Of a stretch of 42,388 bases of DNA, positions 1 through 42,388 are shown in pieces. A program made the translations under genes and the position numbers. The notes beneath the pieces are model-generated. The model had not been told where the DNA came from. It saw only the letters and a program-made list of their open reading frames with translations, and ran no database searches. Each line of letters opens with the position of its first letter. Position 1 is the stretch's first letter. Location: positions 1-42,388 of the forward strand of contig ML002317.1 of assembly GCA_003614675.1 (NCBI GenBank), read 5' to 3'. The stretch comes from Dimargaris cristalligena. Taxonomy: Eukaryota.

Positions 1-1620
1 TCTTTTCAAATAAAGTTCAGTTTTCAAGGATTTGATTTCAGTTCTTTACAAGGGGGAACCTCCGGTTTCTTTCCACTAGATGGCTTGCCATATTTTGTCA
101 TATAATGTGGAGTCTTGAACTTTGCTGGGTTCGAGGGGGTTGAGACTGAGGTGGCCTTGGGGAAGTTGCTGCTGAGTTCCTGGTCATCCATTGCATCATA
201 TGTCATCATCTTGTGTCATTGGTTGTTAAAGAAAATATAAAAAATAAAACATTATGATCAAACGGTGTAATCAATTTGGTACTTGGGGATACCAAAACTT
301 TGAACTGAATAGATGAAACTAATAAAGTAAAATAGAACTGGTGATAATAATAATCAAAGTAAAACTGTGTGATGGGTAATCATTGGTATTGTCTGGTGAA
401 GTTAAAACAGATATTTATTCATTTATCTCAAAACTAACTTGTCCCTTCAACTGAGGGGACACTACTAAGGTATATATAAGAAATCAACCAAACTAAATGA
501 CTATAGCTAAGATTAAAGCTACGATAATTATAGGACATAAAAAACCTAAAGATAGGGGAAAAACTGACCTACTGGCTAAACTATAGTTGTGAATGGTTAA
601 AAAGAAACAAAATATAGAACTTGGAAGGTTGGAAGACACAGCCTTCCCAGACCTCCTTCATATCAGATATTAATAAAACTGAGAAAAAAGGAATTCATGC
701 TAAGAAGTTATATGGTGTGGTTCCAAGAAGGAATCCACTGGAGACTGATTATTCCCAAGCCCCACTCATAAAGGATTATCAATAGTATAAAAGTAGTAAT
801 ATGAGGTGGTCAATTGTCATAGTTTTAAAATCACTATTAATTTTGATGACCTATAACTTCATCAATAATAGATGGAAAGGTAAATGGAAATATGATTTGG
901 AAAGCTGAATGAAAAGAGAATCAGCTAGCATAAAGAAATAAAATAACATTAATGACCCCGGACAGTTCCCATGGAAATAACTCATCAATCATCCAGGGAC
1001 CTTGAATTTATCCAAAGTATGACTACTTTTTGGATTAGCAATGTGTACTGGGGCTTACGCGGCCTCTGGCCAGCTGCCCACGGCAGCACACTTAGCATGA
1101 ATATTGTAACTGTAAAGGCTGAGTAGGGCCAGGTAACTATAACAGAAATAATGAGAGTACTGAATAGGGCAGGTTGTAAGTAAATAATGAGATCAAATTA
1201 TTAAAAGTAATAATTATTAGTTTAGAAGGTAAAGAACCATAGTTGGCCACCTAAGGCAGTGTATTATTATTCCTTTGAGATGAGGTGTTGTTCTTGTGCC
1301 ATTACAGTAAGGACGTCCTCCTCCAGAGGGGGGTTAGGTGGGTTACACCATTGTCCCACAGGTCTCCATCACCTGGATAAGGGGTCCTATGTGAAGGATT
1401 AACCTCCCTTCTCTGAGTAGTGGTGGTATCCCTTATACAGTAGGGAACAGGGGCAATTTAATGAGTTCTTGGTCCTAGATTAGTCAACCACATTAAAAAC
1501 CATGCATGAAGCAGTCACTTCCATCCCAGTTCCTCTTACCTACTTCCAATGTTTTGACTCCCATATTATTATTGGAGGGACTGGGATATACCTCTACAGA
1601 CATATAAGGTCAAGGAATTG
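1..1620. mobile_element. Probable degenerate repeat or transposon relic (CpG-depleted, AT-rich block; family not identifiable)
   Basis: Hand count finds only 9 CpG in 1-1620, and CpG becomes frequent from about 1625 onward. No intact ORF with a recognisable domain. The repeat interpretation is inference. Confidence 0.4.
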
Positions 1621-4600
1621 GGTGCCGCTAAATGTAGAAAAATTCCCGGGAGGCAGTATATAGATAATGCTTTATTAACGACGAGTAATTAATATTCCCT
1701 AAAAAATGAGCGTGGTAAGTGACCGGGCAATAGCCATTACCATGAGCATTTTGTCCCGGTGGATTAGTAGAATTGGTTGGCTATAGCATGGAATGGGGCA
1801 CTTTGAGTGGAGTGGTCCGAAAATTCAAGAGGTTATGGGAGAGTCGTCGAGCTGGTTTATCCCTTTGATAGCGCAACAATTAGCAACATCATAGTATGGG
1901 CTACCGAGAGTTGTAAAGGCTGATAGCGGCAGGGCCGCTCCATGAATAGCAATGGGTCATAATATGATTGCGGCGATGGTTTGGGGATTATTGATTTAAC
2001 TGTCCTAAGGAGTACATACCCGATTGGACATACATTGGTATTAGCATTACGGTCGGGTTTGGGCCGCGGGACTCTGGATGATTACCGGGAGGTATAGTGA
2101 GATGTTGCTTCAGCGCTGCATACCCACGAACTCTATGGCAAATGGACAGCTTAGTTGGTGAAATTCTGCAGTCTAAAATTAACATGATACATCCTGTCTG
2201 GCCTAAGGTCCCATTTAATTCTGTGAGCCAGGACAGTTGCTGTGGAATATGACGTCTCGGAATTAAAAAAAATAAACTTATGGGAAAACCCAGGGGAATT
2301 GTAATCGCACCCTTCCTACCCAGGCTTTGACGTCAGACCATATGCTTCGCGTAATTTCCGACTACACCAGTGAGTCTCGGTATTAGGTTTCCACGTCCCG
2401 GGGTATTTTTACCCAAGCAACGAGAGATATGGTATACATCCGAGTCCACAGATATGCTCATTCAGCGGACGTACAGTCAATGGGAACTTATGTAGGCGCT
2501 CTCCCCGCACGACGCCAATTTAGTGGGAATTAGTGCTATTGTTTGGAACTGATGATGCATGCCTGAGGAATGGTAGGCAGGTATTGTAAGTACCATCCGT
2601 CGGAATAAGATCTCCTTACATGATACCCAACAGGCTGTCCAAGTGATGGTGAATTAGGCGGTACCTTTTTTATCAATATTCTAGAATGTGTCGCTTGGGT
2701 TTGCATTTCGCCCCATAGGAACTGTGGGTCAGGGTGTCTCTTGCCGAACTAGGAAACGAGAGGAATCACGGACGAATTATGTTTCCCTGTATGTACTGTG
2801 ATGTTATTCTACCGTTAACTTATATAGGACTACGCGTTGACTGGCATCCATGCTGGGAATATGCTGCACAGTGGACGGAAAGGGGAGGTCAACATCACAC
2901 TCTCAAGATTTAGAACATAAGCCCATGTGATGGAAATCAGGGAAATGAGAAAGTTGAAAATACTGGCATAGTAAAAATATTGCCGGATACACGCTGACCC
3001 TAAGCGTTCCATTCTTCTCTGTGGCTAAAATAATGGTAATCTCCTTTGGTTTGCCAACGTGTCAGACAAGACAAACACATGGGAATTAATCGGCCCATCT
3101 AATTATCAAATCTCATTTAGTTGAGTTCTCACAACCCCACGATTAATCGATTTACTCTAACATAGGTCTCATTGTATATTATCATGTGAAGGAATCCAGA
3201 TTTCAGTCGGAAATACACTGGTAGTTACGGATGTCCGGGCTGGTTCTTTATAGTAATTCAGCCTTTCGGCCGGGTAAGTGGCTAATTACTACAACAGGTG
3301 CACATGGTCACCAAGACTCGTCGTGACCATGGGTCCTGGGAAAACCGGTATACCCGTTCTGCTGTTTCCCTAGCTCAGGCGGAATGGCCGTGATACTCAT
3401 AGTTCTGCCCTATTCGTTATTGCATATGCCAACCCCGTGGCCAACTTTTACGGTGGGATGGATGATACTACATAATAAATCGCTGAGTGGAGTGTAGCAC
3501 TTGTTTGGGACGGTTAACTACATTGATCTTTTTGAGTACAAATGTAAACCAACCCTTGTGACGTATTTAGCTTAATCCCCCGACCTTATTGGCCTTTTCC
3601 CAAGGGGAAAGAGTGAAGGGGGGAGGAAGGAGGTGCAGTGATAGCCTTATCACTTTATATGTTTTATTTTTCATTAAGGTTGGTTAATGAAATGGACTAG
3701 CTTAATTAAGCCAAATTTAGTAATTTTCGGCTAGCGTAACCGACGACTAGGCACTTTAGGCCACTGGATTCAGGGGCCACCGGTGACCAGTGGCGGGGAA
3801 AGGTGATGGATGGGATTCGGGGTAGCTAGATGGATGGTAGGCCAAGCTTAGATATGCTAAAAAGCGCTATTGTCAGGATAAAAATTGAGAATATTCCATT
3901 AATAATCTAGCGCAGTCGGAGGCCGTGAGGATAGTAGATACGTAGATACAAGCCACCAAACCCAGTTGCCTAGTTCGAAACTGGAGCACTACCGACAACT
4001 TGATCGTAGAAAGCCTGTATGGTAGGCCTTAGAAATTGCCTAATTGGTTTCTTCATCGACGTCCCCCTTCTTCTTGTCCCCCCATTCAGTTACATTTAAC
4101 CTCCCCCCCTCTAAACACACACATCATAATCGTCGGTGTTACAATACCCTCTTGTCACATGAACTTCAAGGGCACATGAGGCGGTCATTTGGGGGAGGTT
4201 TGAAGTGGGCCAGTCAAGTGTCATCGAGATCGGCGAGATACTCTGTGACGCATACGAGAGGTCAAACTGTGCAGACAGGCACACATTCCCTTGGAAACTC
4301 AGGTGGGCTCTACGTAGGCATATCACTAACACTAGTCAACTGCTCACCACCCAGGAAAGATAAACAGAAAGAAGGCTGGAAGTACCCAAAAATAGGAGGT
4401 GGGGACCTTGGTTTTGGGTAGCTATATTCGGCAAGGTACAACCTGCCAGTCATTCTGGTATGACTAGCACTCTGAAGAGGGTCGCTGGCGGTACTCATTT
4501 AGGACCCCGTTGGTAATCTTGAAGCGAGGTGTCTCTTCCCAGTGCAAAGCCAAACCCCCCTCCTCCGCAATTACCCCTATTAATGCCGGTAAAGAAATCA

Positions 4601-5123
4601 GCCAATTTGTGCATATGTGCAAAGATCACAGGGGACTCATTCAGTCTGCGTAGTCGCCATGAACCAAATCGATATTTCCGCATGACTTGTTTAATACTAG
4701 TCCGACCGTTCACTGATGTCCAATGTAGGCAAGAATGGCCACTGCCGCTCGGGTCGACCTTTGAAGGGCCAGATTAGGGCTTATTGGGCTACACCCCGTG
4801 CCCCCGACTCTTCATCCCCATTTACCGTTCTTAACTTTGTCCCTGCACACGCTACCATTGTCATTTTTCGATGGCTATTGAACATGTGGGTACGATGAAT
4901 CATCGATGAGCCATTGTTGCGGCTCTTCAAAATGGAACACGATGGGAAGGAGGCATAGGGTCAGATGGTTCGCTAAACAAAATCAACCCCTCTGCAGTCA
5001 AGAAAAGAAGAAGAAAATGTAAAAAATAACCATTAATTGATTTGTCATTCATCTTCGCACGGCAATGCCGAACTCTCCATGGCCCGGTGGAGTTCTTCCG
5101 TCAATTCAAACGTGCATGAATAA

Positions 5124-5143
5124 ATATATATATATATATATAT
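5124..5143. repeat. (AT)n microsatellite
   Basis: Run of about 10 AT units seen directly. Confidence 0.9.
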
Positions 5144-6841
5144 CGATTGGAAAGTCCATATCCATATATACGCGGCCATGTACCCATATATCAGGCTAGA
5201 CGGGGAACTAAGAAGCCGCGCTTGAGTCGTCTGACCGTTGGACAGGGGGGTCGAAATGCGGGGTAGAAGAACGCTAACTCGGAAAAGAAAGAAAACAGAT
5301 CAAACAATGCAACGAAGACCCTCCTGAATATACTTTTAGCTGGTGTTTCATTATTTTAAGGTCTGGTTTTCCCTATATTATTATTATTATTATTATCATT
5401 ATTATGTTCACTTAGGGAAAACCACTGGGAAGTTTAATCATTACCGAAAATTAAAAATGGACGGGATAGCAGAAATGATATAAAAATATTAGTCCCAGGT
5501 GATGAATTTTGTATTTTTCCACCTTTATTTAGGGCGGATATCTATTTACAGGCATCTCCGGAAAACCAATCAATGGGGGCATATGATTCCAGAGACCCGA
5601 TAAACCATATCTACACGCCAAATCATGGTCCTGGTATCATGGCAATGAGAAAAAAACGGCCATGAAGAATAATCTTGTTAATTGGATTGTGTCAGGTGAA
5701 ATTCGCACCTTGATTCGTACTCCCCACGATAAAGCGCGACTGGCAAGTATTGGACTACCGGCGAAGGTCGGCCAGTTGTTTAGACGATGCCAGCCGTTGT
5801 TTACTGATCATTCGGGTTGCTGTGGTCCAAACTTAGGCCACCTGTTCTGTTTACCAGATGCCACCCCCTCCCTCTCCCTCGCAACGCGAGGTGGATATCC
5901 CTGGTTGAGCTTACAACAAGGGTTGCCTAAAAGAAAATGGCCTTGTGGTTTGAATACCCCCGCCTGTATAGGAACCGGGCCAGTTACTCGATGGGGCAAC
6001 GTCCCCTTAGTCTACCACCCTTTGCCACCGGAGCCGGGTCAACGGGAAGGCGACACCATGGCAGGGTCTTGCTCTTAATTCCCCATCCCATCTGCCTGGG
6101 TATAATGGCCATTATTTCCCACTGCCTTTCCACCCTCCTAGAATCTCCTCACTCGCACACTTACTCCTTTGCCCCAGTTCATGCGGTCGGTCGGCTATTT
6201 GTTCCCCATTTGTAATTGGAAGAATCCCAAATGGCAAGTGTGGGCCCAACTAACCCGGCTGTGTATAGATTGGGTGGGTAATAGGAAGATATGGCATGGA
6301 GGGGGGTGAGAGAAATAAATAGTGAGAAGCCCGGGCCACCGATTAGAAGCGATTCAAACCTATGCCAATCCTAAGTTTAAAGGAGGAGGAGGGCTTGGGA
6401 ACCCGGCCCCACAAATCCATGGATGGTTGTTGATTGGAAAAATAATTAATCGACAAGCCCCCTTCTGCGCTAATTGATGATGGAGGAGGGGTGGGGGAGG
6501 GAGGGCGCGAACATTTGTATTGATATCACATTAGCATGGCTGGAACTGCCGCACATTGTCTGAAGAAATACGGTGAGGGGTTTGGGAAAGACGGTGGTGG
6601 TGGTATGGCCACGAAGCCCCCATACCGGCACTACTACGAATGAATTAGACAGTGGCCTCCGTGGACTATGTTAGTCTTCACGTTGGGCAATGCGAAGCTG
6701 CCAAAGTGCCAATCAACCCCGCGCGCCCTTCAGGGGGTCATGCGTGGACCAAAGGTGAAAGGAAGGCGGGGTAATAGAGGCGGGTCGCCCAGCCATTATT
6801 ATCCACCAACTACTGCGTCCCTGACCACAAGACCCTGTGGG

Positions 6842-6863
6842 GAGAGAGAGAGAGAGAGAGAGA
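6842..6863. repeat. (GA)n microsatellite
   Basis: Perfect GA run seen directly. Confidence 0.9.
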
Positions 6864-7840
6864 AAGATGTGGTGTTTCTTAGGAAAAGACATCCAATAGA
6901 ACCCCTCTTAATCAGGCCAGGTCCGTTTCCCTTCTAAAAAAACACCACTCTGGTAATGAATGACCTCAAGCCAACCAGAACTATAGAATTATGGGTGTGG
7001 ATCCTTAATGAAGGGGCGAATACGTCACAACAGGGTTTAGCCGCTCCCTACAAAATACTTATAATGTAGAATTAAGGGGCTGTACCTTTGGACGATCCCA
7101 GTCATAGCCCCCTAGTTATGCAAAAATAGATATAAATTTGCAACTACTACATAGCAGGGCAATGATCAACCAGGCGGGCGGGCTTTGGAGTAATTAGACG
7201 TTAAGCGTAGGGGCACCCGCTGTGGAAGCCGGAGAGGGGGTCATTTTTCACTTTTCTAGCACGGTCCCCACACCGATGGATAAACCGCCCTAACCACTCG
7301 CTGGCAACCCAGTGGACCCTGATAATTCTAAACATCCGATATTGCGTTGATTACCAGCTCCCGGGGACCTGTGAAAGGGGAACTTTAATGCGGAACACCT
7401 GACCTATTCATTCCATCCATTTCCACGTCTTCCACTATTGTCGGGAGACGTATAGCCCCCCTCTCTCGCCGCCCTGACGCACTCTATCTGTCCCCAAGGC
7501 ACACCCTCCCCACTTAGCCACACCCCCGAATTAGGCCAGTCTAGGGAGGGGGGGACGTTCATGGTTGCTCCCATCTTCCCATTATGGGAAGGGCGAGCAA
7601 CTTAGGAACATGGACAACGAGAAGTGGAAAGTGGAACGGAAGGGCCCGTTTTTCCTTATTGTGGGGATGGGGCAAGAAGCCCAGTTGGTAGAGGGACATG
7701 TGTCCAGTGTGGATGGCGGGGATAGTTGTGGTCCAAAATATCACCCGCCAGATAGCCGAGAGCCCCTATTGGCTGGTTTGGTGTAGGGGAGTTGCTTCCT
7801 TCTATAACGGTCAGTGGATGGGGATGAGGATATGAAATAG

Positions 7841-7864
7841 GAGAGAGAGAGAGAGAGAGAGAGA
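7841..7864. repeat. (GA)n microsatellite upstream of the putative TATA box
   Basis: Perfect GA run seen directly. Confidence 0.9.
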
Positions 7865-7935
7865 AAGTTGTCACCCCCCAATCCCCGCTGTGCGTTGGGG
7901 CCCACGCTAGGTTTCCAGGGGAGCCTTGGTCCGAG

Positions 7936-7943
7936 TATAAAAG
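7936..7943 (+). promoter_or_regulatory. Putative TATA box of the 8253 gene
   Basis: TATAAAAG, with CCAAT near 7878, followed by a pyrimidine-rich ATG-free leader up to the ATG at 8253. Confidence 0.5.
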
Positions 7944-8252
7944 TCCGACTCGATCATCTCCCCCTTAAACCTCATCAGCCCTTCTAGTCTTCTGCCCACT
8001 TGGCCTTTCCTATTACTTTCCACCATTCACTTGCCTTCCCCACTCAATTTTCTTATAGCATCCTTTAATAACACACTCTTTCCCTCTCCCTCTCTCTCTA
8101 TATATATATATTAATATAACCCAATTGATCATACTGCTTTTCCCCGAACTAGCTATACCATACTAATACCAGTCACTCTGCCTTTCACCCACCCGTACCT
8201 ACCCGGTCATTCGCTTACAGTATATTGACCACTGTCCAATCAGCCCTATACT

Positions 8253-8789
8253 ATGGACCGCGATTATAACCGGTACTACTACGGCGATAACAACCAAAAT
8301 CCGTACTACTCCAATGAAGTGAGTCGCTGGAACGGGGGCTACCGGCCTCCCAGCAACCCGCCCCAGGGCTTCTCCGACACGGCCCCGGAAATATTCCCCA
8401 TGGAAATGGACAATAACCCAAACACCTATCCCTACACCTCCGGTCACCAACAACCGCCACCCCCGAAACGCAAATCCTACGCCCTCCGCACCAATCTCTT
8501 CGACATTTCGGGCGTCACGAGCCTGCCCCTGCCGAACTTGGCCCAAATGAATCTGGACCGCCAAAATGCCGAAGCTCTAGCGAAAGCCAAACGGGAACGG
8601 GAGTTGGAACTGGAGCGGGAGCGGGAACAGGAGCAGGAACACGAACAGGACCACGAAGAGGAGCAAAATTCGTCGGATGACGAGACCGAAACCCAACAGC
8701 CCTCCTCATCGACGGAAAACAATGCGGAGGATAATAACGAATGGAATACCTACTGGCGGGATAATGCACCGGTTCGTCAGGTCTGGTAG
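8253..8789 (+). CDS. Hypothetical 178-aa low-complexity protein (Y/N/P-rich N-terminus, PPPPKRKS basic patch, E/Q/R coiled-coil-like tract, acidic tail ending WNTYWRDNAPVRQVW)
   Basis: Single ATG-TAG ORF with C/G-ending codon preference like the neighbouring conserved genes, plus an upstream TATA and ATG-free leader. No family recognised. Confidence 0.7.
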   Translation: MDRDYNRYYYGDNNQNPYYSNEVSRWNGGYRPPSNPPQGFSDTAPEIFPMEMDNNPNTYPYTSGHQQPPPPKRKSYALRTNLFDISGVTSLPLPNLAQMNLDRQNAEALAKAKRERELELEREREQEQEHEQDHEEEQNSSDDETETQQPSSSTENNAEDNNEWNTYWRDNAPVRQVW

Positions 8790-11510
8790 TCCCCTCCCTT
8801 TTATGTACCTTTAGTATAACCTGACCACGTCGTTTTCACCTGTACACATCTATAGAGCGACTGGTCACGTTTCCTTGGCCGATCCTTCTCCTCATCACTT
8901 GTTCCCCCTTATACCTGCCCTTCGCTCGTGTACGTTTCGGTCATATAGTGCGTTTCTGACTGACCACCTGCTTTTGGATTGACAGTCCGATGCACCATAA
9001 CCACATTTCCCTGCCTTCATGTTTCTCACTGGTCTTGGTGGTTTGCGGCATTCTATTCAAATCCCTGTTTGGAAGCTGAGCGATGGTATCGATTATTGCT
9101 ATTCAGCTTCGATTCCCACTTCTCACTATTTGTATTATCCCTCCTCCCCATGCTGTCTTGAATATTTTTTCTCCTCTCACCCACACGTTCCCCTCTAATC
9201 CTAATGCTTCCCTTTCCCCCTCCATCATAACCATGATTGAACGGGGCCCGCTGTCAGAGGTCACGTTATCCTGCGGAAAACTATGCTATACTCAAAATTC
9301 GGTTGGGCTTTCCCAATATATTTGGGGGTCTTTCCTCTTAACAATTTACATGTTGTTTGTACTTCTATTATACCCCCTGTTTTATATAAAAATATTCCTT
9401 TTTGCACATATGTCCGGAGGCTCGCTCTCTCCGATATCAGTACCACTCCTTTCTTCACCTGCTATTTCATTCGCTCTGGTTTCCAACAAATAAATGCTAG
9501 TATATGTACATTCCAGGGTGTTTGACTGTGACGTGAGAGATATTGAGGAAACTACTGTCTGGTAGCAGTTGGTTTTCTCGATTCGGCTATATACATACAT
9601 ATGAAACAAACGGGCCTTGTTTATGGTGTAGGTTAACCCCCTGGCTAGCTAGCTCAGGCCATACTTACGCAGCCTCGTCTATTGGTGGCGCTACTGATAC
9701 CCACTCGATTGGGGGGTACCTCTCTATTTTCCGCCTGTTTGAATGTATCGGCCACCACATCCGTTTTTGCTTTCTGAACGACTAATGTGGAGCCAGGAGG
9801 GTAATTTATATTGATTTCTGGCAATCATTACCCAGACAGATGGCCCGGAATTGGCCCAAGCGTTTTAGTGTGAGAAGATTTTTTTTATTAGCCAGTTACC
9901 CATTCAATGCCCATTTTCGACTATTAAAAACAACAACAGCAACAACAACAATAAAAAAACAATAAACAGTATACTCAGTCACTATATATCTCCCCTTACC
10001 CTATAATTATTACCGATAGAATTGAAATCTCCATGAAATACCACACGAGCTTCTTTACCAATAATCTTCTAGGCCGACAGTGTCCCCAACATCCTCCTTT
10101 GGATCCCCGGCCCATCGTGCGAATTATACTTTAGCCTCTTCATTGCTATACACCTCGACGCCCCTATATACCAGGGGGGTGGAGTAGTTGCTTTTTTTAA
10201 TAATTTGGGAACTGATATATCTAGAAACGATGGACAATCCCAGTCCGATGGAAAGTGTATGGATGAGAACATAGTCAGAATACCAAACATACCAGTGTAT
10301 AAAGCCAGGGAAAGAAATTAGTCCACCGTCTTCCGAATAGGGGGAGGGACCTTGCAACGCTGAAACATATGCCCAATATAACCTGAAAAGTACGCGAGGA
10401 GCGGCCCATTTAGTCTCTTCTCTCCCATACCACTGAGAGGACCGGGGGAATCGGAATGCACCTATATTTGTTAAAGGTTACCAAAGTTATCCGAGCCGAG
10501 AGTAGTATAGTGTGGCGTGGTGTAGTTCCGTACCCATCTACGCGACGCTCCTACATGTCTTGAAACATCCCGTAGGAATAAGTTTAATATATTCTCTTTT
10601 GTCGCTGTGGACTGAGTATATGATTATGGAAAATCGGAGGACGATAGATGCCCACCCAACTCTAAATGTTCTTATCTTCAGCATTGGACGCGGTGGATAC
10701 CGTTTCCCAGGTCCCCCCTCCCTTAATATCCCCCTCTTTTACTGTGGCTCTGGCTCTTACTCTTGCCATTGACTGCTGGCCCTACCTGGTACACACAAGA
10801 TAGGCTGATGATTGGCGTCATGTTCCCAATATGTAAACCCCCGTAACCCATTTTCGACCGAGCCATTCCGCTCCCCCCCCACTCTTTCCTTCACCATCAT
10901 GTACAGGATTTACCATAAAGTGTATATAATACAGACCACTGGTGGTTTCGAGGAAGAACGGCAGAGGTAAGTGGGGGAAGGGAGATACAGGTCGGATTGA
11001 ACAGGATCAATATCGGTTAAATTGAAGTACTATGCTTGAGAAAGACGTGCTAGCGGTCAGCTGAGGAAATGCAGGAAGTAATAGAAACTCCGGATATGTA
11101 TTTATTAACTAAATTAATCACTGGGAATGGCGTATCGATGAGTTGGAGGGGGCAGCCGAGAAATAGAAAAGAAATTGAGTGTCAAGAACCATAGTGAGAA
11201 GCTGCGTAGGTCAGTCAGATAAGGGCCTATTCCACCTGGTGTGTGAAATATACATAGTATATAAAAAAATAAATGTACCAATATTGACATCATGGATGCC
11301 AACCAGTTCCTTTCCGAAAGTAATAATAAATATTGAAATAAACCTAGATAACGTTTGACGTCCACTTGACTGATATTGACTGATATTTTGCATAATATTT
11401 GGAACCCTATTCGGGGGTGCTTAGTGACCGGAAGAGAAAGGGGTATACACGAGCGCATGTCTATTGGACCAATATTTTGCTACCTGGCTTTGCGGATCCG
11501 AGGGTGGGAT

Positions 11511-14500
11511 CTAGGCCGGAAGTGAGGCTTTACCCTGGCGAACAATAGCGGGTCGAAGAGCGGCCATGGTCACTAGAATCGCTTCCTGTAGCAGGGCCAA
11601 AGCAACAAGGTAGCCAAGTGGGAAAATAAGGCACATGTTTTTGCGTGTGGGTGGGCATGCGTGAGTGAGGGAGGGTGGGTGTGAATGGGGGCAATGTGAA
11701 GGGATATAAACATAGGTTAGTCAATTTAGTTTGCAAACAAATCATTAGCAAACTGGCAATATAAATAAAGTTGTGGGGGGGGGGTAGTATCATGGTGATG
11801 TGAGGGTTGCACTTGGGTGCAGGGCAGGAAAGGGGGGGGCACAGCATGTGAAGCGGAGGATGTCCATGCGCGCCCTAATAACACAAAGTTAACCAGGGAC
11901 AGGGTAATAACCTAGTCGAACAGGTTGCCTGTAGTTCTAGACCCCGGTCGGCTGGGAGGCTGAGGGTGGTGCAATAATGATGTTGGTGGTGGGGCTTCCA
12001 GTCGGACAGAGAGATTACCATCAGAAATCGGATTGCCTTAATCTGCATCTTATCTTTTCAGCTAGTACTACCACTTCTCTCATTCATAGGAACCTACTGA
12101 ACAACTAAAATTCCTAGCCTCAAGGAATTGGAGAAAGAAAAAACATCCCAAAGTTGAACCAAAAGGCCTAATAAAGGCCAAATAAGGCCGACATGAAGAA
12201 ATAGGCTGATCAATCACATTGGTCCATGCCTATTCATGCTAGTAGATGAAAACTGTCCAGGATGATACATATTGTAAATAAACGTATAAACGGACAGCTG
12301 CACACGGGGTTTTCAAGTATGAAGCTGTGCTATGGGAGAGTATGCCGGGATGGGGAGCCCAAGGGGAAAAGAAAGAACGGGTATAGTATAGTCATAAGAC
12401 GAAGGGTAATTCCCAGCGATCAGTTGGCCTGGTTTAACTCCCGGTTAGATAAAGGTGTAATACCAGGTCCGCCAACCCTACACCATTACGAGAACACCAT
12501 TGTCCAAAGAGGCGCAAACCAAGCTGGAGGAGGCTTTTCCAAACAATCCAGGATTGGGTTTGCCCGGTTGAGTAATAATCTCTTACGCGCCCAACCATCA
12601 AGATAAGTCCGGGGGTAAAATAAACCAACAAGTGGAAGCATAAGTGAGAAGGGGGGATTGTCGGGCAGCTCGGGGACTATCTCTTACAGATATAGGGCAT
12701 TGCGGAAGAGCCTTATCAAGTCATTCGACCTACTACCAGAGATGTCCTGGCGAGTAAATTGGGATAAAACTTAACCAGTCCCGACTCTCTCCCCCGTATG
12801 CCGTTCAAATAGGGGTTAAAGAAATCCCATCACCGCCGGGATATACCTTTCCTAATTGATGACTGAGGTGCAATGAGTTTACAAGATCCCGGCATAGAAA
12901 AGGCAAAGGAGGTAGATACCAATCCAAATCCCACTGGAAGAAATTAAACAGGCGGGTCCAGATGTCGAGTCCTTTGCGCCATCTAGATGGTGGTAATTAT
13001 AGGGAGATAGGAGGGTTGTCGAAACTTACTCTCTCTCTCCCAACAGTTCCAGACTAGTTAAGGGAATTGTTGCGTACCCATTTGTAACCATTAGGTCATA
13101 TTCTGCCCCGTACCCGCCACGCCTAATGTCCACCTTCCTCTAGCTTGGGATTTGGATGTAAGATAAAACCGCTACTAAAAGAAACAGGAAGAGATGCCAT
13201 GAGGCGGAAAAGAGAAGATACGACCAATAAAAGGAGATGTAACCATTGGTCACTGGGGCTCTAGACCACATGCATGGCTTAGGTCGGAGTGGAGATAACA
13301 AGAAGGTCCTCCTCTAGATACATTATCACGAAGGACCAAACCCATCACCAAGCACCCGTCCCAAGACTGCACCTCATCTATCTATTTAAGGATGGAAAAA
13401 TGAAGTACATGCTTCAATTGAATGAAGATCCTCCCACACCCCCAAAAGTAAGAGAATAATAGTAACTAACGAAACGAGATAGTACAACAGAGATACTAAA
13501 CTGAAAAGTATAATATTTGAATAACAGGGCGTGGTAGCCAAGAAATCTATAACGCCGGTGTAGTGAATGTGCACTATCAATACGGTGACATTTAGGGCGA
13601 CAAAGGGATGGTCTGATCCTAATTGGTCTATACGTCACCTATAACCATTATTTAGACCGTGTTCCCCCTTCCCAAACCAATAGTTCTACCGCCACCACCA
13701 TAATTTAAGCGCAATACACCCAAGATATCAATAATCCAAATAAGGGGGGGTAGTGCTACTTACCTCTGTCCGAATGGTGCGACTCCCCTGGTTGGGGCAC
13801 GTGTTCAGCCACAAATCGAAAAGTTTGCTGGAATCTTCACCGGGGTACCGTATGCTTTGATCAGCATCGACGGCCGGCTCAATACCAATGACACCCCCGA
13901 AAACAACGAGCAGATGGCTAAATGACGGAAGGTAGGACACATCCGGTGACCCGTGTAAGTAGCAATAGGAATAGATGAATGTGGTAAACGCAATTATGAA
14001 TGGGGGAAGTGGTCACGCAGCGCCGGGCCATACCACCGTGGGCAAAAAAGCAACTAATAATAATAAAAATGCCATCCGAATATAGCGAAAACTAAATAGG
14101 CCTTTCCAAGTGAAGGAAATCCAGCCATATCGGACATCCACGCACGGCCGCTATTGATGTCATCGGCAGACCAGTGGGAATGCCAAAATGGGGTAGGAGG
14201 TGGGGAGGTGCAACAACCCCATATATTTGACAACTAGGCGCGGTACTAATATTAGGTGCACAAAAGACACCGCCCCCCTCCTCCATGCCGATACGGACAT
14301 AGTGAACATATCCAGCCAGCGAGACGAATTCAGCTGCGGTGTGTGATGAGGAGTGGGAGGGTCCCGAGATGTTCGTGGCTCTGGGAACCCGTATTTTAGC
14401 AAAGAGGTGTGCATGCAGTGGAGGGAGACTGTGAAGGCTAAGCCCTCTTCTTCACGGTCCACCTGCCCTAATATCGTCAAAAATCCCATCCCTCCTCGTT

Positions 14501-16355
14501 CTCCTTTGTCCAGCGCAATCAGGCCATTTCTCCAAACTTACCGATAGGCCGGCATCTTATCCGTGGTTTCGTCGATGGAGTCACCCCGCTCGGATGTTCC
14601 GATTTTGAGGTCGTAGCCGCCCTATACAATATGACCATATGGAGAGTCGTAAAAATAATAATAATTTTTAAAAAAAAAGAGGGGGACACCATGATCCCGA
14701 ATAATAATGCAAAGAAATAGATTATAATTGGATGTCATTAGGGCTCGGTTGCGCATCGGATGGGGGAGGTCAGGCGGAAGTCCTTTAACCCGCGATGCGT
14801 GGGATACCTCTCTCGCTTGGCATTGGCGTGATTGTCTATATAGGTATATATATGTATATATATATTTGAATGAATGAGCTAGGCTTACCGGGTAAGGGCA
14901 TTCGGAGAAAACCTGGGATATCGAATTCGCCAATCGAATCTGATAACCCCAGTATATGCCGTCTTTTTCCCGGGGCATACGAGGCGAGACTACCGTCCCA
15001 CTCGGGTTTTTGGTTTCTGTGGGTGTAAACGAAGCACCCAAATCGGGATGGAAGATTGATAACATAAAGGTAGATATACAGGTCATGTTATTAGTAGGCT
15101 ATGGAAAATAGAAGTTGAAGACGACACCAGTCATTTTTAATATATATATAGAAACGCTAGTCAGCTATCACATCTGTGCTTCATGGGTAAATAATAAGTC
15201 GATTGACCAGACTATTAAGAAGGGGGTGACTTCCGAACTTACCCAAGTGTTCAAAATCGTCCATCTTGACAGTCACCCGAACATTCGGCTGAATCGATCG
15301 GTTGATCATGACGTAGCGACGCAGACCACAATTGACAAACGTGCGCGAACCGCCCCGGACCGGGCCACCACTTTGGACCTGATTACGTTGGGGCAGCGTA
15401 ACCCCCTCCCGGTACGGACTCGGTTCGTCCTGGCGGACATGGTGGGGACAATCCAACGGATTCAGCAGCCTCGCGTAACGCAGATCCGGGTGCATGGGGA
15501 ATAGGGCGCGCCGCAGGTACTGGGGCGTTTCGAGGTACTGCAAAACGCGGGACAGAAAGAGGTGGGGGTCGGACTGCTGGTTGGCCGATTCGAAGACTCC
15601 CTGGAGGGATTCGCCCCGGGCGACAGGAACGACGGAAGACGAAGCAGCATTGGGTTTCCGTTGGGAATGGCCAGTCTTATTAGCAGTGCCATCGTCATCA
15701 TCATCATCACTATTATTGTCATCATCGCTGTCCGCATTGGGGTTAGCGCCCTTCTTCGACGAAGCCGCAGCAGGGTATTGGCTACGGCGCTGGCATTGAT
15801 CGTCGTAAATCACGATTTCGTCCACGTTGAACACGGCGGCGGCCCGCGCGATCTGGCCGGCTAGATAAGTACGCAATTCGGCGGACTGGGCGTTATCGAC
15901 AATCGACCCTGGAAGAGCAATGCTCACGGTATACTGCCGGCCTGGGCCCTGCTGGGGTTCGGTAGCATCCGGGGCAGGGGCGTCCTTGTCATTGGTCGAC
16001 GGCTCGGGGGAAGCGACGGTGACTTCCGCTGAAGAGGAATCCAGGGGAGTTTCCGCTGGGACTGCGTCGCTCGACTCATTCTTGGACTTCTTGAGCGGTT
16101 GCGCATTAGTACCAGTCGGAGCTTCCGAGGTGGGGGCGGTCGAGCTACGTTTCTAATAAGAAAAGAATAAAGTCGGGTTTTATACAGCATAACCAAGCGG
16201 AGATTAGGTACGAATGCCGAATTAGCGCAAGGCTGCTCCTTGTAAGAATTCCGAGCGCTACTGCGAGGACACGATAGTCGTACCCATGTGGATTGCAGTC
16301 CTTTCTGGGAGACATTTACGCTGTGGCTCGGTCTTACTTTATTTTTGGGGGCCAT
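11511..16355 (-). CDS. SPOUT1: SPOUT-family RNA methyltransferase (SPOUT1/C9orf114/CENP-32 family), 454 aa. Exons: 16355-16338, 16152-15243, 15016-14889, 14621-14542, 13917-13764, 11585-11511
   Basis: Family motifs in order: GRQYTVSIALPGSIVDNAQSAELRTYLAGQIARAAAVFNVDEI, LQYLETPQYLR, LLNPLDCPHH, YREGV, YWGYQIRLA, GYDLKIGTSERG, HLLVVFGG, FDLWLNTCPNQGSRTIRTE|EAILVTMAAL. All five introns are GTAAG...YAG with compatible phases (0,1,0,2,0); summed exon length is 1365 nt. Confidence 0.92.
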
Positions 16356-17071
16356 GGTGTCAATTCGTTCACGAATGAGAATCCGAGCGGTCGATCAATG
16401 GATATATCGTAGAATAAGCAACGACGGGGAAAAAACACAAAAATATTGAATGTAGGTCTTTAGGACTTAACGAACTGAGCTGGGTAATGGGACAATACCT
16501 TTTGTCAAAAATATATATTTCAAAAAAAAAAATGAATCAGTGTATATTTTTAAATGGTCTATTTTTTTAACGGTCCTATTTTAGGCTGATGATGTAATTT
16601 TGGACTATTAAGAGCTGGCTTGAATGTATCCGAACCTTTTTGCTTACCTTTAAACTGATTTAATGAGGGAGAAATTTAACCTGGCTGAGTAACGAGCAAA
16701 CTATGTATGGGATCAAGAAGTTTCGAATAAGAATAGAAGGCCTGCTCAAGTTTCCAGAAATGTGGTTATCCAATTATTCATACAGCCGGGTTCAACGGGG
16801 TCCATTTATTCGTTCAAATCAGCCCAATTTATCGGATGGAATAGTGAAACCCCGATTATGTTGGCTCTGATATTATATACCGGTGATTTATAACACAATC
16901 CGTAAGTGTATGTATTATTATAATTCGATAGAATTTAATAGGTAAAGTGGGACACGCCTGCAAATGTAGCGAGGGTTTGGGCCATATTCTACCATGCTAA
17001 TAGTTTCCAGTCACAAACTAAAGCCACATCAACTACCTATATATTTGATTTAATTTACACTCTAGTTTTTC

Positions 17072-17189
17072 AGTTGCGGCCATATGTCGGGATTTGCTCC
17101 GTATCCCGTTGGATCTGCGAAGATAAGCCCTGAACAGTTGATTTAGTACTAAGGTGGGAGACCACTTGGGAATAGTCAATGCTACAGCT
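17072..17189 (+). rRNA. 5S rRNA, dispersed copy 1
   Basis: 118 nt (AGTTGCGGCCATATG...TAGTACT...GGGAGACC...GGGAATAGTCAATGCTACAGCT). Helices I-V can be paired by hand, a GAGA tetraloop closes helix IV, and a T5 run follows. Confidence 0.93.
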
Positions 17190-17193
17190 TTTT
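17189..17193 (+). terminator. Pol III oligo-T terminator of 5S copy 1
   Basis: TTTTT directly at the 3' end of the gene, with a further TCTTTT just downstream. Confidence 0.75.
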
Positions 17194-18267
17194 ATCTTTT
17201 AATTTTGCTACCTCCGAATAGAACGGACAATAGGTGCCAGGAATTGGAATATAGGCGAATACTATGGGGCCACATTATTCATAGCTTCTAGTAACAATAC
17301 TACTACTACTTTAATTATTTTTCGTTGGGCTAAAGTGTGGTTCTTATGAGGCACCTGCTCTATTATCATACAACAAGAGTCCATGAAACCTAATATAGTC
17401 TTGTACAAAAATAGCACCAAAGCCTTACTAAACAGGCTACAGCCTGGGTTTTATACAAAATCCTATATTCTATGAGCCGAGCGTTTCCTATATTCTTCTA
17501 ATCGACAACAGCCTCCGTGCGATTTTTTCGCATTTAATTCATATTCTCACTGACCGGGCCCAGGTCATTTTAAACGAAATTTAATCACAGTTTTGTTACT
17601 TTTACATGGACGACAAAATATAGGGCATTCTAAATAATGGAAAGCTGGTAAAAAAGGGGTAAGAAGAGATGCGATTTCGCCATTGAGACCACCCACGCTA
17701 GTTCTCAAACACTGAGCATAAACACGCGGACTATAACGTATAACGAGTGGCAGTAATCCACACATCCATAAACGGCAAGGCTAAGGATATATATAAATTG
17801 GTATATATAAACTGAAATATATAGTATAATAAAAAAGGGCAGTGTATGTATAAATGTATGCATTTTCTGCAATCAAGACCCTGGAAACACAAGTGCAAGG
17901 AAGGACAGAGGAAGGGTGGTGATACGCAGCACGCTACTTGGATGGGCTGAACAGTTACATATGCTGACCAGTTGCGGAGTACAGTAATGGAAGTTGGCTA
18001 ATTGACGAGGGGGGAAGGAAATCAAATACACATAGAAAATGAATGACCAGCAGTGAAGGGTAAAAGGAGGTGTGAATGCACAGAGGATTACAACTAATAA
18101 ATAAATAAATAAATAATAAGGGCTGGAAATACGGGGGTGAGGTAGGGTTTTACTAGACAATAAACAAATAACCCCTTAGACCTGAGAAAGTCCAACACAA
18201 CGCAAGGGGGCTGTGTTGTGTGGTTATCAACCCCCGAGAAAGGATGGTCATAACGCAGTCCTTTAGT

Positions 18268-19335
18268 TTAGGCCCGGTTCTGGAACTGGGAGGTAGCGTA
18301 ACTGGTGGCAGCCTGCTGGGCCGTCTTGGACGAAGCCACGCTGGAAACCGCCTGGGCCTTGGCATCCTCAAAGGTATGGCCCTGCGACTTGTAGTGCAGG
18401 TGAATCTTACGGTACATGAACAGGGCGAACAGGCCGCCGGCCAGGAAGCAGGCGCAGGTCAGTATACAGAACACCCCGGCCACGACCTTACCGGCCGAGA
18501 ACATACTGATGGCGTTAATGAGGCCGGACGACCCGCTGTACGGAATGCCCACGGCCAGGTAAAACGACACGAGAATATGCAGTCCACCGAAAATGAAGTA
18601 AAAGTAGTAATAGAGGGACTTTTCTTTCATGTAGGCGTTGTACAGCGGGCGGTACCAGAAGAAGAAGGACAGTAAGGTGACGGTGAAGAGGTAGCTGAAA
18701 CTCACCCCAAAGTCGGTGGGCGCACTGGTGACACCTTCGGCATGGGAGACGAGCATAACGAGGGCGGCTATGCAATTGAATACCAGAGTAGCCTCCAAAA
18801 ACAGCCAGTACCACCACATGCGCTGCATGACGGGCTGGCTAGCAGCGGGGATCTCGGCCTTGATGTCCATGTAGATGAACGGGAAGAACGGGGGGAAGTT
18901 ATTCGGGGGCCGTCCACTTTTGCGGATCTCTTCACTCTGGGCCTGGAGTTCCAGTTCCCGCTGGGCCAGCTCCTGTTCCCGGCGTTGTAGTTCGGCCTCG
19001 CGCGAACTGAGGTGGGTCGGGTTGGTCGGTGAGGGCATGCCGCTGACGTCCACGGAATGGTGGCCACTGTTGCGGCCGCTACTGTTGTTGCCGTAGGGGT
19101 AGTGGGTAGCGTCGTCGCCTAAGGCAACGAAATCCATGCGCTGGCTCTCGGTACGCGACCGACTCGGGTCGTGGAAGGAAGGGGCGGGCACGGTGGCGTG
19201 GTGGTGGGCGTCATCTGCGGCGATTTGGGTGGAGTTGAGGGCATGGTTGATGCTAGGGTCGGCGAACGGGTCTTGGACCTCGTAGCGGGCATCATCAAAG
19301 GGGTTGGCGTTAGGGTTGGTCGGTGGGCGCGACAT
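18268..19335 (-). CDS. SCAMP: Secretory carrier membrane protein (SCAMP family), 355 aa, intronless
   Basis: N-terminal NPF/DPF motifs, coiled coil (REAELQRREQELAQRE), NNFPPF motif, four hydrophobic segments, and E-peptide-like FWYRPLYNAY. Confidence 0.92.
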   Translation of the reverse strand: MSRPPTNPNANPFDDARYEVQDPFADPSINHALNSTQIAADDAHHHATVPAPSFHDPSRSRTESQRMDFVALGDDATHYPYGNNSSGRNSGHHSVDVSGMPSPTNPTHLSSREAELQRREQELAQRELELQAQSEEIRKSGRPPNNFPPFFPFIYMDIKAEIPAASQPVMQRMWWYWLFLEATLVFNCIAALVMLVSHAEGVTSAPTDFGVSFSYLFTVTLLSFFFWYRPLYNAYMKEKSLYYYFYFIFGGLHILVSFYLAVGIPYSGSSGLINAISMFSAGKVVAGVFCILTCACFLAGGLFALFMYRKIHLHYKSQGHTFEDAKAQAVSSVASSKTAQQAATSYATSQFQNRA

Positions 19336-19446
19336 TGCGGATATAGGGTATGCGGCGGGGAACGGGCCGGCGCTAGGCGGGGGGATTACTGGTTAAGTGA
19401 GCACAGTGATGGGTGAGTGAGTAAGAAAGCAAGAGAGAGGGGGAGA

Positions 19447-19451
<5 letters not shown>

Positions 19452-19482
<31 letters not shown>
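19452..19482. repeat. (AG)n microsatellite upstream of SCAMP
   Basis: About 15 perfect AG units, reading (CT)n on the SCAMP sense strand. Confidence 0.9.
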
Positions 19483-19486
<4 letters not shown>

Positions 19487-20781
19487 TAGAAGGTGGTAAA
19501 AGAGCAGTGGCGGGGAATGCAAGATGGAGAGTGGAAAGGAACCAAACAACGGAAAACAGAGAGCATAAAATGAGAAGGGGGGAAGAGAAGAGAACAAAGG
19601 CGAAGAAACCTAGGCTAGGTGCTGGAGGAAGCGCAGGTGGGAAAACTTATCCATTGAGTGGGAGAGAGAGTGTGTGTGCCCTTTTCTTGGCAACAGCACT
19701 CCAGGGTCCAACGGAGAATAAGGCAGTAAGTAAGCTTAGGTGAGAGCGATGAAGAGAGAGAAAGAGACTATAAAAGACCGAAGGTTCGAAGGGGCTATTG
19801 TCGGTCCTTTCCTCAGACAAGGTAATAGTGGGAATAAACCGGCAATGCCAAGCCGTCTCCATCCGATTACACTTGAAACCCCGCCCGCCTCTTTCCAACA
19901 CCTTTGCGGATACATATAATATATATACAGCAAATCTCCCCATTCACTACTATAGTGTACTTATCCTTGGTGTGCACCGCCCCCATGGCTAACAACCTCC
20001 AACTTTTCATAATGGTTGTTCAGATAAGCCTTATTAGATTATTATTATTATTATTAACAATATCTCCACTCCTATATCCACACTGTGGGTGCCCCCCCCC
20101 TGGCAATATACTTTTCGATACGCCATTGTTTCGAGGCAGTGTGACGTGGCCACGTTGCTATTGCCATTGCTATGGCTATTGCGCTGGCCCATACTGGTAA
20201 TCTGGTTGCTTCATACGCGGCGAAAGGTAGAGAGGTTTTTAAGTGGGGTGTGGCTTATCCAGTATATACGTCTTGTAGCACATTGCCACCCTACACTGGC
20301 CTGTGACTGGTCCCGGTGCTTCTCGATTTATTGGATTCAAAAATACCGCCAGTTAGTGTCACCTAATCTTGTATTCCAATACTTTATACCTAAAATCCCC
20401 TAAACCAAATGAGAATACTGGCCAATCACTCCCAAGTCTAGACGATAATTGCGATGAGGGGCCCACCATTAAGGTGTTAGAATCAATGGATATATGACAA
20501 TACAAAGCCTTAGTGTATCAAAGTGAATGAAAGTAAAGAAAGCTGCAAGAGTTGCGTGGAATACACTCCACCATGTGTTTTATTGTATGACTATTGACTG
20601 TAAAGAAAGCTGGGATATAATTCTCTCTATGATGGGAGAATCTCCAAGAATATAATTTGATAGAGGCGTGAGCTGCCTTTCTAACAAAAGGCACGGGTGC
20701 TTCCTAAAATAAAATCCAGCAAGGCCGCTCGTAAATCGCTTCTGTTTTCTCCCATGTATACTTCCAACGTATACACACACT

Positions 20782-20783
20782 CA

Positions 20784-20813
<30 letters not shown>
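20782..20813. repeat. (CATA)n tetranucleotide repeat downstream of the kinase stop
   Basis: About 8 tandem CATA units seen directly. Confidence 0.9.
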
Positions 20814-20817
<4 letters not shown>

Positions 20818-20919
20818 GATATAAGGAGAGCCATTCCAGATAGTGCAGGTGGTTTTTATAAAGAATATATATTATTACAGAACAAATCCATCATGCGTGT
20901 AAATATCAGTGCAGTAAAA

Positions 20920-23900
20920 TCACCCGTGGCCCGTTGGTTTATTCTTCGGCGCCGTTGTGGTGGTTGCTGTTGTCGTCGTCGCCGTTGGTGCTGCGCTCGA
21001 CGACGGCGACGCTCCCGAATTCCGCCACCCTTTCAGGCCCTTCGCAATACTCACCGACAACCGCCGTAAGCCACGCGTAATTTTGCGGGACCATTGGAAC
21101 GACGGGGCCAGGGCATCCTGGATATCGCGGGACGACACATGCACTTCGGGGTAGTGTTGGCGCACATTGGTGTCGCGCGCCCAATTCGACCCGCCATTGG
21201 CCAACCCTTCGACCACCCAGGGGTGTTGTTTGACTTGGTCAATGGTGATCCGGGACCGGAAATCCTTGTCCATGAGGCGGTCGAGAAGGTCGCGGAGGCT
21301 GGCCGGGATGGGACCGTCGGCCCGTGTTGGGGGCCGTTTCGGCGGGGCTTCGAAGTTGGCGCTGGGGTTGTGCATATAATGAGGGTGATTGGTGTCCGGA
21401 CCATTAGCGCTGGGATCCTTATCATCGCTATCGTCATCGCCGTCAATATCGTAAAGGGGGTCCTGGCGGGGGATTACCTGGAACAGCTCAAATTCATTGT
21501 CCGCCACAAATGGACACCGACCGTAGATGAGGCAGTACAGGGTAACCCCCATGGCCCAGACATCAATGGCCTTGGTAATCCCCTGGTAACTTGGGGTCGG
21601 TGAAGGCGGGTAATTCAGAAAGTCTTGGATCGGCTGTTCTAGAATCGGGTGCAGTTTAGCCGCTGCACTCCCCGCGGCGGGGTGGGCGATACCCGAAGTG
21701 CCGCCCATCTCCGGGGGGGCCGTTTTAGTCTTGGCCAAAGGGGTGCTCGACCCGGGTCCTCGGGTCTTGGAGTCACTGGCGGTACCAAGCGGGCCACCTT
21801 GGGTACCCGAAAAAAGGGATATGGATCGCAGTAGGGCAGGGGAGGCCCGTTCGTGGGATGGTACGGACGAAGATGCTGCCGCCGCATCTTGGGACATGGG
21901 ACTGTAAGACGCCCGGCGGCCCATCAAATACGAAGGCGGAACGAGCAGGGGCGGCTTATCACTCGCGGTTGCCGCGGCCAGGGCAGTAGAACTAATCGTG
22001 CTACTCTGGGCGCGCTTATGATTCAGCGGAACCCGGGGGGCTGGCTGGTGAGGGAGTACACTGACCTGGGACTGGGTGGCGGGGGAGAGTGCAGCCAGCC
22101 ATTTCCAGCGGGGTGTAGTAACCTCGCTATCAAAGCCACCGACACCAGGGGTTGTACCCCGGTCGGTATCGGTCTGAGTCCGCCGCACTTTGGTACCATT
22201 AATCAAATCGGTATCCAGGCGCAATGAATGGTCACGGTGTGGGATCGTAGGGGATGTGCCTGGACCCATAGCATTAGCTGGGAGTCTAAACCCATTAGTG
22301 TTGGAACCCCCCGGGGCAGGAGGGACGTCCACCTGATTGGACGGAAAAGTTCGATTAAGGGATAGGGAACGGTGTACGGGTTGGGCGTAGGTGGTCCGGG
22401 TTGACGGGGCGGCCTTGATAATACGGGAATGGCGTGGGGGTGAAGCCGGTGGCAGGACCAGTCCGGGTGTCGATTCAATACTATTGCGTAGAATAGTGGA
22501 ACGAGGCCCCCGTTTATTGTCGCTAGTAACATGGGCAGCCGCGGCGTCTTCTTCAGCCACCACAATAGCCGGGGGTGGCGAGTAGTTTGCCGAAGCGGGT
22601 AATAAGAGGGGCGATGTTGGTGGCGGGGGTTCCTCCCGCGTTACGGGGGAGGGTGAGGAAAGCGAGGGTTTCCGTGAATGGGAGGACCGGTTTAGGATAT
22701 GGCCTAGAATGAGTCCCGACAAAGAGGGTCGCCGGGTCTGGAGCACGGGAGATATAGGCGGGAGCGAAGCAGCAGCAGTGGTCGATGGGTCGTCATTGGG
22801 ATTACGCCGACGGCCAGCGGTGGTGGTTTGGGGGATTTTGGCGGGAGCGGGGGTAGGCGTAGTATCCGTCGGGTCATCCGGGGGTACCCATTCCTGGGCG
22901 AGGGGATGTCTTTTGGACCGCCACTCTTTCAGAAGCTTATTCAATTCCGGGGCCGTGCAGCATAGTTCGGGGGCAAAGAAGGCGGGACTGCCCACGGTTT
23001 TGGCCAGCTCCTGGTCGTAATCATTGGGGGAGGTGGGTTCCGGCGGTAGAGCCGAATCAAGGGGTTGGGAAGGACCACTCGTATTGTAAACGCTGCCGTC
23101 GTCGTCGCCGTAGTCATGTTCGCCTAGGGCACCGAAAGGTAGTCGGGCCGGCCAATGGATTGACGAGGGACGCGATGAGGTGGAGAGGCCTCGACTTGAA
23201 AGCGATGACCGCGGTCGGTCTTCGGTGGGATAATTCCCACCATCGCCCGGCTCGTGCGTATCAGCCGACCACCTTAGAGCACTCGAGGTTTTCGGTAGTG
23301 TGGAGCGCCCCTCCAAAGTGGGGGCTGGGCCACCTGTTGCGGAATGAAGGGAAGGCGGGGCACTGGGCACGGCGAACTCGGGCGGATCGTATGTTTCTAC
23401 TTCGGCCTCCGAGGGATTGAATTCAAAGTCCGACCAAAAATCATCACTGTCGCTTTCGTCCAAGTCGTCGTAGTTGACCAAACTGAGACCCAGACTACCG
23501 TTGCGTCGGCTTGGTAGGCGGAAGACCTGGTCGCCATAGTCCGAAGAGGGCTCGGATAGAGGGGAGGAATGGAGTGCCATGGTGGCGGGATTGCGGTCGT
23601 TGAGCGGAGGTGAAGCCCTCGGTTTCGTAAAAGGGCCCTCTGATGATGGGGTACCGTCCTGCTGGTGTATTGATTCCGAATCAGTTTCGTCATCCGAGTT
23701 AAAAATTAAAATAGGAGTGCGGGGCTTGGGGGAGGCTAAAGGGCTGGCCGTTGTCAGGCGGGCTGGTATAGCGGATGGTGCCGTGGTCAACGATGCTGAT
23801 CTATCCCGCCCATTAGTCACTATGCCAGTGGAGTCAGCTAGGCGGGGTGAGTAGGAGCCAGGCGATGGAAACCCGCTACTACTGCTACCACCACCTCCAC

Positions 23901-25158
23901 CCTGACCATTTCGACGGTCACGGGTAGGCGAATGTTGAAGAGCTGGCGCTTGATGATGTATCCGGTGGTCCAGGTGGACCGAGGTGTGCTTAGGGTTCAC
24001 AGTATAGTCATTAAATGCGGAGTGTATAGTTTGACTGGGGCGCGATGGAGGCGCTTCCACGGAGGCCGGTGATGAAAGATACCGTGGCGTACTCCGGGTC
24101 CGCCGCGGAGTCTGTGATTGGGAGGATTCGGAGAGGCGCCAGGGGGCCATGGCGGACAGAAGCCCCGTCAGTGGGCCGGCGTGACCCTCGGATGCAAAGG
24201 AAGTAATGGATGGCCGGTCAGGGGGAGGAGCAGTCAGTGAATGGGAGTCGGACCGACAGTTGCGAAGGCGCCCCGCCACCGTCGAAGCTGAAGTCGTAGT
24301 AGTGGTGGTGATGGGGTGAGGGGGCGCTACGGTGGGTTGCTGACTGAAATGGGAGACGCCGAAATCGGATATTTTCACGGTTCCGTCCTGGGCCCTCAAC
24401 AAATTGGCCGGCTTAATATCGCGGTGAATGATTCCTTGGTAATGCAGGTATTCCACGCCCAGGACGAGGTCTCGAAAGATACGGCGGATTTCGTCTAAGC
24501 CGAGTAGTGGCCGTTCCTGGGCGTCCCGCCACTGGATTTCACCCCGCTCCAAGTACTCTAGCACTAAATAGATTTTACGAGCGGCGGGGTCGTCGATAAC
24601 TTCGTAGAGATGGACCACGTTGGGGTGCTGGCATTTTTTGAGGATGGCGATTTCTTTACGTATTTTTTCGACCTGGGTTTGGGAGACCCGGCCGTTGTTA
24701 GCCCAGACCAGACTGGGGGGTATAGTTGGGGTGCCGGCCGCAGCAGGGGCGGCAGTAGTAGTGGCAGTGGCGGCGGCATCGGAATGGCCGTTGGTGGAGC
24801 CGGGGGTTGAATTCAGTGGGGGAGACACGGACGGTTGGCGGCCCAGGGGCGACTGATTCCAACGCGCACTGAGGCGGCGAACCCCGCCGCCCTGCCATTT
24901 GTCGATGATTTTGATGGCGTACCGCTGACCGGTGGTAATGTCGACGGCCAGCCGTACCCGACCATGCACGCCGCGGCCTAGACATTGGTGGAGGACGTAC
25001 TGGTTAATCATCTTGCGGCCGGTTTCGTGGTCGTAGTCGACAACCATGTGGGCGGTTTCCTTAGCCGGAGAGACCAGCAGGTGCTCGTCCCGGGGTAGAC
25101 AACCACCCTGGTTATGGCCCCGTGCGGCCGTGCCGGAAGGCGGGGGTGGTGGGCCCAT
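20920..25158 (-). CDS. Ser/Thr kinase of the CAMKK / SNF1-activating kinase group (SAK1/TOS3/Ssp1-like), about 1412 aa, with very large inserts in the catalytic domain
   Basis: Motifs KET...KMINQY, GRGVHGRV, YAIKII, KEIAILKKCQHPNVV, IYLVLEY, YLHYQGIIHRDIKPANLL, KISDFGVS, ELAKTVGSPAFFAPELC, DVWAMGVTLYCLIYGRCPF, RITIDQVKQHPWV. The first ATG of the frame is at 25158. Confidence 0.9.
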   Translation of the reverse strand: MGPPPPPSGTAARGHNQGGCLPRDEHLLVSPAKETAHMVVDYDHETGRKMINQYVLHQCLGRGVHGRVRLAVDITTGQRYAIKIIDKWQGGGVRRLSARWNQSPLGRQPSVSPPLNSTPGSTNGHSDAAATATTTAAPAAAGTPTIPPSLVWANNGRVSQTQVEKIRKEIAILKKCQHPNVVHLYEVIDDPAARKIYLVLEYLERGEIQWRDAQERPLLGLDEIRRIFRDLVLGVEYLHYQGIIHRDIKPANLLRAQDGTVKISDFGVSHFSQQPTVAPPHPITTTTTTSASTVAGRLRNCRSDSHSLTAPPPDRPSITSFASEGHAGPLTGLLSAMAPWRLSESSQSQTPRRTRSTPRYLSSPASVEAPPSRPSQTIHSAFNDYTVNPKHTSVHLDHRIHHQAPALQHSPTRDRRNGQGGGGGSSSSGFPSPGSYSPRLADSTGIVTNGRDRSASLTTAPSAIPARLTTASPLASPKPRTPILIFNSDDETDSESIHQQDGTPSSEGPFTKPRASPPLNDRNPATMALHSSPLSEPSSDYGDQVFRLPSRRNGSLGLSLVNYDDLDESDSDDFWSDFEFNPSEAEVETYDPPEFAVPSAPPSLHSATGGPAPTLEGRSTLPKTSSALRWSADTHEPGDGGNYPTEDRPRSSLSSRGLSTSSRPSSIHWPARLPFGALGEHDYGDDDGSVYNTSGPSQPLDSALPPEPTSPNDYDQELAKTVGSPAFFAPELCCTAPELNKLLKEWRSKRHPLAQEWVPPDDPTDTTPTPAPAKIPQTTTAGRRRNPNDDPSTTAAASLPPISPVLQTRRPSLSGLILGHILNRSSHSRKPSLSSPSPVTREEPPPPTSPLLLPASANYSPPPAIVVAEEDAAAAHVTSDNKRGPRSTILRNSIESTPGLVLPPASPPRHSRIIKAAPSTRTTYAQPVHRSLSLNRTFPSNQVDVPPAPGGSNTNGFRLPANAMGPGTSPTIPHRDHSLRLDTDLINGTKVRRTQTDTDRGTTPGVGGFDSEVTTPRWKWLAALSPATQSQVSVLPHQPAPRVPLNHKRAQSSTISSTALAAATASDKPPLLVPPSYLMGRRASYSPMSQDAAAASSSVPSHERASPALLRSISLFSGTQGGPLGTASDSKTRGPGSSTPLAKTKTAPPEMGGTSGIAHPAAGSAAAKLHPILEQPIQDFLNYPPSPTPSYQGITKAIDVWAMGVTLYCLIYGRCPFVADNEFELFQVIPRQDPLYDIDGDDDSDDKDPSANGPDTNHPHYMHNPSANFEAPPKRPPTRADGPIPASLRDLLDRLMDKDFRSRITIDQVKQHPWVVEGLANGGSNWARDTNVRQHYPEVHVSSRDIQDALAPSFQWSRKITRGLRRLSVSIAKGLKGWRNSGASPSSSAAPTATTTTATTTTAPKNKPTGHG

Positions 25159-26411
25159 GTGGTGTGCGGAAAGAGTAGGGGTTGTAGACTGAGGGGTGAA
25201 GAAGAAGTAGGTGGCGTAGATATACCCCCAAGGTATCACACCAATGAACTGACCAAAGAGGGTTCAAATTAGGGGAAGAGAAGCAAAGAGTATATGCGGC
25301 TAATGGTGGCTAAGCGATGCCTGGGAAAGCGTGAAGGAAGGGACCCTAATATAAAGATAGACCGTGGCCCCCCAATGGAGGTGAATAAGCAAACTAACTA
25401 TAGCTAGCTACCACTGGGATGGAAAGGAATGAGCAAGAGCTGCCCTGTGATGTGCTCTGTGGTTTTTGCCACCGTCGCCGGTCCTTGTTGCCAGAGGAAA
25501 CTACCTGCCTACCTACCTAATAACGGCTCTCAGAGCTGAACAACGGGGCCTCGGCTGACGCGAGCTCTCCGACACCAATAGCCAATGACCCAAACAGGCG
25601 TGGCCGGAGAACTCCGGAGTGCCACAAATACACACATGCGCAAATACACAGTAGTAAGCCATCAGGCATGGGGAGAGTGTGTGTGGTGCATTCCGCCAGC
25701 TATTAATACTTGTCCATAGTGAGGCCCATTATTAATCCCACAAGTACTTTAAGGAACCTGTAGCATTGCCCCTTTTCCATTAAACTCGACCGTCTGGTTG
25801 CCCCTAATTGATTTCCTTGTACTGAAGCGTATCTTGCCTGTTGGTTGTGTGTTCTTTTAGAGCGCTTAACACAATTGCGATGGTTTTACGCTGAAAGGGC
25901 TCTTTTGCCCTTTTGGCCATGTAATTGCATCCCGGCGGCAAGTGGTAGAGTAACGACCTTCCTAATTGGCTGACGAGCGGCTTATAATGCTGTGCTTGGA
26001 CTGTCACCTGCGGAAGGTACACCGCCCTCATTCCTCCATTCCACCCATCCCAAAAATACCAACCAACAAGCCTTTTATTAATATTGATTCCCATCTACTC
26101 CAACTGAAGGGTCTGGTGACGATGTTTCACCTTCCCATCTACATCCCTGGACTTCTATTGGCTTCCATTAAAGGATCGTGACTTGGGGGGTGGTTTAGCT
26201 GCGGCTGATTAATGCCCAAGGCCATTTCCTCGTCCAAATATAAAAGACGATCTTCTCCCCTCCTTCTACTCTTCCTTTCATTACTATCTCGAACAAGTGG
26301 ACTGTGGCATCATTTCTGTTTTCCCTATTCTGTATTATTTGCCGTATTTCGGCCCAGCCAGCTAAACTTTCTCGTAAAAACCAAGTACTGTCAAGCAGCC
26401 ACACTACGGAC

Positions 26412-26421
26412 TATATATAAG
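26412..26421 (+). promoter_or_regulatory. Putative TATA box of the TFIIB gene
   Basis: TATATATAAG about 260 nt upstream of the ATG, within the divergent kinase/TFIIB intergenic region. Confidence 0.4.
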
Positions 26422-26673
26422 TCTAAACGACTCCCTTAATTCAACCCTTTCCTCTTCGATCGTCAGTTCGTTAGAAAAAATAGAAGTCACCCCCATTCCT
26501 CGTTAGTCAGCCCAGCAGCCATTTGTTATCCTCCGACCTAGGTTGTGTATTCTCTGAACCAGATAACCATTTTAAATATATATAGACCTACTTACTATTC
26601 ATTCCTGTATTTCCCATTGCCCTATTTCTTCTACCAGTCCTATACCTTTTTGTATTTACCCCCCCTCTCCACC

Positions 26674-27609
26674 ATGGATCTCAACGTTAAACTGAATTGC
26701 CACCAATGCCGCAACCCCGTTCCCAATATCGTCGAGGAGTTCTCCTCGGGTGACATGGTCTGTGGGGATTGTGGGCTCATCCTGGGCGACCGTATCATTG
26801 ACACCCGCTCCGAGTGGCGTACCTTCGCCAACGACGACGGTGATGACCCTTCCCGAGTGGGTGCCGCCTCCAATCCTCTCCTGGACGGCTCGCAACTCGA
26901 CACCATCATCTCCCGCTCTGACGGCGGCTCCGGACTCTCCCGCGACTTGAATAAAATCCACGGTCGGTCCACCGCCGTCAAGGGTGAACGCATGCTTCTC
27001 GGGGCCTACAAGGAAATAACCTCCATGTGCGATCGCATGGGCCTAACCAAACTGATTTGCGATTCGACCAAGCAGTTGTTTAAGCGGGTCGAAGACGAGA
27101 AGATCCTCCGCGGCAAATCCACCGAGTGTATTATCGCTACCTGTATTTTTATCGCCTGCCGGCAAGAGAACGTACCCCGTACGTTCAAGGAAATTTTCAC
27201 CTACACCCGGGTACCCAAACGGGAGCTGGGCCGCTGTTACCGGATCCTGTCCAAGCACCTCACTACCAGTACCGTCGGGGTCATGTACAGCGAGGACCTG
27301 ATGGCCCGGTTCTGCTCCCATTTGGACTTGCCAATGCCCGTCCAGCGGGTGGCCATTGACGTGACCAAGGAGTCCAAGGAATTGGGCACCCTGGCTGGCA
27401 AATCGCCCGTCTCCGTGGCCGCCGCGTGCATCTACTTAGTCAGTCACTTGATGGGTACGCCCAAGTCGCCCAAGGACATCGCCAATGTCGCGGGTGTTTC
27501 GGAAACGACCATCAAGAATTCCTACAAATCCCTGTACTTGGTTCGGGAGCAGCTCCTTAAACCCGATATTATCAAAGATCCCGTTTTGGACCGTCTACCC
27601 GTTCCTTAA
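26674..27609 (+). CDS. SUA7: Transcription initiation factor IIB, 311 aa
   Basis: Zn ribbon CHQC...CGDC, B-reader IDTRSEWRTF, DPSRVG, two cyclin-like repeats (IACRQENVPRTFKEI; GKSPVSVAAACIY). The ATG lies in CCACCATGG context. Confidence 0.95.
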   Translation: MDLNVKLNCHQCRNPVPNIVEEFSSGDMVCGDCGLILGDRIIDTRSEWRTFANDDGDDPSRVGAASNPLLDGSQLDTIISRSDGGSGLSRDLNKIHGRSTAVKGERMLLGAYKEITSMCDRMGLTKLICDSTKQLFKRVEDEKILRGKSTECIIATCIFIACRQENVPRTFKEIFTYTRVPKRELGRCYRILSKHLTTSTVGVMYSEDLMARFCSHLDLPMPVQRVAIDVTKESKELGTLAGKSPVSVAAACIYLVSHLMGTPKSPKDIANVAGVSETTIKNSYKSLYLVREQLLKPDIIKDPVLDRLPVP

Positions 27610-28425
27610 ACGAGTCCCGTTTACCAGATTATAGAGGTAAGGGCGGATGGCGTGAATTGCTGTATGAAAAATGAGTATTATTATTCACTATATCACTATT
27701 TTTATAATAAAGTTCATTTTTCTACTTGACTGATGGGTTTAGTGACGGTGGGGGTCGGGGGAAAGTAAGGGGAGAGTGTACCGAGAGCGGGTCTATATTG
27801 TATGCTGAGGTTGAAAGAATCTTAGTCTACTTTATCCGAGGCCCTCGCCAAGGCCCATTCTACGATACACGCACTTGGAGCCTTTATCAACCAAAATTAT
27901 ATTGGCTTAAAATAATGAGCAACGAGATAATCTACGATTTTCATACAGGGTTGTTTGTCTGAATATTAGTTTAACCATGGAGTATAATACTAAAAGTCCT
28001 ATATCAGTGGTAAATAAACCCAGGATGTCCATCAATTCTTTCGAGAAATACCACAAACCCAATATTGATATTACTCGAATCACTAAGCATAAGCGTTGAT
28101 TTAGGAAATGACGAGGTACCCTTCCCTTCAATTTGGTCATTAGATGCAAATGGCACCTCACATTATAGGTATTCTAAGATGTATAGGGACGCAACCCATC
28201 GAAGTTGAAACAGGGTATTGGATGGAATGTAAGGAGCGAATCCACCATGCTGCTGTTCTAAAGCCCACTCTGATGGTAAGAGTATCAATCGTTCGTAAGA
28301 ATAAGGTTGTTGGGGGCAATTCAGGAGTTACATACCCATAAATATAGGTCGCAAAACTTATCTCCAAATCGACAATAGTCACGTGATTAAACGTTAATAA
28401 GATTTGAGTATATTGAAATTTTTCC

Positions 28426-28543
28426 AGTTGTGGCCATATGTACCAGTTTGCACCGTATCCCGTTAGATCTGCGAAGTTAAGTTGGTATCAGCTAATTTAG
28501 TACTGAGGTGGGTGACCACTTGGGAATAGTTAGTGCTACAACT
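28426..28543 (+). rRNA. 5S rRNA, dispersed copy 2
   Basis: 118 nt (AGTTGTGGCCATATGTACCAG...TAGTACTGAGGTGGGTGACCACTTGGGAATAGTTAGTGCTACAACT). All helices pair, a GTGA tetraloop closes helix IV, and a T6 run follows. Confidence 0.95.
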
Positions 28544-28548
28544 TTTTT
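28543..28548 (+). terminator. Pol III oligo-T terminator of 5S copy 2
   Basis: TTTTTT directly at the 3' end of the gene. Confidence 0.8.
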
Positions 28549-29247
28549 ACGTTTTAGTGATAATATTTTATTAATTTTGAGAGTTGGTAATATTTAGAAT
28601 CTACTTATAAAAAGGGGTTTGAATGGTATATACCCGATATAATTTAGTGCTCCTTGCATTTTTTTGAAAATTAGTGAAACCTGCCATACGAAACGCACAT
28701 TTTATTATTTAACTAGGTTGAAACATTCCTATGTACATTGTTGGTGGTGGGTAGGCATTAATGAATGTATTTAAAAACAGCAGAGTTGGGGCGTCCAAGG
28801 CTTATATAGGTGTAGTATTTTCGAGATAGCACGCTGACTATAGGTGGTAAAATGGATTAGTCAGTGACCTTCATTAATTAGCCTTGTCGAGACCTCGAAT
28901 CTGACCCAACTTATTTCGACATCATGATAAGTTAAAGAGGCCAACGCTTGCGTATAAAAGTTTAAGCGTCACCCAGTATAACACTTCTATTGTTCAATCT
29001 TTTTTTACCTGGTCTCTCTCTATTATACTGCCGTTATGTCTCCATGTTGCAAGGTAGACTTGTATCATTTGGAAATACTAGATATTAGGCATCTAGCAAT
29101 AGTTGCAATGTCCTCTCCAAATTGATCCAGTTGTCAAGTCTCAAACAAAACGGATTTTATCTATAATATAGTGGTAAATATCAGGTGTAATAGTAAAAAG
29201 GAGGCGTCTTTTTCAAACAGGAGGGGGGGCTAGAGCACTATCCATCG

Positions 29248-31110
29248 CTATTGATCCATGTCCATGGCCGAACTTTGCCCAGATGACGGGTCGGGTACCG
29301 ATTCACTGGATGCGTTAGACGGGTTGGTGGCGGTGGTCGTGGTCGTGGTCGTGGTCGTAGCAGTAGTTGTCGAAGGAGCAGGGTGATCCACGTTCATGGG
29401 CTGGGCTGTCGTTGATGAACTTGTACTTTGCACGGGATTTAGGCCGGCGGCTTCACCCACCGACGGTGGAGATGGGGCATTTGGCCTAGACTCTTCTTCC
29501 GCTGGAGTAGTAGCGGATGGTGCAGGCTGATCCGTAGTAGTTGATTGGGTAGCGTTCTGGTCGTCTTCTTTCTTAATTTCAGGGCCGGAGATTACCGCCT
29601 CTCGCTGACTGTCCGTGTCCATAGGATCGGTAGCGGTGGCAGTGGCGGTGACCTGGGTGGGGGGAGTGGGTATGGCGTTGGATGCTAATGGTTGCGTTGA
29701 GGACCCGGCGGCTGGAGTGGCGTCACCCTCTCCCACTTCCTCCAGCGCTACACTGGATTCCTCGCGGTACTCTTGTTCCACCGGCCGACCGTTCCAAATG
29801 GGCACTCGCTTCTGGCCTGTGGGGTCCTTGAGGTCGTCCGCATCGTCATAATATTCGTTTTCGGGTACAATACGAGCATCCAGTTCGTGGCGCGGTAGGC
29901 GCTCGTCTTTACTCACATCGTCTTCGTCCGGCCGATCGTCCGAGGCACTGGGGTGATCCGGGGGAACGGGCTGCATTTGGACACTGGGGGCAAACCGGGT
30001 ATGGCTCAGGTGTTCTAGGACCTGCCGTTTGATTTTATCCAGATACTCGCGACTATTGTAGTTGGTGGCGTTGTTGGAGGGCACGTCCAGGGTATATTCA
30101 GGACCAAAGTATTCAATGTAGTCGTTGAGGGGCAGTTCGGGGCCCAGATGTTTACCGACTGCCACGCCGGTTTCGTAGGTCCAGGCCCGGGACACGTTCC
30201 GAATGGTGTAGCCACCTCCACCGAGAAGGAGGGTGGGAATATTGAGCTTCTTGATGTATTCGACGCAACGGGCATGGCCCTTCATGGACAAATTGAAGCT
30301 ACCCAATTTATCGCCGGCCAGCGAATCCGTTCCGCACTGCAGGACTACTGCCGAAGGGCGGTACCATTCCATAACGTGTTGGATCACGGGTTCGAAGACA
30401 CTCTGGTAGGTATCGTCATCGATGCCACTGCGCAACGGGAAATTGACGGCGTAGTATTTACCCTTACCAACCCCAATATCGCGCAGCTCACCAGTGCCGG
30501 GGAAGAATTCGCCATACTTGTGGAACGAACAGGTCATGACCCGATCGGTAGTGTAAAAGGCCTCTTCCACGCCATCCCCGTGGTGCACATCAATGTCAAT
30601 ATAAAGCACCCGCGGGAAATAGCGGAGCAGTTCCAGAATAGCCAATACAATATCGTTGACATAACAAAACCCCGAGGCCTCGCTCTTCTTGGCGTGGTGG
30701 AGCCCTCCGGCCCAATTGATGCAAATGTCGGATAACCCGCGGTTCAACCGACCCGCCCCTTCCATGGACCCACCGGCCGAGAGCGAGCAGTACTCGAACA
30801 GGCCGTCGAACACGGGACAGTCATCGCCCACGTTAAATTTGGACTGTTCCCGCGTGTACTGTTGGAGGGTTTCGGGAGTGACGCGATGGAGGAAATCAAT
30901 GTACTCGTCGGTATGGAATTGGGTCATCTCCACCTTGTTGGCGGGGGTGGCACGAAAAATACTGAGGTCCTTGTACAGGCCGTAGTTCATCACGAGACTA
31001 TGGGTCATGCGTATCCGGTGGGGCTTCATGGGATGGCCGGCCCCGTAGTGGTAATTCCCGACATCGAGATCGTAGAAGTAGGCGACCCGCTTTTTGGGTT
31101 CGGAAGCCAT
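29248..31110 (-). CDS. RPD3: Class I histone deacetylase (RPD3/Clr6/HDAC1-like), 620 aa, intronless
   Basis: [68 protein letters not shown], followed by a long low-complexity tail. Confidence 0.96.
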
Positions 31111-31135
31111 GGTCAGGAAATGGAGCGACCGGGAT

Positions 31136-31162
31136 AAGAAGAAGAAGAAGAAGAAGAAGAAG
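31136..31162. repeat. (GAA)n trinucleotide repeat just upstream of the RPD3 start
   Basis: About 9 tandem units, reading (TTC)n on the RPD3 sense strand. Confidence 0.9.
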
Positions 31163-32032
31163 GGATGTTGGTCTAACTAACTATCTAGGGTGAAATGGTA
31201 GGTATGGAGCAAATGCCCAGACCTAAAGGAGGAGGAAAGGTTCGGCTGAAAAACGGCGGAACCGTTAAACACGGTAGTAAAAGGTCAGTGACGCGTTTCC
31301 AGAAGGTGAACTATAAAGGGAGTTTAGAAGCCTGGAAGATGCAAAGCAGGAAGAGTCACAGGCAAATGCAAATAGTGCGGGAATAAGCCTAGGCTATTTA
31401 ATTATAAAGCGATACATGGAAAATAAGAAAGCGGGTCCTCTCGCTCTCTCTTTCTCTCTTTTTAAACACACCAACAAATAATAAACAGCTTCTGAATAAA
31501 ATGGGAGGGAGTATGAGATACACCAATCTGGCCTATCTATTGGAGCAGTTAGTTGGGGGGAATAGGACAGCAGTATAGGTAAAAGCAAATGGGCGTAGGC
31601 CATCCATTGTCATTCACAGCTACAGACTGATTACATATATATCCTCTTATTCACTGCGCGCCTACTTCGATAGCATCTCAAGGCCCGTCCCCCCTTCGCA
31701 CCTTTCCTTCAGAATAAGCCTATATAACCTTCATCTTCGCAACTGAGTCCCAATAACAAACCCAATTACCAGGTAAACCAGTTACCGAATGGGGGCGATG
31801 GCTATAGTCGCTGTTAAGTATAGACAACCATCTAGCTCATCGATTAGATCATTCCCACCCCTTCGATGTAGGGCCGAACTGCTGGACCGGCCGTTTCTCT
31901 CTGCCGATTATATTCATTAACCAAAATCCCTTTTCATTAAACATGTACTTTATTGATCAAGGAAAGAAGGGGCCATTGGATAGTGAATGAATTCCACCTT
32001 CGATTAATTGGGGTCAAGAAGTAGGAAGCGTT

Positions 32033-33435
32033 CTATTTGTACTTGGCGAGGAACTGCTCCCGGAAGCTTCCGGATTTCGCCAGCATAATGAAGGCCGGGA
32101 TGCTGTTCACCACGGTGTATCGGGGATGGGACAACGCCTGGGCCAGCGTACAGCTCAAACCCACCTTGAGCAACTTAGGTTCAGCGGCGGGCGTAGGGAA
32201 ATATTCAAAGTACAGCTCGACGTTGGTCGGACTGTACTGGTGTTTGGGGTCCCACGGGGCGGGGTGCTCCAGGATGGTATCCAAGTGGTCTTGGAACGTA
32301 TCCAGTTCGTCAAAGGCTTCCACAAAGTCCGTTTCCTTAAATTCGGGGTACAGGAAAAACACGGGCCACAGCAAATGCCCCGTGGTTTGGTCGAGCCGGA
32401 CCCGGTGTTCGGTTTCATTCTGCCACACGTGGCTGCTGGGACTGCTGCCGGCCATCTTGATCTTGCGGATCTTAAGGGCTTCGGACAGCATGGCGTCGTA
32501 CTTGGTTTGTTGGGCCTCCTCGTCGGCCTTTTGGTGGGCTTTCGCTACCACTCGGTCCCGTTCCTCCGTGGCCAACTTCTGCTCTTTGAGTACGGCACTG
32601 TTGTTGGGCTCCATCTTGAGGGCCCACAGGCAGCATTCTAGGGCCTCCTCGTATTTACCCAGGGCGCGGCAGGCCCGGGCGGACCGGAAAAGGGCCTTGA
32701 CGTTCCGGGGGTTGATTTCTAAAGCGGCGTGGCAGTCATTGAGTACCCGGCGGTAGTTTTGAAGTTCGAGGTTGACGGCGGCCCGGTTAGTATAACAGGT
32801 GGCGGTGAGTTCGCGATCTTCGCAGTCCTGGGCGATGGCCTTGGTATAATATTTAATGGCATCACGGTAGCCCCGCTCGCCCTCCCGGAAACAGTCATTG
32901 CCCTGGTTCTTGAAGTTGGTGGCGATTTCTGGTTGAATTAAGATAAGGGAATGATAAACATGTATCAACAGGCGGTGTTTAGAATGAAGAGGTTAAATTT
33001 TAGTCAGCGCAATACTTTATCCATATATTGGACGTGGTTTAGAGCGGGTATTCGTAGGTAGAATATGTACAATTCCAGTCAACCATGCCCTAACTACTAT
33101 GGGTAAAATTGAATAGATAGTCCAACATCAATATGTATATGCAAATGTGAATGTGAATGTGAATGCGCGGAGTCCGATTCAAAATATAAGGAGGGGGGGT
33201 TCAGGTTACCTGTTGGGCTACCCTCAAAGGCAAGACTCTGTAACGCCGCCATGGTAGGGTTTTCTTCGGCATCGTCTACATTCATGTCCTCGGGCACTTC
33301 CTTCATGAACAGCGGGGACCTTAACATTTCGGCCAGGAAATCGTCGGCCGATTTGACCTCGCCTTCGATTCCGGGGGCACTGGTATCCTTTCCGGCCTCA
33401 TTGGTACGGTACTCGCGACGGGGACCTTGTGACAT
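32033..33435 (-). CDS. CNS1: Hsp70/Hsp90 co-chaperone CNS1/TTC4 (TPR plus C-terminal wheel domain), 373 aa. Exons: 33435-33210, 32928-32033
   Basis: RSPLFM, ALQSLAFEGSPT|EIATNFKNQGNDCF, TPR repeats (NRAAVNLELQNY, NVKALFRSA), LLWPVFFLYPE, PAPWD. Phase-1 GTAACC...CCAG intron at 33209-32929. Confidence 0.92.
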
Positions 33436-33906
33436 TTTTGGCAAAATAAATTATCTGGGCTGGTAAGAAAAGGCGTAAAATAAAAACTAGTGGGGCAATG
33501 TGCAGAAACCCTTGGGCGTTTTTACAGTTGATTTGCCGGGGCGTAATGTAAGGCCAACTCTCCTCCCTTTACTTGCTGACCAATTCACCTATTTTTACCC
33601 GCCTTTTTATATTCTCTGGTGTGGGCAGCTACCAAATAATTCGGTAGGAGGTTGGAAATAATCCCACCGTGGGATTTTACTTTCCCAGCCTTTAAACGTC
33701 CTGATTCATAAATTAAACCTCATCAATTATGGAAAGAAAGTACCAGTCGATTATTTTTTTTTGATCCCTTGCACCTAATCGACCGCCTATAGCACATAGC
33801 CAGGCCTCCACATTAAAGAGCTCATGTACGTATTTCCCAGCTAAATTAATATCGAAATCAATAGATTCATTTTAATGCAGTTTGGCAAAATATGGGGAGG
33901 GTAGGT

Positions 33907-35284
33907 TTACATTACAAATGGAATCAGGGCCTTGGTCCTACGCTGATAAGCCCGGTAATCATCTCCAAAAAACCGAATCAGGTTTTCCTCTTCATAGTTA
34001 ATGCGGTCCCAGAAGAAGATGGACAAAACGACAGCATACCCCACAAAACTGATTGGGTTGGCCAAAAGTGTCTGAAGTCCAAGGGCCCAGAGAAAAAAGC
34101 CGGTGTACGATGGATGTCGAATTAAACTGGAGTGTGTGCAAATAAACAAAATCCATTTAATAGGTCAAAATAATATTATAACTAAACGGTTAGCACTTTA
34201 ATTATCCAAGTAATAGGGTACTGGTGTTTTTTAGATCAATTATTGTCATTGACGGGTCAGGTTTATTACCAAGGCCACCGAAGTAATGGGGATGTCTTGC
34301 TTACCTGTAGATGCCGTGGGTTATAAGAACATGGTCCTTGGCCTTATGGGCCGCCACATAATGATTGAAGCTCTGCCGGGCAGTAATCATCGCCAGGCTC
34401 CGACTGATTTGGCCAAGTATGAGGCAAGTGAGGCCTGTGGGGAAGCATTACGAGTAACAGTACAATTTACAGGTAAGTGGTATGCAAATCAGGGCCAAGG
34501 TTCAAGAACTACGCTGGTAGGCTGTGAGCTGCACGTGGACCCAATGGGAAGGTATATAGACGTGCGTACTTACCTAAGTACCAGGTCAGATTCGAGGACT
34601 TAAGACCGGGGAAAAAGTAGGATTCTACCACAAATTCGCCGAATGCCACGATTAAGGCAAGGATAAATCGACCGTCGGGGTCGGGCGAAAACATAAAGGC
34701 TGGATTTAAAGTTGAAGAGGCCAAAGGGTCCGAAGAGATATGGATGTATTGGAGAGATTGGGGCATGGTTAGACAATGGGGAGACAAGCAACTCGAATTT
34801 GGACAGGATAACCAATACAAGGGGGGAGGAGTATTGGTTCATGAGGATTTGCAGGTTATAGGGCCAAGAATCGGGGAGTAGCTGAGGCAGTGTAGAGAAC
34901 ATCGAGGGTGCACTTACAATCGTAGCTGATAGCGGCGGGGTTATATTGAGCAGTGGTGAGGTACTCCAAAAAATGGTAGGTTGGTAGAAAGAAGGCACAT
35001 ACCGCCAAGGGCTGTGCGAGGGTCTGGACAAACGTAGACCAGCCCGCGAAAGGACTAGGAGCCGCGGATAGCCAGACATACGTCAGGTAAAGGCTACACA
35101 GTAGACCCTGGCCGGCGACAAAACCCAGGCCGAAGCTGGTTAGGGACACCTTGGCCGGAGTATGGGTTGGTGACTGGGCCCACCCAGGCGACTGGAAATC
35201 GGCCAGGTCTTGGTCCGCAAGCAGCTCGCTGTCGGGCCGATGGCGGTTAATGCGGAAGCTCGGGGCGTCGGGTGAGGACGGCAT
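33907..35284 (-). CDS. STE14: Isoprenylcysteine carboxyl methyltransferase, 280 aa. Exons: 35284-34918, 34699-34574, 34434-34305, 34126-33907
   Basis: YHFLEYLTTAQYNP...DSF, GQISRSLAMITARQSFNHYV, HVLITHGIYSLIRHPSYTGFF, RINYEEENLIRFFGDDYRAY. Three GTAAG...CAG introns with compatible phases (1,1,2). Confidence 0.93.
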
Positions 35285-35862
35285 GTTGGTTTACGAAGGC
35301 GGGGCAGATGGACGGGGATGGAGTCACTCGGGGACATTCGGGAAAGGTTAGTAAAGACTGGGCTTGAATTCAAGCGGATTTTGGGCATCGAGGCCTGCCT
35401 ATCTAGGGCTTTGCGAATGATGGCGCGGTGGTTGTGGGGGGAAATTCGCGTGTCGTGGGACCAGGTTTTAACCAGACCCTCTGGATGCCACGGCAAATTC
35501 CAACTCCTATACTCCTTGCGGAAATATCCCTAACTAGCTCGCAAATGGCCGTTTTGGTAGTTCCCGTTCAAAAGTAATAAAATGGTCTCCATGTAGACCA
35601 TTAAACCAGCCCGGTTGAGTGGTAGGACAAGCTACTTTCCCCCTAAAGTCTAGCAGTTAAATCGTAGGCGAAAAAAATATGACTCACCACCGCCACCAAA
35701 GCAACCAGTGCCCCATAGCCAAACTAACTCCCTCCACAGCCCACAACACTAGCTGGCACTATTGGCTCTACTCAGCCCACCAACTCAACTTTCCTAGGCC
35801 ATTCTTCTACTACCTCTCTTTATCTTTTAAACATTGTCCTTATTTTCCCCGCCTGATACACC

Positions 35863-37071
35863 ATGTCGAACGAGTCCGTTGCTCAGCTCCAAGCCGGTGT
35901 CGGCCAGGTTAACCTGGAAGCCGCCCCCCTCGATCCCGTGGTCGAAGAAAAGGTTGCCCTCATTAGTCGCAACCTCCAAGAAGTCTTGGGCGAGGACCGT
36001 ATCCGCGAGGTGCTTAAGACCCGCGATCTTAAACTCTACTGGGGTACCGCCACCACGGGCCGCCCCCACATTGGCTACTTCGTGCCCATCTCGAAAATCG
36101 CCGATTTCCTCAAGGCCGGCTGCCATGTCAAGATCCTATTGGCCGACCTCCACGCCGCCCTTGATAACCTGAAGGCCCCGCTAGAGCTCATCAAGCACCG
36201 CACCAAGTACTACGAGGCCGTGGTCAAGGGTATGCTGACCTCCGTCGGGGTGCCCATTGATAAGTTGGAGTTCGTGGTGGGTTCCTCGTTCGAACTGACC
36301 CCGGCCTATTCCATGGATTTGCTGCGCCTGTCCACGCTGGTGACCGAGCATGACGCCAAAAAGGCCGGTGCCGAAGTGGTCAAACAAGTGGCCAGCCCCC
36401 TGCTCAGTTCCCTCATCTACCCCGGTATGCAGGCCATTGACGAGGAGTACCTCCAGGTGGACGCCCAGTTTGGCGGTGTTGATCAGCGCAAGATTTTCAC
36501 CTTTGCCGAAAAATACCTGCCCCAGCTCGGCTACCAGAAGCGGGCCCATTTGATGAACCCCATGATCCCCGGTCTGCAGGGTAGCAAGATGAGCGCCTCC
36601 GACCCCGACTCCAAAATCGATTTGCTCGATGAACCCAAGGCGGTGGAACGTAAGCTCAAACGGGCCTTCTGTGAAGAGGGTAACATTACCGACAATGGTC
36701 TCCTGGCCTTCACGAAACACGTGCTCTTCCCCATCAGCAGCCTCAAAGCTGCCGACGGCCTCCCGACGTTCACCATTATGCGCCCCGAGAAGTACGGCGG
36801 TGACTCCGTTTACCGCGACTACGCTGCGCTCGAGAAGGACTTTGCTGAAAAGCTGGTTCACCCCGGTGACCTCAAGAAGAGCGTCGCCCAGGGTATCAAC
36901 GCCCTGCTGGCTCCCGTCCAGGGTTACGTCAACGAGCAACCCGAGTACCAGGGCCTCGCTGAATTGGCCTACCCCCCACCACCAACCAAGCCCAAGGTCA
37001 TGAAACAGAGGAAGAAGCACAATATCAAGCCTACCGAGGTCAAGTCCGATGAGCCCACCCCCTCCGCCTAA
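35863..37071 (+). CDS. TYS1: Cytosolic tyrosyl-tRNA synthetase, 402 aa, intronless
   Basis: [14 protein letters not shown] (HIGH), [33 protein letters not shown] (KMSKS), HPGDLK. No C-terminal EMAP-II-like domain. Confidence 0.97.
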
Positions 37072-39039
37072 TAAAGGTGCATCCCTTGGCCTAAACTGCT
37101 GGGCGATGATAGAGATCTGAATTCCGTATCTATTATTAATCCTGCTAGCGAGCTTAAGATAAATATGGGTATCATTTAGATGTGAGTCAGTGTAATAAAA
37201 TGGGTTAATATGGCTTGGGAAATGACAGGCAGATCTATAATTTGTAGGGTAACTTCGGAATAGGACTGTGGCGGGGTGCCCTGAACCAAAATCGTTGGTA
37301 CATTATTGCTTATTATAATGCACGGTATAGGTGTTGTATATTTACCTTGTTTTGGCCTAATCCCCTCGGGTTATGTAAATGGAAGAACCGTGAGTTCTCC
37401 CATTGTGGGAACCCCGTTAAATACCTCTATTGGCTCCGACGGATAGATGCATAAAGTACTCTTGGGCCCTGCAGAGTCTTCCAATGTAGGTCTCTCGCTT
37501 CTTCCCATAGGCCTTTTTTTCCTTATGCGAGAATGTTTTTTCGGTAGTTTTCGCTAAAACGTAACGGACGAGGCGTTGAAGTAGACATACATATGCCCAT
37601 TTAGGAAGTAATGCTAAATCGGCAAGTCAAACATACATAGGTTACAACTTTAATTCAGAAATATATACCGAAATAATACCATTGGAGCCCCACGGCACCG
37701 ATTCCAATAGTAGTGTTAGTGGGAAGCAAACATTCGGTGACGAAAATGGGGCGTGTTTCCCGGAGGGACTGTACTTGATTGATATTCCCTATGCTGTATT
37801 TTTGGTGGTTTCGTCGTAGGAGGATGTCTTGTATTGGGGTGAGAATCGGGCTACGTGGTGAGAAACACTAAGGTCATTTGCCCTCATCATTTTTACCCTA
37901 ATCACTTGGAAGACCGTGCCCCTCCGCATGTATCGGAGTAGAGGAAATCATGAGTCCGACCGCATGGGCCATGGTATAGTCAATTATATTGTGATTGGAA
38001 ACTGGTAACGCCTTTTTTAATCTACAGCGAGTTTGCCAATCGTTCTTCCGTTCAAATATTTGAAAGGATGTTCAATAGGTGTATGGTCAACCTAAATACC
38101 TAAGCAAGACCCTTAAACTACAGATGCCTGGCCAATTTTAGGCACTTATTATCCATTGCTCCCACTGCCTCAGCGGCTGGTCCAATTCCGAGGGTTTCCT
38201 AGGGAAAATATATACCGATAACGTCTCTGTTAATATTCCCAGTCTATTAATGTCAACCGACTAAATCTTAATCATCGATATCTTCCGAACCGGGGGCTTA
38301 AATTCAGAAGGGCGTCGGCCAGCTGGGTTCAGTAAATGGGTATGCCCAAAAATATACTATTGGGGAGGAAATACCTTTCACTTTAAGCAAACCTTTAGCT
38401 AGTGAGAATAACAGGAACATTTGAACTACGCTCACCCAGTCCGGGCTTGGAATTGGAAGTACCGAGGTACCGGATCACCCTATCAGGTGATGGGGGAGGG
38501 GCTTTCCAAAAAGTAAGTTTTATTGTCCAATATATTTTAATATTCACCAGCATTTGACTAAACCGGGAATACTACTGTCGCAGGAGGCCTCCGAATCGAC
38601 TCCAACCTGCCTGGTCGTATGTCCGGGTAAATTTCAATTCGCATCGTTACGAATTGGGCCAAATGGCTTTTGTAAAATATACCAAACATATCTGACGCTT
38701 ATTTTAATACGGCGTCGATGGCAGTCGCCCTCCCCCCTTTGGGTATATATTAAAGGCCATTTCCGTTTAGCGGGCTGGCCCTTTTGTTATCATTGTATTT
38801 ATTTTGCCCTCATTTACCATTAGTTCCACCACTTCTCCAGCCATATACTTCTTAATATCTTCCTATATTGTCATTTTGGCAATTGGCTTTCCAAGCCATT
38901 TAAACCTACCACACCATTTCCTGGACCAATCCTTTTAAACTCGACCTCGACTGCTACCGCGCCCCATGTACATCACTACGTACAAACTATTTGTGCTGTA
39001 GATACTACTGTAATTTATTTTCCTCTAGATATATTCAAG

Positions 39040-40019
39040 ATGGTCGCTTTTATACGGTTCCTTTATTGCCTAATCACCTTTACACTTATAGTGCAGTTAG
39101 GTAGGGCCACGGATTTTCAGGTTCAGTTTTCAACGGATATCCTAAAGCTGAATAGTCAGTTCTTTGTGGCAAAAAACGAAAGTTCGACGGATGTATTAAC
39201 GACACCGCTTGTCACCATAGTGTTCAGGGAAAACGCGACCAATACTTTGGAGGTGAGTTTAGCTAATAATGACAATTCTACTTATTTATACAAGGGGAAG
39301 GGTGGTAGGTGTGCATCCTTAAATTTGAATGCCCCCGTAGAAACCCTAGGCATCCAAAGCAGTCGATTCAGATTGTTAACGAAAATATTTCTCGTCTGTG
39401 AGGTCTTAATGCTTGTGCTCAGTACTAAATCAAATTATATTTACATGTTTGAACTACTTTTTTTTTATTGGACGATTACCACGACACCTAGGGTCTACTC
39501 TACGAGTACAATCCGTCCGAAAAGCTGGAGTACCCCTCCCCCCTTGGATATGTCGCCATGTACAATGGAACGGCCATCCGAACAACTGCCACGACTGTCG
39601 CAAATTTCAGCCGAAGCGCAACCAAGGCCATCATCTACTACCAAGTGACGGATGACATACCCCGTCAGACCTCCCTACAGCTAGCTACCGTTCCTTGGGT
39701 ATCAATTAAATACAGTGCGGCCCAGCGACTTTTACGGTCGATGCATGATTTTGAGGCCCAAAAAAGCCTTGCCCAAGTGGATTCGCCCGGCGATTCATTG
39801 CTATCGGCCTTGTATTTACGGCTACGGATTCTGGATGAGAGCGGGTATCCAGCCTCACCGAGTTCCATCTCCAAGATAGGCACGAGCAGTATGAAAATTA
39901 TTCTGGGATCAGTAGCGGGGTGTGTGGCTTTGGTTATTCTGGTAATTTGGGCTTTTTGTAAGCGGATGAATCGGCGTCGCCCAATATATACTCCAGCGAA
40001 TATGCCACGCATTACTTAG
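39040..40019 (+). CDS. Type I membrane glycoprotein with signal peptide, PA-domain-like lumenal region, one TM helix and a short basic tail, 246 aa. Exons: 39040-39252, 39492-40019
   Basis: Hydrophobic N-terminus (MVAFIRFLYCLITFTLIVQLGRA). A phase-0 GTGAGT...CTAG intron joins two ORF-track frames. N-glycosylation sequons NES, NAT, NGT, NFS. PA-like pattern KAIIYY...VPWVSIKYSAAQRLL. TM IILGSVAGCVALVILVIWAFC followed by KRMNRRR. Confidence 0.7.
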
Positions 40020-42388
40020 TGACCCAGCTCGATTGACTCTCATTTATATAGTAATTAGATGGAAATAAACCACCTTTGAACGTCAAAGAATGTCGGATTC
40101 ATAACTTCCAACGCTGGATTAGAAATAAGTTTTCTCCAACGGTGTAGGGCAAGATTAAGTTGCCGGGTTGGACTTTATGGGTTTGAAATGATTAGTTCGC
40201 CTATCAGCCCCGTCAATTTGAATTGAAGGGCTTTAGTGGCGGCACTGGTCTTTCCATGCATGTGTTTTGAAGGCCAAACAGTCCAAGTACTATGTACCAC
40301 GTTTTAAAGTGGCCAGAATTGTATTGACAGATGGAGTGGCTAGTGATGTCGAATATCACAGGGGAGAAGTACTCGAGAAGCGAGGGATTGAACAATACCT
40401 CATTTACAACAGCTAATTAGCCCTACAAGGTTGATGTACCAAGACCATAAGGTTGGTTGGAGTTTTCCCAATGATCATGGTTGGTCGATCTACCTAGTTT
40501 GGTGAATCAAACAGAATAATAAGTACACTGAATTCAGTATCAGTATTACAATCAGTCGGTTCTTAAAATAACCATGAAAATGTCTAAAAACTATACGGTC
40601 ATCTAAGAATACCAAATAATAGAAATATGAGATAGTATGTATGGTATTTCTAAAGGCCATCCGTACGCATAGGTTCGTCTAGTGGCCTAACGCCTATATA
40701 GCCGAATAACCAACTATGAAGGAATCAAGTTCACAAATATAAAAGTTGATATTAACTACAGATGCAGGACATCGAGATGATTCGCTTTTGCATGTGGCCA
40801 TCGAAGGTACTGCGATTCACTAATTAACGACTATGGTGAGTTGCCCGAGTTGGACACCTCCCCAGTGTGCTGTATACCTCTACTGCCACAATGTTTAGGA
40901 TTCCAAAGCAGGGCTTTACCACTGAAGTGGCGTTTAGTATTTAGAACCACCACGCTTTCCATTAACTGGTAGAATCCACTATTCTCGGTCGCAGGTAGTT
41001 TGTCAGGGCTGGGGTCTCAGGCCAAGCTTAATGCATCGTGGAGGAACTGGGTGCATAAGGTTGCATTACTGCAAACCCCACACTATATCCTACTGTAGCC
41101 GTCGTCCTTTGCATGGGACATAAGGTCGATCGCTCCGGGTCTTTTAGTACATTGGTTTGCGGGAAGCCGTTGTTGATGGTTGTTGGTCAGATCAGCTTTG
41201 TTATCGGACATACAGCGACGGAACTTGCCATATTCAACCGATAGTTCCACACATCCATGACAATTGATGCAGGCCTTGGTAATAGGTAACAATATCCCCT
41301 TAAAGAAAAGCATATGTGTTATAACGTCAATAGAAGTGTCACATTTAAAGAAGTATTACATATTATGGGTTTATAGGATATTCTACGGGAACTGAAAACA
41401 CGCGACCGTGCTCAAACTACAATAAATCAACCAGTATAGCATTACACAAACCTATACGCAGTATAATTCTAGAGATGCCACATAGAGCACCATAGTTTCA
41501 ACAAATGCTAAAACCCAAGTTGTTAATACCAAGCTACTTCCACAACTTAAAGAATCATTCAGCGGTTCATTTGGGTCCCAAAAATGTCGGAATAACAGTA
41601 GTCCGAAGTAAAAGTATATCTCATTTGCCACTCATATAATTAAGGGAAATATGACAAAAATGATATTTGGGGCGGGATGTTACTCTAGGAAATAATACTA
41701 GGAAATCAGTGCAACCACATATATGCAGTTGGATAAACCCCCTTCCTTGCACCGTTTGGTTTCATATTAAAGGCAATAATGGCCCATCCACCCTTCCATA
41801 GTAATGAGCAATAATAACTGTATGCACCACTAGTGGTATCATATCGAATTTGGAAAACCCCCCAATTTTCTTAGGCATAGAATGGTTAACCAATGACCTT
41901 AGACCATGCTAAAAGCGAGGCGATGTTATCCACTTACAGCCCCAAGTATGATAGTTCCAGACTGTATACCAAAAGTGGCATATCTGGTTCAGGGGGCCAA
42001 CATGGTATTTGTGTGTATAGTAAAGCATATATTTTTTTACTGTTGTGATATAGCCAAATGGCTATAGTAGTATTTGGCATTGTCCTATTTATTTTTACTC
42101 TTTTAATTGAAACCACTGTCCATATTTAGGTGATTAGTCAAGGAATTGGCACTGCTAGCCTAAGTTTTCCCTTTTTATAAGTTATTATTATTATACAATG
42201 ATTATATATTTCTTGTTGATTGGATTATTTTTCCGAGTATTACATTTATACCCTTGCTGTACTCTTTCAACGAGTATCAGTCATTCCTTTAACCTATTAT
42301 AAGTTCGTTTATACCTTTTATACCTTTGTTTTTGTTATACCAACAGGTATAACTTTAGCCCTAACCAATTATTAGTCTGAGTATCTTT

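Follow-up and report, generated by a model that had tools for sequence, protein, structure and literature searches.

Two 5S rRNA genes that differ strongly from each other lie in a 42,388-nt stretch of the Dimargaris cristalligena genome (GenBank assembly GCA_003614675.1, contig ML002317.1, positions 1 to 42,388; hereafter the window), and raise the question of whether both are working members of one gene family or whether one of them is a relic. The original prediction, made from the letters of this stretch, named filamentous ascomycetes as its only analogue; the organism is instead a kickxellomycete of Dimargaritales, described as haustorial mycoparasites of Mucoromycotina in PMC6899921. Its HDAC shares 99% identity with a protein assigned to D. 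cristalligena. We think that both copies probably belong to a large, dispersed and heterogeneous 5S family, with copy 2 as a member of the main type and copy 1 as a minor, derived type shaped by selection on structure. The evidence for this reading, and for the explanations that compete with it, is set out below.

Identity and genomic setting of the two genes

Both loci are full-length matches to RF00001 and exceed its gathering score of 38 bits, which served as the threshold (Table 1). By sequence and predicted fold they are genuine 5S rRNA genes, as the original prediction had claimed. Copy 1 scores 17 bits below copy 2, and its 83.9 bits fall within the 78-116 bits covered by 18 environmental eukaryotic 5S genes. 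The energy of the canonical fold is -13.1 kcal/mol for copy 1 versus -15.1 kcal/mol for copy 2, and the G+C content is higher in copy 1 (0.48) than in copy 2 (0.44). A gap-free comparison gives 22 differences over 119 nt, all of them within the first 118 (81.5% identity) and at exactly the positions listed beforehand. These comprise 12 transitions and 10 transversions, and a RIP-like, one-directional C-to-T decay was rejected on this balance and on the higher G+C of copy 1. The hairpin loops hold only two of the 22 differences, one in loop C (position 40) and one in loop D (position 88), the sequence of which is GAGA in copy 1 and GUGA in copy 2; the earlier description of this loop, and of an oligo-T run in both copies, agrees with the sequence. 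A 24-nt stretch of loop C, with one degenerate position, is common to both copies, and its pattern had 0 matches in the metagenome collection, which suggests that the two copies share a lineage-specific signature.

Homology between the loci extends from about -6 through the T-run, with the same 5' and 3' ends in both copies, and the flanks are 26-31% identical over 200 nt on each side. Only one repeat pair, of 135 nt, covers the genes. A 5S-derived SINE was rejected as a candidate, as the homology ends at the T-run without a tail. The two 5S genes are separated and surrounded by protein-coding housekeeping genes; anywhere in the window, ARAGORN found no tRNA gene, Rfam no other rRNA match, and blastn (word size 7) no 5S fragment beyond the two genes. 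The copies are dispersed single genes, neither arranged in tandem nor located within an rDNA unit.

Oligo-T directly after the gene, a feature of Pol III type 1 genes, is present in both copies, and each has a TATA-like element upstream (Table 1); copy 2 has a second one (TATAT) at -17. Work on Neurospora and S. pombe forms the basis for a role of upstream TATA-like elements in Pol III 5S genes, and by analogy the boxes found here are putative Pol III upstream elements. With the usual spans of box A, the intermediate element and box C (80-97), the internal control region would contain 11 of the 22 differences: seven in box A, two in the intermediate element and two in box C, where the copies differ only at 80 and 88. 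Given the seven differences in the presumed box A, binding of both copies by the same TFIIIA is not assured.

Table 1 Features of the two 5S loci, in positions of the window
Feature	Position	Strand	Basis and remarks
5S rRNA gene, copy 1	17072..17190	+	RF00001, 83.9 bits, model positions 1-120; minor, derived isotype
5S rRNA gene, copy 2	28426..28544	+	RF00001, 100.8 bits, model positions 1-120; probable main isotype
TATA-like element TATATATTT, -34 to -26 of copy 1	17038..17046	+	Read from sequence; putative
TATA-like element TTAATAAG, -32 to -25 of copy 2	28394..28401	+	Read from sequence; putative
Oligo-T terminator (T5, Pol III), copy 1	17189..17193	+	Sequence
Oligo-T terminator (T6, Pol III), copy 2	28543..28548	+	Sequence

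Compensated pairs and the 5S fold

The differences between the copies are concentrated in base pairs, with 16 of the 22 located in eight pairs that change together, the number originally predicted. Six of these pairs (17-61, 18-60, 19-59, 20-58, 21-57 and 67-108) change on both sides in the Rfam consensus structure; the remaining two, 27-52 and 69-106, are absent from that structure and were recovered on an alignment of eukaryotic 5S genes. This reference alignment consisted of the two copies and 16 environmental eukaryotic 5S genes, giving 18 rows, of which 15 are distinct. A metagenome scan with a box C pattern had returned 22 loci, 18 of them 5S genes of unrelated eukaryotes that serve as a structural reference only; L009 and L019 (not 5S) and L007 and L010 (truncated duplicates or pieces) were left out, and the lack of variation in columns 82-101 of this alignment reflects the way in which the loci were retrieved, not biology. 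Neither the loop C nor the box C pattern found a close relative of either copy in the metagenome scans. Pairs 27-52 and 69-106 are standard in all 15 distinct sequences, across which 69-106 covaries (CG in 10, GC in 3, AU in 1 and UA in 1) and 27-52 varies in copy 1 only (AU in 14, UA in 1); 28-51, the stacked neighbour of 27-52, also covaries (CG in 13, GC in 2). Judged by covariation in these 15 eukaryotic sequences, the eight changing pairs are true 5S pairs, and seven of them are standard in both copies.

A three-way junction with helices I-V built from standard pairs is formed by both copies. Copy 2 forms all 34 pairs of the Rfam structure and all 33 of the eukaryote-type structure, the latter being 98.4% paired over the 15 distinct sequences, and is without any non-standard pair. 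Copy 1 forms 31 of 34 and 31 of 33 pairs, respectively; its non-standard pairs are C6.A113 and A21.C57, the very mismatches that had been named beforehand, and additionally G25.A52, which arises only if helix III is paired as in Rfam. We compared this outcome with a simulation in which 22 random substitutions were placed on copy 2 in 200,000 trials. At least five compensated pairs were obtained in 3 of the 200,000 trials on the Rfam structure, and at least seven in 0 of 200,000 on the eukaryote-type structure, with a mean of 8.7-9.0 pairs broken versus the 2-3 observed in copy 1. The RF00001 matches, the compensated pairs, the simulation and the 15-sequence alignment all support the earlier suggestion that both lineages were under structural selection. 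Selection on the fold would allow helices II, III and V to change only through paired substitutions and would keep the loops nearly fixed. An inversion of the helix II arms, which would be a cheap source of compensation, was dismissed, given that the intervening sequence has the same orientation in both copies.

The 5S family and the status of copy 1

Contigs pile up on both genes in all three DNA runs. The summed contig depth, which is not copy number, rises in the bin of copy 1 (580 versus about 91, 966 versus 24, and 2630 versus about 178 in the three runs) and more so in the bin of copy 2 (3431 versus 98, 6068 versus about 405, and 12312 versus 202); at the 80% likeness threshold used, some pieces fit both loci (9, 4 and 16 records). 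The pile on copy 2 is five to seven times that on copy 1 and is the largest in each of the three runs. At least 12 contigs of run X1 exit the T-run of copy 2 into differing flanks, and since contigs from paralogous loci part from the window sequence at 28547-28549, these paralogues share the T-run. Many 5S copies are present across the genome. With regard to the possibility, raised at the outset as fatal to the idea of a second 5S type, that copy 1 is a singleton, a full-length relative located elsewhere was found in one contig each of two runs: a 44-kb contig of X5 (15 differences in 130 nt from copy 1) and a 475-nt contig of X1 (16 differences in 130 nt), both about 88% identical to copy 1; as far as these runs show, copy 1 is thus not a singleton. 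No copy closer than about 88% was found among the matches listed for the DNA runs. Additional versions of helix II appear in the runs at one mosaic joint and at a number of loose ends, and a single genome holds several 5S sequence types, two in the window and further helix II variants in the runs. Among these, copy 1 is a minor, derived type; the lower Rfam score, the sole U-A at 27-52 and the five-to-seven-fold smaller contig pile bear out the label of minor type that it had been given.

We propose that the 5S family would escape homogenisation, and that old lineages would persist together by birth-and-death as single copies scattered between ordinary protein genes. Copy 2 would belong to the predominant type, and the type of copy 1 would have been a working 5S RNA for most of its history. 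Since copy 1 retains the fold, a TATA-like box near -30 and a terminator, it probably continues to be transcribed, and its RNA could probably still be built into ribosomes. Its existence would require no special function, and its maintenance may be neutral. The two A.C mismatches of copy 1, its score, its slightly less stable fold, the differences in the presumed box A and the absence of a copy closer than about 88% among the matches listed weigh against this reading.

It is possible, if rather doubtful, that copy 1 has only recently become a pseudogene: its type would once have functioned, but either the entire type or this one copy would by now have fallen silent and begun to decay. Past function of the type would account for the compensated pairs, and the two A.C mismatches, one in helix I and one in helix II, are uncompensated, although a single transition would turn either into a standard pair; the deficit of 17 bits, the smaller contig pile and the lack of a near-identical sister among the matches listed are also consistent with such decay. 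However, only 2-3 pairs are broken in copy 1 where about 9 would be expected under unconstrained change, and the gene is full length with both TATA-like box and T-run. Moreover, the scores of the 18 environmental 5S genes extend both above and below that of copy 1, and its loop differences A88 (loop D) and A80 (beside helix IV) recur in environmental 5S genes.

An improbable explanation, drawn by analogy with the oocyte and somatic 5S of Xenopus, is that the isotypes are specialised by life stage (spore versus haustorial parasitic growth) and would yield ribosomes with different properties. The structure has been kept in both types through a long divergence, the 11 differences in the presumed internal control region could permit differential factor binding, and Selker and colleagues are said to have found, in 1985, different 5S RNAs in the ribosomes of Neurospora. 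Birth-and-death with purifying selection would nevertheless suffice for the pattern, and the hints of more than two helix II versions are easier to reconcile with drift among equivalent genes than with a switch between two states. It likewise seems highly improbable that the mycoparasite would keep several intact 5S isotypes, differing mainly in helix II, and load them into its ribosomes in a stage-dependent manner, with the free spore or germ tube differing from haustorial growth on the host.

Finally, neither copy is at all likely to be foreign or an artefact of mis-assembly, contamination or transfer from a mucoralean host: the mycoparasitic habit of the order, as given in PMC6899921, and the twofold number of letters in X5 relative to X1 and X3 would suit such an origin, but a contig of X3 (16900-19404) spans copy 1 and its flanks with zero differences, copy 2 is entered in all three runs by one contig reaching 29 nt into it from upstream and by another from downstream, and both copies have the lineage-specific loop C stretch and the 5' and 3' ends in common. 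Run X5 comprises 66 million letters, compared with 27-29 million in X1 and X3, and may for this reason contain DNA of another organism, e.g. the culture host. About 0.4% of unique positions differ between X5 and the window. Strain conservation of copy 1 was discarded as evidence, as X5 has 0 differences in copy 1 but only about 0.4 would be expected in 119 nt.

Comparison with known 5S systems

The preferred reading, that of a dispersed and heterogeneous family with a main and a minor type, has one of its closest counterparts in Neurospora crassa, in which Selker and colleagues reportedly described, in 1981 and 1985, dispersed 5S genes of several isotypes (alpha, beta and others). As in N. crassa, the genes reported here are single, have unrelated flanks and comprise what would be a major and a minor type, both with the 5S fold preserved. 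In contrast to N. crassa, an ascomycete, the present organism belongs to the Kickxellomycota, and its divergence of 22 in 119 positions with eight paired changes is somewhat above what is reported between alpha and beta; furthermore, expression and entry into ribosomes were reportedly shown in Neurospora, whereas for the present genes both are predictions. The oocyte and somatic 5S genes of Xenopus differ at few positions, sit in large tandem arrays and are regulated during development. Two 5S types per genome are found in both cases, but here they are single genes and far more divergent.

For filamentous ascomycetes, a 5S family evolving by birth-and-death has been described by Rooney and Ward (2005), as relayed in PMC5555474 and PMC10462631. 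That family resembles the present one in being non-homogenised, with divergent paralogues that coexist and some copies that may be pseudogenes. In Yarrowia lipolytica, the 5S genes are scattered and some are fused to tRNA genes, according to PMC2566860. The present genes are similarly scattered outside the rDNA repeat but differ from those of Y. lipolytica, as there is no tRNA gene in the window and each copy is preceded by an AT-rich region of its own that contains a TATA-like box; ARAGORN having found no tRNA gene, a dicistronic tRNA-5S arrangement is absent from both loci.

A full-text literature search found no paper on the 5S genes of Kickxellomycota. Records of heterogeneous fungal 5S RNAs go back to the 1980s, and what this heterogeneity means for function is still debated; variety of 5S within a genome is already known in other fungi, and no new question is raised by it. 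Rather, our results would extend dispersed, non-homogenised 5S families with compensated isotypes from the ascomycetes to the Kickxellomycota. The gene pair is a clean textbook example of compensatory evolution and, for annotation, indicates that a divergent 5S copy is not necessarily a pseudogene. If stage-dependent loading of 5S RNA were true, it would constitute a natural specialised-ribosome system in an early-diverging fungus.

Two divergent 5S rRNA genes among ordinary protein genes

Both 5S rRNA genes exceed the RF00001 gathering score of 38; no third place in the window reaches it, and a sensitive blastn search with both genes as queries found no further 5S fragments there. A gap-free alignment of the two copies gives 81.5% identity, and the 22 differing positions (of 119) are exactly those that the original prediction had listed. 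Their flanks are unrelated (26-31% identity over 200 nt on each side). The sole repeat pair covering the genes joins 17066-17200 with 28420-28554 (135 nt), and homology therefore begins about 6 bases 5' of the gene (TTTTTC / TTTTCC) and stops in the T-run. Fungal 5S transcription is served by a TATA box at -30, as known from work in Neurospora and S. pombe, and TATA-like elements can be read from the sequence upstream of both copies. The genes around them are ordinary protein genes. The window contains no tRNA genes (ARAGORN), so neither copy is of the tRNA-5S type described for Yarrowia (PMC2566860).

Features of the 5S locus and its surroundings (element positions are relative to the 5S gene; G+C covers 300 nt on each side)
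Feature	Position	Strand	Details
SPOUT-type RNA methyltransferase	14622-15927	-	flanks copy 1
5S rRNA copy 1	17072-17190	+	RF00001, 83.9 bits, model positions 1-120; terminator T5; G+C 36-37%
TATA-like element, copy 1	-34 to -26		TATATATTT; read from sequence
SCAMP protein	18268-19335	-	flanks copy 1
(GA)n microsatellite	19419-19489		long, intergenic
Dispersed repeat, 212 nt	20475-20686		solo-LTR-like
(CATA)n microsatellite	20780-20816		intergenic
Long protein kinase	20920-25239	-	between copies 1 and 2
TFIIB	26545-27609	+	flanks copy 2
5S rRNA copy 2	28426-28544	+	RF00001, 100.8 bits, model positions 1-120; terminator T6; G+C 33-39%
TATA-like element, copy 2	-32 to -25		TTAATAAG, plus TATAT at -17; read from sequence
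Class I histone deacetylase	29248-31110	-	flanks copy 2

A single long open frame can be read for the kinase (1439 aa) and likewise for the deacetylase (620 aa), and both proteins have very long low-complexity tails rich in Thr, Ser, Pro and Ala; the kinase domain is interrupted by a large insert and shows as two Pkinase stretches. Directly 3' of the kinase gene end, and 3.3 kb from 5S copy 1, lies the 212-nt repeat, in which TGTTAGAA at the start and TTCTAACA at the end make up a terminal inverted repeat of 8 nt whose termini are TG...CA. TAAGG on one side and AAAGG on the other, alike at 4/5 positions, may be a target duplication of 5 bp; Rfam had no match for the 212-nt repeat. Contigs of all three sequencing runs stack exactly on this repeat, with a depth of 1356-2612 vs approximately 100-400 in the bins next to it, and diverge from it at 20475-20477 and 20685-20688. 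Run contigs are interrupted at 19405-19496.

Compensated pairs and selection on the 5S fold

The eight pairs originally predicted to change together are all true 5S pairs, and they hold 16 of the 22 differences. In the Rfam consensus structure six pairs are altered on both sides: 67-108 and a block of five adjacent pairs in helix II. The remaining two, 27-52 and 69-106, are absent from that consensus and were confirmed by an independent alignment in which both copies were set beside 16 full-length 5S genes from environmental eukaryotes (18 rows, of which 15 are distinct). On this alignment a eukaryote-type structure, with pairs 27-52, 28-51 and 69-106, was 98.4% paired, a level that none of 500 shuffles and none of the slid controls reached. 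Among the distinct sequences, 69-106 is standard in 15/15 with four pair types, 28-51 reads CG 13 times and GC twice, and 27-52 is A-U in 14 and U-A in copy 1 only; at the Rfam alternative, 25-52, copy 1 is unpaired. All but one of the eight pairs are standard in both copies; the exception is 21-57, which in copy 1 is A.C. Hairpin loops hold only two of the differences, at position 40 (loop C) and position 88 (loop D); both states of position 88, and of position 80 beside helix IV, are also found among the environmental genes.

When 22 random substitutions were placed on copy 2 in 200,000 trials, at least five compensated pairs, the number observed in copy 1 under the Rfam structure, arose in three trials, and at least seven, the number observed under the eukaryote-type structure, in none. 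Under either structure copy 1 has 2-3 broken pairs, vs a simulated mean of 8.7-9.0. The claim that selection for the 5S fold acted on both lineages is therefore well founded, with compensated pairs beyond chance and few broken ones. One-directional, deamination-type decay is ruled out by the balance of 12 transitions and 10 transversions.

The rest of the 5S family in the genome

Logan contigs from two studies, which together supplied three DNA runs (X1, X3 and X5), were matched to 16900-28700 at 80% likeness; 9, 4 and 16 records, respectively, fitted both copies. Depth in the copy 1 bin was 580 in X1 (unique baseline approximately 91), 966 in X3 (24) and 2630 in X5 (approximately 178), and in the copy 2 bin 3431 (98), 6068 (approximately 405) and 12312 (202). 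X5, with double the number of letters found in X1 and X3, may also contain DNA of a further organism. The excess on copy 2 was about 5-7 times that on copy 1, as summed contig depth, which is not copy number. At least 12 X1 contigs (4, 5 and 3) follow copy 2 to its T-run and at 28547-28549 continue into differing sequence, and at least 10 X5 contigs enter copy 2 at 28420-28421 from differing AT-rich upstream sequence, which indicates many copy-2-like genes, each with its own flanks.

Copy 1 is no orphan either, since full-length 5S genes matching 17066-17195 lie on a 44-kb X5 contig of normal depth (15 differences) and a 475-nt X1 contig (16 differences); as far as these runs show, it is thus not the singleton that in the original prediction would have pointed to a pseudogene. 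Among the matches listed there was no closer sister. An X1 mosaic contig is copy-2-like to 28482, then has five other letters and is copy-1-like from 17134, and X3 has at least two loose ends with other 5' halves, pointing to more than two versions of helix II.

Standing of the two copies and comparison with other 5S families

[quoted passage not shown] Copy 2 has the higher RF00001 score and no broken pair, and copy 1 is the only sequence of the reference set with U-A at 27-52. The two A.C mismatches of copy 1 are each a single transition from a standard pair, and its score falls within the 78-116 bit range of 18 environmental 5S genes. That copy 1 is instead a young pseudogene, derived from a once-working type, is a less likely though serious alternative. 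Stage-specific or functionally specialised isotypes, as originally suggested, would be improbable. An artefact, or transfer of one copy from host to parasite (the Dimargaritales are described as haustorial mycoparasites in PMC6899921), is very improbable. An X3 contig spans copy 1 without difference (16900-19404) and each of the three runs has contigs that reach into copy 2 from upstream and from downstream, which rules out an assembly artefact. In loop C the two copies share a 24-nt stretch (one position degenerate) for which the metagenome collection gave no match whatsoever; both therefore originated within this lineage, not in a host.

Metagenome loci L002-L004, L006-L008, L012-L015, L017 and L020, on contigs from two related record sets, belong to one environmental eukaryote with many dispersed 5S genes in differing flanks. 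Their helix II comes in four or more forms set apart by paired changes: GCAT, GTGT, GCGT and GCTG, each with the 3' arm to match. This resembles the helix II compensation in the window, and suggests that compensation within 5S families is common where 5S genes are dispersed. In an environmental eukaryote (L016, 1-224 and 320-439), the 5S gene lies approximately 100 nt downstream of the large-subunit rRNA 3' end, a linked arrangement opposite to the dispersed genes of the window.

The deacetylase has 99% identity to a protein recorded under the name Dimargaris cristalligena, and its next best fungal matches are from Dispira (88% identity) and Tieghemiomyces (85%). The organism belongs to the Kickxellomycota, Dimargaritales, and the filamentous ascomycetes, the only group named in the original prediction, therefore hold as an analogue only. 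Neurospora reportedly has dispersed 5S genes of several coding types, and its ribosomes are said to contain different 5S RNAs. Rooney and Ward (2005), as quoted in passages of PMC5555474 and PMC10462631, described birth-and-death evolution of 5S genes in filamentous ascomycetes, with 18-83% pseudogenes. The portions of the literature retrieved for Dimargaris or Zoopagomycota together with 5S rRNA contained no treatment of their 5S genes. The pair in the window is a further case of an already known phenomenon, real and cleanly compensated, and of modest interest.
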